This document shows, piece by piece, positions 1-64,000 of a stretch of 64,000 bases of DNA. Source of the DNA: Haloarculaceae archaeon (GTDB lineage Archaea > Halobacteriota > Halobacteria > Halobacteriales > Haloarculaceae); assembly GCA_036626435.1 (NCBI GenBank), contig JAZKRS010000004.1, positions 2,517 through 66,516 of the forward strand, in the 5' to 3' direction. A model generated the notes under the pieces. The model saw nothing but the letters and a program-made list of their open reading frames with translations. It was not told the origin of the DNA and did no database searches. The translations under genes were made by a program, and so were the position numbers. Positions within the stretch are counted from its first letter, which is position 1. Every line of letters starts with the position of its first letter.

Positions 1-569
1 CGGATGGCGCACCGGGGATAGTTGTCTTCGCTCACGGGAGCGGTTCAAGCCGGAAAAGCCCGCGCAACAACTTCGTCGCAGAGGTCATTCGCGAGCGTGG
101 ACTCGGCACTCTGCTGTTCGACCTGCTCACCGAGGAAGAGGACCGAGTTCGGGAGAACCGCTTCGATATTCCACTGCTGACCGACCGTCTCCTCGCAGCC
201 ACCGAGTGGCTGCGGGCTCGTGACGACACAGCCGACCTGACCGTAGGTTACTTCGGCTCCAGTACGGGTGCTGCGTCCGCCCTACGGGCGGCGGCACACA
301 GAAGCGCCGATGTCGATTCCGTCGTCTCGCGAGGTGGACGGGTCGACCTAGCCGAAGAGGTTCTCGACGAGGTACGAGCACCAACGTTGTTCATCGTCGG
401 CGGAGCCGACACGCAAGTACTTGAACTCAACCGCGAGGCCTACGATCGGCTCTCCTGCGAGAAGGAACTGCACGTCGTTGCAGGCGCCGGCCACCTCTTT
501 GAAGGGGAAGGGGAGCTCGAAGAGGTCGCCGGTCTGGCGGCCGACTGGTTCGCTGAGACACTCCATTGA
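1..569 (+). CDS. alpha/beta hydrolase, dienelactone-hydrolase-like (5' end outside window)
   Basis: Frame-3 ORF open from the window edge to TGA 567-569. Translation: ...GIVVFAHGSGSSRKSPRNNFVAEV...VVAGAGHLFEGEG... It has a GxSxG-like elbow and a C-terminal His as in DLH-type hydrolases. Confidence 0.7.
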   Translation, partial: DGAPGIVVFAHGSGSSRKSPRNNFVAEVIRERGLGTLLFDLLTEEEDRVRENRFDIPLLTDRLLAATEWLRARDDTADLTVGYFGSSTGAASALRAAAHRSADVDSVVSRGGRVDLAEEVLDEVRAPTLFIVGGADTQVLELNREAYDRLSCEKELHVVAGAGHLFEGEGELEEVAGLAADWFAETLH

Positions 570-656
570 CTGGGACGACGTTGCATTCGCTTTACCCCGT
601 CTCTTCGAGCCGTAGTTGGCGACATCTTTTACTACAAGGCGATTGTTCACTCCATA

Positions 657-800
657 ATGTCACGAACGGTTGAACTCAGTGACGAACTGACAGAGCGTCT
701 GGAAGACCATCTCGAGGAAGAGGAAACAGTCGAAGAATTCATCGAAGAACTCGTGAACATTTACGAACAAGAGGAACGCTTCAGTGACCCGGGGCTGTAG
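657..800 (+). CDS. small acidic protein, possible ribbon-helix-helix fold
   Basis: ATG 657 to TAG 798-800, 47 aa (below the track cutoff): MSRTVELSDELTERLEDHLEEEETVEEFIEELVNIYEQEERFSDPGL. Called on pattern only. Confidence 0.4.
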   Translation: MSRTVELSDELTERLEDHLEEEETVEEFIEELVNIYEQEERFSDPGL

Positions 801-832
801 GTCTGTCTCTGACCCACAAAGGAACGCCACGG

Positions 833-1426
833 CTAGTTCAGCGACGCGGCGTCCAGCCACCGCGGATCATACTCGTAGTCGGTGTTTAGGGCATCGTTAG
901 TGCGATTCCAGGACGCGAAGTCGCTCACCAGATGAGTGAGCTGGACGATGCCCCGGTCATCCAGGCCCGCGTCTTGGAGTCGCTTGATCTCGGTGTCGGT
1001 TACCGCACCAGGGTTGTCATTGACCAGGAGAGCGTAATCAAGTATCGCCCGCAATCGCTCGTCGTCAACGGCTTTGCTCCCCTCTTCGAGAAACGTTTCA
1101 ACGTACTGAGCGTCAACGCCCAGCCCGTGTGAGAGCACCGTACAGAACGCACCCGTACAGTTCTTACAGTTGTTGGCCTGCGAGATGGCGATGCCCACGT
1201 GCTGTACTTCCGGCAGTGAGAGTTCCCCCTCCTGCCATAGGGTGACCGTCGCACGCAATTTTGTCTTCAAGTACTCGGGGAAGTTGAGTTCGGCCCGGTA
1301 GTGCGACGGGAAACTCCCCTCCAGCTGTTCGATTTGTGCGAACATCTCTTCCAGCTCCGGATCGTCTACTCTATCGCGGTCAACGGGAGATACGTGAGGC
1401 ATACACCAGTACGTGCCACTCGCCAT
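833..1426 (-). CDS. carboxymuconolactone decarboxylase / AhpD-like family protein
   Basis: 197-aa ORF (alternative start 1402, MPHVSPV...). The Cys-containing core ...QANNCKNCTGAFCTVLSHGLG... is typical of the CMD/AhpD-like fold. Confidence 0.8.
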   Translation of the reverse strand: MASGTYWCMPHVSPVDRDRVDDPELEEMFAQIEQLEGSFPSHYRAELNFPEYLKTKLRATVTLWQEGELSLPEVQHVGIAISQANNCKNCTGAFCTVLSHGLGVDAQYVETFLEEGSKAVDDERLRAILDYALLVNDNPGAVTDTEIKRLQDAGLDDRGIVQLTHLVSDFASWNRTNDALNTDYEYDPRWLDAASLN

Positions 1427-1542
1427 CTCTTAACAGTATGTCGGTCATGCGCGTCAGGACCATACTCGGGAGTGGAATTGATGGGCTGGACGAGTTGTTG
1501 CATGGCGGGTTCGTGTCCGGGCGCAGGTATCTGCTCTCTGGA

Positions 1543-2346
1543 TCACATCGCCATGCCCCCGCCCAGCGGCTGGTAGTGCGGGAGCATGGGGTGTGGAATG
1601 TGGATCCCGACTGCCATCAGCCCGTGTGCCAGCAGGACGTACCCCAGAACGAGAAAGAGGGCACCGAGCAGCCGATGGAGCCGCTGGCGGTGGACCGCAT
1701 CCACCGACTCGATGAGCGTTCCGTAGGCGAAGACTGCTGGAATCGTGCCGATTCCCAGCGCTGCGAGCGCGATAGCGCCGGAGACTGCCGACCCAGTTGC
1801 GAACGCGAACAGGTAGGCGGGATAGAGTATTGGGCAGGGCAACAGCCCGTGGAGCGCTCCCAGCCCGACGATACCCGGGCTGTTTACGAACCGCTGTACC
1901 CGAACGGCGAGCCAGTTCGTCACCCGGCCGACACCGGGGAGCTGGATGCCTGCGGCCCCGCCCCCGACCAGATACTTCGCGCCAGCCACGATCACGAACA
2001 CGCCGATCGCGATCCCGACACCGCCCCGGACCAGGTCGGCCACGGCGGTCAGCTGATCCGCAGTGACGAAGACGAACCCGCCGAGCCCACCGAAGGCAGC
2101 GCCCAGCAGCGTGTAGCTGGCTGCCCGGCCCACGTTGAACAGGGCGTGCTGGCGGACCTCGTACAGCGTGAGATGCCCACGCGGTTCGGGGCTGCTCTCG
2201 GTGGCCATCCCGCCGTCCGGGCGCGGGGTCATTCGTTCCGAGTACATCGTCACGAGCGGCCCACACATCCCGATACAGTGGGCTCCGCCGAGTAACCCGA
2301 TAGCGAGGAACAGCAGGACATCCACCCGGAATATGGCTTCGAGCAT
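1543..2346 (-). CDS. DsbD_2 / TauE-SafE-like integral membrane protein
   Basis: 267-aa multi-TM ORF with the N-terminal GGAHCIGMCGPL motif. Confidence 0.75.
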   Translation of the reverse strand: MLEAIFRVDVLLFLAIGLLGGAHCIGMCGPLVTMYSERMTPRPDGGMATESSPEPRGHLTLYEVRQHALFNVGRAASYTLLGAAFGGLGGFVFVTADQLTAVADLVRGGVGIAIGVFVIVAGAKYLVGGGAAGIQLPGVGRVTNWLAVRVQRFVNSPGIVGLGALHGLLPCPILYPAYLFAFATGSAVSGAIALAALGIGTIPAVFAYGTLIESVDAVHRQRLHRLLGALFLVLGYVLLAHGLMAVGIHIPHPMLPHYQPLGGGMAM

Positions 2347-2409
2347 GTCCGTCTATCCCTTGTAACGTGTGCACCCAATTAGCAGTTCTGGTACGAACGG
2401 CGAACCAGG

Positions 2410-2493
2410 TCATACTAACGGCTATAAGCCCGTGAGCGATGTCGATCCCCCGTGGGGTCGACTATGCTCACGAAGTTATAGCCGTCAGTATCA
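2410..2493. mobile_element. MITE family A, copy A1 (78-nt palindromic core 2413-2490 flanked by TCA/TCA)
   Basis: Core runs tactaacggctataagcccgtgagc...gctcacgaagttatagccgtcagta. It has 6 mismatches to copy A2 over 78 nt (hand alignment). The flanking TCA 2410-2412 and 2491-2493 are direct duplicates. Confidence 0.75.
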
Positions 2494-3252
2494 GGCCTCG
2501 TCCTCGTCCTCGGTGCCTCGCTGCGAGGCGTCGCTGACTGCCACCTGCGCCGCCCGGATCACCTTCCCGCCCATCTCGTAGCCCGGTCGGTGGACCTCGG
2601 CGATCGCCCCCTCGGGCTGTGCCGAGGCGATGGTCGCCAGCGCCTCGTGGCGCTGGGGATCCACGTCCCCACCCACCTCCGGGTCGATCCGTTCGACGTT
2701 CTCGCGCTGGAGTTGCTCGTCGAACTGTTTGAGCGTCGTCTCGACGCCGCCCCGGATCTCCGCGTCCTCGCCCTGTTCGAGCGCACGCTCGAGGTTGTCG
2801 CGGACATCGAGCAGACGCTCGACGAGGTCCTCGGTCGCGCGTTGCTTTTCTTCGGCCATGCGCTCCTTCTGGCGCTTCTTGTAGTTCTCGAAGTCAGCCT
2901 GCTTGCGTGCGAGGCGCGATTCGAGGTCGTCGATCTCCTCCGCACGCGATTCGACCTGGCCCTCTAAGGCGGCGACGCGCTGGCGCAGCAGCGCGATCCC
3001 GCGTGCGGTCGTCTCCGGCGATGTCTCGCGGACCCGGTCGAGCAGCTCCTCCTCGACGTCGAGGTCCCCCGGGTCCGGCACTGTGCTGTCCTCGTCGTCC
3101 GTCCTCTCCTCGCCGCCGGCGTCGCCGATGATCTCCGAGAGCGCTTCGTCGGGATCGCCCTCTGGCTCCTCGGCGATATCCTCGACTGCGTCGGCTCGGG
3201 GGGTCACGTCCTCGCTGGGGTTCTCAGAGTCGGCCGCGTCCTGCTCGCTCAT
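2491..3252 (-). CDS. grpE: nucleotide exchange factor GrpE
   Basis: Internal ATG 3252 (MSEQDAADSEN...) of the 599-aa track ORF. It has an acidic N-terminus, the coiled coil ...ADFENYKKRQKERMAEEK..., and the C-terminal ...VHRPGYEMGGKVIRAAQVAV. The stop (TCA on +, 2491-2493) is the right flank of MITE A1. Confidence 0.9.
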   Translation of the reverse strand: MSEQDAADSENPSEDVTPRADAVEDIAEEPEGDPDEALSEIIGDAGGEERTDDEDSTVPDPGDLDVEEELLDRVRETSPETTARGIALLRQRVAALEGQVESRAEEIDDLESRLARKQADFENYKKRQKERMAEEKQRATEDLVERLLDVRDNLERALEQGEDAEIRGGVETTLKQFDEQLQRENVERIDPEVGGDVDPQRHEALATIASAQPEGAIAEVHRPGYEMGGKVIRAAQVAVSDASQRGTEDEDEA

Positions 3253-3333
3253 ACCAGAAGGAAGCCCTCTCGCGGATAAAAGCGTTGAGAAAGCCGTCGG
3301 TAGATTCTTGCTCGCAGGGCCCGACCCCCCGAC

Positions 3334-4383
3334 GTGAACTCGGAGTTCGCCTTCGAACTGCAGGTCTGCCAGTGGGCCGAGCGCCACTGGCCCCCCGGTT
3401 CCGGCCGTGAAATTCCCGTCCTCGTCGCGCGTCAGCTGGGAACGAAGCGGCGGCGCTGGGATACCATCGTCCTCGAGTGTGACCCCGCGGCCCTCGCAGC
3501 CCGGGCCAGGTTCGGCACACAGCGACTCGACTCCGACCTCCTCCACGTCGTCCGGAACGCACCTGAGGTGTGGGAGTGGTACCGCGACGCACTTCCCGAC
3601 CCGGGCTACCCCTGGCGGTACGTCAGGGAGGCAGTCCACCGCGCGGCCGACCGGGGGGTCGTCGAGACCCGGAAGGCCGACACCCGGATCCAGCTCCGCC
3701 GGAAGTGGCCGTACCCGGACTGGGTCGAGCGGATTGTCGCCGTCGAAAACAAGCCCGACCTCGACGCGAGCGCGGCTCGGGCGCTCGTCGGACAGATCGA
3801 ACACGACGTCGCGCTCGCACTCGCAGACGAGGTGTGGGTCGCCACCAGCAGGGCGGACGGGCGGATCGAGCCAGCACTCTTCGAGGATATCCCGGTCGAG
3901 GCGGGGATACTGACCGTCGAGCCGGGTGCCCGCGGCGCCAGCGCGGTTGAGGTGGTCTGGCAACCCCGGACGCTCGCAGTCGACGAGCCGGGGACGCGCA
4001 TCCTCGACCGGCCACAGGGGGGCGGCCACGACGTCTCTGGGGCGCGCTTCGAGTACGCGGACCCGGACTGGAAGGCGGCGAAGCGACTCGAGATCGCCGA
4101 GCGGGCCTACGAACGGGGCTGGCGGTCCTACGCCGACGCGATGCGCCCCGACTGCCGGGGCTTCCGCCTGCAACCTGGCGAAAGCGTCGCACGGCCGTAC
4201 TGTGCGGCCAAGGGTCGTCACCAGACGCCCGGGGAGTGTGCTGGCTCCTGTCCCGACTTCGAGCCTGAGCCGCCGACCTGGCGCCAGCACGGCTGGCCCA
4301 TCGAAGGCGGGCCCGGAGCCGCCATCAAGCGCCTGCTCGACCGCCAGCGGGCACGCCAGCGGCCGGACGCACGGGAGACATGA
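3334..4383 (+). CDS. conserved hypothetical protein with PD-(D/E)xK-type nuclease signature and C-terminal Cys cluster
   Basis: 349-aa ORF. YPDWVERIVAVENKPDLD gives PD-x9-E-x-K. The C-terminus has Cys-x16-Cys-x11-Cys-x3-Cys (CRGF...YCAAKG...GECAGSCPDF). Confidence 0.7.
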   Translation: MNSEFAFELQVCQWAERHWPPGSGREIPVLVARQLGTKRRRWDTIVLECDPAALAARARFGTQRLDSDLLHVVRNAPEVWEWYRDALPDPGYPWRYVREAVHRAADRGVVETRKADTRIQLRRKWPYPDWVERIVAVENKPDLDASAARALVGQIEHDVALALADEVWVATSRADGRIEPALFEDIPVEAGILTVEPGARGASAVEVVWQPRTLAVDEPGTRILDRPQGGGHDVSGARFEYADPDWKAAKRLEIAERAYERGWRSYADAMRPDCRGFRLQPGESVARPYCAAKGRHQTPGECAGSCPDFEPEPPTWRQHGWPIEGGPGAAIKRLLDRQRARQRPDARET

Positions 4384-4389
4384 CGCCGG

Positions 4390-4869
4390 TCACTCCCGGT
4401 CGCGGATGCGGATCGACTCGCGTTCGAGTGCGAGACGGAAGGTGGGGACGGCCCTGCGGACGCGCTCGACGGCACCCTTGTCGACGAGGGTGTGGAGCGC
4501 GGAGCGGACCTCGTCGACAGTCGGATCACGCCCGGCGTCACGGAGCGCGTGCAGCGTCGCGACGACGCTCTGGTGCTCCTCGTCGGGGCCGGGCAGGACA
4601 TCGAGGGCGACCGCCTGGAGATCCGTGGCGTCGACGAAGCGCTCGGAGTCATCAGTTTCCTCCCCGGCGATCAGCGCCTCGGCCTCGGGGGTGGCACAGA
4701 TGAGGCTGTCATCGTTGCGGTAGTAGTACTCTCCGAGTTCGTCTTCGAGGTAGGCGTGGACCTCGCTGCCGCTGTCCATCCCCCACCGGTCCTGGAGGGT
4801 GGCGTTTTTCGTCGGCTGGAGCTCGACGACGTCCACCAGGCGCGCGCAAGCCTGCTCCGAGAGGGTCAT
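4390..4869 (-). CDS. acidic conserved hypothetical protein (winged-helix-like segments)
   Basis: ATG 4869 (MTLSEQACARLVDVVELQPTKNATLQDRWG...), 159 aa. The upstream extension of the track ORF to 5025 is Arg/Gly-rich and unsupported. Confidence 0.65.
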   Translation of the reverse strand: MTLSEQACARLVDVVELQPTKNATLQDRWGMDSGSEVHAYLEDELGEYYYRNDDSLICATPEAEALIAGEETDDSERFVDATDLQAVALDVLPGPDEEHQSVVATLHALRDAGRDPTVDEVRSALHTLVDKGAVERVRRAVPTFRLALERESIRIRDRE

Positions 4870-4946
4870 TACATGCCAGTACTGGGAGGGAGTACATCGG
4901 CGTTCCGGACTCGGATCGGCACCTCGGTCGGGGTTGGGGATGGAAT

Positions 4947-5399
4947 TCACTCCAGACGATCGAGCGTCGCCGCGACGTCGGCCCAGTGGCTCCCCTTCCA
5001 GAAGTGCTGCCCGCAGTCGGTACACCGCCAGATCCGGGTCTGTGCGGGGTCGGGTGCGTACTCCGGCGTGGGCTCGGTCTCTGCAACCTCTGCCAGTGGA
5101 CCGTTACAGGCGCCACACCGCCCCGGCTCGTCGGCCAGCGACAGGTCGAACCCCACCGCCCGAAGTTCCCGGAGCTGGTCCTCGACGTCACGCGACGACA
5201 GCAGTACCGCATCTCCGGCCCGCGCGGCCAGCGATTCGTCCCGCGTCACCAGCCGCCGCCCCTCTCGCTCTGTCAGCCCCAGGACCGCCTCGTCGTCCTC
5301 GACGCCCTCCTCGAGCGCGTAGGCCGTGTCGTAGCCACACATCCGGAGGTAGGTTGCGAGCTTCCCCAGCATCGCGTCCAGCAGCAGGCGGTCAGTCAT
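4947..5399 (-). CDS. Mut7-C RNase domain protein (PIN-like domain plus zinc ribbon)
   Basis: ATG 5399 (MTDRLLLDAMLGKLATYLRMCGYDT...). C-terminal CGACNG...RCTDCGQHFWKGSHW. The start lies 5 nt downstream of the polX stop. Confidence 0.8.
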   Translation of the reverse strand: MTDRLLLDAMLGKLATYLRMCGYDTAYALEEGVEDDEAVLGLTEREGRRLVTRDESLAARAGDAVLLSSRDVEDQLRELRAVGFDLSLADEPGRCGACNGPLAEVAETEPTPEYAPDPAQTRIWRCTDCGQHFWKGSHWADVAATLDRLE

Positions 5400-5403
5400 G
5401 GTC

Positions 5404-7143
5404 TCAGCCCTCGAGGAACTCGCGGACGCCGTCGGCGCCTCTCGCGTTGAGGACATCGGCCGCCTCGGCCCATCCCCGGCGGGCCGTGTGGACGCCGTAG
5501 CGCACGTGATCGTACGCCGAACGCCGGTGTGCGTCGGTGTCGATGACTATGGTCGCGCCGGCGTCGAGCGCGGTCTGGACGGCGCGCCCCTGCAGATCCA
5601 GCCGCCGGGGGTCGGCGTTGATTTCGAGGGCAGTCCCGTGCTCCGCCGCAACCTCCGCGAGCCGGTCGACATCGATGTCGAGCCCCGCGCGTTCGTTGAT
5701 GAGTCGGCCAGTCGGATGACCGACGATGTCGACGTGGGGGTGCTTCGCGGCGGCGACGAGGCGCTCGGTCCCGTCGCCGTTCAGCGCGGCGTGGGGCGAG
5801 GCCACGACGAGGTCGAGGTCGGCCAGCACGTCGTCGGCGACCGACACCGAGCCGTCGGCAGCGACGTTCGCCTCGACGCCGGCGAAGACGTCGATTTCGG
5901 CCCCGTCGTCGGCCTCCCGCACCACGCCGAGCTGTTCGCGGAGTTCCTCGTCGTCCAGCCCGACGCCGCCGACCATCCCGGGGCCGGTCGCGTGATCCGT
6001 GATGCAGACGTAGTCGTGGCCGAAGGCGGCTGCGCCGGCGACCATCTCCTCGACGCTCTCGGTCCCGTCGGAGTAGTTCGTGTGGACGTGGAGGTCGCCA
6101 CGGACGTCCTCGACTGCGAGGAGGTCCGGGAGGTCGCCGGCCGCCGCGGCGTCGATCTCGCCGCGGTCCTCCCTGAGCTCGGGCGGGATCCACGGGAGAT
6201 CGAGTGCCTCGTACATGCTCGCCTCGGACTCACCCGCGACGCGTTCGCCGGCGCGCTGGTCGTCGGGGTCCGCGAGACCAGAGACGTCGAAGACGCCGTA
6301 CTCGTTCATCTTCAGATCCCGGCCGATTGCGCGGTTCCGGAGTGTTACGTTGTGGTCCTTGCTCCCGGTGAAATACTGGAGTGCGCTCCCGAACTCCCCG
6401 GGCGCGACGACGCGGAGGTCGACACGGAGGCCGCCCGCTCGCAGGCTGGCCTTGCTCTGCCCGGCCTCGATGACCGTCTCGGCGTCCGGCCAGTCGGTGA
6501 AGGCGTCGACGACCGCCGCCCCGTCCTCGCTCGCCGCGAGAACGTCGACGTCGCCGACGGTCGGCCGAAAGCGGCGTATCGACCCGGCCAGCTCGCACTC
6601 GACGACCGCGTCCACGCCCGCGAGGTACTCCCGGACCGCCTCGCCGCGGGGCCGCCCCTCACTGAGCAGCGCGCGCTCGTGGGCCTGGCGGGCGAAGTCG
6701 ATGCCCTCCAGAATGTTCTCCTCCGTCTTCTCGCCAAAGCCCTCGACGTCCTGTATCTCGCCGGCTCTGGCGGCGGATTCGAGGTCCTCCAGTGTGCGGA
6801 CGCCGAGTGCCTCGTACAGCGCCCCGACGGTCTTTGGCCCGACGCCCTCGACGCCTGTCAGCGCTGCCATGTCGACCGGCAGCTCCTCGCGCAGCTCCGC
6901 CAGCTCCTCGATGCTCCCGGTCTCGACGTACTCGACGATCTTCGCGGAGATGGCCTCGCCGACGCCCTCGATCTCCGCGACCGCGTCTTGCCCCTCCTCG
7001 GCGAGGGCGACCACCGAGTCCGGGTGGTCCCGGACGTTCTCGGCGGCGCGGCGGTACGCGCGGGGCTTGTACTCGACGCCCTTCGCGTCGAGCAGATCGG
7101 CGAACTCCTCGAGCAGGGCGGCTATCTCGGCGTTGTCCGTCAT
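5404..7143 (-). CDS. polX: family X DNA polymerase with C-terminal PHP domain
   Basis: 579 aa. HhH motifs (GVGPKT), Pol-beta-like palm GSIRRFRPTVGDVDVLA, and PHP motif GDLHVHTNYSDG. Confidence 0.9.
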   Translation of the reverse strand: MTDNAEIAALLEEFADLLDAKGVEYKPRAYRRAAENVRDHPDSVVALAEEGQDAVAEIEGVGEAISAKIVEYVETGSIEELAELREELPVDMAALTGVEGVGPKTVGALYEALGVRTLEDLESAARAGEIQDVEGFGEKTEENILEGIDFARQAHERALLSEGRPRGEAVREYLAGVDAVVECELAGSIRRFRPTVGDVDVLAASEDGAAVVDAFTDWPDAETVIEAGQSKASLRAGGLRVDLRVVAPGEFGSALQYFTGSKDHNVTLRNRAIGRDLKMNEYGVFDVSGLADPDDQRAGERVAGESEASMYEALDLPWIPPELREDRGEIDAAAAGDLPDLLAVEDVRGDLHVHTNYSDGTESVEEMVAGAAAFGHDYVCITDHATGPGMVGGVGLDDEELREQLGVVREADDGAEIDVFAGVEANVAADGSVSVADDVLADLDLVVASPHAALNGDGTERLVAAAKHPHVDIVGHPTGRLINERAGLDIDVDRLAEVAAEHGTALEINADPRRLDLQGRAVQTALDAGATIVIDTDAHRRSAYDHVRYGVHTARRGWAEAADVLNARGADGVREFLEG

Positions 7144-7604
7144 CGCCCCAGCCCCCTTCGCGAGCCGCTCCGGCCGGCTTCGTCACTTTCGTGGCCCAGC
7201 GCCTTCTGGAGGAACTTCATCCAGCGCTTGCGGTCGGCGGCCTCCTTGGCCTTCGCCTCGCCTTCGAGGTCGACTGTCCCGAGCTGTTCGAGCGCGTTCA
7301 GCGCCCGGTCGATGCCGATGACCGCCCGCGCGAGTTCCTCGCCCTTCTCGTAGGGGACCTTGCCGTCCTCGATGCGCTGCTTGCGCTGGAGGCGCTCGCG
7401 ACGGAGGTTTCGCTTCGCGCGCTCGACGCGCTCGCGCTCCCCCGGCGGCACCGTCTCGCGTCGCCGTATCTCGAAGACGAACTCCTGGAGCGCGACCTCC
7501 TCGCCCTGGACCTCGATCTCGTCGGGGATTTCTGCGCCGATCGTCGCCCCCTCGCGTTCGATGCGCTCCAGCAGTTGTTTGCGCTCGAACTCCTTCACAC
7601 CCAC
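7140..7604 (-). CDS. charged conserved hypothetical protein, translationally coupled to polX
   Basis: 154-aa ORF rich in E/R/K. Its stop overlaps the polX start (ATGA at 7140-7143). Confidence 0.65.
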   Translation of the reverse strand: MGVKEFERKQLLERIEREGATIGAEIPDEIEVQGEEVALQEFVFEIRRRETVPPGERERVERAKRNLRRERLQRKQRIEDGKVPYEKGEELARAVIGIDRALNALEQLGTVDLEGEAKAKEAADRKRWMKFLQKALGHESDEAGRSGSRRGLGR

Positions 7605-7635
7605 ACTTACTGGCCTCCGGTACTTCGCTCCTTCG

Positions 7636-7830
7636 CTACCGTGGACGCGAGGTAATCTCTCGCCAGCAGTCCGGACAGTGGACGTCGATCGCCGACTCCT
7701 CGACGACGTGGATCCAGTCGCCCTCGATCGCGCTCCGGTGCCGACAGCGGGGACAGAACAGGATGGCCTTGTGGCTCTTTGTCCCTGCTGCGTCCGGCCC
7801 CGCCCGGCCGACTGAACGTACCGAAGTCAT
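7636..7830 (-). CDS. small zinc-ribbon protein
   Basis: 64 aa with CPRC...CPDC pairs. An AT-rich promoter-like region lies directly upstream (7831-7950). Confidence 0.55.
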   Translation of the reverse strand: MTSVRSVGRAGPDAAGTKSHKAILFCPRCRHRSAIEGDWIHVVEESAIDVHCPDCWREITSRPR

Positions 7831-7951
7831 ACTCCTGTTAGGGGATACACCGGTAAGTGTCTGTTGGGTAGATGGGGGTTATAAATCATTTTTCATCCTA
7901 TTATTTGCCGCTATAAGCTTCGATAATGAAGTGAATTGGGGAGAAAATTTG

Positions 7952-8362
7952 CTACACATCAAAAACGACGTAGGCCCGCCAGCCGTCCTCTGACCCCGAG
8001 AGGTCCATCTCGGAGTAGGTGACTGCTTTGAGGTCACGGGCTGTCACTGAGGCGAGGGGAACACCGCGGAAGGACCCATCGACCTGGCACGCACCGTCGG
8101 CTTCCCTGACGCTCGCCTCGTTGTCGACGGGCAGGACCGACCGGACGTCCCGTTCGTAGATGAGACGGTCGAGATAGTCGAACAGCAGGGCTTCGCGGTT
8201 CTCGGCAGTCACGGAAACCTCGTAGCGCTCGCCGCCGTCGGGAACCGCCTCACACATGGCGGCAGCCATCCCGTCGGCGACGGCGGCGAAGACGTCACCC
8301 AGCGTCTCACCAGTCGCTTCCACCGCCACGTCCGCCGTGTGTTCCCGGAGTTCGTATCCCAT
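7952..8362 (-). CDS. archease
   Basis: ATG 8362. MGYELREHTADVAVEATGETLGDVF... ends ...AVTYSEMDLSGSEDGWRAYVVFDV. 136 aa. The upstream part of the track ORF is an artefact. Confidence 0.85.
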   Translation of the reverse strand: MGYELREHTADVAVEATGETLGDVFAAVADGMAAAMCEAVPDGGERYEVSVTAENREALLFDYLDRLIYERDVRSVLPVDNEASVREADGACQVDGSFRGVPLASVTARDLKAVTYSEMDLSGSEDGWRAYVVFDV

Positions 8363-8505
8363 GGTTGCCACCGCCGACTCGTGTGCCGCGTGCTCTGGCG
8401 TCGCGAGCGGGTACACGTCGAGGTAGCGCCGGCGGGTGTGAAAGCGTTCGGATCGAGTCGCTCCGACGGCGACGGGCTTTTGGGCGTCCAATCGCACCCA
8501 CCACT

Positions 8506-9171
8506 GTGGACCCCCTCGAGACGGAACTGATACGGGCTCGCGAGCTCTCGGTCGCGGAACTGGCCGACGCGATCGAGTCCATCGGCTTCGAGTGTACCCG
8601 GTGTGGCGCCTGCTGTACGGCGGAGAGCGACGGGTCCGACCACACGGCGACAGCCTTTCCCGACGAGATCCGTCGCCTCCAGGAACAGGCCGGTGAAGCG
8701 GGGGCGTACGACTGGCGCGACGTCGCACGGCCGATGCCGTACGGGTTGACCGACGGCGAGGACGGCCCCGAGGGAGAGACCTTCGAGTGGGCGCTCCAGA
8801 CCGACAGCTGTGGCGACTGCGCCTTCTACGAGGAGTCCGACGGGGTCGGCGCCTGCACCGTCCACGAGGACCGGCCACTGATCTGCCGGACCTACCCTTT
8901 CAGCGTCGCCCTCGGCGGGACGAGCCAGCCGATGGGCGAGGCTGTCGACCGCGACGGTATCGTCCGTGCTCACGAGTGCGAGGGCCTCGGCCGTGACATC
9001 TCACGGGCGGACGCCGAGGCACTGGCGGCCGCACTCAAGGAACGGGCGATCCGGGAACTGGAGGAGGCAATCGCCGTCCTGGGGGCCTACGAGCCCGCCG
9101 ATCCCGGAACTGGCGAGGTGGTCGTCCACGACTCGGAGGGCCCGAAGGCTCCCGACGGGACACGCCGGTAG
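8506..9171 (+). CDS. YkgJ-family (UPF0153) cysteine-cluster protein
   Basis: GTG 8506 is proposed because no in-frame ATG precedes the conserved part. Motifs: FECTRCGACC (CxxCxxCC) and a second cluster CGDCAFY...CTVHEDRPLICRTYPF. Confidence 0.7.
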   Translation: MDPLETELIRARELSVAELADAIESIGFECTRCGACCTAESDGSDHTATAFPDEIRRLQEQAGEAGAYDWRDVARPMPYGLTDGEDGPEGETFEWALQTDSCGDCAFYEESDGVGACTVHEDRPLICRTYPFSVALGGTSQPMGEAVDRDGIVRAHECEGLGRDISRADAEALAAALKERAIRELEEAIAVLGAYEPADPGTGEVVVHDSEGPKAPDGTRR

Positions 9172-9248
9172 CCCGGCCGAACAGCGGGGACGCCGACGGC
9201 AAAAACTTTGAGGATGGCGCCCGTCGTTCCGGCGGAGGCTCACTAACT

Positions 9249-9647
9249 GTGGAAATCTCGAATAAACTCCTGTGTCTGTTCAGTGCTGAAGTAACCGCGG
9301 ACGGGGACCGCTACGTCGTCGAGGTCCCGAAGCGTGAAATCGAGACAGGATCTATCGATCCCTCTCACACCTACCGTGTCGCGCTCATCAGAGCCGACGA
9401 GCCGGAGTCCGGGGGCGAGGAGACGACCGAGACATCGCCGTCGGAGCCCCAACCGCCTGTCGAACCCGGCGAGATCCGGTACGTCGAGATCGAGGACATC
9501 GGCAAGCAGGGCGACGGCATCGCACGGGTCGAACGCGGGTACGTCATCATCGTTCCCGGCGCCGAGATCGGCGAACGCGTCAAGGTCGAGGTCACCGAGG
9601 TCAAGTCGAACTTCGCGGTCGGCGAGATAATCGACGAAAACGTCTGA
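9249..9647 (+). CDS. TRAM domain protein
   Basis: 132 aa. The C-terminal ...EIEDIGKQGDGIARVERGYVIIVPGAEIGERVKVEVTEV is TRAM-like. The stop TGA 9645-9647 is the left flanking triplet of MITE A2. Confidence 0.8.
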   Translation: MEISNKLLCLFSAEVTADGDRYVVEVPKREIETGSIDPSHTYRVALIRADEPESGGEETTETSPSEPQPPVEPGEIRYVEIEDIGKQGDGIARVERGYVIIVPGAEIGERVKVEVTEVKSNFAVGEIIDENV

Positions 9648-9728
9648 TACTGACGGCTATAAGCCCGTGAGCGATTTCGACCCCCCGCGGGGTCGAATCT
9701 GCTCACGAAGTTATAGCCGTCAGTATGA
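9645..9728. mobile_element. MITE family A, copy A2 (core 9648-9725 flanked by TGA/TGA)
   Basis: Core runs tactgacggctataagcccgtgagcgatttcgaccccccgcggggtcgaatctgctcacgaagttatagccgtcagta. Direct TGA at 9645-9647 and 9726-9728. Confidence 0.8.
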
Positions 9729-9883
9729 CCGGCGGCCACCCGTTGTCGGACGTACCACCACGGCCATTCTACCCGGCCATATGCCCGCTTTCAGTCGGCC
9801 GTCGCCGATCGAATCCGGCGCTGTCATGCGGTTAACCGTCTGTACCAAACCTGATAAGGGTGTGAGCGCCGTCCAGACCAGAT

Positions 9884-10129
9884 ATGAGCACAGCCGCATC
9901 AGGTCAGTCGGGATCGGCGTCCCTCAGCGAGAAACAGCAGCGCATCCTCGCGTACCTCCGCGAACACGCTGACGAGCGGACCTACTTCAAGTCGCGGCTC
10001 ATCGGCGAGGAACTCGACATGTCCCCGAAGGAGGTCGGGACGAACATGACCGCCATCCAGGAGGGGAACTTCGACGTCGACGTCGAGAAGTGGGGCTACT
10101 CCTCCAGTACGACCTGGATGGTCACCTAG
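9884..10129 (+). CDS. small winged-helix-like protein
   Basis: 81 aa. ...LSEKQQRILAYLREHADERTYFKSRLIGEELDMSPKEVGTNM... Confidence 0.6.
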   Translation: MSTAASGQSGSASLSEKQQRILAYLREHADERTYFKSRLIGEELDMSPKEVGTNMTAIQEGNFDVDVEKWGYSSSTTWMVT

Positions 10130-11163
10130 CGCTGTGTCGTACCACGGCCATCTGCAGCCGGTTCGCTTTCGATGATAGCCTGCTGCTGGTCGCCGACTTT
10201 GACGAAGTGACACAGCGGATTGCCGGGATACACGACCGGATTCTCCAGGACACCGACGACGATGCCCGTAAACGGTGCCTCGACAGTCGTGGCTTCTGCC
10301 TTGAACGGGTTCGTGATCGTACAGATTGTCTGCCCCTCGTGAACCAGATCCGTTCTGCTGTAGTGCATCTCGACGATGCCGCCGGCATCGGCACGGAGCC
10401 ACGTTTTCTCGTCCCAGCCCTCGATGACGGTCCGCCATCCCGGCCACCGGACCGTCTCCTGGGTGTAGATGTTGTACTCGGCGAAGACGCTACGGACACC
10501 AACAAGTGCCTTATCGATCAACGCCCGTTCGAAACGGTGGGCCTCTCCCATCTCGATGGTGATCGTCGGGACGCCGTCCTCGGTGGCTTCGCGTCGCAGC
10601 ATGCCCGAGGATCCCTCGCCTGACATGATGAGGTTCGAACCGAACGCGCGGGCGAGCCGTGCCACGTCGTCGTCCTCCATGTCGGCGCGGACGTGGAACA
10701 TGTTTGTTCTGCCCCGGGTAGACGTATGGAAGTCCAACCCGAAATCGCAGGGTTCGAGGAAGTTCGTGTAGATGCGGTGGGCGATCCGGTTCGAACTGGT
10801 CGAGCCCTGCTTGCCCGGGAACGCCCGGTTGAGGTCGCGCTCGTAGATCGGCAGGTACCGCTCCTGTGCGATGAATCCGGGAACGTTCAACACGGGCAGA
10901 CACACGAGTGTGCCGCAGATGTCAGTGTGATCCCACTCCTGGGCAACCTCCCGGACGACCTCGATGCCGTTGAGTTCGTCTCCGTGGATTGCTGCCGTGA
11001 GAAACACCGTCGGCCCCGGCCGAGGGCCGTTGATAATTGTCACCGGGATGTGAACTGGATCGCCGAGATAGGTCTCGCTGACGGGGTACCGAAACTCCGC
11101 GGTCTCTCCGGGGTGTACCTGGCCGCCGTCGTATGTGAACGCGTCTGTGCCGCTATCGCTCAT
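10126..11163 (-). CDS. succinylglutamate desuccinylase/aspartoacylase (AstE/AspA, M14-like) family amidohydrolase
   Basis: 345 aa. The zinc-ligand motif AAIHGDELNG (HxxE) and the overall family pattern are present. Confidence 0.85.
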   Translation of the reverse strand: MSDSGTDAFTYDGGQVHPGETAEFRYPVSETYLGDPVHIPVTIINGPRPGPTVFLTAAIHGDELNGIEVVREVAQEWDHTDICGTLVCLPVLNVPGFIAQERYLPIYERDLNRAFPGKQGSTSSNRIAHRIYTNFLEPCDFGLDFHTSTRGRTNMFHVRADMEDDDVARLARAFGSNLIMSGEGSSGMLRREATEDGVPTITIEMGEAHRFERALIDKALVGVRSVFAEYNIYTQETVRWPGWRTVIEGWDEKTWLRADAGGIVEMHYSRTDLVHEGQTICTITNPFKAEATTVEAPFTGIVVGVLENPVVYPGNPLCHFVKVGDQQQAIIESEPAADGRGTTQR

Positions 11164-11246
11164 GGTGTTCTGTCACCGTCGCTCACGCCACATCAAACCA
11201 ACAGGGAATATGTACGCCCGGTACTGTTCCGCACAACTGCTTTTGT

Positions 11247-12653
11247 GTGATAGCCGCAATTTTTACCAGCTTCATGGCTCGCTCGCCGGCTCCATCGGGA
11301 CCAAAAAGAGGGATGTCCTCGACGCGCAGAGGTGCTGCGGACACAACAGAATCGATCGAAGGGCAGTGTCGTGTCGGGGTGTTGAGTACCCACAACAGCA
11401 AAGAGACGAAAGCGATCCTGAATGCCGTCCGGGAACTCGGACACGAACCCGTCTGGATTCGCGACGAAAACGTCACGTCGTGGATCGAGGGCGGAACGGT
11501 CAAGCTCGACCCGGCGGTGGACGTGGTTATAAACCGGCTGTTACTCACGAAAAGCGACCACCTCTTCGAGGATTTACAACTCGCCTCCCTCTACGGGGAG
11601 ACCGCACCGGTCGTGAACCCACCCGAGGCAGTCCAGCGGACACTCCACAAGTACCGCGCCAGCGCACTTCTGTCTGCAGCGGGGCTACCCGTTCCAGACG
11701 CCTTCTTCGGGCGGACTCCCCGGACCGTCGAGGAGTGGGACGACTTTCTCGCGGACTCGGCGGTTCAAAAACAGACTGTCGGAACGAACGGACGACGGAT
11801 GGCCATCGTTTCGCCGGAGGGATCAGTTTCCCCGACAATCGGAAACGAGGAGACGTACATCCAGGAGTTCCTGGACAGCGGCGGGGAGCGACCGACCGAC
11901 GTCCGGGCCTACGTGGTCGACGATGCGGTCGTCGGTGCCATGCGCCGACACGCACCGGAGGGTGAATGGCGAACGAACGTCGCGCTGGGTGGCGAGGTAG
12001 CGGATATCACTGACGACCTGGGTGCTCGTCCGCGCCGGCTGGCGACCGAAGCTGCCGCCGTGCTCGGTCTCGACGCTGCTGGTGTCGATCTCATGTCCGT
12101 CGACGGGGACTGGTACATTCTGGAGGTGAACGCGACTGCGGGGTTCAAGGGGCTGTTCACCGCGACAGGGCGATCAGTTGCCCCCTACATTGTTCAGGCC
12201 GCGGTAGACCGGGCCGGGGGTGCCCTGGCGGAGTCTCGCGTCAGGGAGATTTCAGACAGACTCGACGATTCGGTACCCGACTGCAAACCGCCACTCGACG
12301 AGAGTAGCGGGGATACGCTCGGGTACACCACCCGTGTCAAACTCAGCGGGACCGACGGCGTCGAGTCGACCGTCGCGAAATCCGACACTGGTGCCGAACG
12401 AACGAGCATCGATACGAAGCTGGCAGGACGGATCGGTGCAGGCCCGCTCGTAGATACGACCGAAGTGCGCTCCGCTGCGGGGGATGGCACCGAGACGCGC
12501 CCGCTCGTCGATGTCGAACTGTATCTCAACGGCGGGTGGCGGACCGTCACCGCGAGCGTAACCGACCGGGACAAGATGTCCTATCCGGTGCTACTCGGCC
12601 GTGACGTCTTGGTCGACTACACGCTCGAGGTCAGCCGAACAGTCGAGGAGTAA
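11247..12653 (+). CDS. RimK-like ATP-grasp ligase fused to a C-terminal retropepsin-like (putative zinc protease, RimB-like) domain
   Basis: 468-aa ORF with an uncertain start (several in-frame Met). ATP-grasp blocks: ...YIQEFL...DVRAYVVDD...WRTNVALGG...LEVNATAGF. C-terminal ...KSDTGAERTSID...VLLGRDVLVDY. Confidence 0.8.
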   Translation: MIAAIFTSFMARSPAPSGPKRGMSSTRRGAADTTESIEGQCRVGVLSTHNSKETKAILNAVRELGHEPVWIRDENVTSWIEGGTVKLDPAVDVVINRLLLTKSDHLFEDLQLASLYGETAPVVNPPEAVQRTLHKYRASALLSAAGLPVPDAFFGRTPRTVEEWDDFLADSAVQKQTVGTNGRRMAIVSPEGSVSPTIGNEETYIQEFLDSGGERPTDVRAYVVDDAVVGAMRRHAPEGEWRTNVALGGEVADITDDLGARPRRLATEAAAVLGLDAAGVDLMSVDGDWYILEVNATAGFKGLFTATGRSVAPYIVQAAVDRAGGALAESRVREISDRLDDSVPDCKPPLDESSGDTLGYTTRVKLSGTDGVESTVAKSDTGAERTSIDTKLAGRIGAGPLVDTTEVRSAAGDGTETRPLVDVELYLNGGWRTVTASVTDRDKMSYPVLLGRDVLVDYTLEVSRTVEE

Positions 12654-12712
12654 GGGGCGAATCCGACGTCAAAGACAGATATTCACGGTTAGAGCGGGAG
12701 TCCACTGACAAG

Positions 12713-12733
12713 CCTCGGGGCTTGACCCCGAGG
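12713..12733 (+). repeat. solo hairpin related to the IS200/IS605 element ends
   Basis: cctcggggcttgaccccgagg is the reverse-complement form of the 21-nt hairpin ccccggggtcaagccccgggg found at both ends of the tnpB element. It carries a paired C>T / G>A change that keeps the stem. The flank ggttgttgaccggcag resembles the left-end flank ggttgaagccgacag. Confidence 0.6.
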
Positions 12734-12764
12734 TTGTTGACCGGCAGTGCACTCGACGGGTCCG

Positions 12765-13385
12765 TCAGCCAGTGTAGGCGACGAATTCGTCGGCGTGTGC
12801 GGCCAACTGGACTGCGTCCTCCCCGAAGGAGTCGGCGTACCTGACGAGCAAGACCAGGAGTGTCTCGGGCGTCTCGACGGCGTAGCCGTCTTCCCGGCTC
12901 AACAGTCCGGTGTCGTCGAGTTGCTTGGCGGACGTACTCACTGTCGGCCGGGAGACGCCGAGGCGATTCGCGATTTCGCCCGCAGTCGCCGACGGATCCT
13001 CCAGCAGCGCGATCACTATCCCGCGCGGTGTCTCGCGCCGGAGGTAGCCGAGCGCGATCTGTTCGAACTCGTCGAACCGCCCCGCGGGGAAGTATCGCCG
13101 GTAGTCGCCGTCCTTGCGGCTCTCGACCGCCCCCTCGCTCTCCAGACGACGGAGGTGGTGCTGTGTTTCGCCGGTCCCCAGCTGCAGGTCGTCGCGGATC
13201 TTCGAGAAGTGTGCGCCCGGCGTGGCGGCGAGGTAGCCGGTGATGGCGCCGGGTGCGTCGCTGTCGCTCTCGCTGGTCCCGGCACTCGCGAGGCCAACGA
13301 ACGGGCTAGCCGCGCCCAGCGCCGCGAATCGGCGCAGGGTCGCACGCTTTGACTCGTCCACTTCCCCCTCCCGTTTCCGGGGCAT
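12765..13385 (-). CDS. winged helix-turn-helix regulator-like protein with Tat-signal-like N-terminus
   Basis: ATG 13385 (MPRKREGEVDESKRATLRRFAALGAASPFVGLASAG...). Two wHTH-like modules (...FSKIRDDLQLGTGETQHHLRRLESEG..., ...AGEIANRLGVSRPTVSTSAKQLDDTG...). Confidence 0.65.
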   Translation of the reverse strand: MPRKREGEVDESKRATLRRFAALGAASPFVGLASAGTSESDSDAPGAITGYLAATPGAHFSKIRDDLQLGTGETQHHLRRLESEGAVESRKDGDYRRYFPAGRFDEFEQIALGYLRRETPRGIVIALLEDPSATAGEIANRLGVSRPTVSTSAKQLDDTGLLSREDGYAVETPETLLVLLVRYADSFGEDAVQLAAHADEFVAYTG

Positions 13386-13437
13386 CACGTACTGGTTGGT
13401 GAGACGAGCGGAAAAACCTTCCCTTGCCAGCAGGGGG

Positions 13438-14613
13438 CTACTCGGCCCCGCCCTCGGAGTCTTCGCTGGCGTTCGGGTTGAAGTTGGCCCCGCCGCCGCC
13501 GATCTCCTCGTCCATCTCGTCGATGACCTCGTCGGGGTCCTTGATGTCCGCCGTCGCCTCGCCGGTCTTGACGGCCTCGGCTTCCTGTTCCATCTGTTCG
13601 ACGTCGATGACGTTGTCCTCGTCGTCGAGTTGCCCGAGGATCTCCTCGATGTCGTCGAGGCCGAGCATCTCTCGCGTCTCATCGTCGAAGTCGAGGCCCT
13701 CGAGGACGTGGCCGTTCTCCTTGACGTCGCTGCCCTGGAGATGCTTGCCGTAGCGGCCGACCAGCGAGGTCAGCTCCTGTGGGAGGACGAACTTCGTCGA
13801 CTCGCCCTGACCGATGGAGTCCAGCGTCTCCATCCCCTTCTCGATGATTGCGCGTTCGCCCATCGACTCGGCTGATTTCGCGCGAAGCACCGTGGAGATG
13901 GCGTCACCCTGTGCTTCGAGGATCTGGCTTTGCTTCTGTCCCTGTGCGCGGATGATGTCGGACTGCTTGTCACCCTGCGCTTCCTCGATGGCGCTGCGGC
14001 GTTCGCCCTGTGCTTCGAGGATCATCGCACGGCGGCGACGCTCCGCGGAGGTCTGTTGCTCCATGGCCTGCTGGACGTCCTTGGAGGGGTTGACCTCGCG
14101 GACCTCGACTGACTCGACCCGGATGCCCCACTCGTCGGTGGGCTCGTCGAGTTCGGTTCGGATCTTGGCGTTGATCTGCTGGCGCTTGTTCAGCGTGTCG
14201 TCCAGTTCCATGTCGCCCAGCACCGCACGGAGGGTCGTCTGTGCCAGATTCGAGACGGCGCGCTTGTAGTCGTCGACCTGGAGAAAGGCCTTCTCGGCGT
14301 CCATCACCTTGATGTAGACGACTGCGTCGGCGGTCACCGGGGAGTTGTCCCGCGTGATCGCCTCCTGGCGAGGCACGTCCAGGGTCTGTGTCCGCATGTC
14401 GAAGCGGTAGGTCTTCGTCACGAACGGCAGGACGAAGTTGGGGCCGGGCTCGAGGAGACCCTGGTACTTCCCGAAGCGGGTGTAGGCCTCCTTGTCGTAG
14501 GCATCGACGATCACGATGCTCTTGTAGGCCGTTACGATTACGATGAGCAGGAGTATCCCTGCGACGATCGGGAATACCCCCGGTGCCGACTGCAACACGA
14601 CTGCGGGGAGCAT
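13438..14613 (-). CDS. SPFH/band 7 (stomatin/prohibitin-like) protein
   Basis: 391 aa. N-terminal TM, SPFH core (...DVPRQEAITRDNSPVTADAVVYIKV...), coiled coil, and an acidic tail. Confidence 0.9.
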   Translation of the reverse strand: MLPAVVLQSAPGVFPIVAGILLLIVIVTAYKSIVIVDAYDKEAYTRFGKYQGLLEPGPNFVLPFVTKTYRFDMRTQTLDVPRQEAITRDNSPVTADAVVYIKVMDAEKAFLQVDDYKRAVSNLAQTTLRAVLGDMELDDTLNKRQQINAKIRTELDEPTDEWGIRVESVEVREVNPSKDVQQAMEQQTSAERRRRAMILEAQGERRSAIEEAQGDKQSDIIRAQGQKQSQILEAQGDAISTVLRAKSAESMGERAIIEKGMETLDSIGQGESTKFVLPQELTSLVGRYGKHLQGSDVKENGHVLEGLDFDDETREMLGLDDIEEILGQLDDEDNVIDVEQMEQEAEAVKTGEATADIKDPDEVIDEMDEEIGGGGANFNPNASEDSEGGAE

Positions 14614-14661
14614 GACACTTACCCTTTGTGTCGGCTACTCAAAAGGGTTTGTCCGAGCGGA

Positions 14662-15270
14662 TCAGCCACTCGACTCGGGTTCGGCCTCGGTGCTGGACTC
14701 GGCCCCGGTACTGTCCGAATTCGGCGTGGTCGCATCGGCCGTATCCCGCCCGCGCGAGCGCTCGAGTTCGCGGTCGATGTCGTCTTTCGCGTCGGCAAAG
14801 GACTCCACCTTGAGGACGTTCCCGCCGCCGGGATCGATGACAATGACCTCCTCGTCTTCCGGAATCTCGCTGTCGACGCTCCGGGCCTGGTAGTAGGGGT
14901 TGAAGCCGCCGTCCTCGAGTTTGACCTCGCCGTTGCGGGGCGTGACGCGTTCGGTGACGCGACCGATCTGTCCGCGCAGGGACTCGGAGTCACTCGTCCT
15001 GTCCTTCCCGGAGCCGGCGTAGATGTCGAACTCCCAGTAGGCCCACAGCGTCCCGGCTGCCGCGATGGCCACCACAACGGCCATGATGAGAAGGTTGAGC
15101 GGGCCGAGTGCGGGCGGCAAGACGACCCCGACGAGGCCGGCTGCAAAGAGGGCAACGCCGACGACGAAAAAGTGCGCGCCGGGGGCAAACGCCTCTGCGA
15201 TGATGAGCCCGGCCCCGATCAGGGTGAGTACGAGCGGGAGGTTTGCGAGGACGAACTCGACCGTAGCCAT
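14662..15270 (-). CDS. NfeD family membrane protein
   Basis: 202 aa. N-terminal TM helices and a C-terminal OB-like ...GQIGRVTERVTPRNGEVKLEDGG... It lies directly upstream of the SPFH gene, the classic NfeD-SPFH pair. Confidence 0.85.
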   Translation of the reverse strand: MATVEFVLANLPLVLTLIGAGLIIAEAFAPGAHFFVVGVALFAAGLVGVVLPPALGPLNLLIMAVVVAIAAAGTLWAYWEFDIYAGSGKDRTSDSESLRGQIGRVTERVTPRNGEVKLEDGGFNPYYQARSVDSEIPEDEEVIVIDPGGGNVLKVESFADAKDDIDRELERSRGRDTADATTPNSDSTGAESSTEAEPESSG

Positions 15271-15339
15271 GGACCCATATTAGGTTGCCTGGGGGATAAC
15301 GCTTCGGGAGCCCGCCTGACGGCTCCACGGTCGCCCGTC

Positions 15340-16404
15340 TCAGGTCTCGCGATCGATGACGAACTTCGTGAACTCGCGGAGGTTGCGCTCGGCCGTCGGC
15401 TCCAGGTCGAGGTCGTCGAGGTGCCCCCGGGCCCGAGTCGCAAGGTCGCGGGCTGTCTCGTGTGCGTACTCGACGCTGCCCGTCTCCTGCATGATGTCGA
15501 TCGCTTCCAGTATCTCCTCGTTGTCGTTATCGTCGATCCAGAGGAGCTCTTCGAGGCGAGCGACCTTCTCGGGCGGGGCCTCGGCCGCGGCGTGGATCGT
15601 CATCAGCGTCTTCTTGCCCTCGCGGATGTCGTTCCCAAAGGCCTTGCCGAAGTCGCCGGCCTGGTCGAGCGTGTGCTTTATGTCGAGGATGTCGTCGCCG
15701 ATCTGGAAGGCGATGGCCATGTCCTCGGCGTAGCCCGCGACCGCGTCCTCGACGTCCTCGGACTGGCCGGTGACGATCGCCGCCAGCCGGGCGACGATCC
15801 GCGTAAGACAGCCCGTCTTGCACGCACACATCTCGAGGTACTGATCCTCGTCGACCGTGATCTCCTTCTGGTTGTGCCACCAGATGTCCATCCCCTGTCC
15901 GAGGTGTGTGCGGTTGAGTTCGTGCGTCAGCATTTCGTAGGCCGCCAGCCGCCGCTCGGGTTCGAGGCCGAGGCTGTTGCGGTCGATGACCTTCAGGGGG
16001 ATGAAGTACATCGCGTTGCCGGCGTTCAGGGCGATGTCGATCCCGTACTGGTGGTGGAGCGCCGGGTCGCCACGGCGCTTGCTGGCCTCGTCCTCGACGT
16101 CGTCGACGATGATGGTCCCGTTGTGGAGGATCTCCGGGACACACGCGTAGTGGAGGTACTCCTCGGAGTCCTCGCCGAAGGCGTCGACCATGATGAGAAA
16201 GAGGATGGCGCGCCAGCGCTTTCCGCCGCGGTCGAGCAGATTCCAGATTGGATCGGCGAGCGCCCGCTGGATCCCATCGGGGTGGTAGCGGTAGCTCGCC
16301 CCGCCGAAGAAGTCCGCGAGGTAGGCGTCGTCAATCTCTCGCGGCAGCAGGTCGTGGATGGCCTCGTCGACGACCGGCCGCCACTGCGCGAGTACGTCCT
16401 GCAT
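15340..16404 (-). CDS. polyprenyl diphosphate synthase (GGPP/short-chain type)
   Basis: ATG 16404 (MQDVLAQWRPVVDEAI...). Two Asp-rich motifs: IVDDVEDE and IGDDILDI. Confidence 0.9.
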   Translation of the reverse strand: MQDVLAQWRPVVDEAIHDLLPREIDDAYLADFFGGASYRYHPDGIQRALADPIWNLLDRGGKRWRAILFLIMVDAFGEDSEEYLHYACVPEILHNGTIIVDDVEDEASKRRGDPALHHQYGIDIALNAGNAMYFIPLKVIDRNSLGLEPERRLAAYEMLTHELNRTHLGQGMDIWWHNQKEITVDEDQYLEMCACKTGCLTRIVARLAAIVTGQSEDVEDAVAGYAEDMAIAFQIGDDILDIKHTLDQAGDFGKAFGNDIREGKKTLMTIHAAAEAPPEKVARLEELLWIDDNDNEEILEAIDIMQETGSVEYAHETARDLATRARGHLDDLDLEPTAERNLREFTKFVIDRET

Positions 16405-16538
16405 ACCCGAATTCTCGACGCGACGCAGTAAAAAACCATTCACTACCGGCCGTCTCGACCCGCGCTCTGAAGCCGCCGGGGCCACTGGCTGACCGCACGG
16501 CGGGGGGATCGGCGCGGGGACGGTGCATTTTTGCCCGC

Positions 16539-17327
16539 ATGGCGTCACCCTGGGGTATGAGCGAGGAAGGGGCGACGCTCGTCGGCGTCGTCGGCGACGA
16601 TAGTGACGCCGCGAGGGCCCTGTCTGCGGGCGGCGTTCGGGTCGTCACCGGTGACGTCGACGCGGTCGTTGACGCGGAGCCGTTGGTTATCGCCGCCGTC
16701 GGGGAGCGAGCGCTGACAGCTCTCGCCCGCCGGAACCCCACCGTCCCGGTGCTCCCGGTCGATGCCGGGCGCGGGGTCCGATCGGCCCCGCCGTCAGCGC
16801 TCCCGGACGCGGCCGAACGGATCCTTGCCGGCGACTGGCAAATTGACCAGCATCCCCTCGTGGCCGTCGAGGCCCCGGACGGCACCCGGACGATCGGCGC
16901 CCTCGACGCGATGCTCGTCACCGCAGAGCCCGCCGAAATCTCCGAGTACACGGTCAGGTCCGGCGGGGAGCGCGTGGCTCGGTTCCGCGCGGATGGCGTG
17001 GTGGTCGCGACGCCCGCGGGGACAGCGGGCTACGCCCGGGCGGCCGGTGGGCCGGTTGCAGCCCCGGGGATGGACGTGTTCGTCGTCGTTCCGGTCTCGC
17101 CGTTCGCGACGACGCTCGACCACTGGGTCGTTCCTCTCGGGGACCTCACGGTGACAGTCGAGCGCGACGAGGCGCCAGTCGAGGCGCTGGTCGACGATCG
17201 GTCGATCGGCACCGTCCAGTCCGGCGATCCGATCCGTCTCGACCCGGCGGGGCGTCTCGAAGTTGTGCGTCTCCCGGAGAGCGTCTCACCGTTCGGCCGG
17301 GGCAACGCGAAATTGGAAAAACTCTAA
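16539..17327 (+). CDS. NAD(+) kinase-like protein
   Basis: Start 16539 or 16557 (MSEEGATLVGVVGDD...). Motifs ...VVVATPAGTAGYARAAGGP... and ...VVVPVSPF... resemble ATP-NAD kinases. The N-terminal extension of the track ORF is an artefact. Confidence 0.75.
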   Translation: MASPWGMSEEGATLVGVVGDDSDAARALSAGGVRVVTGDVDAVVDAEPLVIAAVGERALTALARRNPTVPVLPVDAGRGVRSAPPSALPDAAERILAGDWQIDQHPLVAVEAPDGTRTIGALDAMLVTAEPAEISEYTVRSGGERVARFRADGVVVATPAGTAGYARAAGGPVAAPGMDVFVVVPVSPFATTLDHWVVPLGDLTVTVERDEAPVEALVDDRSIGTVQSGDPIRLDPAGRLEVVRLPESVSPFGRGNAKLEKL

Positions 17328-17345
17328 TGTGCCTAGGTTGGACAT

Positions 17346-17810
17346 GTGGACATGGCAGACGCCAGTATCTTCGGCCCAATCGACAGCGTCTTGGCGGCAG
17401 AACTCGGTGTCGGCGACCTGGTCGTCATCGAGGCCGTCATCCTCGTTCTCGTCCTGGCGAACTTCGTCACGCGGAAGATCGCACACGACCGCCACAAGCG
17501 CCAGGCCGAAGACGGCGCAGAGGCAGTCAGCCGGTTCCTGCCCCACGAGACGACGAACGTGATACTCGTCCTCGCGGCGTTTTATTACATGACGGTCGAT
17601 CTCCACCCCGGGACCGTCCTGTCCGTCCTCGTGCTCGGACTGTTCCTGACGGACTTCTTCGAGTTCGCGAGCCGCAAGGTCGAGGCGCGCCGGGAGATTC
17701 CGCTGGAGCGCCCGAAGGGTGCCATCGTCGCCGGTCTGCTCGTCCTCTCGTATGCGGGCTACAAGGCGCTGTTTTTCATCATCGAGGGGCCGTTCAACGC
17801 GATCGTCTGA
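17346..17810 (+). CDS. integral membrane protein (4 predicted TM)
   Basis: 154 aa with alternating hydrophobic helices. No recognised catalytic motif. Confidence 0.6.
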   Translation: MDMADASIFGPIDSVLAAELGVGDLVVIEAVILVLVLANFVTRKIAHDRHKRQAEDGAEAVSRFLPHETTNVILVLAAFYYMTVDLHPGTVLSVLVLGLFLTDFFEFASRKVEARREIPLERPKGAIVAGLLVLSYAGYKALFFIIEGPFNAIV

Positions 17811-17869
17811 CCGGTCGTCCGCCGGCTACGCCACGCTTTTAGCCCCTGTCGCTCGTAGGACCGACCAAC

Positions 17870-18901
17870 ATGGACGTCGACTGGGAGACGCCCGAGGAGT
17901 GGGAGACGGTCACGACGCTGGATGCACACACGGGCGGGGAGCCGCTCCGCGTCGTGACCGGCGGGCTGCCCGAGATAGCGGGGGAGACGATACTCGAAAA
18001 GCGCCGGTACATGGAGTCGACTCTCGACGAGTACCGGACCAGGCTGATGTGGGAGCCACGCGGGCACGCCGACATGTACGGCGCAGTCCTCACCGAGCCA
18101 GTCACCGACGACGCCGACTTCGGCGTCCTCTTTCTCCACAACGACGGCTACTCCACGATGTGTGGCCACGGCGTCGTCGCGCTCGGCAAAGTCGCTGTCG
18201 AGGCCGGCGTCGTCGACCCGACCCCGCCGGTCACGACTGTCGGGATGGACACGCCCGCCGGCCTCGTCACCGCGGAGGTCGAGACCGACGGGGACGGGAC
18301 TGCCGGGAGCGTGACCTTCGAGAACGTCCCCTCCTTCGTCTACGAGACGGACTGTACCGTCGACGTTCCCGCCCTCGGGGCTATCGAGTACGACCTCGCC
18401 TTTGGGGGCGCGTTCTACGCCTACTGTGACGCCGGGGACCTGGGCGTCGATGTCGAGCCCGGATCCGTCGAGGAACTCGTCAGCGTCGGCCGCGCCGTCA
18501 AGCAGCGAGTCAGGGAAACACGCGATATCGCCCATCCCGAGGAGGCCGACCTCGGCTTTCTGTATGGCACAATAATCTGCGAGGACGCGGACGCGCCGGG
18601 TGTCGACTCGCGGAACGTCTGTATCTTCGCCGACGGGGAAGTCGATCGCAGCCCGACGGGGACGGGCGTCTCCGGGCGCGTGGCGCTCCGTGCCGCCGCC
18701 GGCGACCTCGTTCCCGGCGAGGAGTTCGTCGTCGAGAGCATCGTGGGATCGACGTTCACGGGCTCCGTCGAGGAGCGCACGACCTACGGCGGCTACGATG
18801 CCGTCGTCCCGCGTGTCACGGGCGACGCACACGTCTTCGGCCGGTCGGAGTTCGTCTTCGATCCGGCGGATTCGCTGAAAGACGGCTTCCTGATCCGGTG
18901 A
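17870..18901 (+). CDS. proline racemase superfamily enzyme, Cys/Thr catalytic pair (likely trans-3-hydroxy-L-proline dehydratase type)
   Basis: 343 aa. First catalytic motif STMCGHG; the second is DRSPTGTG, with Thr where racemases/epimerases have Cys. Confidence 0.8.
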   Translation: MDVDWETPEEWETVTTLDAHTGGEPLRVVTGGLPEIAGETILEKRRYMESTLDEYRTRLMWEPRGHADMYGAVLTEPVTDDADFGVLFLHNDGYSTMCGHGVVALGKVAVEAGVVDPTPPVTTVGMDTPAGLVTAEVETDGDGTAGSVTFENVPSFVYETDCTVDVPALGAIEYDLAFGGAFYAYCDAGDLGVDVEPGSVEELVSVGRAVKQRVRETRDIAHPEEADLGFLYGTIICEDADAPGVDSRNVCIFADGEVDRSPTGTGVSGRVALRAAAGDLVPGEEFVVESIVGSTFTGSVEERTTYGGYDAVVPRVTGDAHVFGRSEFVFDPADSLKDGFLIR

Positions 18902-18939
18902 GCCGCCGGACTGATACCCGTTGACCCCGTATTCTCGCC

Positions 18940-19236
18940 ATGACTGACGCCGACGCGCCTGACGGGTACGAAGCGCAACTGCGGGCAAACCGCGCCGAGA
19001 AAGACCAGTTCTTCGCGGACCATCCCCAGTCGCCGATTCCGCCGGCAGAGCGGGACGGCTTCGACGGCCTCGCGTACTTCGATCCGGATCCCGGGTACCG
19101 CATCGAGGCGACGGCGAGCGTTCACGACGACCCGGAGCCCGTCGAGATGGACACGAGTGACGGGCGGACGGTCCAGTATCTTCGTCCCCTTCCGTGACAA
19201 GACCACCGGCCAGGAGACCTACGAGGGCGGACGGTG
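18940..19236 (+). pseudogene. DUF1684 family gene, 5' fragment (frameshifted, then truncated by IS insertion)
   Basis: The N-terminus ...RAEKDQFFADHPQSPIPPAERDGFDGLAYFDPDPGYRIEA... matches DUF1684. The frame-1 ORF stops at 19195-19197. The family motif FVPFRDKTTGQETYEGGR continues in frame 2 from 19181 and ends at the IS boundary (19236). Confidence 0.7.
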
Positions 19237-19250
19237 AACGCACCCCGGGG

Positions 19251-20492
19251 TCAAGCCCCGGGGCTTCCTGCTTCAACGACGCGCTTTGCATCCACCGCCT
19301 CCCGATGAGGGGTGAACGTAGGGAGCGCAGTCTGCACAGGCGTTGATTCGGAGCGTCCCGCCCCTAACTGTTTCAAACCACGATTGAGAATAGTCTTCGC
19401 TGCATTGAGATCGCGGTCTTCCGTGTGTCCGCACGCTGGACACGAATGCTCGCGTACCCAGATCGGCTTCGCCGTTTCGACACCACAAACCGAACACTCT
19501 TTGGTCGTCCCGCGAGAGTCGACCGTCTCAACGTGTGTGCCGTGCAATTCGCCTTTGTACTTCAGAAGTTCGAGGAACCGCGACCACGCGGCGTCTTGCT
19601 TGTTCTTGGCGTTCTGCCCGGTTTCCAGCATCGGCTTCACATCCAAGTCCTCAACAACCACAACATCGTACTCTTTCACCAGCCACGTCGTCAGTTTGTG
19701 CTGGTAGTCGCGTACCTTCCGCTTGATTTTGCGTTTGGCTCGGGCTACCTGTTGGCGTTGTTTCTCCCAGTTGGCAGAGCCGTGTTCTTTCCGATCGAGT
19801 TTCCGCTGTTCGCGTGCGTAGCGGTCGTACTCGTCGGACAAATCTAACGTATCTACGGACAGGTTTTCAGACGTGTGGATGTAGCTGGTGATGCCGAGGT
19901 CAACACCCACACAGTCTTTGGGGTCAATCTCATCTAGTGACGGTTTCTCGGGTGTGTCTTCCACAGTAGTGACCAGTGAGACGTACCACTCGCCCGTTGT
20001 CTCTTTCTTGAGGATGACCTCATCAATGTCCTCTGCTGGTGGAACGTCGCGTTCTGCCCGGAGTTTGAACCAACCGATCTTTTCGAGTCGGAGTCGCACG
20101 AATCGGTCGTCGCCCGTGTTGTGATCCACGTTCCAGCGACGGGGTTGATTGTACGACACTGACCGAAACTCGCCCGCACCTTGCCACTGCAACCGCCCGA
20201 CGTTGTAGCCTTTGTTTCGACGTTCTTGCAGTGTTTCCAGATCGGTGTATATCTGGCTGATGGCTTGTTGAGCGGCATGTTGTGATGGTTCTGCAAAGGT
20301 CGGCCACTGGTCTGCCCACGTGGTGAGTTTGCCGTGTTGGTCGTACTCTGATGGGCGGTCGTTGTAGTCCGAGTTATAGTAGTCTCGGACGGCGTGGTTG
20401 CGAATCTGCCGAAGGATATTGATCTGGTGCCACGCTTCGCTTGCCACATCGTCGGGCAGGTACGCGCGGAAGCGAAGCGTGTGTTTCACCAT
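19251..20492 (-). CDS. tnpB: TnpB (IS605 OrfB-type RNA-guided endonuclease)
   Basis: 413 aa. RuvC-I VGVDLGITSY, RuvC-II VVVEDLDVK, zinc finger CSVCG...CPACG, RuvC-III DRDLNAAKTI. The stop lies in the loop of the right-end hairpin. Confidence 0.9.
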   Translation of the reverse strand: MVKHTLRFRAYLPDDVASEAWHQINILRQIRNHAVRDYYNSDYNDRPSEYDQHGKLTTWADQWPTFAEPSQHAAQQAISQIYTDLETLQERRNKGYNVGRLQWQGAGEFRSVSYNQPRRWNVDHNTGDDRFVRLRLEKIGWFKLRAERDVPPAEDIDEVILKKETTGEWYVSLVTTVEDTPEKPSLDEIDPKDCVGVDLGITSYIHTSENLSVDTLDLSDEYDRYAREQRKLDRKEHGSANWEKQRQQVARAKRKIKRKVRDYQHKLTTWLVKEYDVVVVEDLDVKPMLETGQNAKNKQDAAWSRFLELLKYKGELHGTHVETVDSRGTTKECSVCGVETAKPIWVREHSCPACGHTEDRDLNAAKTILNRGLKQLGAGRSESTPVQTALPTFTPHREAVDAKRVVEAGSPGA

Positions 20493-20498
20493 GTGTTG

Positions 20499-20618
20499 TT
20501 AGTCGAGCTTTTCGACGGTGAGTTTCAGCTGGTCGCCTTCCTCCAGTTCAAGGCCGTCTCGGACTTCTTCTGGGATCGTGACGACACCCCGTTGTCGTAG
20601 TTTCGGGTAGCATTCCAT
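20499..20618 (-). CDS. AbrB/SpoVT-like small DNA-binding protein inside the IS
   Basis: 39 aa: MECYPKLRQRGVVTIPEEVRDGLELEEGDQLKLTVEKLD (swapped-hairpin motif G-V-V-T-I-P-x-E-V-R...GD). TAA 20499-20501 lies 6 nt upstream of the tnpB ATG. An ATTATA box lies about 33 nt upstream of its ATG. Confidence 0.6.
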   Translation of the reverse strand: MECYPKLRQRGVVTIPEEVRDGLELEEGDQLKLTVEKLD

Positions 20619-20651
20619 CTGTCCAATACTGAACAATACAGACTCAAACAG

Positions 20652-20657
20652 TATAAT
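20652..20657 (-). promoter_or_regulatory. TATA-like box for the AbrB-like ORF/tnpB transcript
   Basis: The minus strand reads gcATTATActg about 33 nt upstream of ATG 20618. Confidence 0.35.
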
Positions 20658-20708
20658 GCTGTCGGCTTCAACCCCGGGGTCAAGCCCCGGGGCAGTCGCC
20701 TTGACCGC

Positions 20709-20870
20709 CTGTACATGGAGCTGGAGACGGTGGCGAGCGTACCTCGTAGCAGGGGGTGTCTCGTCCCGGTCGATGGGTATGCCACGTCGCCACCTACCAT
20801 GTCGGCAGCGCGTGCCGGATCGGAGGCCAGCGTCGAACACGCACTCTGGGAGCGTGGACACCCGTTCGTC
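20709..20870 (+). pseudogene. DUF1684 family gene, degenerate 3' fragment
   Basis: Reads (L)YMELE..., continuing the GGRYxELE family motif broken at 19236. The downstream sequence no longer shows the expected NxAYNPxCAY/PPxEN motifs. The end coordinate is approximate. Confidence 0.35.
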
Positions 20871-20987
20871 GCCCGGACGCTCTCGCAGATCACGCGCTTC
20901 CTGACGGGCGTCGTCATCGGCGACGACGTCGCTCGACAGCCCATTCGCGTCGTGCACCCGTCAGACGTCCGTCAGACGCTGCCTCAG

Positions 20988-20996
20988 GCTTTAATA
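20988..20996 (+). promoter_or_regulatory. TATA box (cTTTAATAc) for the bactofilin-like gene
   Basis: It lies about 25 nt upstream of GTG 21020, consistent with a leaderless transcript. Confidence 0.45.
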
Positions 20997-21019
20997 CGGC
21001 CGAGACACCTTGTTACCCT

Positions 21020-21997
21020 GTGCCGTCGTTTCGCTCGGATCCCCTCGACGAACTGGTCATCCCGGACGGGACCACCGTCGAGGAACACGACCTGGTGGCA
21101 GATGGGGACGTCATCGTCGGCGGACAGAGCACCGTCGAGTTCGGTGTCCGAGGCAGGAGTGTCATCGCCGGGGAGCGCGTTTCCTTCGGCGGTCACATCG
21201 AGGCCGAGGGCGACTGCCGGCTCGATATGTGGTGTGACGTCGCCGAGGACGTCCTCGTCGCCGAGGACGCCTACCTGGGCGAGCGCGTCCACGTCGGCGG
21301 CGAACTGAAGGTCGCCGGCGACCTCGATATCGGCGACGACGTCGACATCGAGGACGGGTTCGAGGCAAACGGCTGGATCGTCATCCGCAACCCCATGCCG
21401 ACCATCGTCTTCCTCTTCGTCTACCTCTCACAGCTGCTTCGCATCGGCGAGGAGGAGGCGGCAGAGGAGATGCTCTCGGCGATGATGGACGGGAGCGACG
21501 AGGGTCAGCCCGTCGTGATTCCGCGGGGGTCCCAGGTGGGCGACGACGCCTGGCGCGTCTCCACGCCCGCCAGAGTCGGCGACGCGTGCCGTCTCCACGG
21601 CAACGTCCGCGCCGCCTCGCTGGTCGTCGGGCGCGAGACCGAGGTGTTCGGCAGCCTCCGGGCGAAGGAGGGCATCACCGTCGGCGCGGGGACGCAGGTG
21701 ACGGGCAACGTCACGACCCGCGAGGGGACGGTCCGGATCGGGCCCGGCGCCGAGATCCGGGGGGACGTCTCCGGCGCGTTCGTCGAACTCCACCACGAGG
21801 CCGAAGTCGAGGGCGCGATTCGGGCATCCGAGGAGACGACCATCGTCTCCGAACCCGTTCTCGACGATTCGGTCATCGAGTCCGTCGACACGCCAGCTGA
21901 TCCCGACGAGGTGGACACGTCCACCACCGGGGCGGGTGACGAGCGCGACGAGACCGATGGCGAAGCCACCGTAGAGCACTCGGAGCCGCCGGACTAG
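21020..21997 (+). CDS. polymer-forming cytoskeletal (bactofilin-like) protein with two beta-helix modules split by a hydrophobic helix
   Basis: GTG 21020 (VPSFRSDPLDELVIPDGTTVEEHDL...). Repeats ...GDVIVGGQSTVEFGVRGRSVIAGERVSFGG... and ...GNVRAASLVVGRETEVFGSLRAKEGITVGAG... flank the central NPMPTIVFLFVYLSQLL. The tail is acidic. Confidence 0.75.
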   Translation: MPSFRSDPLDELVIPDGTTVEEHDLVADGDVIVGGQSTVEFGVRGRSVIAGERVSFGGHIEAEGDCRLDMWCDVAEDVLVAEDAYLGERVHVGGELKVAGDLDIGDDVDIEDGFEANGWIVIRNPMPTIVFLFVYLSQLLRIGEEEAAEEMLSAMMDGSDEGQPVVIPRGSQVGDDAWRVSTPARVGDACRLHGNVRAASLVVGRETEVFGSLRAKEGITVGAGTQVTGNVTTREGTVRIGPGAEIRGDVSGAFVELHHEAEVEGAIRASEETTIVSEPVLDDSVIESVDTPADPDEVDTSTTGAGDERDETDGEATVEHSEPPD

Positions 21998-22000
21998 TTC

Positions 22001-22035
22001 TGATACTGTCGCCGAACGGCTGCTGACACGAGATA
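22001..22035. repeat. degenerate MITE family B-like copy
   Basis: TGA+tactgtcgccgaacggc... is identical to the family B left arm for the first 8 core nt (11 with the TGA). The right arm is decayed (ctgacacgagata). It starts 4 nt after the TAG stop of the bactofilin-like gene. Confidence 0.4.
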
Positions 22036-22134
22036 TCCATGACCACAACTTATTTGTGGAATCCTTTCGTCCCCGTATACAAGCCCAGTTGGCCTAATAC
22101 AATATCGATTGTACAAGCCACGGGGGTCAACCAC

Positions 22135-22920
22135 ATGACAGACGACGCACTCCTCCTCATCGGTCGAGACGCGACAGGTGGACGCGGAATCTACGAGCAC
22201 CACGCCGATCGGCTCCGCGACCGTGGCGTCGCGGGGTCGGTCCACGTCGTCACGTACGAGCACGACCCACAGCGCGAGTTACGGGGCGCGCTGTCGTCGA
22301 TCCCGGCACAGCGGGCATACGCGGTGCCGGTATGCATGGCCCACACCCACGAGACGACGGACGTGCTGCCGGCGGCCCTCTCGTCGGCCGACGTCGAGGT
22401 GCACTACTGCGAGCCTGTCGGCCGGAGCCCGTCGGTGTCCGGTGCTGTTCTGGCCCGTGCCCGGGCGTGTGCGACCGCGGACCCCGCGACGTCGCTGATC
22501 CTCGTCGGGTTCGGGAACACCGCCGGGACCTACCACCGGCAGGTGACCGAGTACCACGCCGCCCGCGCCCGCGAACGGGCCGAGTACGCCGACGTCCTGA
22601 CCTGCTATCTCACGCAGAACCCCGCAGTCGAGTGTGTCAGGTACAACGCCCCGACGGAGTCGGCCGTGGCCGTGCCGCTGTTTGTCGCCCCGAACTCGGC
22701 CACCGAGGATCGGATTCCCGCGAAGCTCGAACTCGACCGCGGCGGGATCGCGTACGCCGATCCGCTGGGGACCCATCCCCGTGTGACGGACGCGATCCAG
22801 GACCGTCTGGAGACGCAGCGGGTTCTCGCAGAAACTCCCCCGACTCCGGCTTCCTTCGAGGGGGCGCTGACCGAAACGACCCGTCCACTCGCCACCGACG
22901 GGCAGGGGCGCCCGCAGTGA
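22135..22920 (+). CDS. CbiX/SirB-type sirohydrochlorin chelatase
   Basis: ATG 22135 (MTDDALLLIGRDATGG...). Two CbiX-like halves (...AVPVCMAHTHETTD..., ...AVPLFVAPNSATEDRIP...). Confidence 0.7.
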   Translation: MTDDALLLIGRDATGGRGIYEHHADRLRDRGVAGSVHVVTYEHDPQRELRGALSSIPAQRAYAVPVCMAHTHETTDVLPAALSSADVEVHYCEPVGRSPSVSGAVLARARACATADPATSLILVGFGNTAGTYHRQVTEYHAARARERAEYADVLTCYLTQNPAVECVRYNAPTESAVAVPLFVAPNSATEDRIPAKLELDRGGIAYADPLGTHPRVTDAIQDRLETQRVLAETPPTPASFEGALTETTRPLATDGQGRPQ

Positions 22921-22970
22921 GGCTCGGGCCCCGGGCGCACTGACCTGTCAACGAGGCTGACGACACGCTT

Positions 22971-23153
22971 TTGATGGTTGACTCGACCGTACAAACGATG
23001 GAGTGGTCGAAAGCCGCTGTGCCGTCGCAGCTGAAGTCGTGTGGGTGTGGAAGCGATGCTGTCGAGATGAAGGCGGACGGGCTGGTCAAGCACTACCGGT
23101 GTGCGAGCTGCCTGGCCTCGCTGGGTGACATAACGATGGGCCACGAGCCGTGA
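22971..23153 (+). CDS. small Cys-rich (zinc-ribbon-like) protein
   Basis: 60 aa (possibly starting at the internal MEWSK...). CGC...CASC pairs and a strong G/C bias at third codon positions. Confidence 0.45.
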   Translation: MMVDSTVQTMEWSKAAVPSQLKSCGCGSDAVEMKADGLVKHYRCASCLASLGDITMGHEP

Positions 23154-23215
23154 ACGTCAGCCGCGCGTCTGACGGGCACACCAGGCTTATGCCCGCCAGG
23201 GATCTTCTCTGAGAT

Positions 23216-23359
23216 ATGCACACCGACGACGGGCACGTTGCAGTCGACGTCGAGATCCCGACAGGGCTCCTCGCAGAGATGGACGCCTACGGGGCAGCAC
23301 GCGGGTACGCGAGTCCGGACGCGGTCGTCCGCCGTGCGCTCGACCGCCAGTTCCGGTAG
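23216..23359 (+). CDS. small ribbon-helix-helix-like protein
   Basis: 47 aa (below the track cutoff): MHTDDGHVAVDVEIPTGLLAEMDAYGAARGYASPDAVVRRALDRQFR. It has the beta-strand/helix/helix pattern of CopG-like proteins. Confidence 0.45.
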   Translation: MHTDDGHVAVDVEIPTGLLAEMDAYGAARGYASPDAVVRRALDRQFR

Positions 23360-23407
23360 CCCCGTCGATCCGCCACGTTGAAGCCACCCGGACGCGAGCG
23401 TACCCAC

Positions 23408-24577
23408 ATGACACGCGCCGTCTGGCTCAAGGCAGACGACGAGGTCGGCGAGTGGGAGGACCGCAAGCGTCGCATCACGGCCGGGCTCGAGGCCGGCGTC
23501 GACTGGATACTCGTGGACGAGGCCGACGTCAACCGCGTCCGGGACCTGGGCGATGTCAACGTGGCCGCGTTCGCCGGTGACGACGTCCACGTTCTGGAAG
23601 CCGAACGCGACGGCCCGCAGGCCGACGCCACCGTCGTCGGGAAGGACGGGGAGGGCGACGGCACCGTCTCGCTACCACCGGACTTCGCCGGTTCGGCGGA
23701 CCTCTCCGCGCTCCGGCAGGATGGCCCGACGCCGAAGGGCGGGTACGTCCGGATCTACGACGAGGGCTACGAGACGTTCGCCGAGGAGGTCGCAACGGAA
23801 GCCGAGTACACGATCGTCGTCGGCGAGGACTGGCAGATCATCCCCCTGGAGAATCTCATCGCCCGCATCGGCGAGGAGACGACGCTCGTCGCCGGCGTCC
23901 AGAGCGCAGAGGAAGCCCGCACCGCCTACGAGACGCTGGAACTCGGCGCTGACGCCGTCTTGCTGGACACGGATGACCCCGACGAGATCCGCGAGACCGT
24001 CGAGGTCCGCGACGAAATCGAGCGAGAACACCTCGAACTGGAGTACGCCGAGGTGACGACCGTCGAGCGGACCGGCTCGGCCGACCGGGTCTGTATCGAC
24101 ACGGGGAGCATGATGGACCACGACGAAGGGATGCTCGTCGGGTCGCTCTCTCGCGGGCTTTTTTTCGTCCACGCCGAGACCGCCGAATCGCCGTACGTCG
24201 CCTCCCGCCCCTTCCGGGTCAACGCCGGCGCGGTCCACGCCTACGTCCGCGCCCCCGGCGGCGAGACGAAGTACCTCTCGGAGATCAAAAGCGGGACGCA
24301 GGTCCAGATTGTCGACACCGCGGGGAACACACGCGAGGCCGTCGTCGGCCGTGCGAAAATCGAGAAGCGGCCGATGTTCCGCGTCGGGGCCGAAACAGCG
24401 GACGGCGACCGCATCGAGACGCTCCTCCAGAACGCCGAGACGATCAAGGTCCACACCCGCGAGGCGGGCCGAAAGGCCGTCACCGACCTCGAGGCCGGCG
24501 ACGACATCCTCGTCTACTACGAGGACACTGCCCGTCACTTCGGCGAGGCCGTCGAGGAGAGCATCATCGAGAAGTAA
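23408..24577 (+). CDS. aroB': 3-dehydroquinate synthase II (archaeal type)
   Basis: ATG 23408 (MTRAVWLKADDEVGEWEDRKRRITAGLEAGVDWILV...). Blocks ...WQIIPLENLIA... and ...RPFRVNAGAVHAY... are typical of the archaeal enzyme. Confidence 0.85.
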   Translation: MTRAVWLKADDEVGEWEDRKRRITAGLEAGVDWILVDEADVNRVRDLGDVNVAAFAGDDVHVLEAERDGPQADATVVGKDGEGDGTVSLPPDFAGSADLSALRQDGPTPKGGYVRIYDEGYETFAEEVATEAEYTIVVGEDWQIIPLENLIARIGEETTLVAGVQSAEEARTAYETLELGADAVLLDTDDPDEIRETVEVRDEIEREHLELEYAEVTTVERTGSADRVCIDTGSMMDHDEGMLVGSLSRGLFFVHAETAESPYVASRPFRVNAGAVHAYVRAPGGETKYLSEIKSGTQVQIVDTAGNTREAVVGRAKIEKRPMFRVGAETADGDRIETLLQNAETIKVHTREAGRKAVTDLEAGDDILVYYEDTARHFGEAVEESIIEK

Positions 24578-24581
24578 TCGA

Positions 24582-25040
24582 TCAGCCCGCTGCCGGTTCC
24601 TCGTCGTCCTCGGGTTCGACCAGCCGCTGTGAACACCACGGACAGAACGCCAGGTCCTCGTCGAGTTCCTTCCCGCAGTTCGGGCAGTCCTCGGCCTGCA
24701 CCTCGCCACGGTCGTCGACTGTCGGGCGTGCCCGCTCGTTGATCTGGGTGGCCTGCCAGTAGGCGTCGAGGACGCTCAGGAAGGACAGACCCAGGATGAG
24801 AAGACTCACCTCCGTCGGGATCGCCTCCGCCGCAGTGACGAGCGCGTCGACCGACATCGTGGTTGGGGTTGCGTCGTCAGGTATCAGGAAGACCGACGAG
24901 GTGACGATCAGCACGAACCACAGAAGCGCCCGCCCCCACTTGCGCAGGTAGACGTGGCCCAGGCCGGGATAGAGAATCGCAAGGGCAACCGCTAGCCAGG
25001 GACGCTTGCGGCCGGTGCTTCCACGCAGGCTGTCGCTCAC
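24582..25040 (-). CDS. membrane protein with C-terminal zinc ribbon
   Basis: 152 aa. TM helices followed by CPNCG...CPWC. Confidence 0.65.
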   Translation of the reverse strand: MSDSLRGSTGRKRPWLAVALAILYPGLGHVYLRKWGRALLWFVLIVTSSVFLIPDDATPTTMSVDALVTAAEAIPTEVSLLILGLSFLSVLDAYWQATQINERARPTVDDRGEVQAEDCPNCGKELDEDLAFCPWCSQRLVEPEDDEEPAAG

Positions 25041-25062
25041 GGTTCGTAGGTGCGTTCGCGGG

Positions 25063-25749
25063 TCATGTAAAATGTTCCGACCGGAGGCTCGCGATCAGTT
25101 CCGACAGCGTCGCCAGGTCGTACTGGCCGGGTGCGGTCGCCTCGGCCGGATCGACCGGCGCGTATCCGATCCGGGAGCCATAGAGCGGCGCGACCGCCCG
25201 GGAGTGGCGACCCGCCTCGCCCATCGCCATCGTCGCGACTCGCCGCCCGTCGACCGTCGCCTCCCACGTGACCCGCAAAAGCCCCAGCACGTCACCCGGC
25301 GACTCCGCGGTGATCGCGAGCTTCCCCACGTCGCCGTACTCGCAGGCCGCCGAGAGCAGCGACGACAGCCGCTCCCGGTCGGGCGTCGTCTCGAAGTCGT
25401 GGACCGAGGCGACGACAGCCACGCCGTGAGCGCGTGCGTGATCGACCACGCGCTCGGCGTCACGGTCCTGGAGGGTCTCGAGTTCCAGATCCACGGCCTC
25501 GACGGCGGGGTGTTCTGTGGCCTCCGCCAGGGCCGACAGCCGCTCGGGTTCGTCCGGCGCCCCGCCGCCCTCCCACTCGACGCGATTCGTCGCGATCAGG
25601 GGTAACGCACCGTCGTATTCGCGGAGCTGTGCGAGCGGATTCGACGCGAGATCCATCCGGAACTCGACGGCGTCGGCGTCTCCGCGGGCGGCCGGCTCGT
25701 CGCCGAGATCGCCCGTCGCGGCCGCGAGGACGAACTCCTCGAAGTCCAT
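25063..25749 (-). CDS. aroD: type I 3-dehydroquinate dehydratase
   Basis: 228 aa. ...AVEFRMDL...PLIATNR...VVASVHDF...KLA...MGE.G..SR... pattern of AroD. Confidence 0.85.
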   Translation of the reverse strand: MDFEEFVLAAATGDLGDEPAARGDADAVEFRMDLASNPLAQLREYDGALPLIATNRVEWEGGGAPDEPERLSALAEATEHPAVEAVDLELETLQDRDAERVVDHARAHGVAVVASVHDFETTPDRERLSSLLSAACEYGDVGKLAITAESPGDVLGLLRVTWEATVDGRRVATMAMGEAGRHSRAVAPLYGSRIGYAPVDPAEATAPGQYDLATLSELIASLRSEHFT

Positions 25750-25786
25750 GGCCGACCTACCGGGGGTCGGGTGAAAAAGCCACCCG

Positions 25787-26749
25787 CTATGCGACCGGGA
25801 TGTCCTGCTCTGCCTCGAGCAGTTCGTGGTACCGGTTGCGGATGGTGACCTCGGAGATGTCGGCGACCTCGCTGACCGCCGCCTGTGTGGTCTTCTCGTT
25901 CGTCAGCAGCGCGGCGGCGTAGACGGCTGCGGCGGCCAGCCCGACCGGCGACTTCCCGGAGTGGACGCCCTGCTCCTTGGCGTTCTGGAGGAGCTGGCGT
26001 GCGCGGCGCTCGGACTCCTCCGAGAGGTCGAGATCCGAGGTGAACCGCGGAACGTAGCTCTCGGGGTCGGCCGGCTTGACCTCCAGGGCGAGCTCCCGGA
26101 CGACGTATCGGTAGGTGCGTGCGATCTCGCTTTTCTCGACGCGAGAGACGTCGGTGATCTCGTCGAGCGACCGCGGGACGCCCGCCTGCCGCGCGGCGGC
26201 GTAGACCGACGCCGTCGAGACGCCCTCGATGGAGCGGCCGGGCAGCAGATCCTCGTCGAGTGCGCGACGGTAGATGACGCTTGCGGTCTCGCGGACGTTC
26301 TCGGGCAGGCCGAGTGCGGAGGCCATGCGATCGATCTCGCCGAGCGCCTGCTTGAGGTTGCGCTCCTTGGAGTCGCGGGTGCGAAAGCGCTCGTTCCACT
26401 TGCGCAACCGCTGCATCTTCTTGCGCTGGTTCGAGGACAGCGAGTTGCCGTACGCGTCCTTGTCCCGCCAGTCGATGTTCGTCGAGAGGCCCTTGTCGTG
26501 CATCATGTTCGTCGTCGGCGCGCCGACGCGGGACTTCTCGTCTTTCTCCTTGGAGTCGAAGGCCCGCCACTCCGGCCCGCGGTCGACTGAGTCCTCCTCG
26601 ACGACGAGGCCACACTCGGTACAGACTGTCTCGCCGTGCTCGTCGTCGGCGACCAGGTGACCGCCACATTCGGGACAGGCCGGCCGTTCCGATTCGTCTG
26701 TTGTCTGTTCTGTCTCTTCCGTACGCGTTCGTGTGTTAGAGTTGCTCAT
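25787..26749 (-). CDS. tfb: transcription initiation factor IIB
   Basis: ATG 26749 (MSNSNTRTRTEE...). Zinc ribbon CPECGG...CTECG plus two cyclin-like repeats. Confidence 0.9.
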   Translation of the reverse strand: MSNSNTRTRTEETEQTTDESERPACPECGGHLVADDEHGETVCTECGLVVEEDSVDRGPEWRAFDSKEKDEKSRVGAPTTNMMHDKGLSTNIDWRDKDAYGNSLSSNQRKKMQRLRKWNERFRTRDSKERNLKQALGEIDRMASALGLPENVRETASVIYRRALDEDLLPGRSIEGVSTASVYAAARQAGVPRSLDEITDVSRVEKSEIARTYRYVVRELALEVKPADPESYVPRFTSDLDLSEESERRARQLLQNAKEQGVHSGKSPVGLAAAAVYAAALLTNEKTTQAAVSEVADISEVTIRNRYHELLEAEQDIPVA

Positions 26750-26942
26750 TGTGGGACGGAAACCGGCCGGGAAGGATGTGGCTGTAAAAATCCCGGGGTT
26801 CGATTGGTGAGAGTACATGCTCCTGAAAATGACTTAAATCTTTCGCTATCCGTAGTACGACGCGCGTCTGACGCCACGGATCGTCCGTTTTTCATCATCG
26901 TTCACCGGGTATTCAAGTGTGTGCTGGTCTCCCACAGGGCCG

Positions 26943-26952
26943 TACTGACGGC
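26943..26952. repeat. solo 10-nt match to the MITE family A left terminus
   Basis: tactgacggc is identical to the first 10 nt of copies A2/A3. No matching right arm lies nearby. Confidence 0.3.
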
Positions 26953-27026
26953 CGACAGGACAGAGGGTCGTGAGGAACCGGACAGCGTCCGGTGACGAAC
27001 GACCCGGACACGGCGGCCACCTCTTC

Positions 27027-27073
27027 AAATACTGGCGGGCGAAAATCCGCAGGATTTTCGTCCGACAGTATCA
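27027..27073. mobile_element. MITE family B, copy B1 (core 27030-27070)
   Basis: tactggcgggcgaaaatccgcaggattttcgtccgacagta is the reverse complement of copy B2 except in the apical loop. Flanks are AAA and TCA. TCA 27071-27073 is the stop of the GT2 gene. Confidence 0.75.
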
Positions 27074-28894
27074 GTCGTGGGCTTCGGCTTCGACGTCCCG
27101 ACTCCGCTGGACGGCGGTCGTCAGCGAGACGTTCAGCCAGGCCATCGACCCGACGCCGCCGACGATGGTGACGGCGTTTTTGACGGCGTGATCGACGATG
27201 GCCGCCGACAGCGCGGTGACCGGCCCGATCGGGGACAGGCCAACCACGAGAAGCGTGAACGCGCCCTCGTAGAGGCCGATCCCGCCGGGCGAGAGCGGAA
27301 TTACCTTCGCGAGGTTGCCGACGCTGACAGCGAAGAAGCCGACCGCGAGCAGGGACGGACCCGACAGAGAGACGTCGAATGCGAGCAGGACGACGATGGC
27401 GGTCACGACGTCGATCGACCAGATGAGGAGGCTGTTGAGACCGACGCGGGCGAAGGCCGACCCGTCTCGAGCCACCATCTGGACGTCACCGGCGAACTGC
27501 TCTATCTTCCCGGCCACGTAGTCGGCGTAGGCGTCGGAGCTCAGCCGACCGAGGACCCTCCGGGCGTAGTTGTGCCGGCTCCGGGCGCTCAGGACGATTG
27601 TGACGACAGCGAGGACGGCGGTGAGACCGACACCGGAGGCGACGAAGACCGCTGTCCGGCCGCTGGCCGCCTCCTCGCTGCTGACGGCGCCCCCGAGCAG
27701 CGCGGCCTGCAGGTCCGCGATCGATCCCGTTGCGACGAGCGCGAGCGTGACCGCACCGGCCAGAAGCGTGATCGTCAACAGGTCGAACACGCGCTCGATC
27801 GCGAGCGACGCGAACCCGGACGTGTAGGGGATCCCGCGGCGGGCCTTGACGACGTACGCGCGCACGGCGTCGCCGGCCCGGGCCGGGAAGACGAGGTTGC
27901 CCGTCTGACTCACGAACACCGCGCCGGTCAGGAAGTCCCAGTGCTCGTGGTACCCGAGCGTCTTCAGGATGTCCCGGTAGCGAAGCCCCCGCAGGGGCCA
28001 CGAGAGGGCGTAGACGGCCGCGCTGAGCGCGACGAGCGCGAGGTCGGCCTCGGACATCCGCGCGAGGACCTCCGCGGGGTCGAGGTACACTGTCATCAAA
28101 AGCAGGGCGGCGACGACGAGCAGAGTCCCGGCCGCGAGGCTCACCCGCCGGGTGATCCGGGGGCTGACCGCCACCTGCCACCAGGTCCGGACGATCTGGC
28201 TGCCCATCCCGAACACGTCCCGCACGATGTCGACCTTCGAGTCGCCCTTCGGCGTCCAGTCGACGGGGAACTCACGCACGCGATACCCGGCACGCTGGGC
28301 GCGCACGAGCACCTCCGTGTCCCAGAACCAGTGCTCGTCTTCGACCTCCCCGAGCACGTCGAACAGCGCCTCGCGGTCGAAGGCCTTGAACCCGCACTGG
28401 TGGTCCCGCAGGGACGACCGGAGAAACAGGCGCACGAGCGTGTTGTAGCCGAGGCTCGGAATCCCGCGCTTTGCTGGCCGGTCGGCCCGGCTGTCGGGGA
28501 GCCACCGCGACCCGGTGGCGAAGTCGTACTCGCCCGACCGGACACTCTCGACTAGCTCTTCGAGGTGTCGCATGTCCGTCGCCAGGTCGGTATCGAAGTA
28601 GGCGAGCGTCCCGCCCTCGGCCGCCCGGAAGGCGCGTTCGAGTGCCCCCCCACGGCCCAGGCGCTCCTCGGAGTGGACGTGCCTGACGGCCTCGTGTTCG
28701 GCGGCGAGTTCCGCTGCGATCTCGGGCGTCCGGTCCTCGCAGCCGTCCTCGGCGACGATGATCTCGAAGGAGCCCGCGGGCAGGAACGAGGCCAGCCGCT
28801 CGACGGTCATCTCGACGGTGGCCGGGAGCGTCTCCTCCTCGTTGTACGCGGGGAGGACGACGCTGATCTCGACCTGCCGGCTCATTGTCGTCAC
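27071..28894 (-). CDS. GT2 glycosyltransferase (Dol-P-hexose synthase-like) fused to a multi-TM flippase-like (UPF0104/LPG-synthase TM) domain
   Basis: 607 aa. N-terminal VVLPAYNEE...AEDGCEDRT GT-A fold, then about 8 TM helices. Confidence 0.8.
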   Translation of the reverse strand: MTTMSRQVEISVVLPAYNEEETLPATVEMTVERLASFLPAGSFEIIVAEDGCEDRTPEIAAELAAEHEAVRHVHSEERLGRGGALERAFRAAEGGTLAYFDTDLATDMRHLEELVESVRSGEYDFATGSRWLPDSRADRPAKRGIPSLGYNTLVRLFLRSSLRDHQCGFKAFDREALFDVLGEVEDEHWFWDTEVLVRAQRAGYRVREFPVDWTPKGDSKVDIVRDVFGMGSQIVRTWWQVAVSPRITRRVSLAAGTLLVVAALLLMTVYLDPAEVLARMSEADLALVALSAAVYALSWPLRGLRYRDILKTLGYHEHWDFLTGAVFVSQTGNLVFPARAGDAVRAYVVKARRGIPYTSGFASLAIERVFDLLTITLLAGAVTLALVATGSIADLQAALLGGAVSSEEAASGRTAVFVASGVGLTAVLAVVTIVLSARSRHNYARRVLGRLSSDAYADYVAGKIEQFAGDVQMVARDGSAFARVGLNSLLIWSIDVVTAIVVLLAFDVSLSGPSLLAVGFFAVSVGNLAKVIPLSPGGIGLYEGAFTLLVVGLSPIGPVTALSAAIVDHAVKNAVTIVGGVGSMAWLNVSLTTAVQRSRDVEAEAHD

Positions 28895-28933
28895 TCAGCC
28901 TGTCGCCGAGTAAGTACCTTCTGGAACGGGGGC

Positions 28934-29914
28934 TCAGAGCCGGTCGACGACCGCCGCGGTCACGTCCTCGGTCGAGGCCTCCCCGCCGAGGTCGGGGGTG
29001 TGTGGCCCCTCGGCGAGGACGCCCTCGACGGCCGTTCGGACCCGGTCGGCCGCCTCGCCGTAGTCGAGGTGGTCGAGCAGCATCGCTCCAGAGAGGATCG
29101 TCGCGGCCGGGTTCGCGATCCCCTGGCCGGCGATGTCCGGCGCGGAGCCGTGGACTGGTTCGAACATCGCCTTTTCCGCGCCCACGTTCGCGCTCGGGAG
29201 CAGACCGAGGCCGCCGACGAGGCCGGCCGCGAGATCGGAGAGCACGTCGCCCGCGAGATTCGGGCAGATGACGACGCCGTACTCGCCGGGGTTCTGGATG
29301 AGATGCATCGCCAGCGCGTCCATCAGCGCCGTCTCGTAGTCCGCGCCACGCTTTTCGGCGACGGCCTCCGCGGTGTCGAGGAAGAGCCCGTCGGTCTTGC
29401 GCATCACGTTTGCCTTGTGTGCGATGGTGACGTCGTCGTACCCGTTGCGCTTCGCGTACTCGAAGCCGAACTCGGCGATCTCGCGGGAGGCCTCCTCGGT
29501 GATGACTCGCGTCAGAGTGCGCACGCCCTCGGCGATATCCGACTCGATGCCGGAGTAGACGCCCTGGGTGTTCTCCCGGATGAACACGAGGTCGGTGTCG
29601 GGCCTGATCGCATCCAGACCCGGATAGGCCCGGGCCGGACGGACGTTCGCGAAGGAGCCGACGATCGAACGCAGCGGGAGGACGACGTCCGCGGCAGTCT
29701 CGCCGGCAGCGCCGAACAGCGTGGCGTCGGCGGCGGCCACGAGGTCCCGGGTCTCTGCCGGCAGCGGGTCGCCGCGCTCGTCCCTGACGGCGTCGCCGGC
29801 CTCCCCGTAGACGAACTCGAACGCCGGGGAGAGGCTTTCGAGGATCTCGACTGCGGCCGGCGTCACTTCCTGCCCGATCCCGTCGCCGGGGACGACTGCA
29901 ATCTCGTGTGTCAT
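28934..29914 (-). CDS. leuB: 3-isopropylmalate dehydrogenase family (isocitrate/isopropylmalate DH fold)
   Basis: 326 aa. ...[24 protein letters not shown]... signature. It sits at the end of the leu/ilv cluster. Confidence 0.85.
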
Positions 29915-30053
29915 GGATCGACCTGTGCGAGCGGGCGCTATGGGGATTTCGATCCGCGCCGGACGGCCCAGAACCGACGACCCGTCGACGCCGGACGGCC
30001 CGCTCCCGTCCAGGATCGACAGGCATTAGCGCCCACCAGCCGACACCCCGAGT

Positions 30054-30458
30054 ATGGACGATATTTTCGTGGCGCGACTGATGTCTCCGGACGTCGTGAC
30101 TGTGACACCGGACACCCTCGTCGAGGAGGCGGCCGAACGGCTGCGCGAGCACATCATCGGCTCGCTCGTCGTGGTCGACGAGGACAACCACCTCCGGGGG
30201 ATCCTCACCAGCACCGACTTCGTGCACATCGTGGCAGAGAGCAACCCGAAGGTGGAGACGACAGTCGAGCGGTACATGACCTCGGAGGTGATCACGGCCG
30301 AGGCACAGGACCCGATCCGCGATGCCGCCGACAAGATGATCACGTACAAGATCCACCACCTGCCGGTCGTCGACGACTCCGAGGGCGTCATCGGGATGCT
30401 CTCGACGGCGGACCTCACGGCCTACATCTCCGAGGTCGAAAAGCCCTCGCCCGCGTGA
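30054..30458 (+). CDS. CBS domain pair protein
   Basis: 134 aa with two CBS repeats (...GSLVVVDEDNHLRGILTSTD..., ...HHLPVVDDSEGVIGMLSTADL...). Confidence 0.85.
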   Translation: MDDIFVARLMSPDVVTVTPDTLVEEAAERLREHIIGSLVVVDEDNHLRGILTSTDFVHIVAESNPKVETTVERYMTSEVITAEAQDPIRDAADKMITYKIHHLPVVDDSEGVIGMLSTADLTAYISEVEKPSPA

Positions 30459-30470
30459 TCGTCGGGCCGG

Positions 30471-30821
30471 TCACCGCTCCCGGAACTGCCGCCACCTGGC
30501 GCGAATCCGTCCAGTCAACGATCGGTCCCCGTACGAGTCGTCGCGTCGCGGGTCAGTGTTGGCGCCGGTGTTTTTGGTCCGCAACGCGTCGAGCAGCGGG
30601 TTCCAGTTGCGCTCCTCCGTCGAGAGGCGTTCGCGCTGTCGCTCCCACTCGTCGTCCGGGGTGAACGTGACGATGACCGACTCGCAGTCCCGGCAGCGAG
30701 CGTACTGATTCTGGCCCGCGTCGACGCCGAGGCGCTCGACCGAATCGTGGGAACACCGCGGCAGGGAGTTGCTCCCCTTCGGCGGGAACACGTACTCGGT
30801 CGGGGCGCTCTCCTCGGCCAT
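30471..30821 (-). CDS. conserved hypothetical protein (CxxC-type Cys pairs)
   Basis: ATG 30821 (MAEESAPTEYVFPPKGSNSLPRCSHDS...ARCRDCESVIVTF...), 116 aa. Confidence 0.55.
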   Translation of the reverse strand: MAEESAPTEYVFPPKGSNSLPRCSHDSVERLGVDAGQNQYARCRDCESVIVTFTPDDEWERQRERLSTEERNWNPLLDALRTKNTGANTDPRRDDSYGDRSLTGRIRARWRQFRER

Positions 30822-30885
30822 ACGACGCACTATGGGTCTCGGTATGAAATAGCCTTCTCCCGCAGGGGGGCCGGACGAGCCAACA

Positions 30886-30898
30886 GCCGCCAGTATCA
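30886..30898. repeat. solo right terminus of MITE family B on the leuD stop codon
   Basis: gccgccagta+TCA compares with the B2 right end cgcccgccagta+TCA. TCA 30896-30898 is the leuD stop. Confidence 0.5.
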
Positions 30899-31501
30899 GT
30901 CGTCCGAGGAGACGTACGGCAGGTCCTCGGCCGTCCGCTCGACCTTGCTCATGTTCGAGTACATCAGCGCCGTCGTGTCCCAGATTCCGTCGACCAGCGC
31001 CTCCTTCATCGCGCGGTCGATCGACCCCTCGATGACCGTGTCGCCGTAGCGGACCGCCTCGCTCTCGACGTCGATCTCGATCTCGCCGTCGGGGTTGTCC
31101 TCGATCCATCCCTGGAGCGCCGACACCTCCTCGTGACCCGCGGTGATCGCCGGAATCCCGAGGGACTTGCAGTTGTCCCGGAAGATCTCGGCGAAGGATT
31201 CGCCGACGACGCCGTCGATCCCCCAGCGCATCATCGCCTGGGGGGCGTGTTCCCGCGAGGAGCCACAGCCAAAGTTCGAGTTGACGACGGCGATGTTCGC
31301 CTCCGTGTAGCGGTTGAGCGGGTGGTCGTTGAGCTCCCCGTCCTCGTCCCGGCGGACGTCATAAAAGAGGTACTCCGCCATGTTGTCGAAGGTGACCTCC
31401 TTCAGGAACCGCGCCGGGAGGATCTGGTCGGTGTCGACGTCGTCGCCCGGGATCGGGACGCCGGAGCCACTGACTTCCGTTATGTGTTGATCGTCCCCCA
31501 T
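30896..31501 (-). CDS. leuD: 3-isopropylmalate dehydratase small subunit
   Basis: 201 aa. GCGSSREHAPQA motif. Confidence 0.9.
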   Translation of the reverse strand: MGDDQHITEVSGSGVPIPGDDVDTDQILPARFLKEVTFDNMAEYLFYDVRRDEDGELNDHPLNRYTEANIAVVNSNFGCGSSREHAPQAMMRWGIDGVVGESFAEIFRDNCKSLGIPAITAGHEEVSALQGWIEDNPDGEIEIDVESEAVRYGDTVIEGSIDRAMKEALVDGIWDTTALMYSNMSKVERTAEDLPYVSSDD

Positions 31502-32964
31502 CAGTCGGCCACCTCCTCGACGTCGGTCGGGGAGACGGCCGGGGTGTCGTCACCCAGGAAGCGTCGGCAGTCCGTGACTTCGCCCTCGACGGCCGCGGCT
31601 GCGACCATCGCCGGGCTCATGAGGACCGTCCGACCCTCCTTCGAGCCCTGGCGGCCGACGAAGTTGCGGTTCGAGGAGGACGCACAGACCTCGTCACCCT
31701 CCAGGGAGTCGTCGTTCATCGCGAGACACATCGAACAGCCGGCACGCCGCCACTGGAAGCCGGCCTCGATGAACGTCTCGTCGATGCCCCGCTGTTCGCA
31801 CTCGGTCCGGACCGTCTCCGAGCCGGGGACGGCCAGCGCGCGCACGCCGTCGTCGACCGTCCGCCCCTCCAGAATCTCGGCGGCGCGCTCGAAGTCGGAG
31901 ACGCGGCCGTTCGTGCAGGTACCGAGGAAAGCGACGTCGACGTCGTAGCCGAGCATGGACTCGCCCGGCGAGAGGCCCATGTGGTCGAGCGCGTCCTGTG
32001 CGGCCTCGCGGTCCGTGCGGGCCGCGAAGTCCTCGGGTGCCGGAACCGGCTCCGAGACCTCGATGACCTGGCCGGGGTTTATCCCCCACGTCACCAGCGG
32101 GTCCATCCCGTCGACGTCGATCGTCACGACGTCGTCGTACTCGGCCTCGGCGCCGGATCTGAGGGAGTCCCAGTACTCCTTGCGCTGTTCGAAGGCCTCG
32201 CCCTCGGGGACGTACTCGCGGCCGCGCAGGTACTCGTAGGTGGTCTCGTCGGGGTTGACGTAGCCCGCGCGTGCGCCGCCCTCGATGGACATGTTGCAGA
32301 TCGCGAGCCGCCCCTCCATGCCGAGTTCGCGGATGGCGGGGCCGCCGTACTCGTAGACGTGGCCGACGCCGCCGTCGACGCCGAGGTCCTGGATGATCTT
32401 CAGGATGATGTCCTTCGCGTAGACGCCGTCACCCAGCGAGCCCTCGACCTCGATGCGCCGCACCTTCTGTTTGTCGGCGGCGATACAGCCCGTCGCGAGG
32501 ATGTCCCGGATCTGTGAGGTGCCGACGCCGACGCCGATCGAGCCGAAGGCGCCGTGGGTGGCGGTGTGAGAGTCGCCACAGGCGACGGTCATCCCGGGCT
32601 GGGAAAGCCCCAGCTCGGGCGCGACGACGTGGGTGATGCCCTGCTTGCCCGACTCGAACCCGAAGAAGGTGATCCCGTTTTCGGAGACGTTGCGCTCCAG
32701 GGCCGAGAGCATCTCCTCGGCCTGGTCGTCGGTCAGCGGGCGCTCGCGCTTCTCTGCCTCCGTCGGCGCGATGTGGTCGGTCGTGGCGAACGTCCGGTCG
32801 GGGAAGGCGACCTCGAGGTCACGTTCCTGGACCATCGCGAAGGCCTGCGGGCTGGTCACCTCGTGGACGAGATGCAACCCGATGAACAGCTGGTCCTGCC
32901 CGTTGGGGAGTTCGGTGACCCTGTGTTTCTCCCAGACCTTGTCGTAGAGTGTACCCTTACTCAT
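31501..32964 (-). CDS. leuC: 3-isopropylmalate dehydratase large subunit
   Basis: 487 aa. VACGDSHTATHGAFG and CSMCLAMN Fe-S ligand motifs. Confidence 0.9.
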   Translation of the reverse strand: MSKGTLYDKVWEKHRVTELPNGQDQLFIGLHLVHEVTSPQAFAMVQERDLEVAFPDRTFATTDHIAPTEAEKRERPLTDDQAEEMLSALERNVSENGITFFGFESGKQGITHVVAPELGLSQPGMTVACGDSHTATHGAFGSIGVGVGTSQIRDILATGCIAADKQKVRRIEVEGSLGDGVYAKDIILKIIQDLGVDGGVGHVYEYGGPAIRELGMEGRLAICNMSIEGGARAGYVNPDETTYEYLRGREYVPEGEAFEQRKEYWDSLRSGAEAEYDDVVTIDVDGMDPLVTWGINPGQVIEVSEPVPAPEDFAARTDREAAQDALDHMGLSPGESMLGYDVDVAFLGTCTNGRVSDFERAAEILEGRTVDDGVRALAVPGSETVRTECEQRGIDETFIEAGFQWRRAGCSMCLAMNDDSLEGDEVCASSSNRNFVGRQGSKEGRTVLMSPAMVAAAAVEGEVTDCRRFLGDDTPAVSPTDVEEVAD

Positions 32965-33185
32965 ACGCTCTCGTCACGCCCTTCCTTCCCCCGCTCGAAG
33001 GTGCGGTTCGTCCCGTCGTTCGGGGAAGTGTGGGGCACGTCCTCCATCTTGTCGGGGTCCTCTTCGTCCTCGGTTGCGTCGCGTTCGCCGCCGTCGGCCG
33101 CGACGATCTGTCCGCGTCGGTACGTCTGCACGAACGGGTCGTCCGTGTAGGGGTTCGTGTGGTCGATGTCTCCCATCTGTGTCAT
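32961..33185 (-). CDS. small acidic conserved protein embedded in the ilv/leu operon
   Basis: ATG 33185 overlaps the ilvC stop (ATGA), and the stop overlaps the leuC start. [28 protein letters not shown]... Confidence 0.6.
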
Positions 33186-34177
33186 TGTTCGTCCTCCCAC
33201 TCGAAGAGATCGCGTAGGCGCTCGCCGACCTCCTCGAGCTGGTGGTTCTGTTCCGCCTCCCGGTACTGCTTGTAGGCCGGGCGGTTGGCCTTGTTCTCAG
33301 AAATCCATTCGCGTGCGAACTCGCCGTTCTGGACGTTCTCCAGAATGTCGTCCATCCCCTCGCGGTCGATTACCTCCTCGCCGCGGGTCAGCCCGCCGTA
33401 CTCGGCGGTATCCGAGACCGAGTTCCACATCTCCATGTGCCCGCCCTCGTACATCAGATCGACGATCAGCTTCAGCTCGTTGAGACACTCGAAGTAGGCC
33501 ATCTCCGGCGAGTAGCCGGCCTCGACGAGCGTCTCGAAGCCGGTCTTGACCATCTCGGTCACGCCGCCACAGAGGACGGCCTGCTCGCCGAACAGGTCGG
33601 TCTCGGTCTCCTCGCGGAACGTCGTCTCGATGACGCCGGCCTTCGTACAGCTGAGAAGCTTCGCGTAGGCCAGCGCCTCCTCCTTGGCCTCGCCTGTGGC
33701 GTCCTGGTAGACCGCGAGCAGGCCGGGCGTGCCCTGGTCGCGCCTGTAGTGTCGACGGAGCAGGTGGCCCGGGGTCTTGGGGGCAATCATCGTCACGTCC
33801 ACGTACTCGGGCGGGTCGATCTGCCCGTAGTGGATGTTGAATCCGTGGGCGAACTGGAGGGTGTCGCCTTCGTCCAGCTGATCCTCGACGTTCCCGTAGA
33901 CGTCCGGCTGGATCGTGTCGGGGATGAGGAAGTTCACGATGTCGGCCTGCGCGGCCGCCTCCCGGGGCGTCGCGACTGCCAGGCCGGCCTCGTGGACGTC
34001 CTCCCGAGAGGAGGAGGACTCGTGCAGGCCGACGACGACGTCGACCCCCTCGTCTGCGAGATTCAGCGCGTGGGCGTGGCCCTGGCTGCCGTAGCCGAGA
34101 ACCGCGACGGTCTTGTCTTCGACGTACGATTCGTCCGCGTCTTCGTCGTAGTAGATCGGTGACGTGAACTCAGTCAT
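33182..34177 (-). CDS. ilvC: ketol-acid reductoisomerase
   Basis: 331 aa. [17 protein letters not shown] Rossmann motif. Confidence 0.95.
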
Positions 34178-34829
34178 CTGTAGCCTCCCGTGTCTGGACC
34201 TGTGCGTCGGTCGGTGCCTTGTTGGGATGTGAAACCCTGGCGGTCGGCGCCTCGCCGCGGGCCAGCGCGGCGTAGCCGGTTCGTGCGAGTTCGCGGATGC
34301 CGAACTGCTCGTAGGCGTCGATCGCGTCGTCGATCTTCTGTTCGTCCCCCGTGATCTGGACCGTGATCGAACGCGGTCCGGCGTCGAGCGTCTCGCCGTC
34401 GTACATGTCGGTGATGGCGTTGACCTTGTCCGGGTCCTCGCCGTTCACCTTCACGATGATCAGCTCGCGCTGGACGGCGTCGTCATCGAGTTCCCGCACC
34501 GAGACGACCGGGACGAGCTTCTCCAGTTGCTTTTTCGCCTGGTCGATGCCCGGCCTCGGCTCCTCGATGACGATGGTCATCCGGGCCAGCCGATCGTCGA
34601 CGGTCTGGCCGACGGTCAGGGTCTCGATGTTGAACTGCCGGCGGCTGAACAGGGCGGATACCTCCGCCAGCACGCCCGGCTCGTGTTTCACGAGCGCCGA
34701 GAGGACCGTCCGCTCGGGCGGGTGTTCGGCCTCGGCCTCGGGGTCGATCCGGATACCCTGCGAGTTGCGCCGGCCCTCGGGGTGCATCCTGTCGAAGGGT
34801 CCGGGACCGGGGAGTTCTCCCTGCGTCAT
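34170..34829 (-). CDS. ilvN: acetolactate synthase small (regulatory) subunit
   Basis: 219 aa. ACT domain ...[32 protein letters not shown]... Confidence 0.9.
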
Positions 34830-36601
34830 AGTTGCTCCAGGTGGTCCTCGTTCAGTGCGAAGCGGGCGTTGTCGCCGCCACTCGGAACCATCGGGTAGAC
34901 GTTCTCCGAGGGGTCGATGATCGCGTCGATGACCGTCGGACCGTCGTACTCACGGGCCGTCTTGATCGTCTCCTCGACCTCGTCGTAGCTTTCCAGGCGC
35001 AGTCCCTGAGCGCCGTAGGCCTCCGCGAGCTTGTCGAACTCGGGAATCCACGGGTACTCCGAGGCCATCCGTCGCCCCTCGTAGAAGCCGTCCTGCCACT
35101 GGCGGACCATCCCGACCGCCTCGTTGTTCAGGACGACGAACGTGATGTTCAGGTTCTCCCGCACTGCGACGGACAGCTCCTGGCCCGTCATCAGGAAGGA
35201 GCCGTCGCCGTCGAAGGCGACGACTTCCTTCTCGGGCGCAGCCAGCTTCGCGCCGATGGCCGCGGGCACGGCATAGCCCATCGTCCCCAGGCCGTGGGAG
35301 GTTACCCACGTCCGGGGCTCTGTCCAGGTCCAGTACTGCCAGGCCCACATCTGGTGTTGCCCGACGCCCGCGGCGACGATGGTGTCCTCGGGCGTCACCT
35401 CGTCGTACTTCTCGACGACGTACTGGGGCTTGAGCGGTTCGTCCTCGGGCGTCTCGTAATCGAGCGGGTACTCCTCTTTCCAGCGGTCGCACGTCTCGTT
35501 CCACGCCTCGCAGTCCGGCGCCGACGGCACCGCGTCGTCGAGTTGCCGGAGCACCTGCCTTGCGTCGCCGACCAGCGGGTAGTCCGCGTGGACGTTCTTG
35601 CTGATCTCGGCGGGGTCGATGTCGACGTGTGCGATCTCGGCATCCGGCGCGAACGTCTCGATGTCGCCGGTCAGGCGGTCGTCGAACCGGGTCCCCACTG
35701 CCAGGAGCAGGTCGGTGTTCGAGACGGCGAGGTTCGCGTAGCCGGTGCCGTGCATCCCCGCGATGCCCATCGACAGCGGGTCGTCCTCGGGGAACGAGCC
35801 CGTGCCGGGCATCGTCGTGATGACCGGAATCTCGTACTCGCGGGCGAACCCCCGGAGTTCGTCGCAGGCTTCGCCCTTGATGACGCCACCGCCCGAGAGG
35901 ATGAGGGGTCGCTCGGCCCCGGCCAGCGCCTCCGCGGCTGCCTGGACGATCACGTCGTCGGCCTCTTCGGGCGGGTCGTAGGTGTCCGGCGTCCGTGGCT
36001 TGCCGGGTTCACGGTCCGTCTCGTCTTTCGTGACGTCCTTGGGCAGGTCGACCAGCGTCGGCCCCTGCCGACCCTCGTTTGCCAGCGCCCAGGCCGTGCC
36101 GACGTCGTCCCCGACGCCGTCAGCGTCGTCGGCGAAGATGTTGTGCTTGGTGACCGGCTGAGTGACGCCGATGGTGTCGGTCTCCTGGAAGGCGTCGTTG
36201 CCGACGAAATCCGTCGGCACCTGTCCCGTGAGCGCGATCAGCGGGTCCGAGTCCATGCTGGCGTCGGCGATACCGGTCACGAGGTTCGTCGCGCCGGGCC
36301 CCGAGGTGGCCATGCAGACCCCCGGATCGCCGGTGACGATGCCGTAGGCGTCGGCGGCGTGGGCCGCGCCCTGTTCGTGGGCCATCGTGACGTGGGTGAT
36401 GTTCTCGTGTTCGTACAGGGCGTCGTAGACGGGCATGATCGCACCGCCGGTGACGCCGAAGATGTACTCGACACCCGCAGCGTCGAGTCCGGCGACGACC
36501 GACTCCGCACCCGTCTCGACGGCTGTCTCTGGTTCGTCCTCGGCCGTCCCGGCCTCGGCGTCCTCTGCCTCCTCCCGTGGGACGGACGCACGTTCGCTCA
36601 T
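34826..36601 (-). CDS. ilvB: acetolactate synthase large subunit (ThDP-dependent)
   Basis: 591 aa. ...GGAIMPVYDAL... and ...GLGTMGYAVPAAIGAK...GDGSFLM... ThDP motif. Confidence 0.95.
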   Translation of the reverse strand: MSERASVPREEAEDAEAGTAEDEPETAVETGAESVVAGLDAAGVEYIFGVTGGAIMPVYDALYEHENITHVTMAHEQGAAHAADAYGIVTGDPGVCMATSGPGATNLVTGIADASMDSDPLIALTGQVPTDFVGNDAFQETDTIGVTQPVTKHNIFADDADGVGDDVGTAWALANEGRQGPTLVDLPKDVTKDETDREPGKPRTPDTYDPPEEADDVIVQAAAEALAGAERPLILSGGGVIKGEACDELRGFAREYEIPVITTMPGTGSFPEDDPLSMGIAGMHGTGYANLAVSNTDLLLAVGTRFDDRLTGDIETFAPDAEIAHVDIDPAEISKNVHADYPLVGDARQVLRQLDDAVPSAPDCEAWNETCDRWKEEYPLDYETPEDEPLKPQYVVEKYDEVTPEDTIVAAGVGQHQMWAWQYWTWTEPRTWVTSHGLGTMGYAVPAAIGAKLAAPEKEVVAFDGDGSFLMTGQELSVAVRENLNITFVVLNNEAVGMVRQWQDGFYEGRRMASEYPWIPEFDKLAEAYGAQGLRLESYDEVEETIKTAREYDGPTVIDAIIDPSENVYPMVPSGGDNARFALNEDHLEQL

Positions 36602-36895
36602 GTTCGTCCCGTCGTATCGTTGTGTGTCATTGTTGTCTGTCTACCTGTGAAGCGAGCGATACCGCCCGAAAACGCGTGACTGGGTGAGTGAGGGGCTATA
36701 CAGCCCCTACAATACTGCCGAGGAGAAGCGCGCCGCTCGTGGCCCCGCGACCGGCCGAACCACGGGCGGATTGTCGCATCACTACGACTGTCTGTCCGCG
36801 CCCCGTAATAAGCCTTCCGTGACGCGTGCGCTCGCACGTGGGCCGGCGCTCTCCGCTGTGTGTCGCTGCGGACACCCTGCCGGGGGGCCATGGGC

Positions 36896-38117
36896 CTACG
36901 CACGTACCTCCTCGCGCTCGGCGACGCCCACCTCGCGGGCGAACTTCTCCAGTTCCGACATCGTGACCCGCTGGGACTGTGCGCCGAAGTCCTTGACGCG
37001 GCGGGTCACCTCCCGAACCTCGTCGTCGGTCGGGTCGTACCCGGCCTCGACGAGGCGCTCCCGGACGGAGTGGGTGCCGGTGTGCTTGCCGAGAACGAGT
37101 TCGCGCTCGGCGCCGACCATCTCCGGGGTCATGACGCCGGGCTCGAAGGTGTCGGAGTTCTCGATGACGCCGGCGGCGTGGATGCCGCTCTCGTGGGAGA
37201 AGGCGTTGTCCCCCACGACCGGCTTGTTGCCCGGGACCGGGACGTCCGACTTCTCCTCGATCATGTCCGACAGTTCGGTGATCATCGTCGTGTCGATGCC
37301 GGTGTCGAGGTTGTACAGCGACTCCAGCGCCATCACGACCTCCTCGTAGGCGGCGTTGCCTGCGCGCTCGCCGATGCCGTTGACCGACACCTGCGCCTGG
37401 CTGGCGCCACCCTCGTAGCCCGCCAGGACGTTGGCCCCGGCCAGCCCGAAGTCGTCGTGCGTGTGGACGTCGATCCGCGCACCGTCGGCGGCGTCGACCA
37501 CCTTCGCGGTGAGCTTGCCAAAGCGGGTCGGCGTTGCCACCCCGCAGGTGTCGGGGATGTTGATCCAGTCCACGTCTGCCCCGGCGGTCTCCGAAACCAC
37601 TTCGAGCAGGAACTGTTCCTCGGTCCGCGTGGCGTCCATCGGCGAAAACATGCACTCCACGCCGGCCTCTTTCACGCGTTCGACGGACTCGACTGCACGC
37701 TCTTTGGCCTCCTCGCGGGTTGCGTGCATCGAGTCCTCGAGCTGGACGTCGCTGGTAGAGACGAACACGTGTACCATGTCGACGCCAGCGTCGAGCGCGG
37801 CTTCGATGTCTTTCTCGACCACGCGGGCGAGCCCACAGACTGTCGTCGACGAGGCAGCCGCGATGTCGCGGGTCGCCTCGAACTCCGCCTCGGAGTTGAC
37901 GGGGAATCCGGCCTCGATGACGTGGGTCCCCATCTCGTCGAGATGCGCCGCTATCTCGCGTTTGTCCTCGTACGAGAATGACGTTCGCGGCGTCTGCTCC
38001 CCGTCTCGGAGCGTGGTGTCGAAAATTCGTGCGTCCTCGATCTCGGAGGTACTACTCAGTGTACCCTGGAAGAACTCGATCCGCCGGGGTATCCGACGAA
38101 TCCTCCGTGTTGGACAT
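36896..38117 (-). CDS. 2-isopropylmalate / (R)-citramalate synthase, with an unresolved (frame-broken) 5' end
   Basis: Conserved core ...ARIFDTTLRDGEQTPRTSFSYEDKREIAAHLDEMGTHVIEAGFP... The core frame has no ATG/GTG/TTG upstream of the motif. The promoter-proximal ATGs (38123/38117) are in another frame. Confidence 0.8.
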
Positions 38118-38145
38118 AAGCATCTGATACAAGGACGTCGCCCGC

Positions 38146-38152
38146 ATATAAA
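38146..38152 (-). promoter_or_regulatory. TATA box (TTTATAT) of the cimA/leuA-ilv operon
   Basis: The minus strand reads gaTTTATATgcg, 22 nt upstream of ATG 38123. Confidence 0.5.
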
Positions 38153-38261
38153 TCTATCCGTAGGGTGATACGGGTGAGAGCGTGTGTCACGGCTCGTCGA
38201 GCAGGCGAACGCCAGCCGCCAGCGCCGGGGGATTTTTGCCTCCGCTCCCCGAGGGGAGCGT

Positions 38262-38564
38262 ATGAGCGATTTCGACGGCCTCGACCTGCAGTCCGTCGAG
38301 GACGCACTCGACGAGGGCGAGGAGGGGAACTGGTCCGGCCGGGTGGTCCTGGGTATCCTCGACGGGACGACCCCGCCCGAGGACTGGATATCGACCGTCG
38401 AGTCGGGGGCCGTCCTCGTGTTGAACGTCGAGGGAGACCTGAACGAACTCGCGGCCGGCTTCGCCCGCGATATCAAGGAGGGCGGCGGCGAGCTGATGCA
38501 CTTCCGGGGGTTTCTCGTCGTGACGCCGCCGGACGTCGGCATCGACGCGGACCGCCTGGACTAA
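38262..38564 (+). CDS. acidic conserved hypothetical protein
   Basis: ATG 38262 (MSDFDGLDLQSVEDALDEGEEGNWSGRVVLGILDG...), 100 aa. Confidence 0.6.
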   Translation: MSDFDGLDLQSVEDALDEGEEGNWSGRVVLGILDGTTPPEDWISTVESGAVLVLNVEGDLNELAAGFARDIKEGGGELMHFRGFLVVTPPDVGIDADRLD

Positions 38565-39298
38565 GGGAGGAACGTCAGGTAGTGTCCGTCCGGATCCCGG
38601 ACGCGAACGCCGTCCTCGAGTGGCTCGATGGCTAGTGCCCCGTCTCTGACTGATTCGGCCACTGCAGTCGGATCGTCCGTCCCGACCCCGAGATCGACGT
38701 GGACGCCGCCGCGGGCGTCCGCGAGCCCGAGGTGTGGCTCCCAGAGTTCGACGTCGAAGGCCCCACAGGTGAGGCGGACGCGCTGTCGGTCCGCGCCGCG
38801 GTCGACGACTTCGAAGCCCACGGCCGTGTAGAAATCCACTGCCCGTGACAGATCTTCGACCTCGAAGACGACCTCGAACAGGTCACAGACACCGGTGGCG
38901 TCCGGTCGCGACCGTTCCCCGAGTTCGACGCAGTTCCCCTCGGTGTCGTAGAAGTAAAGCGAGCGCGCGTCGCCGAACTGGTGTTCCACGAGGTCGAACC
39001 GCTCCTCGAGGCGGGCGAACCAGTCGTCGTACTCGGCGGACGGGACCGTCATCGCGTAGTGGGTGTGGAGCCCGCCCCGCGGGACGGTACTCGGCGACCG
39101 CAGGATCAGGTCGGTCTCGCCCACCCCGAGCGCCGCCCGTGTGTCGCTCTCGCGGCGGACATCCAGGTCGAGAAACGCCTCGTAGAACGAGCGGGCGCGG
39201 TCGAGGTACTTCACTTCGAGTGCAAGCCATCGTGGCCCGGAGAGCATGCCTGGCCCTACGAACGCATCCGGCAAAGAGTCACCGGGACTGTCCTGCAC
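38561..39298 (-). CDS. VOC (glyoxalase/bleomycin-resistance/dioxygenase) family protein, two modules
   Basis: 245-aa ORF (alternative start 39247). Repeated beta-alpha-beta-beta-beta type modules (...LALEVKYLDRARSFYEAFL..., ...EVVFEVEDLSRAVDFYTAVGF...). Confidence 0.75.
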   Translation of the reverse strand: MQDSPGDSLPDAFVGPGMLSGPRWLALEVKYLDRARSFYEAFLDLDVRRESDTRAALGVGETDLILRSPSTVPRGGLHTHYAMTVPSAEYDDWFARLEERFDLVEHQFGDARSLYFYDTEGNCVELGERSRPDATGVCDLFEVVFEVEDLSRAVDFYTAVGFEVVDRGADRQRVRLTCGAFDVELWEPHLGLADARGGVHVDLGVGTDDPTAVAESVRDGALAIEPLEDGVRVRDPDGHYLTFLP

Positions 39299-39360
39299 TC
39301 GCCGAGAGTACCGACCGAGTTGGGTAGTCGTTTTTTCACCGCTGACGGCGTAGGGAAGGT

Positions 39361-40056
39361 ATGGGACTCAAAGGTTCGGGGCCGGCGACCGACCCGCAGG
39401 TGATCGACCAGTTCGAGACCGAGGGCGGGACCGCGGGCTTCGGGTGGCTCCCGTACCCCGAGGAGACGATGCAGCGTGCGAGTCACGCGCTGGCGGTCGA
39501 CGGCGAGGTTTGGGTCGTCGACCCGATCGACGCCGAGGGGATCGACGACCGACTGGCCGACCTCGGCGAGGTCGCCGGCGTCGTGGTCCTGCTCGACCGG
39601 CACAAGCGCGACGCTGGGGTCCTCGCCAGGCGACACGACGTCTCTGTCTATGTCCCCGGCGCGATGGACGGCGTCGCCGAGGCCATCGACGCGCCGATCG
39701 AACGCTTCTACCGCTCTCTGGGGGACACTGACTACACCGCCCACACCGTCGTCGACAACTTCGCCTGGACCGAGATCGCACTCTACGACGAGGAGAGCAA
39801 CACCTTGGTCGTCCCGGAGGCGGTCGGGACGACGGACTACTTCCTCGCCGGCGGCGAGGAACTCGGCGTCCACCCGGCCCTCCGCCTGAAGCCCCCGACG
39901 TCGCTCGGGCGCTTCGATCCGGAGCGGATTCTCGTCGGCCACGGCGCCGGAATCCACGAGGATGCGACCGCGATACTCGAAGACGCCCTCTCCGGCGCCC
40001 GCGGCCGGACGCCGGAACTCTACCTGAAAAACATCAAGACGTTCCTGCCGGGATGA
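39361..40056 (+). CDS. MBL-fold-like conserved protein (degenerate metal motif)
   Basis: 231 aa. ...VWVVDPID...VVVLLDRHKRD... sits where the HxHxDH motif of MBL hydrolases would be. Confidence 0.55.
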   Translation: MGLKGSGPATDPQVIDQFETEGGTAGFGWLPYPEETMQRASHALAVDGEVWVVDPIDAEGIDDRLADLGEVAGVVVLLDRHKRDAGVLARRHDVSVYVPGAMDGVAEAIDAPIERFYRSLGDTDYTAHTVVDNFAWTEIALYDEESNTLVVPEAVGTTDYFLAGGEELGVHPALRLKPPTSLGRFDPERILVGHGAGIHEDATAILEDALSGARGRTPELYLKNIKTFLPG

Positions 40057-40472
40057 CTGTGCTCTACGTGACGCGTGGTCTCGTCACGACGCTTTTGCGC
40101 CTCGCCGGCGAGCGCGAGCCCGACGGGACCACGATCCCTCTGGCGGTGACCCGTGCCGGTGACCTCCCCGACGTGGATCTCGACCCAGAGACACCCGTGT
40201 TCACGCACTTCTACATGCCGGGCTCCGGCGGGTCGGTCAGCGCCGTCTTCGGCGTCGACCTCGGGACCCCGGCCGGGCAGACCCAGGGCCGGTTCGTCTC
40301 TCATCCCCGGGGCGACCTCCGGCTGTCGCAGCGCGACGACCTCCACGAGGTGGTGTTCGTCGCCGTCCCGCCCTGGACGGAGGAGTCACTCGCGGTCTTC
40401 GACCGGAGCGGCCGCGAGCAGGAGTTTACCGTCCTCGACGTCGAGCCCCCCGAAGAACGGCCGGCGTTATAA
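40053..40472 (+). CDS. conserved hypothetical protein with a degenerate JAMM/MPN-like motif
   Basis: 139 aa. FVSHPRGDLRLSQRD resembles the JAMM H-x-H-P-x6-S-x2-D motif but has Val at the first His position. The start overlaps the upstream stop (ATGA). Confidence 0.5.
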   Translation: MTVLYVTRGLVTTLLRLAGEREPDGTTIPLAVTRAGDLPDVDLDPETPVFTHFYMPGSGGSVSAVFGVDLGTPAGQTQGRFVSHPRGDLRLSQRDDLHEVVFVAVPPWTEESLAVFDRSGREQEFTVLDVEPPEERPAL

Positions 40473-40498
40473 CGGTCCGCGCGCCAGACCGGACACAC

Positions 40499-40708
40499 CT
40501 ACTCCAGGTATCCCAGATCCCGGAGTTGATCCGCGATCTCCGTGAACTCCGCCTCCGTCAGCTCCCCGTGTTGCTGGTGCTGGATGACGATGCTCCGGAG
40601 CAGAAACCGCACGAGGTCGCTCGTACTGGAGAAGCTCGTCCCCTCGATTGTCTCCTCGACCCTGTCGGCGAGATCCTTCGGTATCGACACCGTCGTGTAG
40701 TCGGTCAC
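40499..40708 (-). CDS. ribbon-helix-helix (CopG-like) protein
   Basis: GTG 40708 (VTDYTTVSIPKDLADRVEETIEGTSFSSTSDLVRFLLRSIV...), 69 aa. The longer track ORF N-terminus is Pro/Arg-rich and doubtful. Confidence 0.6.
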   Translation of the reverse strand: MTDYTTVSIPKDLADRVEETIEGTSFSSTSDLVRFLLRSIVIQHQQHGELTEAEFTEIADQLRDLGYLE

Positions 40709-41049
40709 GCAAACGAGAACGTCGCCGCCTGGCAAAGGCGTTGTGTCACCGCTCGTCTGTGGTCCACTTTCCGGAGAACATCTCCGGACAGGGGTTGGTG
40801 TTGTGCGGCGAGAAGGTATAGGGTGCATTTCGTGACGCAAACGGGTGTGTCGTGGTGCGCGTGGAATCTGTCTCGGTCGGTCGGGGTCGGGGTTGTGTGC
40901 TCATGTATTGTGTGGCGTGTGGGGGCAGTTCGCGGACGACGCTGTCGGGCCGAAAAATCAGCGTACGTGGCCTACAGCGCGTGCCGCGTGGATCATACCA
41001 CTACCTCTAACCCCATCCCTAATAAATGTTCATGATCGTTCCCGCGCGG

Positions 41050-42228
41050 TCAACCGACGACGAGTTCTTGTGGGTAGTCGGTGAAGTTCTCGTAGCCGTC
41101 CTCGGTGACGACGACGATGTCCTCGATGCGGACCCCGCCGATCTCGGGGTCGTAGAGGCCGGGCTCGATTGTGACGACGTGGCTGGGCTCCAGTTCGCCG
41201 CCGCCGGGGCCGACCCGCGGGAGTTCGTGGACAGCGAGGCCGACGCCGTGGCCCGTGCTGTGGATGAAGCCCGTCTCGGCGCTCCCGTCGCTCCGGAGCG
41301 TCGGCAACCCGGCGTCCTCGTAGACGTCACAGACGGCGTCGTGGACCGCTTCGCCCGTCACGCCCGGTTCGACCGCGTCGAGCGCGGCCGCTTTCGCCTC
41401 CGCGGTCAGGTCGTACCACTCCCGGATCGTCTCGTCGGCCTCGCCACGCAGAAAGGTTCGGGTCATGTCGGCGTGGTACTTCGTGGCCTTCGACTGCGGG
41501 AAGATGTCGACGATGATCGGCTCGTCTGCCAGGAGCGGGCCGCTCCCCCGGTCGTGGGGGTCCGCGGCGTCGCGCCCGCAGGCGACGATGGTCTCGTCGA
41601 GCGCACAGCCGTGTCCCAGGAGTTCCATCTCGATTTCTCCCCTGACCTGCTCGCTCGTGAGCGGTTCGCCCTCGTGGAGGAGGCGGCCCCCGTCGTCGAC
41701 CGACGCCCCGGTGATGAGCTGTTCGGCCCGTGCCATCGCCGCCTCGTTCGCACGCTGTGCGGTGCGGACGTGGTCAATTTCCTCGTCCGTCTTCGTCGCA
41801 CGGACACCCGTCACGACGCTTTCGTCGTCCGCCTCGACGGTCACGCCCTGCTCGCGGAGGCCGTCGGCCGCCCGGAGCGGGAACCGCGGCGGGGTGACCA
41901 CCGAGTCGACGCTGTGTGAGTCTAAAAAGTGCGCGAGCGCGCGGTCGGTCGCCTCGTGGCGGCCGTGTTCCTCCGTGAGCTGCTGGTGGCCGAAGTCGGT
42001 CATGCGCTCGACCGTGGCCGCGCGGCTCTCCGATCTGGCGCGGCCGTATTCGAGGCTCCGGGCAAAGAGCAGTCGAACGTCGCCGTCGTACAGCGTCACG
42101 AACGGGTCGGGGGCGTCGAACCCGGAGAGGTAGTACTGGTCGGCGTCCTCCGAGTCGGCGTAGACGAGGTAGCCGTCGGCGCCCCGGTCTGTGAGGTGTG
42201 CATCGAGCGGGGAGAGGTCGGGATCCAT
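41050..42228 (-). CDS. M24 family Xaa-Pro aminopeptidase
   Basis: ATG 42228 ([23 protein letters not shown]...). [13 protein letters not shown] and EPGLY metal-ligand motifs. Confidence 0.9.
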
Positions 42229-42316
42229 GCCGGGTGGTGGGGCCGGCGCGAAAAAAAGCCGCCGTTCGCCGCGCGCAACCACTACTGTGATACGCCCCGG
42301 CGCCGACCGGGCGGGT

Positions 42317-43609
42317 ATGGACGCGTACATCTCGCAGTCCTCGGTCGGGGGGACGGTTCAGGCACCCCCCTCGAAGAGCTACACGCACCGCGCCATCCTC
42401 GCCGCGGGGTACGCCGACGGGGCGAGGGTCCACGACCCGCTCGTGAGCGCCGACACGCGGGCGACGATGCGCGCGGTCGAAGCCTTCGGCGGGTCGGTCG
42501 AGTACCACGAGGACGAGGCCGTTCTCGACGTCGATGGGTTCGACGGCGACCCACAGACGCCCGACGCCATCGTCGACTGTGCCAACAGCGGCACGACGAT
42601 GCGGCTGACGACGGCGACAGCTGGCCTCGCCCCCGGACTGACGGTTCTGACGGGTGACGACTCGTTGCGCTCGCGCCCGCAGGGCCCCCTGCTCCGTGCC
42701 ATCGAGCAGCTGGGCGGGCGAGCCGAGAGCACCCGCGAGAACGGCCAGGCGCCCCTCGTCATCGGCGGCCCGATGACGGGCGGGACCGCCGCCATCCCCG
42801 GCGACGTCTCCTCGCAGTTCGTCACCGCGCTGCTGATGGCTGGCCCGCACACCGACGCCGGCGTCGACATCGCCCTGCAGTCCGAACTCAAGTCGGCGCC
42901 GTACGTCGACATCACGCTCGAAGTACTCGACGAGTTCGGCGTCACGGCGCGCAAGACGAAGCGCGGGTTCTCCGTCGGCGGCTTCCAGCGCTACGACCCA
43001 CCAGGCGGCGAGTACCACGTACCCGGCGACTTCTCCTCGATGTCGTACCTCCTCGCCTCGGGGGCGCTCGCGGGCGACGACGCGGTGACAGTCACCGGCG
43101 CGCGCCCGAGCGCCCAGGGCGATCAGGCCATTGTGGACGTCCTGACCGAGATGGGCGCCGACGTCGAGTGGGACCGAGAGGGCGGAGAGATCGCCGTCCG
43201 GCGGGGCGACCTGCAGGGTATCGAGGTCAGCGTCGCTGACACGCCGGACCTCCTGCCGACGATTGCGGTCCTGGGTGCAGCAGCCGACGGGACGACGCAC
43301 ATCATCGATGCCGAGCACGTCCGGTACAAGGAGACCGACCGCGTGAGTGCGATGGCCGAGGCCCTCGACCGGCTGGGCGCGAGCGTCGAGGAGGCCGAGG
43401 ACGCGCTGACCGTCCACGGGAGCGACTCCGACCTGGAGGGGGCGACCGTCGACGGGCGGGCCGACCACCGGATCATCATGGCGCTGTGCGTGGCCGGCCT
43501 CGTAGCGGAGGGGACGACCACCGTCACGGGTGCCGAACACGTCGACGTCTCCTTTCCCGGCTTCTTCGACGCCCTGTCCGGGCTGGGCGCCGCTGTCGAC
43601 GAGCGCTGA
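42317..43609 (+). CDS. aroA: 3-phosphoshikimate 1-carboxyvinyltransferase (EPSP synthase)
   Basis: ATG 42317 ([28 protein letters not shown]...). ...[10 protein letters not shown]... motif. Confidence 0.9.
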
Positions 43610-43851
43610 TCGACGTACCATTCAGCCAAGCTCTTACCGAAAATAGTGAAACAGTGGCATCTGTTTCAGAGTTGGCAGACGCAACCGCGCAATATAGAGA
43701 GCGTGTAGTCAGCAAATCGATCTGTCGGATTACTCTTCTTTCACGATTAGTTCGCTGGAGAGATTGTCGGTAACTCCATCTGACCGGAAGTCAGTACCGT
43801 GTCGGACAAAGACAAATTGTATCCGTGTGGGTAGCTAACTATTAGCATGCT

Positions 43852-44514
43852 ATGTCACTCGATAATCGGATCGTTATTGCGGGCGGCGGTCGGGTCGGGT
43901 TCCAAGTTGCGAATCTCGTGGAGGAATACGGGCACACGCCGTTCATTATCGAACCGAACACGGAGCGCGTCGAGGAAATAAGCGAGAGTCACACCTCGAT
44001 GATTATCGAGGGCGACGCTACCAACCCCGAGATACTCACCCAGGCCAATATCGAGGGGAGCGACGCCGTTGCTGCGATGACCGGCGACGGGGGAACGAAC
44101 ATCGCCGTCTGTGCCCAGGCCCGAGAAATAGCTCCGGGGACCCAAACTATCGCACGCGCGGACACGGCGACAGCGGCCGACCGAGAGACCAGAGAAGAGT
44201 TCATCGATGCTGTGATTTATCCAGAGCACGCTGGTTCCCGGTTGGTTCTGACGCACCTCCTCGGCGAGGATTTCCAGCAGTTTACTGCGATGCCAGAGGG
44301 GATCGAGGTCGTCGTCTTTGAAGCAGCGGAGAACGCGCCTGTCAGTGGGAAACGCGTCACCGACATTGGCCTTCCGGTCGGGAGTAGACTCATCGCTGAC
44401 GTATCCCGCTCGGTGATCGTCACTAATGATACACGAATCGAACAAGGTAATCAATACATGCTCGCGCTTGATCGCGGTGTCGCCGACGAAGTCCGGCGAC
44501 TCTTCAAGCAATAA
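43852..44514 (+). CDS. TrkA-like potassium-transport regulatory protein (RCK N + C domains)
   Basis: 220 aa. Rossmann IVIAGGGRVG. GC is lower than in neighbouring genes. Confidence 0.8.
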   Translation: MSLDNRIVIAGGGRVGFQVANLVEEYGHTPFIIEPNTERVEEISESHTSMIIEGDATNPEILTQANIEGSDAVAAMTGDGGTNIAVCAQAREIAPGTQTIARADTATAADRETREEFIDAVIYPEHAGSRLVLTHLLGEDFQQFTAMPEGIEVVVFEAAENAPVSGKRVTDIGLPVGSRLIADVSRSVIVTNDTRIEQGNQYMLALDRGVADEVRRLFKQ

Positions 44515-44533
44515 CACGCCCTGTTGCAGTGCC

Positions 44534-44619
44534 TGATAGTGACTGCTGTAAGCCATTACCGATCCGACCGCCGGACAGCAGGCGGTCGCTCCGGTAAACT
44601 GTTACAGCAATCACTATGA
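44534..44619. mobile_element. MITE family C, copy C1 (80-nt core 44537-44616 flanked by TGA/TGA)
   Basis: tagtgactgctgtaagcc...ggtaaactgttacagcaatcacta. 16-nt terminal inverted repeats and an internal palindrome gaccgcc/ggcggtc. 2 mismatches over 80 nt to the reverse complement of C2. Confidence 0.8.
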
Positions 44620-44697
44620 AACCACTCTCCGTCTGGATTCGAATTGATCGTTCACGCCGATGCCGAATGAATCAGCCACTGAACAACGGTGGACCGA

Positions 44698-45423
44698 TCA
44701 CTCACTGTCGTCCGGGACGGGTGAGGAGTCAGGCCAATCAAGGATCTCTGCACCCGGATCCCAATTATCCGCATCGCCAGTTGGAGGTGCACCGACCATG
44801 AACCAGGTCCGCTGTTCCTCGCCGTCGTTTACAACGCTACGGGGTGTCTTCGGTGCAACGCGACTTACACTCCCGGCTGTCATAGTGTAGCGCTCCTCGT
44901 TGATGAGAATCTTTCCCGGGCCGTCCAATGGCACAAACAGTTCTTCTTGGCTCCCCTCAGTGTGATATGGAACGGCCTCGCCCGGCTCCAATCTCCGGAG
45001 ATTGACTTTCATACTGGTACATCCTAACCGGGTCGTGAGGCGTGCGATGTCGATAGTAGAGGTCGATGGAGGGGCGAACCTGACGTCCGTGCTGTCGACG
45101 ACAGTCAGTTCGCCGGGAGAGGCATCCGTCGTCGCGCTTACCATCAGCCAGGTTCCCCCACCACGTAGTGAGGCACCCATCCCGGCTGGCACGCAGGCGA
45201 CACCCTTGGAAGGGACTGTAACACGCTTATTGGCAACGATCCGGCCAGAGGCTTCGAGCGGGACACAGACCCCCTCGCGTTCTGTCGATGCGGCGACCGA
45301 CCCGTTTTCGCCAGGTCGGAAAAGTTCGACCTGTGTCTCGGCACAGCCGAGCGAGTCGGTGAGCGATACGCGACCATCAGACGGCCAGTCGATTTCGGCT
45401 CCCGAAACAATAGCGTATTTCAT
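44698..45423 (-). CDS. bicupin-like protein
   Basis: 241 aa. The second module ...LEPGEAVPYHTEGSQEELFVPLDGPG... is cupin-like. GC is lower. Confidence 0.65.
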   Translation of the reverse strand: MKYAIVSGAEIDWPSDGRVSLTDSLGCAETQVELFRPGENGSVAASTEREGVCVPLEASGRIVANKRVTVPSKGVACVPAGMGASLRGGGTWLMVSATTDASPGELTVVDSTDVRFAPPSTSTIDIARLTTRLGCTSMKVNLRRLEPGEAVPYHTEGSQEELFVPLDGPGKILINEERYTMTAGSVSRVAPKTPRSVVNDGEEQRTWFMVGAPPTGDADNWDPGAEILDWPDSSPVPDDSE

Positions 45424-45673
45424 GCCGTCCGGTTCTCGGGGAGAGCTAAAAGGTTAATCGATTGATATGGAGCTTTAGGCGGTTCGAGTACTAGGAACCA
45501 GGAACAGGTTCATGACGAGTGTAGCTCATACTCTCTGCCATTCGATTGCCTTCGTGCAAGGCTCGCGCTGTCCTCTTGCACGACAACCAGTACCAATATC
45601 ACTGGTATGATAGTTGTTCCGCCAGAGTAGGCAAGAGCCACATCTAAATGCCCGCGCTCCCCAGAGGCGGGCA

Positions 45674-46909
45674 ATGAACGGGAACCGCTTTGGCAGACTC
45701 TTCCAGCTGACGACCTTTGGCGAGTCTCACGGCGAGGCGATGGGCTGTACGGTCTCGGGTTGTCCCGCGGGGGTCGAGTTGAGCGAGGCGGACGTCCAGG
45801 CGGATCTGGACCGTCGCAAGCCCGGCCAGTCGATGATCACCACCTCCCGCGGTGAGCCCGACGAAGTGTCGATCAACTCCGGCCTGCAGGACGGCTACAC
45901 GACGGGGACGCCCATCGGGATGGTCATCCAGAACAAGGACGCCCGGTCGGGCAAGTACGAGCCGTTCGTGACCGCGCCCCGCCCCTCCCACGGCGATTAC
46001 ACCTACTCCGCGAAGTTCGGGACGCGCAACTGGGGCGGGGGCGGGCGCTCGTCGGCCCGCGAGACGGTCAACTGGGTCGCTGCCGGCGCCGTCGCGAAGC
46101 AGGTCCTAGAGCAAAGCGAGTACGACGTCCGGATCAAGGCCCACGTCAACCAGATCGGCGACATCGAGGCACCGGAAGTCACCTTCGAGGAGATGCTCGA
46201 ACACAGCGAGGAAAACGAGGTCCGGTGTGCCCACCCGGAGACCGCAGAGGAGATGCGCGAGGCCATCGACCGCTACCAGGAGGAGGGCGACTCCATTGGC
46301 GGCTCCGTCTACTTCGAGTGTCGTGGCGTTCCTCGTGGGCTTGGTGCGCCCCGGTTCGACAGCTTCCCCGCCAGGCTCGGGCAGGCGATGTTCGCGACGC
46401 CGGCCGTTACTGCCTTCGAGTTCGGCCTCGGGAAAGAAGCTCGGTCGGTTCGCGGCATCGACCGCAACGAGGACTGGGTCTTCGACGACGGCGAGTCCCA
46501 CCCGGACGTCGAGAGCGAGGCGGGCGACCCCGTGCCCGTCGGCAACGACCACGGCGGCCTCCAGGGCGGGATCACGACGGGCGAACCCATCTACGGCGAG
46601 GTGACCTGGCACGCGCCGACGTCAATCCCGAAGACACAGCGGACTGCGGACTGGGGGGCCGGCGAGCGCAAGGAGATACAGGTCGTCGGTCGACACGACC
46701 CCTCGCTGCCGCCACGGGCTGTCCCCGTCGTCGAGGCGATGCTCTCCTGTACCGTGCTCGATTTCATGCTGCTCGCCGGGCGCATCAACCCGGATCGGCT
46801 CGACGACCGGCCCGGGGCGTACGACACCGACTACCACCCGGAAAGCCCCGTCGACGACCCCGACGACGCCGAGACGCGCGCGCAGTCGCTCGACGAGTAT
46901 CACCAGTAG
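45674..46909 (+). CDS. aroC: chorismate synthase
   Basis: ATG 45674 (MNGNRFGRLFQLTTFGESHGEAMGCTVSGCPAG...). Confidence 0.9.
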   Translation: MNGNRFGRLFQLTTFGESHGEAMGCTVSGCPAGVELSEADVQADLDRRKPGQSMITTSRGEPDEVSINSGLQDGYTTGTPIGMVIQNKDARSGKYEPFVTAPRPSHGDYTYSAKFGTRNWGGGGRSSARETVNWVAAGAVAKQVLEQSEYDVRIKAHVNQIGDIEAPEVTFEEMLEHSEENEVRCAHPETAEEMREAIDRYQEEGDSIGGSVYFECRGVPRGLGAPRFDSFPARLGQAMFATPAVTAFEFGLGKEARSVRGIDRNEDWVFDDGESHPDVESEAGDPVPVGNDHGGLQGGITTGEPIYGEVTWHAPTSIPKTQRTADWGAGERKEIQVVGRHDPSLPPRAVPVVEAMLSCTVLDFMLLAGRINPDRLDDRPGAYDTDYHPESPVDDPDDAETRAQSLDEYHQ

Positions 46910-47139
46910 GGTGTCCGTCGCCAGTTGCTGGACGGCCCACCAGCGATGACAATGAGGGCGAACGTGACCACGACCACGCCGACCGAGATCAGTGCGGGCA
47001 CCTGCCACGTGGATCCGGTCAGCAAGCCGTTGGTCGTCGCGAGGCTGGCCACCACTCCAAGCACGCCGACGAGGGCGGCCAGGACCGCCAGGGCGGTGAC
47101 GGCCGACGCCGGACGTCCGGGTGCGTCGTTCGAGGTCAT
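46900..47139 (-). CDS. small two-TM membrane protein
   Basis: ATG 47139 (MTSNDAPGRPASAVTALAVLAALVGVLGVVASL...), 79 aa. Its 3' end overlaps the aroC stop by 10 nt. Confidence 0.5.
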   Translation of the reverse strand: MTSNDAPGRPASAVTALAVLAALVGVLGVVASLATTNGLLTGSTWQVPALISVGVVVVTFALIVIAGGPSSNWRRTPYW

Positions 47140-47200
47140 GTGCCCACCTCTGTGCGCCAGGAACAAAAAGGGCCAAGGAGTCGCCGGACAGAGAGAGGGC

Positions 47201-47956
47201 ATGGCAACGGTGGCAGTGCTGGCGGAGCCGCCCGTCGAGGGTCACGTCCTCCCCGATCTCTTCGGATCAGGGCCGATCTCGGAGCCCGAGGCGGCGCGGC
47301 TGTACAGCGCGATGCTGGGCGACGTCTGTCGTGCAGTCCAGCACGGCGGGGCTGACTTGCTGGTGAACTACCGCGACTCGGACCAGGTCCCCGGCGACGT
47401 CGACTCAGAGGGGCGTCTCCGGGAACTGCTCGACGGGGCGCTCGAATCGCCCGGTGAGGCCCGATATGAGGTACAAGTTGGGGAGACCTTCGCCGGCCGC
47501 GCGGGCAACACGGTGACACACCTGCTCGAGCGAGAGAGCGTCGACACTGCCGCAGTCGTCGGACCGACCGTCCCCTTCCTGGCCCGCGAACAGATCGGGA
47601 GCGCGGCGATGAAGCTCCGATCGAGCGAAGTGGTGCTGGGGCCGACGACCGACGGCCGGGTGTACTACGCCGGCTTCGCCGAATCGATCGACTTCGCGGA
47701 CGCGTACGCTCCGCCGGCCGTCGGGACGCTGACCGACCGCGCGCGAGATGCTGGCCTCGATGTCGACTTCCTGCCGATGATGCCGGTTGTGGAGACGGCC
47801 GATGACCTCGTGACGGCGCTCGCACAACTCAGCGCCCGGGATCGAGCCGGGCGTATCGTACCGGCCCGGACAGCCGCAGTTGTCGACGATCTGGCGCTCG
47901 CAGTCACGGAGGCTGGCGACGAGTTGCAGGTGACGCGCAGTTCCGATGGGTCTTAG
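47201..47956 (+). CDS. DUF2064-like nucleotide-diphospho-sugar-transferase-fold protein
   Basis: ATG 47201 (MATVAVLAEPPVEGHVLPDL...AARLYSAMLGDV...). Confidence 0.55.
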   Translation: MATVAVLAEPPVEGHVLPDLFGSGPISEPEAARLYSAMLGDVCRAVQHGGADLLVNYRDSDQVPGDVDSEGRLRELLDGALESPGEARYEVQVGETFAGRAGNTVTHLLERESVDTAAVVGPTVPFLAREQIGSAAMKLRSSEVVLGPTTDGRVYYAGFAESIDFADAYAPPAVGTLTDRARDAGLDVDFLPMMPVVETADDLVTALAQLSARDRAGRIVPARTAAVVDDLALAVTEAGDELQVTRSSDGS

Positions 47957-48405
47957 TGGGCCGGCATCTCCACCGAGGACGGATCGTCTTCGAGCAGCGA
48001 CACGATACGGCCGAGTGCGCGCATACAGACGGGCACGTATCCGGCCGCGAGTGGCGGTATCTCGAAGACGATCCGGCACCGCCCCTCGTCTGTCCCCTCC
48101 GCAGGCGGATCGACGCGGTGGCCGGTCGCCGGGACGCTCGCCACCCGCCACGTCCAGCGGTACTTCGCGCAGGTGGCAATCTCGAAGGGGAGCCAGACGC
48201 CGCCGGGGAGGCAGACCCGGCCGGTCGTCCCGGGCTGGATGAATCGCTGGTCGCACTCGACGGCCCGGACCGACGGGCCCCAGTCGGGCCATCGCTCGGT
48301 ATCAGTCAGCAGGTCCCAGGCCGCCTCCCGGGGCGCGTCGACCCCGCGGGCGACGATCACCCGCCGCCCGTCCGGCGTCTGCTCCGTTGCGACGTCGCTT
48401 TCCAT
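47953..48405 (-). CDS. SRPBCC (START/Bet v1-like, polyketide-cyclase-type) protein
   Basis: 150 aa. ...APREAAWDLLTDTERWPDWGPSV... Confidence 0.75.
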   Translation of the reverse strand: MESDVATEQTPDGRRVIVARGVDAPREAAWDLLTDTERWPDWGPSVRAVECDQRFIQPGTTGRVCLPGGVWLPFEIATCAKYRWTWRVASVPATGHRVDPPAEGTDEGRCRIVFEIPPLAAGYVPVCMRALGRIVSLLEDDPSSVEMPAH

Positions 48406-48479
48406 ACCCGTAGTTCGGTTTCAGTTCGTAAAAATGGGGGACCAAACTATACATTCGAGCATCCGTTACGGCCGGCTGG

Positions 48480-49367
48480 ATGATCGAGGCGCGCGAGCTC
48501 CGCAAGGAGTACGGCGACTTCGCGGCCGTCGAGGGGAGCACCTTCTCGGTCGACGCCGGCGAGGTCTTCGGCGTCATCGGGCCCAACGGCGCCGGCAAGA
48601 CGACGACGCTGAAGATGCTCGCCGGCCTGCTCGAACCCACGGGCGGGGCTGCGACGGTCGCCGGCTACGACGCCGGCGAGACCGAGATGCGAAAACAGCT
48701 CGGCTTTCTCCCCGAGGAGTCGCCGCTCTACGAGGAGATGACGCCCCGGACCTACCTGCACTTCTTCGCCGACCTCTACGACGTGCCCCACGGGGTCGCC
48801 GAGCGCCGGATTCACGACACGCTCGACGAACTCGACCTCGAACACCGCGATCGGCAACTGGGCGACACCTCCAAGGGGATGAAACGGAAGGTCGCGATCG
48901 CCCGCTCGCTCATCAACGACCCCGACGTGCTCATTTACGACGAGCCCGCAAGCGGGCTCGACCCGCTGACGACCAACTACATCATCGAGTTCACCGAGCA
49001 ACTCGCAGCGGAGGGCAAGACCATCGTCTTCAGCGCGCACAACCTCTTTCACGTCGAGTCGATCTGTGATCGCGTCGCGATCATGAACGAGGGTGAGGTC
49101 GTCGCCAAGGGGGACCTCGACGAACTCCAGGCGGAGTTCGGCGAGACGACCTACCACGTCTACACGACAGTCGAGGTTCCCGATAGCGTCCGCGAGAACG
49201 GACGGTACCACCGGATCGTCGAGAATATGGGTGCTGTCGAATCGACCCGGGAGGCCGCCCAGGACGCCGGCGGCGAGGTCGTCGACATCAGGACGGAGGA
49301 GTCGAGCCTCGAAGAGGTGTTCCTGAACGTCGCCGAGTCGGGGGGCGGTCGGAGGCCCGAGCAGTGA
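48480..49367 (+). CDS. ABC transporter ATP-binding protein
   Basis: Walker A GPNGAGKTTT, signature-like TSKGMKRKV, Walker B VLIYDEP. Confidence 0.95.
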   Translation: MIEARELRKEYGDFAAVEGSTFSVDAGEVFGVIGPNGAGKTTTLKMLAGLLEPTGGAATVAGYDAGETEMRKQLGFLPEESPLYEEMTPRTYLHFFADLYDVPHGVAERRIHDTLDELDLEHRDRQLGDTSKGMKRKVAIARSLINDPDVLIYDEPASGLDPLTTNYIIEFTEQLAAEGKTIVFSAHNLFHVESICDRVAIMNEGEVVAKGDLDELQAEFGETTYHVYTTVEVPDSVRENGRYHRIVENMGAVESTREAAQDAGGEVVDIRTEESSLEEVFLNVAESGGGRRPEQ

Positions 49368-51202
49368 AGCCACGGAAGCTACTCCGCATCGCTCGCTGGG
49401 AGGTCACGAAAAACGCCGGCGGTATCGACAGGCGAACCGCTGCGATTGCGGTCCTGGCGATGGCGTTCCTCGGCGTCGTCGCCCCCCTCGCCGCCGGCGG
49501 CGGGGCCGTCCTGGACGAGGGTATCTACCGCGTCGGCGTCACGGAGGAGAGCCCCTACCACGACGTCGTCGCCGAGGACGACACCTTCGCGGCCCGCCCG
49601 AACGCTGACCGTGAGGCGCTCGGAGACGGGGACGTGGAGCTGTTGATTCAGGAGGGGGCGGTCGAACACGCGCCATCACCGAAAGGGCGGGCGGCCCGCG
49701 AGGAACTCCGCTCCGCGGTCAGCGGGTACAACGACCGGACCCTCCGGGGGGACGACAACCAGACCGCCGCGTTCCCGGTGTCGGTCGTCCTCCAGTACCA
49801 GGAGCAATCGGCGGTCGGGGCGACGTACCAGGTCGACCCGGGAGCGGGCGGTGACGGCGGGGCCGATGGCGTCGTTGACGGCGGATCAGGTGGCAGCGGA
49901 GACGGCAGCGCAACCGACGGTGGAACAGAAGGGAGCGGAGACAGCGGGGCCGCCAGCGGGACCGCCAGTGACGGCTCTGGTGGGGCGTCCGGGAGCGGCG
50001 GCCTGGGCGGGCTCGGCGCGGGACTCTCGGGCGGTGACGTCTCGGCTGGCTCGCCCTCGAACATCTCGCCGCCCTTTCCCTTCGAGTCGCTCGTGCTCGC
50101 GTTCGTGTTCATCATCCCGCTGAACTTCCTCATCCAGGCCTACGGGAGCACGTTCCTCTCGGAGCGCATCAACCGCCGGGGCGAACTCATGCTCGTCGCA
50201 CCCGTCTCGCGGCTGGACATCGTCGCCGGCAAGACGCTGCCGTACTTCGCCGGCGCGATGGCCGTCGAGGGCGCGATTGCCGTCGGCCTGACCTACCTCA
50301 CGCAGGGGACGCTCGGCGGGCTCGTCTCGGTCGCCGCCATCACGCCCATCGTCGTGCTCTTTCTGGCCGCGACCTTCCTCGGCGCGATGTTCGCCCGGTC
50401 GTTCAAGGAACTCACGTTCGTGACGGTAACGATCACGGTGTCACTGACCAGCTACGCCTTTGTCCCCGCAATCTTCACCGACGTCAACCCCATCGCGCTC
50501 ATCTCGCCGCTGACGATCGTCGTGCGCGACCTCCAGGGGCAGTCCGTCGCCGCGGGCGAGTTCCTCTTCTCGACTGCGCCGCCGCTTCTCTCGGCGCTCG
50601 TCCTCTTCGGGCTCGGGCTCGGCCTCTACCGCGAGGAGGACATGTTCGCACAGCGGGCGATCCCGCTGAAGCTGCTCGATGCCCTGGCCGGCCGCATCCA
50701 CAGGCGCTGGCACGTCGCCGCACTGACTGCCGTCTTGCTCCCGTTCGTGTTCGTCCTGGAGCTGCTCGCCATCGCGACCCTGTTCGCGCTGGGGGAGGTG
50801 TCGATCCCGCTCATCCTCGTCGTCGTCGCGGTCATCGAGGAGATAGCGAAGAGCCTCCACGTCTACGCGGCCTACGCCCACAGCCGGTTCGACCGGCGGG
50901 TCCGGACCGCGCTCGTCCTCGGCGCACTCAGCGGTGTCGGCTTCTTCGTCGGCGAGAAGATCACGCTGCTGGCCCAGCTGGTCGGACTGCCCGAACTCCA
51001 GATCGGCCAGGCGGGGCTCCAGATTGGGGTCCTCTCCGGGGTCGCTCTCCTGTTTGCGCCCCTCGCCCTGCACGTCGTCACCGCCGCCATCTCGGCGGCC
51101 GGGGCGAGCCGTGGCCGGCGGCCGTACGTCCTCGCCCTCGGCGCCGCGATTCTCGTCCACCTCCTGTACAACTACACGGTGGTGATCGCCCTTGGCGGGT
51201 GA
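49364..51202 (+). CDS. ABC-2 type permease fused to a C-terminal PrsW-like intramembrane protease domain
   Basis: 612 aa. It has an extracytoplasmic N-part, a Gly/Ser/Asp low-complexity linker, and an ABC-2 TM block. The C-terminal TM region then carries VIEEIAKS (EExxK), GVGFFVGEK and VHLLYNY (HxxxN). Confidence 0.75.
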   Translation: MKPRKLLRIARWEVTKNAGGIDRRTAAIAVLAMAFLGVVAPLAAGGGAVLDEGIYRVGVTEESPYHDVVAEDDTFAARPNADREALGDGDVELLIQEGAVEHAPSPKGRAAREELRSAVSGYNDRTLRGDDNQTAAFPVSVVLQYQEQSAVGATYQVDPGAGGDGGADGVVDGGSGGSGDGSATDGGTEGSGDSGAASGTASDGSGGASGSGGLGGLGAGLSGGDVSAGSPSNISPPFPFESLVLAFVFIIPLNFLIQAYGSTFLSERINRRGELMLVAPVSRLDIVAGKTLPYFAGAMAVEGAIAVGLTYLTQGTLGGLVSVAAITPIVVLFLAATFLGAMFARSFKELTFVTVTITVSLTSYAFVPAIFTDVNPIALISPLTIVVRDLQGQSVAAGEFLFSTAPPLLSALVLFGLGLGLYREEDMFAQRAIPLKLLDALAGRIHRRWHVAALTAVLLPFVFVLELLAIATLFALGEVSIPLILVVVAVIEEIAKSLHVYAAYAHSRFDRRVRTALVLGALSGVGFFVGEKITLLAQLVGLPELQIGQAGLQIGVLSGVALLFAPLALHVVTAAISAAGASRGRRPYVLALGAAILVHLLYNYTVVIALGG

Positions 51203-52298
51203 GGATCGTTCCCTGCCGGGCCGCCTCGGCGGGCTGGTCTCCGACCCGCGGGCGGTCATCGCGAAGCGGGACCTCTCCTCGCTGACCCGCGAGAAGACAA
51301 TCGTCCTCGCCGTGCTCATCCAGCTGTTCATCGCCGCGTTCTCGTCGTTTCTCGTGGTCGGGCTGACCTCGCTGTACGATCCCGGATCCGTCGAGGGTGG
51401 CGAGACGACCGTCGGCGTGACCGGCGACGCGACCGAGGAACTGGTCGAAGCGGCGAGAGAAGAAGACGGCGTCACGCCGATACAGTTCGCCGACCGCGAG
51501 GCGGCACTCGAAGAGTTCAACCGGGGCGCCGTCGACGCGGTGCTGTCGAGTCAGCTGATGCGGACGGACAGGGGCGCCACTATCGACGTCGTGGCGATCG
51601 TCCCCGCGGAGAACGTCCGGACGACCCTGACCGTCGTCCAGCTCCGGAACGTCCTGACACAGCTCGAACGGGCCGAACGGCTCGACCGGGCCGCCAGCCT
51701 CGAGTTCCAGCCCGTCGAGATGCCCGAGGGCGCGTCTGCCAGCCCGTACTTCGGATTCACCTACACCGTGTTGATCCCGCTTTTGCTCTTTCTCCCACCC
51801 TTTATCAGCGGGTCGATTGCAGTCGACGCCATCACCGAGGAGATCGAACGCGGGACGCTGGAGTTGCTGTGTGTCGCGCCGGTCTCGCTCGTGGACGTCG
51901 TCGACGGGAAGGCCGTCGCCATGGTCCTGCTCGCACCGTTGCAGGCGCTACTGTGGATACTCCTCCTCGAGTTCAACGGAATCGACGTCAGGAACTGGGT
52001 GGCACTGCTCGCCTTCGTGACCGCGATCACCGTCGTCGTGGTGGTACTCGGGCTCGTCCTCGGGCTGGCGACCGCGAAGCGCCGCCAGGCACAGCTGCTG
52101 TACTCGGTGTTCGTCATCGTCCTGTTCGGGTCGGCCATCGCCCTGCCGGAACACCCCGCGACGACCGCCGCGAAGCTCGCCGTCGACAGCCCGACGACCG
52201 TGACATTCGCCCACGTCGCCGGGTTCGTGGCCCTCGCCGTGGCCCTCTACGCTGGTGTCCGCCAGTTCGTGGGCCGGATGAACCCCGAATCGCTCTGA
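51192..52298 (+). CDS. ABC-2 type transporter permease
   Basis: 368 aa. N-terminal TM, extracytoplasmic loop, and five C-terminal TM helices. It overlaps the upstream gene by 11 nt. Confidence 0.8.
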   Translation: MAGEDRSLPGRLGGLVSDPRAVIAKRDLSSLTREKTIVLAVLIQLFIAAFSSFLVVGLTSLYDPGSVEGGETTVGVTGDATEELVEAAREEDGVTPIQFADREAALEEFNRGAVDAVLSSQLMRTDRGATIDVVAIVPAENVRTTLTVVQLRNVLTQLERAERLDRAASLEFQPVEMPEGASASPYFGFTYTVLIPLLLFLPPFISGSIAVDAITEEIERGTLELLCVAPVSLVDVVDGKAVAMVLLAPLQALLWILLLEFNGIDVRNWVALLAFVTAITVVVVVLGLVLGLATAKRRQAQLLYSVFVIVLFGSAIALPEHPATTAAKLAVDSPTTVTFAHVAGFVALAVALYAGVRQFVGRMNPESL

Positions 52299-52311
52299 AC
52301 GCGAGGCCCGG

Positions 52312-53400
52312 CTACCCCTCGCCGAGCAGCGTGTCGACGATGCGCTCGGGGTCGAACCGGTCGAGGTCGTCGTAGCCCTGGCCGGTGCCCAGAAAGAGGA
52401 TCGGCTTGCCGGTGACGTGTGCGATGGAGATTGCGGCGCCGCCCTGCTGGTCGGCGTCGGCCTTCGTGAGGACGGTCCCGTCGATCTCCGCGGCTTCGTT
52501 GAACTCGCGGGCGCGGTTGACTGCGTCCTGGCCGGCGACGGCCTCGTCGACGAACATCGTCATATCGGGGTCGATCACGCGGTCGATCTTCGAGAGCTGG
52601 TCCATCAGCCCGTCGCTCGTGTGCAGGCGGCCGGCTGTATCGCCCAGCACCACGTCCACGTCGTTTGCCTCCGCGTACTCGACGCCGTCGTAGAGAACTG
52701 CAGCCGGGTCCGAGCCCTGCTCGTGTGAGATGATCCGCTTGTCGAGGTTCTCGGCGTGTTCTTCCAACTGTTCGTTCGCGCCGGCCCGGAAGGTGTCGCC
52801 GTTTGCCAGCACCGAGGAGTAGCCCCGCTCTTCCAGGTAGCGGGCGAACTTGGCGATGGTGGTCGTCTTGCCGACGCCGTTGACGCCGGTGAAGATGATG
52901 ACGACCGGCTTCTCGGTCTCGGCAATCCGGCCATCGAAGTCGAACTGGCCGACGCTGATGACGTCGTACAGCGACTCCCGGACCGCGTCGCGGACGAGGT
53001 TGCCCGTACTCTCGAGGCGGCGGCGCGTCTGGCCGACGAGGTTCTCCTCGACGCCGTCGAGGATCTCCTCCGCGACACTCATCTCCACGTCGCTGCCCAG
53101 GAGTGCGAACTCGAGCTCGTCGAGGTGGGCGTCGAGGTCGTCCTCGTCGATGACGGTCTTGCCTGTCGCGAGTAGCTTCGCACGCTCTGTCAGGCCGCGG
53201 CCCTCATCGCCTTCGGGCGCCTCGGCTGTCTCGCCTGACGCCCCAGCCGTCTCCCCGGTTGTCCCGCCCGCCTCGTCAGTGACCTCGGCCGCCTCGTCTG
53301 GGGCCCCGCCCTCGGGCGCTACCTCCTCGACATCGCCTTCGGCTTCGGCCTCGACGTCACTGGTGAACGTCTCCAGCTTGTCCTTCAGTCCGTCGAACAT
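52312..53400 (-). CDS. ftsY: signal recognition particle receptor FtsY
   Basis: 362 aa. Acidic N-domain, GVNGVGKTTTIAK, DTAGR, TKADAD GTPase motifs. Confidence 0.95.
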   Translation of the reverse strand: MFDGLKDKLETFTSDVEAEAEGDVEEVAPEGGAPDEAAEVTDEAGGTTGETAGASGETAEAPEGDEGRGLTERAKLLATGKTVIDEDDLDAHLDELEFALLGSDVEMSVAEEILDGVEENLVGQTRRRLESTGNLVRDAVRESLYDVISVGQFDFDGRIAETEKPVVIIFTGVNGVGKTTTIAKFARYLEERGYSSVLANGDTFRAGANEQLEEHAENLDKRIISHEQGSDPAAVLYDGVEYAEANDVDVVLGDTAGRLHTSDGLMDQLSKIDRVIDPDMTMFVDEAVAGQDAVNRAREFNEAAEIDGTVLTKADADQQGGAAISIAHVTGKPILFLGTGQGYDDLDRFDPERIVDTLLGEG

Positions 53401-53403
53401 CGC

Positions 53404-53856
53404 CTACTCGTCGGGCTGTTGCTGTTGTTGCATCTGCTGCATCTGCTGGGTCTGGAGCTGCTGGGCGCGCTTCTCGAGTTCCTCGGTTTCGGTCTCGAGT
53501 TCGGCGATCTCCGAGCGCACGTCTTCGATGCGTTCGTCGAGGGTGCCCTGCTTGGTTTCGAGCGTCGAGACGGCCCCCTCCTGGTCGCGCTCGGCCGCGT
53601 ACCCGCCGCCCAGATCGACGACGACTTCGTTGATGTCCTCGATTTTGGCGCGGATGTACGCGCCGCCGCCGATGGGGACCTGGACAGTCGACTCGCTCTC
53701 CAGCCCCTCGATCGCCTCGATGGCCTCGTTTATCTCCTGCTTCTGGGCCTGGAGGCCTTCGACTTCCGCTTCGAGGGCCTCTCGCTGCTGTTCGAGCGCT
53801 TCGAGTTGCTGTGCGAGCTCCTGGAGCTGGGAGTCGCCGCCGCCACCGAGACTCAT
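53404..53856 (-). CDS. pfdA: prefoldin alpha subunit
   Basis: ATG 53856 (MSLGGGGDSQLQELAQQLEALEQQ...). Coiled coil / beta-hairpin / coiled coil, with a Gln/Met-rich tail. Confidence 0.85.
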   Translation of the reverse strand: MSLGGGGDSQLQELAQQLEALEQQREALEAEVEGLQAQKQEINEAIEAIEGLESESTVQVPIGGGAYIRAKIEDINEVVVDLGGGYAAERDQEGAVSTLETKQGTLDERIEDVRSEIAELETETEELEKRAQQLQTQQMQQMQQQQQPDE

Positions 53857-54026
53857 GCCTGGACCTCCTTGACCTCGACCTGGGTCCGCTTCAGACCGTG
53901 CCTGGAGCCGAAGTCGGCGTAGACGTGCTCGACTGCCACATCCTCGTTGTCGGCTTCTATCTGCTTTTCGAACGCTTGCCAGCCGTCGCGAGCCTTCCAC
54001 TGACCGCTGACAGTGTAGTTGTCCAT
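53853..54026 (-). CDS. rplX: 50S ribosomal protein L18Ae/LX
   Basis: 57 aa (below the track cutoff): MDNYTVSGQWKARDGWQAFEKQIEADNEDVAVEHVYADFGSRHGLKRTQVEVKEVQA. The stop overlaps the pfdA start (ATGA). Confidence 0.8.
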   Translation of the reverse strand: MDNYTVSGQWKARDGWQAFEKQIEADNEDVAVEHVYADFGSRHGLKRTQVEVKEVQA

Positions 54027-54068
54027 ACCCACCGGTCGGGTACCGAGTCGGAAGAATCTTCCTAAAGA

Positions 54069-54731
54069 TCAGGCGTAGCCGAGCGCGAGGTCGATCCGGC
54101 CGAGTTCCGGGCCGGACGTCTCCTCACCGACGACGTAGCCGTTCGTGTTGGCCACCAGCCCCGACCCCACCAGCGGGCCGCCGTAATTTATCGTACCGAT
54201 GTCGGCCGGAACATCGAGAATTGCCTCGAGCCTGTCGAGTTCCTCGTCGGTCGCCTTCGGATGACAGAGGACGCCGCGGTTCGTCGCGACCGCAGCGGTC
54301 CCGACCGTCTGGACGCCGGCGATGTCGCCGCGGTCGACCGGCACGTCGAGCCCCCCCTCGACCGCCTGGACCGCTTTCCGGGGGAGGTCGGGGTGGACGT
54401 ACGCGCCGCTGTCGTTTGCGAGGACGACGTTTCCGGCTGCGTTGATGCGACCTGGCAATTCGGTGACGGACAGGTCAACGGCTTCCCGGATGCGCTCTCG
54501 CTCCCGCTCGCGGACGCGGCTGCTGACCAGCAGGCCCGTGCTGTTGCCCGCGACCAGCGATCCGACCGCGCCGGAGCCACCAATCGTCGTCTCGACGACC
54601 GGAACCTCGAGTTCGTCGTGACAGGCAACCCGGACGCTCTCGTCCACGTCGGGACGGACGAGGAGACAGGTGTCCGTCGCCCGGGCGAAGACGCCGACGT
54701 AGGACGATCCGGAGAAGGCCGCGCGAAGCAA
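54069..54731 (-). CDS. eif6: translation initiation factor 6
   Basis: TTG 54731 is proposed ((M)[24 protein letters not shown]...), 220 aa. It starts directly after the rpl31e stop. Confidence 0.85.
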
Positions 54732-54733
54732 CG

Positions 54734-55012
54734 TTACTCGGCGGGTTCGGCCTCGACGACGCTCTCGCCCTCTTCGGCGAAGCGGGCTGCGCGCACGCGA
54801 AGCTTGCTCGGGGGTTTCTTGCGGCCCCGTGACCAGACCGCCTCGTTGATCGAGGGGTCGAGGCGGACGGCGTCCTCGTCGACGGAGAAGTGCTGTGCGA
54901 GGTGTTCCCGGACGAGGCGCATCGCGGCGTCCGCCCGTTCGGACTCCGATGTCGCCTTCGCGTCGCGAAGCGGGACCGTCACGACCCGCTCCTCGAAGTC
55001 TCCAGCGCTCAT
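54734..55012 (-). CDS. rpl31e: 50S ribosomal protein L31e
   Basis: 92 aa. ...[13 protein letters not shown]...[20 protein letters not shown]... Confidence 0.9.
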
Positions 55013-55161
55013 TCGTCGGTGTCACTCCGCCGCCAGTGGCGACGGTTGGGGTTTCGCTGCACCTCCATGTCGGTTTTGAGCATGACCCACGCCGGGATGC
55101 GCGAGTTCTGTCGCTCGAGCTTTGCGAGGCGCTTTTTTTTCGATTTGGATTTCTTGCTCAT
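55009..55161 (-). CDS. rpl39e: 50S ribosomal protein L39e
   Basis: ATG 55161. [50 protein letters not shown] (50 aa). Confidence 0.9.
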
Positions 55162-55186
55162 GGTGTCCTCGTCTTCCCTGTCGCGG

Positions 55187-55194
55187 CTTATATG
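55187..55194 (-). promoter_or_regulatory. TATA box for the rpl39e operon
   Basis: The minus strand reads cacATATAAGcc about 25 nt upstream of ATG 55161. Confidence 0.45.
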
Positions 55195-55288
55195 TGTTCC
55201 TTTTCTGGGGGAGAGCCGGAACGGACCCACGCCCGTTCGGCCTCGACGACGCTCGTTTAGGCCCCCCAAAAACAATCAACTCCGTGAT

Positions 55289-55296
55289 AATTATAA
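55289..55296 (+). promoter_or_regulatory. TATA box for the ZIP transporter gene
   Basis: gatAATTATAAgg lies about 26 nt upstream of ATG 55323. Confidence 0.45.
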
Positions 55297-55322
55297 GGGG
55301 ACGAAGGCGTAGCCACACATAC

Positions 55323-56153
55323 ATGGCGGCCCTGGAGAATCTCGTCCTGGTCTTTATCGCCGGGCTGATAACTGCGCTGGCGACCGGGCTGGGTGCACTC
55401 CCGTTTTTTGTGTTCGACGACATCAGCACGCGCTGGAACGTCGCGCTGTGGGGGTTCGCGTCGGGAATCATGGTGTCGGCGTCGCTTTTCGGCCTCGTCA
55501 TGGAGGGGCTGGCCGTCGTCGAGGGTGGGGTGATTGACGCCGCCCTGGCTATCGGTCCCGGCGTCGTGGCCGGCGTCGTTCTCGTGGTTGTGGGCCACGA
55601 ACTCCTCGAAGGGGCAGACGTCGACCCCAGGCAGTATCAGGAGGCTGATTTCAAGAAGCTGGTACTCGTTCTGGGGATCCTGACGGTACACAGCTTTCCG
55701 GAGGGCGTCGCAGTCGGGGTCTCCTTTGCCGAACTCGGCCTGGCTGACGTCGCCTCCGGCGAGGCGATCGCGCTTGTCGGGTTGACCCTCCCCGTTCTGG
55801 CGGTGTTTATGACCGTCGCCATCTCCATCCACAACATCCCCGAAGGCGTGGCGATATCCATCCCCTTGCGGTCGATGGGAGTCAGCGAGTGGCGGATGGT
55901 CTGGTGGGCTGTCTTCTCGAGCCTGCCCCAGCCGATCGGCGCGGTCATCGCCTACTACTTCGTGACCCTGGCCCGGCAGTTTCTCCCCTTTGGCTTCGGC
56001 TTCGCCGCGGGCGCGATGGTCTACCTCGTGCTCACGGAGTTCATCCCCGAGGCGCTCGATCTCGGGGAGGGGCTCCCGAACGGTGGGCGACCGCAACTGA
56101 CCGCCGGGGTCGCGATCGGGGTGCTCGTGATGGTCCCCCTCGCGTTCATCTAG
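55323..56153 (+). CDS. ZIP family metal transporter
   Basis: ATG 55323 (MAALENLVLVFIAGLITALATG...). HNIPEG motif. Confidence 0.9.
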   Translation: MAALENLVLVFIAGLITALATGLGALPFFVFDDISTRWNVALWGFASGIMVSASLFGLVMEGLAVVEGGVIDAALAIGPGVVAGVVLVVVGHELLEGADVDPRQYQEADFKKLVLVLGILTVHSFPEGVAVGVSFAELGLADVASGEAIALVGLTLPVLAVFMTVAISIHNIPEGVAISIPLRSMGVSEWRMVWWAVFSSLPQPIGAVIAYYFVTLARQFLPFGFGFAAGAMVYLVLTEFIPEALDLGEGLPNGGRPQLTAGVAIGVLVMVPLAFI

Positions 56154-56656
56154 ATCGGGAGGCTGTTATCGAAGACGACCAGATCGACGAAGGCGTCCAG
56201 GGGATCCGCGTGTTCCTCGACCGGGACCCCCATCCCGTAGTTCGAGTAGTCGACGACGAAGTAGTGGGTATCTGCGACCGAAATAGACGCCCGGCCCCCG
56301 TCTTCGGGCACTCTGGCCACGTAGAGGTCCCGATCCTCGTTGTGGACCCCCGCCCGGCTGAACTCGCTGTGTCCGGCCGGGGTTTCGGGGGGTTCGTCGC
56401 CGCCGAGGAACGTCCGGTAGTGATCGTAGGTCCCCGTGCTGGTGAAGTAGTAGATGTCGAACCGCTGTTCCGCCCTGACGGTGTAGGAGAGTTCGCCGTC
56501 GCCATCTACCTCAGTGATCTCGTACGTCCAGCCCCGGCCCGGCTCGACCAGGATGCTCCCTTGCTGTTCCTGGACGACGCGCCCGCCAGCGACGCAGCCT
56601 GCTGTCCCGACGGCCGATCCGAGTGTCGTCATCGCGAGAAACGTGCGACGGTCCAT
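56150..56656 (-). CDS. secreted/lipid-anchored hypothetical protein (Tat-type signal with lipobox-like Cys)
   Basis: 168 aa. MDRRTFLAMTTLGSAVGTAGC... Confidence 0.65.
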   Translation of the reverse strand: MDRRTFLAMTTLGSAVGTAGCVAGGRVVQEQQGSILVEPGRGWTYEITEVDGDGELSYTVRAEQRFDIYYFTSTGTYDHYRTFLGGDEPPETPAGHSEFSRAGVHNEDRDLYVARVPEDGGRASISVADTHYFVVDYSNYGMGVPVEEHADPLDAFVDLVVFDNSLPI

Positions 56657-56893
56657 CCCGTGGGGGGGATACGACTATCGGCGTTTAGTATCCCGCGGAC
56701 AAAATCTCAAAGATGATACCGCCATTGGCGGCCGCTTTGGGTTCCCATCGGAAGCGTCTCTCACCCGCAGGTCCGAGGGAACGCTTTCCCCATCCGATGT
56801 CCCTTTCCGCTTCGGCGCCGTCCCTTTCGGTATGAATGCAGATTCGCCAGCGGTTTCCACACGGAACATGTCAAGGAATTTGGTGAGGTACGC

Positions 56894-57664
56894 ATGACGG
56901 GGAAAGACGAGTACTACAACAGAGCGAAACAGGAGGGGTATCGCGCCCGCTCCGCGTACAAGCTCAAACAGCTAGACGAGACGGCGGACCTGCTCGGTGA
57001 GGGGCGGACGGTCGTCGACCTCGGCGCCGCGCCGGGCGGCTGGCTCCAGGTCGCCGCCGAGCAGGTCGGTCCCGAGGGAACCGTGATCGGCGTCGACCGC
57101 CAGCGTATCGACGCGCTGGACGAGCCGGACGCCACTGTCGAGTTCGTCCGCGGGGACATCACCGAGGCCGACACCAAGGCGACCATCCGGGAGGTCGTCG
57201 ACGACACGGTCGACGTGGTGCTCTCGGACATGGCTCCGAACATGAGCGGCGAGTACGACCTCGATCACGCCCGCTCGGTCCACCTCGCGCGGCAGGCTTT
57301 CGAGGTCGCGAGCGACCTGCTCGGGCCCGGCGGGGACCTCGCGGTGAAGGTCTTCGACGGGCGGGACCTGGCCGACCTGGAGGCGGAGATCGACGCCGAG
57401 TTCGAGTACGTCCGGCAGGTCCGGCCCGCTGCCTCCCGGGACGCGTCCTCGGAACTGTACCTCGTCGCGAAAAACCGGCTCACCGCACCCGTCTCGGTCG
57501 GCGAGGAGGTCGACCTCGACATCGTCGACGTGGGAACGGAGGGCGACGGTATCGCCAAGGTCGAGGGCTTTACCCTGTTCGTCGAGGGCGTCGCGGAAGG
57601 CGACAGCGTCACCGCCGAGATCACGGACATCAAGCCGCGGTACGGGTTCGCGAAGCCGGTCTGA
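56894..57664 (+). CDS. rlmE: 23S rRNA 2'-O-ribose methyltransferase RlmE/FtsJ with C-terminal TRAM domain
   Basis: 256 aa. DLGAAPGGW SAM motif, VLSDMAPN, and a C-terminal ...GTEGDGIAKVEGFTLFVEGVAEGDSVTAEITDIK TRAM domain. The stop TGA 57662-57664 is the left flank of MITE B2. Confidence 0.9.
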   Translation: MTGKDEYYNRAKQEGYRARSAYKLKQLDETADLLGEGRTVVDLGAAPGGWLQVAAEQVGPEGTVIGVDRQRIDALDEPDATVEFVRGDITEADTKATIREVVDDTVDVVLSDMAPNMSGEYDLDHARSVHLARQAFEVASDLLGPGGDLAVKVFDGRDLADLEAEIDAEFEYVRQVRPAASRDASSELYLVAKNRLTAPVSVGEEVDLDIVDVGTEGDGIAKVEGFTLFVEGVAEGDSVTAEITDIKPRYGFAKPV

Positions 57665-57707
57665 TACTGTCGGACGAAAATCCCCGGATTTTCGCCCGCC
57701 AGTATCA
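57662..57707. mobile_element. MITE family B, copy B2 (40-nt core 57665-57704)
   Basis: TGA+tactgtcggacgaaaatccccggattttcgcccgccagta+TCA. The left triplet is the rlmE stop and the right triplet is the pdxT stop (minus strand). Confidence 0.8.
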
Positions 57708-58304
57708 AACGGGCTGTGTCGCCGCGTCGAAGAAGGCGAGGTCGTGGATCCGAGAATCGTCAGTCAGTTCGGGGTGGAATGAGGTGCCGACAACCGGTCC
57801 CTGGCGGACTGCGACGGGGTTGTCATCCCAGGTGGCGAGGGCCTCGACGCTCTCGGCGACGTCGGCGACGACCGGCGCGCGGATGAACACCGCGGGGAAG
57901 GGTGCCTCAAGGCCGTCGACGTCCAGGGGCGCCTCGAAGCTGTCCTTCTGTCGGCCAAAGGCGTTGCGCTCGATGCTCACGTCGAGAATCCCCAGTTCGT
58001 CGACGCGGTCGTCCCTGGGGTCGGTGCTGGCGACGATCAGCCCGGCACACGTCGCCAGCATCGGCTTGCCTGCTTCGACGTGGTCGACAATCTCCGGGGC
58101 GATGTCCTCCCGGTCGAGCAGCCGGGAGATGGCTGTCGACTCGCCCCCCGGCATGAGCAAGACGTCACACTCGGGGACGATTCCGGCCGTTCGGATCTCC
58201 CGGACGTCGCTTTCCCGGCCGTGAGCGCCCGCGGCGCGCCTGATCGCTGTCGCGTGTTCGCTGACGTCGCCCTGGACGGCGACGACACCCGCGGTGAGAG
58301 TCAT
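57705..58304 (-). CDS. pdxT: pyridoxal 5'-phosphate synthase glutaminase subunit
   Basis: 199 aa. ...LLMPGGESTA...ATCAGLI...FHPE... triad context. Confidence 0.9.
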   Translation of the reverse strand: MTLTAGVVAVQGDVSEHATAIRRAAGAHGRESDVREIRTAGIVPECDVLLMPGGESTAISRLLDREDIAPEIVDHVEAGKPMLATCAGLIVASTDPRDDRVDELGILDVSIERNAFGRQKDSFEAPLDVDGLEAPFPAVFIRAPVVADVAESVEALATWDDNPVAVRQGPVVGTSFHPELTDDSRIHDLAFFDAATQPV

Positions 58305-58358
58305 ACCTCCCGTACGGCATGCGCGGCGAAAAAGTTCTCGTCTGCTGCCCGCTCCCGG

Positions 58359-58442
58359 TCATACTGACGGCTATGACTTTGTGAGCATAGTCGACCCCGC
58401 GGGGGGTCGAACTTGCTCATGGGCTTATAGCCGTTAGTATCA
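58359..58442. mobile_element. MITE family A, copy A3 (inverted; core 58362-58439 flanked by TCA/TCA)
   Basis: The reverse complement differs from A2 at 8 of 78 nt. Direct TCA at 58359-58361 and 58440-58442. Confidence 0.8.
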
Positions 58443-58526
58443 CCTCTCGTCGGCGTACAGGTAGAGGTCGGCCAGGACCACTATCAACACGACCTGTGTC
58501 GCCTTGTCGACGTAGTCGACGGTCAT
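58440..58526 (-). CDS. possible 28-aa micro-ORF terminated by the MITE A3 flanking triplet
   Basis: MTVDYVDKATQVVLIVVLADLYLYADER. The stop is TCA 58440-58442. There is no homology evidence, so this is speculative. Confidence 0.2.
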   Translation of the reverse strand: MTVDYVDKATQVVLIVVLADLYLYADER

Positions 58527-58682
58527 ATTGTTTGTTTTGAACATTATAATGTATATTGCTGTTCGTACATACCCTGTTGTTGCCGATCCGGCGGTCCCGT
58601 CCTACGAGCGTGTCGTCGGGACAGGGTGGGTCCCCGTCGCCAAGTCGAAACCCACAACCGCGAACCCGACAAAGCGGGGCCG

Positions 58683-59588
58683 ATGAGCGTACTGGAGCGG
58701 TACGAACCGCTCGTCGACGACTTCGAGGCTTTCCGGGCGGCCTGCGAGCGCCCGCTCCCCTCGGTTGTCCGCGTGAACACCATCAAGACGACCGTCGAGG
58801 AGGCCTGCGTGGCACTTGAGGAGGAGGAAATCGCTCACGAGCCGACCGACTGGCACGCCGGTCTCCTGAAACTCGAGGGCCAGCCCGGCGCGAACTGGCC
58901 GTACGTCCACGGCTGGCTCCACGGCCAGGAGGAGGTCTCGGCGCTACCCGCACGGGTTCTCGACCCACAGCCAGGCGAGCGCGTCTGGGACGCGTGTGCC
59001 GCGCCGGGTAGCAAGACAACCCAGCTCGCGGCGTTGACCGGCGACACCGGGACCCTGGTCGCGACCGACAACAACCTCGGGCGCATCTCGGCGCTGCGCT
59101 CGAACGCCGAGCGGCTGGGCGTCACGAGCGTCGCCATCACGAACGAGGACGCCCGCCACCACTCGCTTTCGCCCTTCGGCGGCCAGACCTACGACCGCGC
59201 CCTCGTCGACGTCCCCTGCTCGTGTGAGGGGACGGTCCGGAAGAACCCCGATACGCTGGAGGGGTGGAGCCTCGACCACGTCCGGGGGACCGCGGGCGTC
59301 CAGAAGGGCATCCTGGGGCGTGCCGTCCAGGTCACCCGCGAGGGCGGGACCGTCGTCTACTCGACGTGTACCTTCGCGCCCGAGGAAAACGAGGCAGTCC
59401 TCGACCACGTCCTCGGGGCGGAACCCTGCCGACTCTGCGAGGCCGACCTCCCCCTGGAGGCGGCCCCGGGTGTCACGGAGTGGAACGGCGAGGAGTACGA
59501 CCCCTCGGTCGCGCGAGCGAGACGGATCTACCCCCACCACAACGACACCGGCGGCTTCTTCTGTGCGAAGCTGGAGGTGACCGGCTGA
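58683..59588 (+). CDS. NOL1/NOP2/Sun (RsmB-like) RNA cytosine-C5 methyltransferase
   Basis: ATG 58683 (MSVLERYEPLVDDFEAFRAACERPLPSVVRVNTIK...). DACAAPGSKT, DVPCSCEGT and YSTCTFAPEENE motifs. Confidence 0.9.
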   Translation: MSVLERYEPLVDDFEAFRAACERPLPSVVRVNTIKTTVEEACVALEEEEIAHEPTDWHAGLLKLEGQPGANWPYVHGWLHGQEEVSALPARVLDPQPGERVWDACAAPGSKTTQLAALTGDTGTLVATDNNLGRISALRSNAERLGVTSVAITNEDARHHSLSPFGGQTYDRALVDVPCSCEGTVRKNPDTLEGWSLDHVRGTAGVQKGILGRAVQVTREGGTVVYSTCTFAPEENEAVLDHVLGAEPCRLCEADLPLEAAPGVTEWNGEEYDPSVARARRIYPHHNDTGGFFCAKLEVTG

Positions 59589-60163
59589 TGGGCGAGGGCG
59601 TCGACCCCGGCGGCGCCCCGACCAATGACGGGGAGCGATTCGACCGCCTGCCGGCGACCGACGACGAACGGGCCGTCGAGGGGCGTCCGACCCGCGAGGA
59701 GGTCTTGGAATGGTGGGACGAGCGGTTCGGGGTTCTCCCCGAAACTTTCGAGGCCTACACCTTCTGGGAGCGGGGCCGCGGGAAGATCTGGGCCTTCCGC
59801 GGCGAGGCCGAGTCGCCGGTTGCGATCGAGGGGCTGGGGATGACCTTCCTCCGGACCCGCCAGGAACACTGGAAGCCCACGATGTCCGCGGTCCAGCGCT
59901 TCGGGGACCACGCCACACGCAACGTCATCCACCTGACGCGCGAGGAGGCGGCCGAATTTCTCGCCGGGCGCGACCAGGACCTCGCCTGGGGCGGCGACTG
60001 GGGGTATCTCGTCCTCACCCACGACCTCGTCCGCGAACCCCGGCCGCTCGGGGTCGGGCTGTACGTCTATGGCGAACTGCGCTCGCAGGTTCCCAAGGGG
60101 CGGCGGCGAGAGCTGACAGGCTCACGTCGCGGAGACGACAACAGAGCGGGAAGCGAAGACTAG
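59588..60163 (+). CDS. conserved hypothetical protein coupled to the m5C methyltransferase
   Basis: ATG 59588 overlaps the upstream stop (TGATG). 191 aa. ...TFWERGRGKIWAFRGE...GLGMTFLRT... Confidence 0.6.
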   Translation: MGEGVDPGGAPTNDGERFDRLPATDDERAVEGRPTREEVLEWWDERFGVLPETFEAYTFWERGRGKIWAFRGEAESPVAIEGLGMTFLRTRQEHWKPTMSAVQRFGDHATRNVIHLTREEAAEFLAGRDQDLAWGGDWGYLVLTHDLVREPRPLGVGLYVYGELRSQVPKGRRRELTGSRRGDDNRAGSED

Positions 60164-60564
60164 CTTTCGGCGCGTGCGGCCGCGTCGGCCTGCTGCTTGT
60201 ACTTGTCCTCGAACTCCTGGATGAGCTGTCCCATCTTGGCGTACCAGTCGTTGAGGAGTCGCTGCAGGTCGTCGGCGATCTGCTCGGGGTCGGTCGGTGA
60301 GTAGACGTGATAGTAGCCGCCCTGGTCGTAGTTGACCTGGTCCTTCTGGATGAACCCTGTGCTGAGCAGGCGCTGGATCGACCGGTACGCTGTCGAGCGC
60401 TCGCGGTCGACGGCCGCCGCGATCTCGTCGACTGTCAGCGGCTCTTCGGCCTCTATGAGAACCTGAAAACACTCCCTGTCGAGTTGCTTTACGCCGTGGA
60501 AACACTCGAGCAGACCCTCGCACTGGATATCCTGCCGGAGTTGTTCGGCCATCGAATCGGGCAT
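60160..60564 (-). CDS. winged-helix (TrmB-like) transcriptional regulator
   Basis: ATG 60564 (MPDSMAEQLRQDIQCEGLLECFHGVKQLDRECFQVLIEAEEPLTVDEIAAAVDRERSTAYRSIQRLLSTGFI...). Confidence 0.7.
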   Translation of the reverse strand: MPDSMAEQLRQDIQCEGLLECFHGVKQLDRECFQVLIEAEEPLTVDEIAAAVDRERSTAYRSIQRLLSTGFIQKDQVNYDQGGYYHVYSPTDPEQIADDLQRLLNDWYAKMGQLIQEFEDKYKQQADAAARAES

Positions 60565-60644
60565 CGTATTGTGGACTGTAATCGCTGGACGGTTAAAAAG
60601 ATTTGTGTAGAACTGGCACAATTCTACCTCTCTCCTGCGAACAG

Positions 60645-61838
60645 TCACAGCCCGCCTACGATGAAGATAGCCCCGTACCCGATGGCAAAGGCGAGGCCGA
60701 ACGAGACGACCCAGGCGCCAGCGGTCAGGAGGAGCTTCCGCGCGCTCACCGCGTCGCCGCCGCCGACCGCGGCCCCGCTTCCGATGATCGCACTCACGAC
60801 GATTTCGTTGAACGAGACTGGCACCCCGAGCAGTACGGCCAGCTGGGCGATGAGAAAGGACGGGACGAGTGCTGCAATCGACCGGCGTGGCCCGAGCGAG
60901 GAGTAGTCCTGTGCGAGTGATTTGATCATCCGCGGCGCGCCCGTCCACGAGCCGACGAGCATCCCGAATCCACCCCCGACGAGGACGACGACCGGCGTGA
61001 TAGCTCCCACCTCGTCGAGCAGCGGGAGGATCGGCCCGACCGCGAGGCCGACCTGGCTACCCCCAGCCGAGAACGCCACGAGCGACCCGAGGACCAGCAG
61101 GACTCGCCTGAGGCCGCCCGCTTCGTCGCGGCTGATGTCGAGGTAGGTGACGCCCGCTATCGCCCCGGCCACGACGAGCGTCAGGCCGAGCGCGGCCAGC
61201 GGCCCGCCGAGACCCAGGAGCCGTCCTCCGAGATCTGCGACCGAACCCGACGCCTTGCCGGGCCCGAGCCTCGCAAACTTGACGTTCGTGAGGACGGCGG
61301 CGACGAGCGCCGTGAGAAGCGGCACGCTCAGCCGCTCGGGCACGCCCTGCCGTGGCAGAGTGCTCGCGATCCCGTACGCGATGGCGCCGCCGACAAAGGG
61401 CGTCAGCACCCAGATCGCGCCGATCTGCCAGTACTTCCCCCAGGCCGGCGCCCCGCCGAGTGCGAGACCGACGCCGATGACCGCGCCGGTCACGGTGAAA
61501 GCCGTCGCGATCGGATAGCCGGTGTAGATGCCGACGGCCATGAGGCTGGCACCGACGACCAGGACGACGATGACCCCCGTCGCGGGGAGGCTGACGCCGC
61601 TGACGAGACCGCGCCCCACGGCCTCCGAGACATTTCCCCCCTGTGTCACCGCCCCCGCGAAGCCGACGAGACCGACGACGAAGGCGGCACGCATCGTCGA
61701 GATGGCGTTCGCTCCAACTGCCGGCGCGAACGGGGTCGCGCCACTCGATCCGGCGCCGATGACCCACGCCATGAACAGGCTCGCGATCCCGGCCACCAGA
61801 AAGAGCGCGACGAGGGATGCCTCCATCTGGTACACCAC
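60645..61838 (-). CDS. inorganic phosphate transporter, PiT family
   Basis: 397 aa (alternative start 61826). Multi-TM with ...GATPFAPAVGANAIS... and a repeated C-terminal half. Confidence 0.9.
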   Translation of the reverse strand: MVYQMEASLVALFLVAGIASLFMAWVIGAGSSGATPFAPAVGANAISTMRAAFVVGLVGFAGAVTQGGNVSEAVGRGLVSGVSLPATGVIVVLVVGASLMAVGIYTGYPIATAFTVTGAVIGVGLALGGAPAWGKYWQIGAIWVLTPFVGGAIAYGIASTLPRQGVPERLSVPLLTALVAAVLTNVKFARLGPGKASGSVADLGGRLLGLGGPLAALGLTLVVAGAIAGVTYLDISRDEAGGLRRVLLVLGSLVAFSAGGSQVGLAVGPILPLLDEVGAITPVVVLVGGGFGMLVGSWTGAPRMIKSLAQDYSSLGPRRSIAALVPSFLIAQLAVLLGVPVSFNEIVVSAIIGSGAAVGGGDAVSARKLLLTAGAWVVSFGLAFAIGYGAIFIVGGL

Positions 61839-61947
61839 TCTCTACCGAGTTGACGCTGAAAAGAATTTGCATAGTAATCCAATTACTGCACAATATAGGT
61901 GGCCCGCACAGAGGCTGTGTCAGTCCGGTGGTGGTCACGGCAGACTC

Positions 61948-62033
61948 TCATAGTGATTGCTGTAACAGTTTACCGGAGCGACCGCCTGCTGTCCGGCGGT
62001 CGTATCGGTAATAGCTTACAGCAGTCACTATCA
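61948..62033. mobile_element. MITE family C, copy C2 (inverted; core 61951-62030 flanked by TCA/TCA)
   Basis: tagtgattgctgtaacag...cttacagcagtcacta. The reverse complement matches C1 at 78 of 80 nt. Confidence 0.8.
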
Positions 62034-62057
62034 GTGGGCGCTCGGCCCCCGGTCGGG

Positions 62058-63614
62058 CTACGACGACGGGTGTCCATCGGCGTCTGTCCCCTTTTCGCGC
62101 AGGACACCTCCGCCGAGGCCCTCCCACTCGACGCGGAATCCGAGCCGGGAGAGGGCCGCACTCGCGTCGTCGATGTCGTACTCGGCGAGTGCGGCTTCTG
62201 CCTCGTCGAGATCCATCCCCGCCTCGATTTCCGCCGCGAGGGCCGACAGCACCGCCGGCCGCACGAGCGTTCGCCCGATCCGCTCGTGGTTGGGGACGGC
62301 CTTGTCCTCGATTGCGCTCTCGCTGACGCCGTACTCCGCGGCGAGATCTGCGAGAGTCAGGACGTCCCGATCGGGCCGGAGCCTCTCGGGCAGGTCTGCG
62401 GCCGCCTGTGCGGCCAGTTCGTCCTCGTAGCGCCGGAGGGCGTCGCGGACGTCCTTGATCCGCACCGTCCCCGAGTAGGGGATCGCGCGGTGATCCCGGG
62501 CCTCGATCTCCTCGCCCACGCCGAGACTCTCGTCGACCGCGACGAGCAACTCCACGCCGTCGACGTCGGCGAGCCGGGAGAGCTTCTTTTCGACGTACTC
62601 GGGCGTCCAGAAGCCCATAATCTCGAAGTAGACGCGGAAGTCGCCGTGCCGGTAGTCGAAGGCGAAGTCGGGGATGACCACGTGTTCGCCAGCCGCCAGC
62701 GCGTCGGGTTCGCGAACCAGCACCCAGTCGAGGTCGAGCGAGGAAAATCGGACGGCGAAGTCGGCCTCGACGCCGCTGTCGAAGGTCATCTCGGCCACCG
62801 GCTCGGCGTCCGGGACGGACACGTCGGCGCCGGTCAGGACCAGTTCGCGCTCGGTCCCGCGGTCGTCGACGGTCGCTTCGAGTCGCCACTCTCCCGTCCC
62901 GGCGACGGTCCGCAGGAGGCGCGCAAAGCGGGTGCCGTACCGCCGGCTCGACCGGAACAGGGCGTCGGGGCCGGTGACGACCACCTCGCGGTCCGCGTCC
63001 CCCACCGCCCGGCGCTCGCTGTCCGGGAGCTGGCGCACCTCGTAGAGCAGGCGGAGCCGCTTGACTGCCGAGACCACGCGCTTTGGGTCGTCGCTCCGGA
63101 TCCGGACCTCCGTCGCGTCGAACAGCGCCGTCTGGGCCAGCGAGAGGTTGTACTGCTCGACGAGCCCCTCCGGGCTCCAGCGGACGTCGACGTCTTCGAG
63201 GACCTGTCGCTTCTCGCGGTCGGCGTACAGCGACGCGGCGACGGCTTCGAGCCCGGCACCCAGCCGGTCGGCCGCACGGGCGAGCGCCTGTTCCCGTTCG
63301 GCCTCGGTGACGACGCCGACGGCCTCGGCGGCTTCGAACGTGGCTTTCCGGGCGCGCTCTGGCTCGACCGGCGCCCGCGTCTCGTAGCGCGCCTCGCGGT
63401 CGAGGAGCTTCGCGAACCCGCGGACGAGCTTGAAGTCGTCGCTGTCGCGCTCGATATCTGTCAGTGCCTCGTCGAGTCGCTCGCGGGGCTCGCCGACGTG
63501 GCCCTGGTAGCAGCCGATGACGGCCGCGGCGACCTCCCGGTCTGTGGCGTCGACGAACTGGGGATGATAGCCCCCGCCCGCACGGGAGACCCGGAGCAGG
63601 TCCTTGGTGAGCAC
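62058..63614 (-). CDS. DUF790 family protein (Bax1-type nuclease partner of XPB)
   Basis: 518 aa. N-terminus MLTKDLLRVSRAGGGYHPQFV... and a central ...VIPDFAF...YFEIMGFWTPEYVEKK... nuclease-like core. Confidence 0.8.
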   Translation of the reverse strand: MLTKDLLRVSRAGGGYHPQFVDATDREVAAAVIGCYQGHVGEPRERLDEALTDIERDSDDFKLVRGFAKLLDREARYETRAPVEPERARKATFEAAEAVGVVTEAEREQALARAADRLGAGLEAVAASLYADREKRQVLEDVDVRWSPEGLVEQYNLSLAQTALFDATEVRIRSDDPKRVVSAVKRLRLLYEVRQLPDSERRAVGDADREVVVTGPDALFRSSRRYGTRFARLLRTVAGTGEWRLEATVDDRGTERELVLTGADVSVPDAEPVAEMTFDSGVEADFAVRFSSLDLDWVLVREPDALAAGEHVVIPDFAFDYRHGDFRVYFEIMGFWTPEYVEKKLSRLADVDGVELLVAVDESLGVGEEIEARDHRAIPYSGTVRIKDVRDALRRYEDELAAQAAADLPERLRPDRDVLTLADLAAEYGVSESAIEDKAVPNHERIGRTLVRPAVLSALAAEIEAGMDLDEAEAALAEYDIDDASAALSRLGFRVEWEGLGGGVLREKGTDADGHPSS

Positions 63615-63658
63615 TGCCGGTATCTCGGCGCTCGGGGGGCAAAAACCGTCCGGCGGCT

Positions 63659-64000
63659 CTAGTTCCGGCGCGAGCCCTGGGTGCTTCCGGGCCGCGTCGC
63701 GTCCACCCAGTTGGCCTCGTCGAGGACGATTCGCGAGATGGTGGCGGCGACGCGCCGGGCGCTTGCCTCCCGCTTGAAGAAGGCGACGTGACCGAGGGAG
63801 GCGCTCACCGACCGGCTCACCTCGATCGTGGGCGCTCGCTCGTCGCCGACGATCTCTTCGACCTTTCGCGTGATCTGTTCGCCCACCTCCGAGGCCGCCG
63901 GCGGCGCGAGCTCCTTGCCCGTCGGGAGCAGGTCGTAGGTGACGGCGTAGCCCTCCTCGTAGGACTCGACGGCGAAGAAGGGCTCGCCGGCCCGTTCGGC
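63659..64000 (-). CDS. C-terminal part of a larger protein, probably an XPB/Rad25-type helicase (5' end outside window)
   Basis: The frame is open from the window edge to the stop at 63659. The product call rests only on the known XPB-Bax1 gene pairing; no helicase motif is visible in the 113 aa present. Confidence 0.4.
   Translation of the reverse strand, partial: AERAGEPFFAVESYEEGYAVTYDLLPTGKELAPPAASEVGEQITRKVEEIVGDERAPTIEVSRSVSASLGHVAFFKREASARRVAATISRIVLDEANWVDATRPGSTQGSRRN

Follow-up and report, generated by a model that had tools for sequence, protein, structure and literature searches.

A 78-nt foldback MITE family with TNA target-site duplications, often shared with stop codons, in a Haloarculaceae genome

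The analyzed window, a stretch of 64,000 nucleotides (positions 2517-66516 of contig C4 in a draft genome of 2.85 Mb, 117 contigs and 65.7% GC), includes three copies of a short palindromic repeat, here called family A, located next to grpE, next to a gene coding for a TRAM-domain protein and upstream of pdxT (Table 1). As the first-pass annotation had proposed, each of the three cores is exactly 78 nt long and the third is inverted in relation to the other two. When oriented alike, the copies differ pairwise at 6, 8 and 8 positions, in agreement with the 6-8 differences counted earlier. The cores are flanked by direct triplets, which on the plus strand are TCA/TCA, TGA/TGA and TCA/TCA in copies 1, 2 and 3, respectively.

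Table 1. Positions in the window of the three family A copies and of the triplets flanking them.
Feature	Position	Strand	Evidence or remark
Left TCA target-site duplication of copy 1	2410-2412		Sequence
Family A MITE copy 1, 78-nt foldback	2413-2490	+	Fold -47.2 kcal/mol, z -9.0
Right TCA duplication of copy 1, equal to the grpE stop codon TGA on the minus strand	2491-2493	-	ORF list; Pfam GrpE, E 1e-41
Left TGA duplication of copy 2, equal to the stop codon of the TRAM-domain gene (9249-9647)	9645-9647	+	TAG stop and no insert in five congeners
Family A MITE copy 2, 78 nt	9648-9725	+	Fold -55.6 kcal/mol, z -11.3; site empty in G001-G005
Right TGA duplication of copy 2	9726-9728		Sequence
pdxT-proximal TCA duplication of copy 3 (TGA in element orientation)	58359-58361		About 55 nt upstream of the pdxT (SNO) start at 58304
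Family A MITE copy 3, 78 nt, inverted in relation to copies 1 and 2	58362-58439	-	Fold -39.2 kcal/mol, z -7.9
Second TCA duplication of copy 3, equal to the minus-strand stop codon of a putative 28-codon ORF	58440-58442		Read from sequence

The surroundings of copy 1 differ from those in the relatives. Five congeneric genomes have dnaK after grpE, a place occupied in the studied genome by copy 1 and unrelated sequence. The dnaK of the studied genome is present on another contig (C23, 34624-36600), which ends 555 nt upstream of the gene inside a family A copy differing from copy 1 at 2 positions. The separation of grpE and dnaK may reflect a rearrangement, or else the assembly was interrupted at a MITE.

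Short-word BLAST identified 183 family A loci in the 2.85 Mb of the studied genome, approximately 124 of them near full length, covering altogether 0.42% of the genome. Pairing of the two 14-nt termini produced 131 complete elements, including 82 of exactly 78 nt. The mean distance of the copies to their consensus was 4.8 nt (about 6%) and the pairwise divergence about 10%, with few identical pairs, and the termini were the least variable blocks of the element. The family looks middle-aged rather than like the product of a very recent burst, and divergence of this degree does not establish present-day activity. The lone ends found in the genome were truncations, nested insertions or contig ends, some of the contigs terminating within family A copies.

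Family A was present in all five congeneric genomes, which are all MAGs, and 13 of the 401 high-quality genomes examined in the class matched the consensus of the studied genome. Two other genera were represented by five near-complete assemblies (2-50 contigs) with 34-68 termini per strand, and the 78-nt size together with TNA flanks was also found in genomes G087, G104, G113 and G177. A complete genome of another genus (G098), of which 2.8 of 3.3 Mb were analyzed, contained 105 loci in these 2.8 Mb, with perfect TNA flanks in 54 of its 67 full copies. One further copy, with TGA/TGA flanks, was located on plasmid pLC1Hm-01 of Halomicrobium sp. LC1Hm (NZ_CP044130.1). The element is thus 78 nt long and flanked by TNA triplets in every lineage sampled. 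Since the consensus is specific to the lineage, in at least three genera, the family has been amplified repeatedly. The draft state of the studied genome, with 117 contigs and some of them ending inside copies, could suggest that the repeats are assembly artefacts or chance palindromes, but the probability of this is negligible in view of the 183 loci and the presence of the family in closed genomes and a closed plasmid from independent projects.

The flanking triplets were identical in 104 of the 131 complete copies, and all of these were of the type T-N-A (TGA 47, TCA 47, TAA 8 and TTA 2), the central base being C or G in 94 copies (90%). Outside the duplication, C was present at position -1 in 58% and G at position +1 in 61% of the copies, producing a palindromic target C-TNA-G. 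Because the central base varies and is yet the same on both sides, the triplets represent real target duplications, which rules out that the palindrome simply extends further or that the element inserts beside a fixed target sequence. The loci orthologous to copies 2 and 3 lend further evidence. The former is empty in all five congeners, in which the stop codon of the TRAM-domain gene (TAG) runs straight to the downstream spacer, and the latter is empty in G002, G003 and G005; in G004 a related element has inserted independently at a distance of about 25 nt and in the opposite orientation. Copies 2 and 3 are insertions, therefore, as their orthologous sites are empty in congeners. Copy 1 has no counterpart in the relatives, the synteny being different there. 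The interpretation of the first-pass annotation, a MITE with 3-bp target-site duplications, holds on the basis of both the triplets and the empty sites. Neither a shortage of further copies nor a lack of duplicated triplets around them, the two findings which that annotation had set against mobility, was observed (183 loci; 104 of 131 copies with identical TNA flanks).

The duplication was imperfect in the remaining 27 of the 131 copies, most of which differ at the central base only (e.g. TGA...TCA). Mismatches restricted to the central base are commoner than random decay of the three positions would produce, suggesting that copies have exchanged flanks through recombination. An apparent asymmetry in the orientation of TAA versus TTA duplications, at first 8:0, became 8:2 when all 131 copies were included and was 2:3 in G098, and was consequently regarded as chance. 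At C10:38243-39418, two inverted family A copies surround 1.0 kb of DNA with a GC content of 54% and a 107-codon ORF. The outer flanks of this unit are TTA/TTA and the inner ones TGA and TCA, and the unit adjoins a tRNA gene and a TnpB remnant. Such an arrangement would be expected if the outer ends had moved the whole unit, and it is read here as a composite-transposon signature.

The TNA flanks of the family bear also on the possibility that the repeats are REP/REPIN-like or derived from IS200/IS605 elements (PATE-like) and moved as ssDNA by a Y1/HUH enzyme (RAYT, TnpA). In favour of this, the imperfect foldback has conserved bulges as in REPIN doublets, searches did not reveal a conventional IS partner, and IS200/IS605-type TnpB elements are present in the studied genome. 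Y1 enzymes, however, insert beside a fixed short target and without duplication, whereas 104 of 131 family A copies of the studied genome and 54 of 67 copies of G098 have the same base at the variable centre of both flanking triplets, which shows a true duplication, and the ends are true terminal inverted repeats instead of subterminal hairpins. Mobilization of this kind is therefore very unlikely.

The RNA minimum free energies of copies 1-3 ranged from -39 to -56 kcal/mol (z-scores from -8 to -11 in comparison to dinucleotide shuffles), each strand of each copy forming a long hairpin. The near-perfect palindrome with a hairpin of about 37 bp described in the first-pass annotation was in part an overstatement: the hairpins are real, but 7-11 of the 39 arm positions are non-complementary and only about 31-34 bp are paired. 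The 3x3 internal loop with GCC opposite AAG, in turn, was recovered in all three copies and also in nearly all genomic copies. A second internal loop is present at 26-29/50-53 in copies 1-3, and most family A copies have an A.C mismatch at 5/74. Apart from this mismatch, positions 1-15 were paired with positions 64-78, forming terminal inverted repeats, in more than 94% of the copies.

Comparison of the consensus of the studied genome with that of G098 revealed fully compensated changes at pairs 6/73, 12/67, 33/46 and 35/44 and partly compensated changes at pairs 15/64, 24/55 and 29/50, while positions 16-18/61-63, 26-28/51-53 and 5/74 were unpaired in both lineages. Such compensation would arise if one protein bound both arms as long terminal repeats, but equally if the foldback as such were important, and the data do not separate the two. 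With the loop kept across genera and the stems compensated, some constraint on the shape of the foldback is possible. Compensatory changes are found even in the apical stem, at a distance from the termini where simple binding of a transposase would not call for them, and this counts against the explanation preferred below. Derivation of all copies from a single master copy is enough to explain the conserved asymmetry within one genome. The asymmetry had earlier been taken to indicate that one strand may be read as RNA or ssDNA, but the copies located at stop codons show no bias in orientation in relation to the gene (26:17 in the studied genome and 12:15 in G098), and a strand-specific RNA role is disfavoured for this reason. 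No covariance model of Rfam matched at gathering score anywhere in the window.

The duplication was shared with a predicted stop codon in 43 of the 131 copies (about a third). The stop codons make up only 6.5% of the non-coding TNA sites, or 9% when the sites are weighted according to the C-TNA-G target (p about 1e-13), although the fold-enrichment is to be taken as approximate, the gene models being crude (GC3-based ORF picking) and the non-coding background probably over-counted. Also in G098, stop codons were shared by 26 of the 67 copies against an expected 5%. Spacers between divergent genes, that is, on the promoter side, were not depleted of copies in comparison to the background. An insertion at a stop codon leaves the gene intact because the duplication rebuilds TGA or TAA, and the simplest reading of the enrichment would be that such insertions are neutral and thus survive.

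Another reading is that the elements are of mobile origin and have been kept for host use, as a hairpin that forms transcript ends, stabilizes transcripts or acts as a terminator at the 3' ends of genes, or as a protein-binding site. Roles of this type at the 3' ends of genes have been proposed for REP/BIME and Correia elements in bacteria. The 3- to 7-fold excess at stop codons, the four lineage-fixed compensatory pairs with the two loops that stay unpaired, and the high stability of the hairpins would all be in line with such a use. It is nevertheless improbable, as the copies are not biased in orientation towards the gene, occur in the divergent promoter-side spacers at background frequency, are missing at the orthologous genes of relatives and have no Rfam match, and as the covariation of the arms is equally expected from long terminal repeats bound by one protein.

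As stated in the first-pass annotation, no cognate transposase is present within the window. The same annotation had pointed to the IS1031 group of the IS5 family and to PIF/Harbinger-Tourist elements, and derivation from and mobilization by an element of the IS1031/IS427 group or of the PIF/Harbinger type is possible but rather doubtful. In its 3-bp TNA duplications and its palindromic C-TNA-G target, family A agrees with the established features of the IS1031 group and resembles the CTAG/TA targets given for IS427-type elements in the ISfinder family descriptions, and regular TNA duplications are not known from any other prokaryotic IS group. The domain searches, however, did not support this parentage: PF13586 (DDE_Tnp_1_2, IS1031/IS427 type) was detected in none of nine carrier MAGs and none of nine carriers at least 98% complete, and PF13359 (DDE_Tnp_4, PIF/Harbinger type) likewise in none of the 18 carrier genomes, while control genomes responded in both cases. 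Furthermore, no element with family A termini was found, and 90% of the copies have C or G at the centre of the duplication, unlike the A or T of Harbinger/Tourist elements.

A full-length IS with matching TACTG termini was found neither in the studied genome nor in the 2.8 Mb of G098, the five listed complete genomes or the plasmid collection, in which BLAST matched just one further MITE copy. None of the lone family A ends of the studied genome had an IS-sized partner. The search for 14-nt inverted repeats (at most 2 mismatches) with identical TNA flanks, located 0.5-3.5 kb apart, detected only MITE-MITE pairs in this genome and in the 2.8 Mb of G098. The multicopy repeats identified by self-BLAST of the two genomes were TFB paralogues, TnpB elements, an ISH11-like IS and an IS6-like IS, none with TNA duplications or TACTG ends; the multicopy ISs of G098 were the TnpB elements, the ISH11-like IS with a 7-bp duplication and the IS6-like IS, all with ends different from those of family A. 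A 14-mer scan of viral contigs produced single chance matches only, and the genes located between clustered family A copies were housekeeping genes, with no transposases among them. A loose scan for element ends in G098, with 3 mismatches allowed, gave too much noise to be informative.

Some candidates were rejected. A 938-bp element of G004 (contig C168; L034 1306-2243) with family A ends and TGA/TGA flanks looked like a deleted parent IS, but turned out to be an IS1182-like IS inserted at the apex of a MITE with a 4-bp ACGG duplication of its own. Intact IS1182-like relatives, for instance in Haloarcula japonica (L047, about 1948-3626), have a 463-aa DDE_Tnp_1_6 transposase and the ends GAGCCTGTCCGA. 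A second IS1182-like insertion in a family A MITE was found in G001 (contig C296; L035 1311-1672), and the IS1182-like IS with GAGCCTGTCCGA ends is multicopy in Halococcus morrhuae. The candidate pairs of G098 at 1278 bp and 3027 bp consisted of two MITEs flanking ordinary genes.

Family A looks orphaned in every genome examined. Its parent may be extinct, located on unsampled plasmids or viruses, too divergent for the Pfam models, or of an unrecognised type. Many accepted MITE families are orphans, and a missing autonomous element does not bar membership. At 78 nt, the element is foldback throughout, non-coding and too short for a transposase gene. By its size, inverted repeats, duplications, dispersal and empty sites, family A is a genuine orphan MITE family.

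Other small elements occur together with family A. Family C, of 80 nt, is present in the window at 44537-44616 and 61951-62030 and has 14 of its 18 terminal nucleotides in common with family A (TAGTGACTGCTGTAAGCC). The studied genome contains 36 family C loci, with TNA duplications in 25 of 26 full copies, and the transposase is probably shared with family A. A MITE family of about 77 nt (TACCGGTCGACGTAAG...CTTACGTCGACCGGTA) with a TA duplication has 55 loci in the genome and none in the window; 11 of its copies are located inside the TATA of family A elements, forming composites of 154-158 nt (e.g. C23:1165-1320, C96:3591-3747 and C37:1424-1580). At C61:12189-12377, a family A copy includes a 111-nt insert with inverted ends of its own (TACACCCGGTCACG...CGTGACCGGGTGTA), a third small element nested at TA. 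The window also contains two copies of a 40-nt hairpin family with TACTGNCGG termini (27030-27070 and 57665-57704), the latter separating two convergent genes, whose stop codons are the TGA at one edge of the hairpin and the TCA at the other. G098 has two copies of an IS6-like element of about 780 nt with ends GTGTTCAGA (C1:326277-327057 and 906392-907165), which both include an internal family A MITE with TGA/TGA flanks, and the MITE has thus been duplicated together with the IS. Bare 14-nt palindromes, TACTGCCGGCAGTA, resembling two fused termini, are located beside TGA near positions 211526, 229642 and 2022292 of the same contig and may be internal-deletion derivatives or footprints.

With multicopy dispersal, terminal inverted repeats, TNA duplications, empty sites, a composite-like pair and enrichment at stop codons all observed, the palindromes very probably constitute a non-autonomous MITE family with two imperfect inverted arms of about 39 nt, moved in trans with duplication of TNA, the surviving copies being enriched on stop codons. 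According to this model, a transposase acting in trans would recognize the common termini (TACTGACGGCTATAAGCC...), make cuts staggered by 3 nt at the (C)T-N-A(G) target and join the element ends to it, and repair of the gaps would then duplicate TNA. The chemistry would be that of DDE-type staggered cutting. Insertions at stop codons would spare the gene and survive preferentially in a compact genome, selection then being the presumable cause of the stop codon enrichment.

A more speculative proposal concerns the enzyme itself. Families A and C could be long-term partners of an unrecognised TNA-duplicating transposase, either domesticated in single copy or carried by viruses or plasmids, instead of relics of an ordinary IS, forming in Haloarculaceae and related families a system similar to REPIN/RAYT but with DDE-like chemistry. 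The likelihood of this is low. If it were true, the shape of the foldback would have been selected, either because transposition needs it or because of a role at the 3' ends of genes, and the compensated stems and conserved loops would be explained.

The family matters for annotation, as one 78-bp element makes up about 0.4% of the studied genome, and its share is similar in the genomes of several other haloarchaea. Copies lie against stop codons, cause breaks in assemblies and mark points of rearrangement, and recognition of the element prevents mis-called ORFs and mis-joined contigs. Family A is also a clean case of the way in which a TNA-duplicating element can fill a compact archaeal genome through harmless landing on stop codons. 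The main puzzle is the enzyme: the family has been amplified repeatedly, yet the carrier genomes hold no candidate. If found, the enzyme would extend the short list of archaeal transposases that duplicate TNA. The ends to search with are TASTGACKGCTRTAAGCC-like termini with TNA flanks.

Family A resembles several known systems without being identical to any of them. The IS1031 group of the IS5 family, together with IS427 and the MITEs derived from these, is similar in its 3-bp T-N-A duplication with a free central base, short palindromic target and terminal inverted repeats, but differs in that the 18 family A carriers had no DDE_Tnp_1_2 and no full-length element with family A termini was found. 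PIF/Harbinger elements and Tourist MITEs share the 3-bp T-x-A duplication and the small non-autonomous foldback derivatives; they are, however, eukaryotic and duplicate TAA/TTA, whereas the duplication of family A is TGA or TCA in 90% of the copies and its carriers have no DDE_Tnp_4. REP/REPIN sequences with RAYT are likewise abundant intergenic imperfect hairpins, long-lived in a lineage without an IS-like parent, but REPINs do not duplicate their target and are tied to a single-copy Y1 gene, while the duplications of family A are clear. The Correia elements of Neisseria (CREE/NEMIS), RUP, ERIC and Nezha are very short, non-coding and nearly all inverted repeat, with hundreds of intergenic copies that form stable hairpins when transcribed, and their mobilizing transposase was also long elusive. 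Differing from family A, Correia elements duplicate TA, are 100-155 bp long and bacterial, and their effects have been demonstrated (promoters, RNase III sites), while family A is known here from its sequence.

Transposase-free repeats have been described in haloarchaea as the MITEs and SMRs of Haloquadratum walsbyi (PMC3119063) and as ISH2 and MITEHsal of Halobacterium salinarum (PMC7002104). These are similar to family A in having inverted terminal repeats, in being often hit by other mobile elements and in sometimes having no partner transposase. The described MITEs are 200-520 bp long with duplications of 5-12 bp or longer, and the SMRs of Haloquadratum, of about 110 bp, have no duplication (PMC3119063, PMC7002104); unlike family A, none has been reported to be a foldback of 78 bp that duplicates TNA or is associated with stop codons. 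A census of prokaryotic MITEs from 2024 placed an unclassified Haloarculaceae genome highest among the archaea with 251 MITEs, leaving the individual families undescribed (PMC11602168). The literature did not reveal any account of a haloarchaeal foldback of 78 bp that duplicates TNA, and family A adds a new family to a kind of element already familiar.

Follow-up and report, generated by a model that had tools for sequence, protein, structure and literature searches.

Cas12 descends from TnpB elements, which are under development as compact genome editors. How these elements keep their own nuclease in check has only recently begun to emerge. Archaeal tnpB genes located downstream of small AbrB/MazE or RHH genes were reported by Altae-Tran et al. 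(2023, PNAS, PMC10691335), who favored a toxin–antitoxin reading of the AbrB/RHH–TnpB pairs. The RHH protein Arc, encoded inside IS605 elements, is a promoter-binding repressor (Moon, Zedaveinyte, Wiegand and Sternberg 2026, bioRxiv 10.64898/2026.09.24.754181); it binds and represses native IS605 promoters, including those of elements that contain only arc and tnpB. Another small, archaeal, tnpB-associated family is listed as "DUF2080 family transposase-associated protein" (NCBIfam NF033496 / Pfam PF09853). The original prediction, made from the sequence of the present locus, that no pairing of an AbrB-type DNA binder with tnpB had been described therefore fails.

We analyzed a window of 64,000 nucleotides from a Haloarculaceae archaeon (assembly GCA_036626435.1, contig JAZKRS010000004.1), in which a transposon carries a 39-aa AbrB-like gene directly ahead of tnpB (Table 1). 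The pairing itself is already known; the novelty lies in the setting, namely a canonical, mobile TnpB clade with a slot for interchangeable cassettes. The finding extends recent work and overturns nothing.

The locus shares with the RHH/MazE–TnpB pairs of PMC10691335 an archaeal tnpB directly after a small AbrB/MazE- or RHH-family gene, a patchy occurrence, and the potential for a guide RNA at the 3′ end. However, the published clade RIIIr-4 has an Asp-to-His change in RuvC-III, lacks the C4 zinc finger, and is described as non-mobile and interpreted as a toxin–antitoxin pair, whereas the window TnpB has DRDLN and a C4 finger, lies between transposon ends, and interrupts a gene. Membership of the window clade in the "MazE" branch of that study was judged from the main-text description.

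As with Arc, a putative DNA-binding protein of at most 50 aa is encoded within the element, next to tnpB and at its native promoter, and the repression demonstrated for Arc would be the role proposed here. An RHH-like protein occupies the same slot in sisters of the window element. Conversely, Arc has an RHH fold and the window protein is AbrB-like. The host of Arc is bacterial, whereas the window host is an archaeon, in which the promoter is of the TATA/TFB type and the operon probably leaderless. In many bacterial elements, arc and tnpA are divergent from tnpB, while the window gene is co-directional with tnpB and immediately upstream of it.

The element itself resembles the haloarchaeal IS605-type/IS1341-type elements (ISNph and ISHwa series; PATEs) described in 2011 by Dyall-Smith, Pfeiffer et al. 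(PMC3119063). These are likewise tnpB-only and about 1.5 kb long, with near-terminal palindromes that are sometimes identical at both ends, a 4–6 nt targeting sequence, no target duplication, low copy number, and high divergence. Some are reduced to terminal-only remnants, and the palindromes can be targets for the insertion of small repeats. In contrast to the window element, neither a small gene ahead of tnpB nor exchangeable regulator cassettes are described in the passages of that paper searched.

Table 1. Features of the element and its surroundings in the window
Feature	Position	Strand	Remark
Complete non-autonomous IS200/IS605 (IS1341-type, tnpB-only) element	19234..20710	-	1,477 bp
tnpB, predicted RNA-guided nuclease	19251..20492	-	413 aa; RuvC D/E/D and C4 zinc finger intact
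AbrB/SpoVT-like gene	20499..20618	-	39 aa (MECYPKLRQRGVVTIPEEVRDGLELEEGDQLKLTVEKLD, plus stop); above PF04014 and TIGR01439 cut-offs
Cassette promoter	20616..20656	-	TATA-like box TTATAC at 20656-20651
Candidate operator	20641-20636, 20631-20626, 20621-20616	-	three CWGTAT/CAGATG repeats, 10-nt phasing
Left-end inner segment	20657..20670	-	TGAAGCCGACAGCA; conserved; left boundary of exchangeable cassette
Left-end subterminal hairpin	20671..20693	-	8-9 bp stem, 5-nt loop; exact copy of right-end hairpin
Left-end outer segment	20694..20710	-	AGGCGGTCAAGGCGACT; conserved in clade II loci; 100% identical to L010
Target/transposon-adjacent motif 5′-TGTAC-3′	20711..20715	-	host sequence; codons TAC-AT of DUF1684 on the + strand
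Predicted guide-RNA scaffold (omega-RNA/sotRNA-like)	19234..19364	-	over tnpB 3′ end, including right-end hairpin
Right-end subterminal hairpin	19242..19264	-	
Right-end terminal motif	19234..19241	-	GCGTTCAC; cleavage-site end
Predicted guide-encoding flank	19214..19233	-	CGTCCGCCCTCGTAGGTCTC; adjoins TGTAC in an empty site
Interrupted, decayed DUF1684 host gene, 5′ part	18940..19233	+	resumes at 20711
Solo hairpin, same family as element hairpins	12712..12734	+	two compensatory stem mismatches

Element Boundaries and Insertion Site

The boundaries of the element were set by comparison with 80 related loci. In at least 35 related loci, the conserved region begins immediately behind T(G/C)TAC on the left and extends to ...GnGTTCAC on the right. 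In all 35 loci examined, the right end reads GnGTTCAC or GATTCAC and the sequence beyond it is unrelated. The left-end inner segment is nearly invariant in clades I and II. The features of the layout given in the original prediction are present, with the ends corrected from 19237-20708 to 19234-20710 and the strand set as minus. The GC content of the element is 56%, compared with 66% for the window.

Exact copies of the 23-mer ACCCCGGGGTCAAGCCCCGGGGC lie in direct orientation at 19242-19264 and 20671-20693; none would be expected (100 shuffles). Most related loci have the left-end hairpin in this position too, with compensatory stem changes from C-G to U-A. Subterminal hairpins are thus located on one strand at both ends and terminal inverted repeats are absent, as in IS200/IS605 elements. 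There is no tnpA inside the 1,477 bp, since the two genes and the ends fill it and leave no room, and the window holds no second tnpB. The view of the locus as a tnpA-less IS200/IS605 element with identical 23-nt same-strand hairpins was therefore borne out.

The element is inserted 3′ of TGTAC, without target duplication, in a decayed DUF1684 gene. The left-end flanks of the related loci read TGTAC in 25 of 34 cases and TCTAC in 5, so that T(G/C)TAC accounts for 30/34; the bases further upstream are random. The 5′ part of the host gene matches PF07920 over profile positions 2-44. When the element is removed in silico, the DUF1684 frame is rejoined, and PF07920 positions 67-95 run unbroken across the junction between R and YMELE. 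Profile positions 45-66 and 96-139 are missing from the host gene.

TnpB and the Predicted Guide RNA

The tnpB product matches the OrfB_IS605 and Cas12f1-like_TNB profiles (E about 1e-21) and NCBIfam guided_TnpB (250 bits), and aligns with ISDra2 TnpB at E = 2e-29. Its motifs VGVDLG, VVVEDL, CxxC...CxxC (CSVCG...CPACG), and DRDLNAA include all the RuvC D/E/D residues and the zinc finger, as originally predicted, and the protein appears to be intact. Over the predicted scaffold, 98.7% of 1,439 cells are paired, compared with 32-49% in slid controls, and compensatory changes occur in 15 of 40 pairs versus 2-3 in the controls. Rfam gave no match at the gathering score; the sole sub-threshold match, a weak one to sot2652 at the right end (19229-19302), may be taken as a lead and not as evidence. 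Homing by IS200/IS605 TnpB is an established model. From this model and the mapped boundaries we infer that the right-end flank encodes the guide, and the predicted TnpB target is TGTAC, as the transposon-adjacent motif (TAM), followed by CGTCCGCCCTCGTAGG.

A Conserved AbrB-Like Gene of 39 Codons

On the sequence evidence, the 39-aa open reading frame is a real, conserved gene of the AbrB superfamily within the element ends. The SpoVT/AbrB motif first noticed in it is supported by profile searches: the protein scores 31.1 bits with PF04014 (cut-off 24.7) and 32.8 bits with TIGR01439 AbrB (cut-off 28.3), and the nine best matches in a PDB profile search are all AbrB/SpoVT folds. Its stop codon is located 6 nt before the tnpB ATG.

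Absence or lack of conservation in other copies, which would have spoken against the gene, is not what we observe. The 34 related loci comprise 33 distinct DNA sequences, and exactly 39 codons are intact in 32 of the 34 loci; in the remaining two, the usual stop is read past. Purifying selection is evident from a pooled pN/pS of 0.23 (pN 0.01-0.23, pS 0.14-0.86), with synonymous change near saturation and replacement change low. A database search returned 352 relatives, and the best 120 of these 352 are almost all 39-44 aa long. In the window, the gene is in frame with tnpB (TAA plus 6 nt). A read-through fusion was considered and rejected, since spacing and frame vary among relatives.

The profile match to known AbrB/SpoVT proteins (PDB 2ro5, 1z0r, 2l66, 5itm; C68 of pSSVx, 3o27) covers strand-strand-helix-strand, including the GD motif. 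These proteins are dimeric DNA-binding transcription regulators with a canonical domain of about 50 aa. In the alignment, chain residues 11-39 of domains of 53-55 residues are covered, and the window protein ends after the third strand, short of a complete strand-strand-helix-strand-strand domain (about 45-50 residues). For this reason, it cannot form the canonical swapped-hairpin unit unchanged. The AlphaFold monomer has a pLDDT of 73 (moderate confidence), with one helix and no strands assigned, and Foldseek found no significant match for this model. Because of the missing last strand, the moderate model, and this Foldseek result, the oligomeric fold and DNA binding of the protein are taken as assumptions.

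Linkage to the TnpB Clade and Exchangeable Cassettes

The 39-aa gene is strictly linked to its TnpB clade. Of the 35 clade II loci scored, 29 carry it, compared with 0/34 loci of clade I (32 scored "none", two with insufficient upstream sequence to score), where about 84 nt separate the left-end hairpin from tnpB, rather than about 200 nt. In evolutionary terms, the gene does not lie "in the tnpA position", as originally described; it occupies an insertion slot, bounded by the left end and tnpB, for which the sister clade has no occupant. At each of the 25 places found via the small protein, this TnpB family lies 5-11 nt downstream, and identical small proteins occur in different genomic contexts. 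A reading of the gene as not conserved was suggested by the nearest plasmid relatives (Halorussus limi and Halobacterium hubeiense), which lack it, and was overturned by the wider sample. One of these two is 5′-truncated; among the intact clade II loci scored, the other alone lacks the small gene.

The extent of the slot can be seen by comparing the window element with locus L010. The two elements are 100% identical through the left end, and similarity stops right after the inner segment (20657..20670). Promoter and reading frame are unrelated, and the match resumes at the last codon and stop (GACTAAC) and continues into tnpB. Alternative occupants of the slot are a 43-45-aa strand-helix-helix protein, a second RHH-like protein and, in locus L033, a relative of this element, a DUF2080 "transposase-associated" protein (NF033496, 56.5 bits); NF033496 does not match the window protein. 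The alternative RHH-like occupant has no match in Pfam, NCBIfam, PDB-sequence, or Foldseek searches, and hhalign against an approximate CopG sequence gave the expected register but a probability of only 3%. It is termed RHH-like only, since the support is its topology and this weak match. In the TnpB tree, RHH-bearing TnpBs are nested among AbrB-bearing ones, and every cassette carries phased repeats of its own across the start site. As judged from these comparisons, cassettes made up of a promoter and a regulator (AbrB, RHH-like, DUF2080) are interchangeable in the space from the left end to tnpB.

The TATA-like box originally noted ahead of the small gene is present. Among 14 close cassettes, the conserved positions are mainly those of TTAT and the three repeats; across these 14 related sequences, the promoter has a mean information content of 1.36 bits, hardly more than the 1.25 bits of third codon positions. 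The window copy has ATT (20627-20625) in place of the ATG start seen in most copies. The TATA box lies 29 nt before this ancestral start, a spacing that would fit the expected leaderless haloarchaeal transcript. Since the usual upstream ATG has been lost, expression of the window copy may differ from that of its relatives.

Proposed Function and Alternatives

We propose that the small AbrB-like protein is most likely a transcriptional autorepressor encoded by a non-autonomous IS1341-type element, a reading that we consider probable. Mobility of the element would require a Y1 TnpA supplied in trans. The right-end flank would serve as the guide that directs TnpB to re-cut the emptied donor site, and homologous repair of the cut would restore the element. 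The small protein, as an oligomer, would bind the phased repeats between the TATA box of its own cassette and the transcription start, repressing the leaderless abrB-tnpB transcript. Such repression would keep TnpB low and self-limiting, as shown experimentally for Arc in bacterial IS605 elements. Of the three roles originally suggested for the gene (regulator of tnpB expression, antitoxin-like remnant, cargo gene), the first is the one favored by the evidence.

Alternatively, the small protein may bind TnpB or its RNA complex directly and neutralize a harmful nuclease, in the manner of a toxin–antitoxin pair. The AbrB/MazE fold is typical of type II antitoxins, the bicistronic arrangement with the small gene first and a 6-nt gap is like that of antitoxin–toxin operons, and the nearest chromosomal relatives in the flanks look like VapB/MazE-type AbrB proteins (L034 4459-4539). 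A co-folding model has also been published for an RHH–TnpB pair (PMC10691335). However, at 39 aa the window protein is shorter than the DNA-binding domain alone, so no toxin-binding tail is possible, and the extra toxin-binding region of type II antitoxins is absent. In type II systems, the toxin is not expected to be kept without its antitoxin, whereas an intact TnpB lacks its partner in locus L002 and in all clade I loci scored (32). Moreover, AbrB, RHH-like, and DUF2080 proteins interchange beside TnpBs that are 79-88% identical to that of the window and intermixed in the tree; such exchange of unrelated folds argues against a co-adapted protein interface. The His-substituted RuvC-III, missing zinc finger, and non-mobility of the published clade do not apply here either. 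We therefore regard direct neutralization as unlikely.

It is also conceivable, although improbable, that the protein binds the element ends, a TnpA acting in trans, or host promoters, and thus modulates excision and integration or host genes instead of its own promoter. The gene does lie inside the element and adjoins the left-end hairpin, Arc homologs gave weaker off-target genomic peaks (bioRxiv 10.64898/2026.09.24.754181), and haloarchaeal IS1341 elements move despite the scarcity of intact tnpA (PMC3119063). Conversely, the ends and hairpins are common to clade I, which lacks the small protein, and hence do not need it, and the promoter and repeats of the cassette change together with the protein type. 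AbrB-fold proteins, in addition, bind double-stranded DNA and not hairpin single strands. A functionless passenger remnant or chance reading frame, such as a truncated antitoxin fragment, might be suspected from the very short, truncated AbrB domain and the lost upstream start codon of the window copy, but is effectively refuted by the preserved length and frame, the low replacement change, the many relatives of similar length, and the strict tnpB linkage.

If the preferred reading of a promoter-bound repressor is correct, element-encoded control of TnpB arose with at least three unrelated small folds and also operates in archaea, with their eukaryote-like promoters. The cassettes would then represent a natural set of probably orthogonal repressor–operator pairs, of about 40 aa, for haloarchaeal genetics. 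Their sharp boundaries offer a clean test of the two published readings, transcriptional repression and toxin–antitoxin.

A bolder and rather doubtful extension of the autorepressor reading is a plug-in regulatory slot of archaeal TnpB transposons, in which self-contained promoter/operator/micro-protein cassettes would be swapped by recombination at fixed boundaries, giving each lineage orthogonal self-limiting control or a trans "immunity" acting on sibling copies. The 39-aa protein would then be a natural strand-strand-helix-strand half-barrel that homo-oligomerizes into a cradle-loop barrel. If so, it would be a minimal DNA-binding fold, of a kind otherwise known mainly from designed peptides.

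A solo hairpin of the same family is located elsewhere in the window, between convergent genes (12712-12734). The sequence that comes after it, TGTTGACCGGCAG, is similar to the left-end inner segment. This hairpin may be the relic of another element or a terminal-only remnant.

Element Boundaries and Insertion Site

The 23-mer ACCCCGGGGTCAAGCCCCGGGGC, of which chance would yield no copy, occurs exactly twice, in direct orientation, and the genes between the two copies lie on the minus strand (see the table). To define the ends, we compared 80 loci encoding relatives of the window TnpB, fetched from haloarchaeal genomes (designated by L-numbers). At the left end, T(G/C)TAC follows unrelated flanks (TGTAC in 25 of 34 loci, TCTAC in 5 of 34) and precedes conserved AGGCGGTCAAGGCGACT, the hairpin, and TGAAGCCGACAGCA. 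At the right end, related loci remain conserved across the hairpin and as far as GnGTTCAC, where conservation stops abruptly. In-silico removal of the element fuses ...ETYEGGR to YMELE..., and the DUF1684 profile match is unbroken across the junction (profile positions 67–95). Insertion was therefore precise, 3′ of TGTAC and without target duplication, as is characteristic of single-strand "peel-and-paste" IS200/IS605 transposition. Because the element has no space for tnpA, TnpA is predicted to act in trans.

Features of the element and its surroundings, in window positions
Feature	Position	Strand	Details
Element	19234–20710	minus	1,477 bp; limits from conserved ends of related loci
Hairpin copies	19242–19264 and 20671–20693		identical 23-mers
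tnpB	20492..19251	minus	413 aa; OrfB_IS605 and Cas12f1-like_TNB matches
Small ORF	20618..20499	minus	39 codons; stop 6 nt ahead of tnpB ATG
Predicted scaffold	19364–19234		conserved fold, last 130 nt of element
Usual first ATG of small ORF	20625–20627		ATT in window copy
First codons of tnpB	20487–20492		ATGGTGAAA rather than ATGAAA
DUF1684 host gene	18940–19233, resuming 20711 onward		frameshift or deletion near 19180
Solo hairpin	12712–12734	plus	GCCTCGGGGCTTGACCCCGAGGT; two compensatory stem changes

The DUF1684 host gene, a decayed pseudogene, has defects beyond the insertion: the lesion listed in the table removes profile positions 45–66, and no match extends beyond position 95. The GC content of the element (56%, versus 66% across the window) fits an element that moves horizontally. 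The solo hairpin belongs to the same family. It lies between two convergent genes, and the sequence after it, TGTTGACCGGCAG, is similar to the inner segment of the left end; a related element has probably left it behind as a relic or terminal-only remnant.

TnpB and Guide-RNA Scaffold

TnpB scores 250 bits on NCBIfam guided_TnpB and matches the solved ISDra2 TnpB at E = 2e-29, with RuvC-I (VGVDLG), RuvC-II (VVVEDL), RuvC-III (DRDLNAA), and the C4 zinc finger all intact. In the right-end fold, 98.7% of cells are paired, against 32–49% with slid partners, and compensatory changes occur in 15 of 40 pairs, against 2–3 in slid controls. The structure is the guide-RNA scaffold expected of such an element, the counterpart of the "sotRNAs" of Halobacterium IS1341 genes; Rfam gives a weak, sub-threshold match to sot2652 there. 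The right-end flank, CGTCCGCCC..., would serve as the guide and would lead TnpB to an emptied TGTAC site.

The AbrB-like Gene

The small ORF exceeds the curated cut-offs of PF04014 (31.1 versus 24.7 bits) and TIGR01439 AbrB (32.8 versus 28.3 bits). When a profile of its relatives was searched against the PDB, only AbrB/SpoVT-fold proteins (2ro5, 5itm, 2l66, 1z0r) headed the list. The original prediction of a hairpin-bounded intact tnpB preceded by an AbrB/SpoVT-type ORF is thus borne out. By tblastn, 34 loci, window included, have the ORF immediately before tnpB (33 distinct DNA sequences), and 32 of them keep ATG and exactly 39 codons; in L022 and L044 it runs past the usual stop. Relative to the window copy, pN is 0.01–0.23 and pS 0.14–0.86 (pooled pN/pS 0.23, uncorrected). 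Successive database searches yielded 78 and 352 relatives; of the matches listed, nearly all are 39–44 aa, and many already bear the name [quoted passage not shown]. At places picked via the small protein rather than via TnpB, this TnpB family follows 5–11 nt downstream in 25 of 25 (one tnpB frameshifted), and small proteins of identical sequence are encoded at distinct chromosomal locations. The ORF is a real gene under selection, strictly linked to tnpB, and we are nearly certain that this IS1341-type element carries a genuine conserved AbrB-like gene.

The 39-aa protein extends no further than the third AbrB-domain strand, a chain too short for an additional protein-binding region. All Foldseek neighbors were non-significant; they include AbrB-like 5itm, C68, and the ~43-aa half-barrel peptide homodimers 7dxs and 7dxr, and offer a model-based lead on how so short a chain may assemble, nothing more. 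Ordinary chromosomal AbrB-type genes (...DRGQVTIPKELR...GDEV...) similar to the mini-protein lie in the flanks of L034 (4459–4539) and L011 (502–579); it is possible that such genes were the source of the DNA-binding domain.

Cassette Exchange

The TnpB tree has two clades, with the window's TnpB in clade II. The AbrB-like ORF stands between left end and tnpB in 29 of 35 scored clade II loci, whereas none of the 34 clade I loci has a small ORF (two lacked enough upstream sequence for scoring). The hairpin-to-tnpB distance is ~84 nt in clade I and ~200 nt or more, with the gap filled, in clade II. Four clade II loci carry an unrelated 43–45-aa ORF (MSKRYTVTVPDE.GEWLDDQPHLSPSGLLQKAI...), as does a fifth, L024, kept out of the tree for a stop in its tnpB. 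L039 has a different RHH-like ORF, and L033 a DUF2080 "transposase-associated" protein (56.5 bits on NF033496). L002 and the 5′-truncated L001 have no small ORF. The 43–45-aa RHH-like family comprises 24 database clusters, each labeled "hypothetical". In its predicted model, two helices follow an extended N-terminus; profile and fold searches gave no confirmation of an RHH fold.

RHH-bearing elements are nested among AbrB-bearing ones in the tree. The window and L010 are 100% identical from TGTAC through GACAGCA and show no similarity over promoter and ORF; from the last codon and stop (GACTAAC) onward, identity resumes and reaches into tnpB. These sharp limits identify the exchange unit as a cassette with its own promoter. 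The small gene, promoter included, is exchangeable for genes of small proteins with other DNA-binding folds. The L034–L041 group has an extra conserved ~70-nt segment between left-end inner segment and cassette promoter, and L035 has tandem left-end-type hairpins ~354 and 271 nt upstream of tnpB.

The usual first ATG of AbrB cassettes is preceded, at 29 nt, by a TTATAC box, implying a leaderless transcript; three CWGTAT/CAGATG repeats at 10-nt spacing come after the box. In the RHH-like cassette, a pair of GTNTCAAAACG repeats 11 nt apart lies over the start codon. In the window copy, the first ATG of the relatives' 42-aa form (MxQMECYP...) is lost and the second ATG is left; its tnpB start places the two ORFs in frame, separated by TAA and two codons.

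Proposed Function and Known Systems

The best-supported reading, which we consider somewhat probable, is that the AbrB-like protein is a promoter-bound autorepressor: it would bind DNA at the phased repeats, and binding there would repress transcription of the abrB-tnpB operon. We propose repression because of the RHH protein Arc, which inside bacterial IS605 elements, arc+tnpB-only ones among them, binds and represses its native promoter, as seen by ChIP-seq and reporters (Moon et al. 2026, bioRxiv 10.64898/2026.09.24.754181). The earlier reading is upheld in part: its architecture and the idea of a regulator hold. Altae-Tran et al. 2023 (PMC10691335) read archaeal AbrB/MazE- or RHH-TnpB pairs as toxin-antitoxin systems. 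This is less likely here because unrelated folds replace each other beside nearly unchanged TnpBs, partnerless intact TnpBs exist, and the 39-aa protein has no tail.

Those 2023 pairs also mean that a small AbrB binder beside tnpB is not, as first supposed, an undescribed pairing. Their TnpB clade has His in RuvC-III, lacks the zinc finger, and is non-mobile (PMC10691335), and the window TnpB differs in all three respects. A 2011 study of haloarchaeal IS1341-type elements (PMC3119063) describes near-terminal palindromes, sometimes the same at both ends, small repeats that insert into these palindromes, remnants consisting of termini only, and a targeting sequence of 4–6 nt. The Arc work, a functional precedent, deals with bacterial RHH proteins and makes no mention of AbrB; DUF2080 proteins are already named "transposase-associated" in NCBIfam (NF033496). 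The kind is therefore known and the variant new: an AbrB-type partner within a canonical, mobile TnpB lineage, sharp-boundaried cassette exchange, and a minimal, 39-aa version of the AbrB fold.

Variation among Related Loci

Five loci from different genera (L012, L016, L026, L041, L047) have ~50–120-nt insertions precisely within the left-end hairpin loop, ~200–330 nt upstream of tnpB. The insertions have inverted-repeat-like ends (TCGTNCGGAAATC...TCTCGAACCAC) and resemble SMR-A small mobile repeats, for which targeting of palindromes of this type has been reported in Haloquadratum. In five others (L014, L019, L021, L028, L030), the left-end hairpin is reduced to GCCCCGGGGT, loop and one arm being deleted, while small ORF and tnpB are kept; these copies are probably immobilized. 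L100 has a second, unrelated tnpB (397–1752; 25% identity, NADYNAA-type RuvC-III) directly upstream of its AbrB-tnpB element; the 45-aa ORF called ahead of it looks spurious. Scaffolds binned to two widely different metagenome-assembled organisms, L022 (uncultured archaeon A07HR60) and L044 (Candidatus Nanosalinarum sp. J07AB56), have the same element in the same flanking sequence, suggesting mis-binning or recent transfer.

Follow-up and report, generated by a model that had tools for sequence, protein, structure and literature searches.

The window, a 64,000-nt stretch of a Haloarculaceae contig, carries the convergent genes rlmE and pdxT. The rlmE ORF (FtsJ and TRAM domains) lies on the forward strand at 56894-57664 and ends in a TGA stop at 57662-57664. 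The pdxT ORF (PdxT) lies on the reverse strand at 57705-58304, and its TGA stop reads TCA on the forward strand (57705-57707). The whole gap between the two stops is filled by a near-perfect 40-nt hairpin, B-short (57665-57704, forward strand), with the sequence tactgtcggacgaaaatcc/cc/ggattttcgcccgccagta. A preliminary description had placed the two stops directly against this palindrome, and the coordinates are exact. B-short consists of a tip arm, TACTGTCGGACGAAAATCC, and an internal arm, GGATTTTCGCCCGCCAGTA, with TTTTC on both strands; its design is that of the terminal hairpin (hairpin 1) of the family-B MITEs considered below. As RNA it is predicted to fold at -32.8 kcal/mol from the forward strand and at -39.2 kcal/mol from the reverse strand (z ~ -6 to -7). 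Both flanking stops are native: the rlmE stop codon is shared by orthologs, including those of L003 and L004 (80-82% identity), which have other neighbours and no element, and every close PdxT homolog is 199 aa long. In a relative with 95% RlmE identity the contig breaks exactly at TGATACTGTCG, as is expected at a repeat.

Family A is represented in the window by three 78-nt imperfect palindromes. A1 (2413-2490, forward strand) lies between two copies of TCA (2410-2412 and 2491-2493), the right-hand one of which is the grpE stop. A2 (9648-9725, forward strand) lies between two copies of TGA (9645-9647 and 9726-9728); here it is the left-hand copy which serves as a stop, that of a TRAM-domain gene. 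A3 (58362-58439, reverse strand) is bounded by TCA on the forward strand (58359-58361 and 58440-58442), which is TGA on the reverse strand. It lies 58 nt upstream of pdxT, having inserted into the stop codon of a remnant DUF7475 gene. This remnant is a micro-ORF of 28 aa (58440-58526, reverse strand), the 3' end of a membrane-protein gene which is intact in L041 (annotated at 2149-2454) and encodes 101 aa in relatives. A further family-A copy of this contig, A4 (L060, 3492-3569), falls just beyond the window and has TGA on both flanks.

Family B and solo termini account for the other copies in the window. B1 (26943-27070, reverse strand) is a shortened family-B MITE of 128 nt beside the stop of a GT2 gene (27071-27073). 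It had been delimited as a mini-element at 27030-27070; this part is in fact the terminal hairpin 1 of the 128-nt element, module 2 lies at approximately 26959-27012, and an 'extra' TACTGACGG at 26943 is the other terminus (26943-26951), which is flanked by CGG and has no target duplication. A solo terminus remnant, TACTGGCGG (30887-30895, reverse strand), abuts the leuD stop at 30896-30898. Relatives at 93-95% identity have TGA/TTCTGTCGG at this stop, and in a relative at 90% the TGA stands alone; the solo end is thus an old, decaying insertion. Lastly, TGA plus a decayed terminus, TACTGTCGC (22001-22012, forward strand), is found 3 nt after the stop of a bactofilin-like gene: the TAG occupies 21995-21997, the TGA 22001-22003, and the terminus at 22004-22012 has 8 of 9 matches. 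The placements at stops which had been listed for GrpE, TRAM, GT2, LeuD, the micro-ORF and the bactofilin-like gene are all confirmed by coordinates, and Pfam agrees with the names GrpE, TRAM, GT2, LeuD and bactofilin.

A shared terminus had been proposed for these copies, and it occurs in the window well beyond chance. There are 10 matches to TACTGNCGG against 1.63 expected (10 was reached in 0 of 100 shuffles), 7 to CAGTATCAG against 0.13, and 11 to TSATACTG against 0.72. One of the seven CAGTATCAG matches (55632) is inside a ZIP gene and is probably due to chance. Families A, B, C and D all carry terminal inverted repeats of the form TACTGNCGG...CCGNCAGTA, and sub-families C and D have the same terminus as A and B. 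The terminus consensus is TACTGNCGGNNNTAANTNCGTG; the terminal inverted repeat of the superfamily can be written as TACTGNCGG(nnn)TAA(ntn)CGTG.

The family-B hairpin core was scanned in species-representative genomes and in JGI/ENA metagenomes. This gave 15 loci in the genomes and 14 in the metagenomes, all of them from haloarchaea. In almost all of these loci the hairpin forms only the left part of a longer element (approximately 155-220 nt). From the left end, the layout is TNA followed by hairpin 1 (tip arm TACTGNCGGACGAAAATCC, loop, and internal arm GGATTTTCGCC(C)GCCAGTA); then come a variable spacer, module 2, a variable stretch ending in ...CACGTACTTCTGTCCGNCAGTA, and a second TNA. This contig carries 8 copies or remnants, one Halomicrobium plasmid carries 12, and at least six MAGs have copies as well.

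These elements are mobile, and they duplicate their target. Perfect 3-bp TNA direct repeats (TGA, TCA, TTA or TAA) flank 27 copies. Fifteen of these belong to family A: A1, A2, A3, A4, L003, L010 and L020, plus eight copies on pLC1Hm-01, the RefSeq-annotated plasmid of Halomicrobium sp. LC1Hm (L020 is among those eight). The TAA duplication is also found among the plasmid family-A copies. Eleven are full-length family-B elements, in which the triplet is TGA in seven (L008, L009, L013, L021, L023, L031 and L034), TCA in two (L005 and L028) and TTA in two (L007 and L023). A family-D element with a TGA duplication is found at 2968-3186 of L007, and the L007 B element with its TTA duplication is nested within another MITE. 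The context before insertion is C/TNA/G: position +1 is G in 15 of 19 cases and is never A or T, and position -1 is C in 10 of 19. The preliminary description had proposed that T(C/G)A is targeted and duplicated. The duplication holds; the triplet is better given as TNA, including TTA and TAA, within C/TNA/G.

Empty orthologous sites carrying a single TGA, which had been suggested as a test of mobility, are seen for A3. The site reads GAGAGG TGA [A3] TGA CCGGG...AGACGAG in the window. It reads GAGCGG TGA CGCGAC AGACGAG in L040 (94% PdxT identity) and GAGCGC TGA TAGCGCC AGACGAG in L041-43 (92%). It had also been proposed that insertion into TGA regenerates the stop. This is borne out: element-free orthologs have native stops at the same codon, and no gene has therefore been truncated. 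The terminus itself reads TAC TGA. When an element inserts in frame at TCA or TTA, the protein terminates two residues further on; L015 (...GYFSY*) is an example.

Two other readings of the flanks were tried and rejected. If the duplication were only TA, as in Tc1/IS630-like elements, the outer T-N-A would have to match by coincidence in every copy. If there were no duplication, and TGA/TCA were part of the palindrome, the flanks should be inverted; all full-length copies have direct flanks, and inverted-type TGA/TCA flanks are found only at the two bare hairpins.

B-short is one of these two, and its history is different. The ancestral spacer at rlmE/pdxT has been replaced by the hairpin through insertion plus deletion. 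B-short is absent from L041-43, which have the pdxT TGA, a spacer of 64 nt, and the rlmE TCA at the same codons; the spacer between the convergent genes is GC-rich and has no T run. In L040, a slightly decayed B-short stands in place of the entire spacer. Because L041-43 keep both stops together with an unrelated spacer, B-short must have replaced the spacer, and a deletion or replacement event is required. The TGA and TCA beside B-short are two native stops rather than a target duplication, and the relatives keep both. It was also considered that the 64-nt spacer might itself be a decayed element, but its local alignment score is no better than those of shuffles. The 85% relatives which could serve as an outgroup for polarity (L044 and L061) do not have the pdxT/rlmE gene order. 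The only other bare hairpin 1 that was found, in L019, also has TGA/TCA flanks and also lies between convergent coding ORFs.

The most likely cause of B-short is a transposase-mediated adjacent deletion in which an internal repeat was used as an end; two loci, B-short and L019, point to this step. A family-B element would first have been located at the rlmE stop. The internal inverted copy of its terminus would then have been used as an end, attacking the next tolerated TNA, which is the pdxT stop. The product would be a hairpin end (CAGTA) joined, to the nucleotide, with the TCA at the pdxT stop; the remainder of the family-B element would have been lost along with the TGA on its right and the ancestral spacer of 64 nt. 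Adjacent deletion is favoured because both junctions of B-short are exact, an end of the element meeting a TNA triplet in each. Recombination between a pair of elements in opposite orientation, one at each stop, is considered less likely: the retained right arm is of the internal-arm type, which would confine the crossover to the final 5 nt. Ordinary deletions also trim elements: on plasmid pLC1Hm-01 only half of one copy is left (159284-159336), and a remnant of 20 nt (18551-18570) lies between two convergent stops.

The palindromes are best explained as non-autonomous DNA transposons (MITEs) of a single Haloarculaceae superfamily, which duplicate TNA and survive passively at stops; a probability of roughly 0.8 is given to this reading. 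A transposase supplied in trans would cut TNA with a 3-bp stagger, preferring C/TNA/G, and repair would duplicate the triplet. Insertion into a TGA or TAA stop would recreate the stop on the gene side, and such insertions would be among the few survivors. Since TNA is scarce outside genes and the stop is recreated, these insertions would survive, and about half of the copies would come to abut a stop. The simplest reading offered in the preliminary description (a TNA-like target, a 3-bp duplication and a regenerated stop) is therefore essentially right for the family, although not for B-short.

The elements, at 40-220 nt, are too short to encode a transposase. No autonomous element with the shared termini was found in the window, in approximately 300 kb of loci, in the 224-kb Halomicrobium plasmid or in viral contigs. 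A search of all loci and of the whole plasmid for terminus pairs 500-4000 nt apart with matching TNA gave only nested MITEs. The superfamily terminus consensus had five chance matches in viral contigs, all without TNA flanks. Comparison of B-long with plasmids by blastn gave nothing, and blastn of A2 gave only MITE copies on one Halomicrobium plasmid. The low-GC islands of the window contain a TnpB element and no DDE transposase. As no autonomous partner was found, it is the duplication by itself which suggests the putative mobiliser, a DDE transposase of the IS5/IS1031 type.

Stops are frequent neighbours of these elements. When a stop is counted as that of a coding-like or annotated ORF, copies abutting a stop make up 6 of the 8 copies or remnants on this contig, 14 of 26 independent family-B insertions elsewhere (six MAGs and metagenomes), and 5 of 12 on the RefSeq-annotated plasmid, which has 2 solo remnants in addition. 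The window has 66% G+C, and the frequency of TNA in its non-coding parts is 0.032 per nt. If all non-coding TNA sites in the window are taken as available, TGA and TAA stops account for 12-18% of them; the approximately 50% of copies found at stops is 3-4 times this share (P for the excess ~1e-4). Under a second null model (short gaps, promoter zones of 40-60 nt removed), stops account for 37-43% of the available sites, and P(>=13/26) is 0.12 when the zone is set at 40 nt and 0.30 when it is set at 60 nt. Gene calls in the null models are crude (GC3-based), and the expected fraction at stops is defined only within 0.12-0.43. The density at stops had been described as unusual; this was an overstatement, as the 3'-side null already predicts 37-43% against about half observed. 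The simplest account is that target choice, in a compact genome rich in G+C, makes the stop habit largely predictable.

The orientation of family B is less easily accommodated. Among one-sided stop-associated copies, it is hairpin 1 that adjoins the stop in 9-10 cases and the far end in two. In element orientation, the family-B flank is TGA in 19 cases, TCA in 5 and TTA in 2. A purely passive filter does not predict an orientation bias. It could have its source in an asymmetric insertion complex or in selection.

Selection is the basis of a possible, although unlikely, alternative: that the hairpins have been exapted, and are kept at gene ends as terminators or protective 3'-end structures. 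Transposition would then only deliver them, selection would explain both the stop bias and the orientation bias, and the rlmE/pdxT copy would act bidirectionally. The strong stem of the family-B hairpin contains TTTTC on both strands. In Haloferax volcanii the intergenic termination motif is a run of T closed by a C, and termination was 95% with T5C and 59% with a hairpin alone (PMC7237163). A terminator role for the family-B hairpin is plausible from the position of TTTTC inside it, and the T run was lacking in the ancestral spacer at rlmE/pdxT. The stop-proximal position of hairpin 1 (9-10 of 11-12 one-sided cases) is also in keeping with such a role. The two substitutions in the L040 copy keep the predicted pdxT-sense RNA hairpin (-27.5 against -28.4 kcal/mol) while they weaken that of the other strand (-16.2 against -23.9); this is anecdotal, and the chance of both falling on the same strand is 0.5. 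However, about one copy in two lies away from stops, and some are in divergent promoter regions (L003, and 148226 and 154994 on the plasmid). A T4 run is missing from family A, and copies decay to solo ends which are not maintained (leuD 30887, the remnant at 22004 and plasmid 18551). The bias in the central base of the flank could likewise reflect an asymmetric transposase complex, which would on its own produce the orientation bias. A scan for bacterial-type terminators and promoters found nothing and was not informative.

A wider version of this idea is rather doubtful: that family-B elements carry functional RNA structure from place to place. In this view hairpin 1 would be a portable bidirectional terminator or 3'-end stabiliser, co-opted at gene ends to the extent of replacing whole convergent intergenic spacers, and module 2 would serve as a structured RNA, or as a signal in single-stranded DNA, riding on a DDE-type MITE. 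Module 2 folds into two stems in every sub-family, with 93.8% of cells paired. Six pairs are changed on both sides, which none of 500 shuffles reaches; a DDE transposase binding double-stranded ends would need no such compensatory changes. Mismatches in module 2 comprise six A.C and one G.T, so that the complementary strand would pair better. Rfam has no match in the window at the gathering threshold. At a relaxed threshold there is none for family A, and for hairpin 1 there is only a chance miRNA-like match below threshold.

It is improbable that the elements are actively targeted, that is, that a transposase or host factor recognises features of gene ends beyond TNA. The enrichment would in that case be a property of insertion rather than of survival. 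The excess over all non-coding TNA sites could be read in this way, as could the extension of the target context to C/TNA/G, but the expectation for short 3'-side gaps alone matches the observed share. Furthermore, many copies with perfect duplications are far from stops (L005, L008, L009, L021, L028, L034 and A4, and likewise the plasmid copies at 17150, 63246 and 185139), and the L007 copy lies within another MITE.

Finally, the elements might be PATEs, relics of IS200/IS605-type elements which moved as single strands and are related to the TnpB element of the window; an IS1341-type TnpB gene with its own flanking palindromes is indeed present at 19254-20492, and the wealth of hairpins and the compensatory changes in module 2 would suit single-strand structures, but those palindromes (ccccggggtcaagccccgggg) are unrelated in sequence, terminal inverted repeats and target duplication are both present here and both absent from IS200/IS605 elements and PATEs (PMC3119063), and the 27 perfect duplications already contradict this very improbable reading.

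Passive survival of TNA-duplicating MITEs, the preferred reading, accounts for a pattern which recurs in Haloarculaceae genomes and MAGs and which is also a source of contig breaks. It provides a rule for annotation: TNA/TACTGNCGG marks the end of an element, and a TGA or TAA directly beside it will often be a gene's real stop codon. It also describes how a triplet-specific transposon may be funnelled onto stop codons in a GC-rich, compact genome. These elements can also remodel a convergent intergenic region until a single hairpin is all that is left. Should the hairpins prove to terminate transcription, archaea, whose termination signals have been little catalogued, would offer an example of mobile terminators.

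In eukaryotes, PIF/Harbinger elements and Tourist MITEs make a 3-bp T-N-A duplication (TAA/TTA); Tourist MITEs are short, palindromic, non-autonomous derivatives and are often found near genes. The elements described here differ in that the central base is mostly G or C and the host is a haloarchaeon. Correia elements of Neisseria are palindromic MITEs of approximately 100-150 nt with a fixed short TA target and a 2-bp duplication. They are abundant at gene ends, and their effects on transcription and transcript stability have been shown experimentally; they are bacterial, and their sequence is unrelated to that of the elements here.

Among insertion sequences, the IS1031 group of the IS5 family prefers 5'-TNA-3' and generates exclusively a 3-bp repeat (PMC12016507, PMC1676026). 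The TNA target, the 3-bp direct repeat and terminal inverted repeats are common to this group and to the elements here, whereas the latter are archaeal, are 40-220 nt long, and have no transposase gene that was found. As for the termini, TACTG here has no similarity to the GA/GG-type ends of the ISLrh repeat GAACCTGTCTAGTATCT, which was the one reference repeat compared. Within the haloarchaea, no mention of TNA duplication, TACTG termini or stop-codon placement was found in two accounts of small repeats (PMC3119063, PMC7002104), and no prior description of this superfamily was found in the literature searched. In the repeats that are catalogued there, SMR-A has no duplication, and MITEHsal has duplications of 3-7 bp without a fixed sequence (PMC3119063, PMC7002104). 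The MITEs, SMRs and PATEs of Haloquadratum walsbyi and Halobacterium salinarum are also small, transposase-free mobile repeats, and the same catalogue includes strain-specific insertions, nesting and decay by deletion, as seen here (PMC3119063, PMC7002104). The MITE superfamily of the Haloarculaceae is apparently new, but of a well-known kind.

The terminus of the TACTG elements can supply a stop codon. Read as TAC TGA CGG, it places an in-frame TGA two codons past the target triplet. This is seen at position 6423 of locus L015, where a coding ORF ends in GYF-S-Y-stop; the serine is the target TCA, and the stop is the element's own TGA. The repeats formed by these elements also cause breaks in short-read assemblies. 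The metagenomic contig of L002, a relative with 95% RlmE identity, terminates at 3861-3869 with GTC TGA TACTGTCG, which is exactly the start of an element.

At the convergent ends of rlmE and pdxT (57654-57715), the palindrome of the 40-nt hairpin continues weakly into the ends of both genes. Where relatives lack the hairpin (L042, approximately 660-745), rlmE and pdxT have identical last 8 nt, CGGTCTGA; the native spacer thus has an inverted repeat of 8 nt at its borders, which may be a coincidence or may have contributed to the deletion. A short intergenic (GGAAC)n tandem repeat is found downstream of rlmE in the more distant relative L003 (82% RlmE identity; 2030-2060).

Family-A elements carry the sequence CTATAA on both arms, about 10 nt from the tip and pointing inward (2423-2428 and 2475-2480 in copy A1; 9658-9663 and 9710-9715 in copy A2). 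The motif resembles a TATA box, in a GC-rich genome. Several family-A copies are located 28-125 nt upstream of the next downstream gene, so it is conceivable that a family-A element starts outward transcription.

Other mobile elements are also present. A TnpB (IS1341-type) gene encoding 413 aa is located at 19254-20492 on the minus strand, in a low-GC island of the window; the product has Pfam OrfB_IS605 and Cas12f1-like TNB domains. The gene is bracketed by palindromes at approximately 19240-19262 and 20671-20692, with the hairpin ccccggggtcaagccccgggg at each side, and a third, similar hairpin is found near 12700-12740. The TnpB-gene hairpins and the TACTG elements are unrelated in sequence. 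L007 contains a nested MITE cluster (2012-3186) in which a family-D element (TACTGGTGGCTGTA...) is split by a family-B element with a TTA duplication; a second family-D copy (2968-3186), flanked by TGA on both sides, adjoins a small zinc-ribbon gene. An IS-like end, CATCCGTCTTTAGCTAAGCCAGAAACCGCGTGACAG, is common to L032 (from approximately 3715) and L034 (from approximately 5790), and in L032 it breaks a family-B element directly after hairpin 1.

The 28-aa micro-ORF upstream of pdxT (58440-58526, minus strand) is what remains of the 3' end of a gene for a DUF7475 membrane protein, which is 101 aa long in relatives (compared with L041, 2149-2454). Approximately 230 nt of the 5' part have been deleted both in the window and in L040, the relative with 94% PdxT identity; in L040 the ATG of the remnant is also gone. 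Within the L040 remnant (approximately 1165-1250), and only in this relative, a different palindromic element of 81 nt has inserted and duplicated TA: TA|TACCGGTCGACGTAAGCCC...CGTCGACCGGTA|TA. It is a second MITE family of this lineage and is Tc1/IS630-like.
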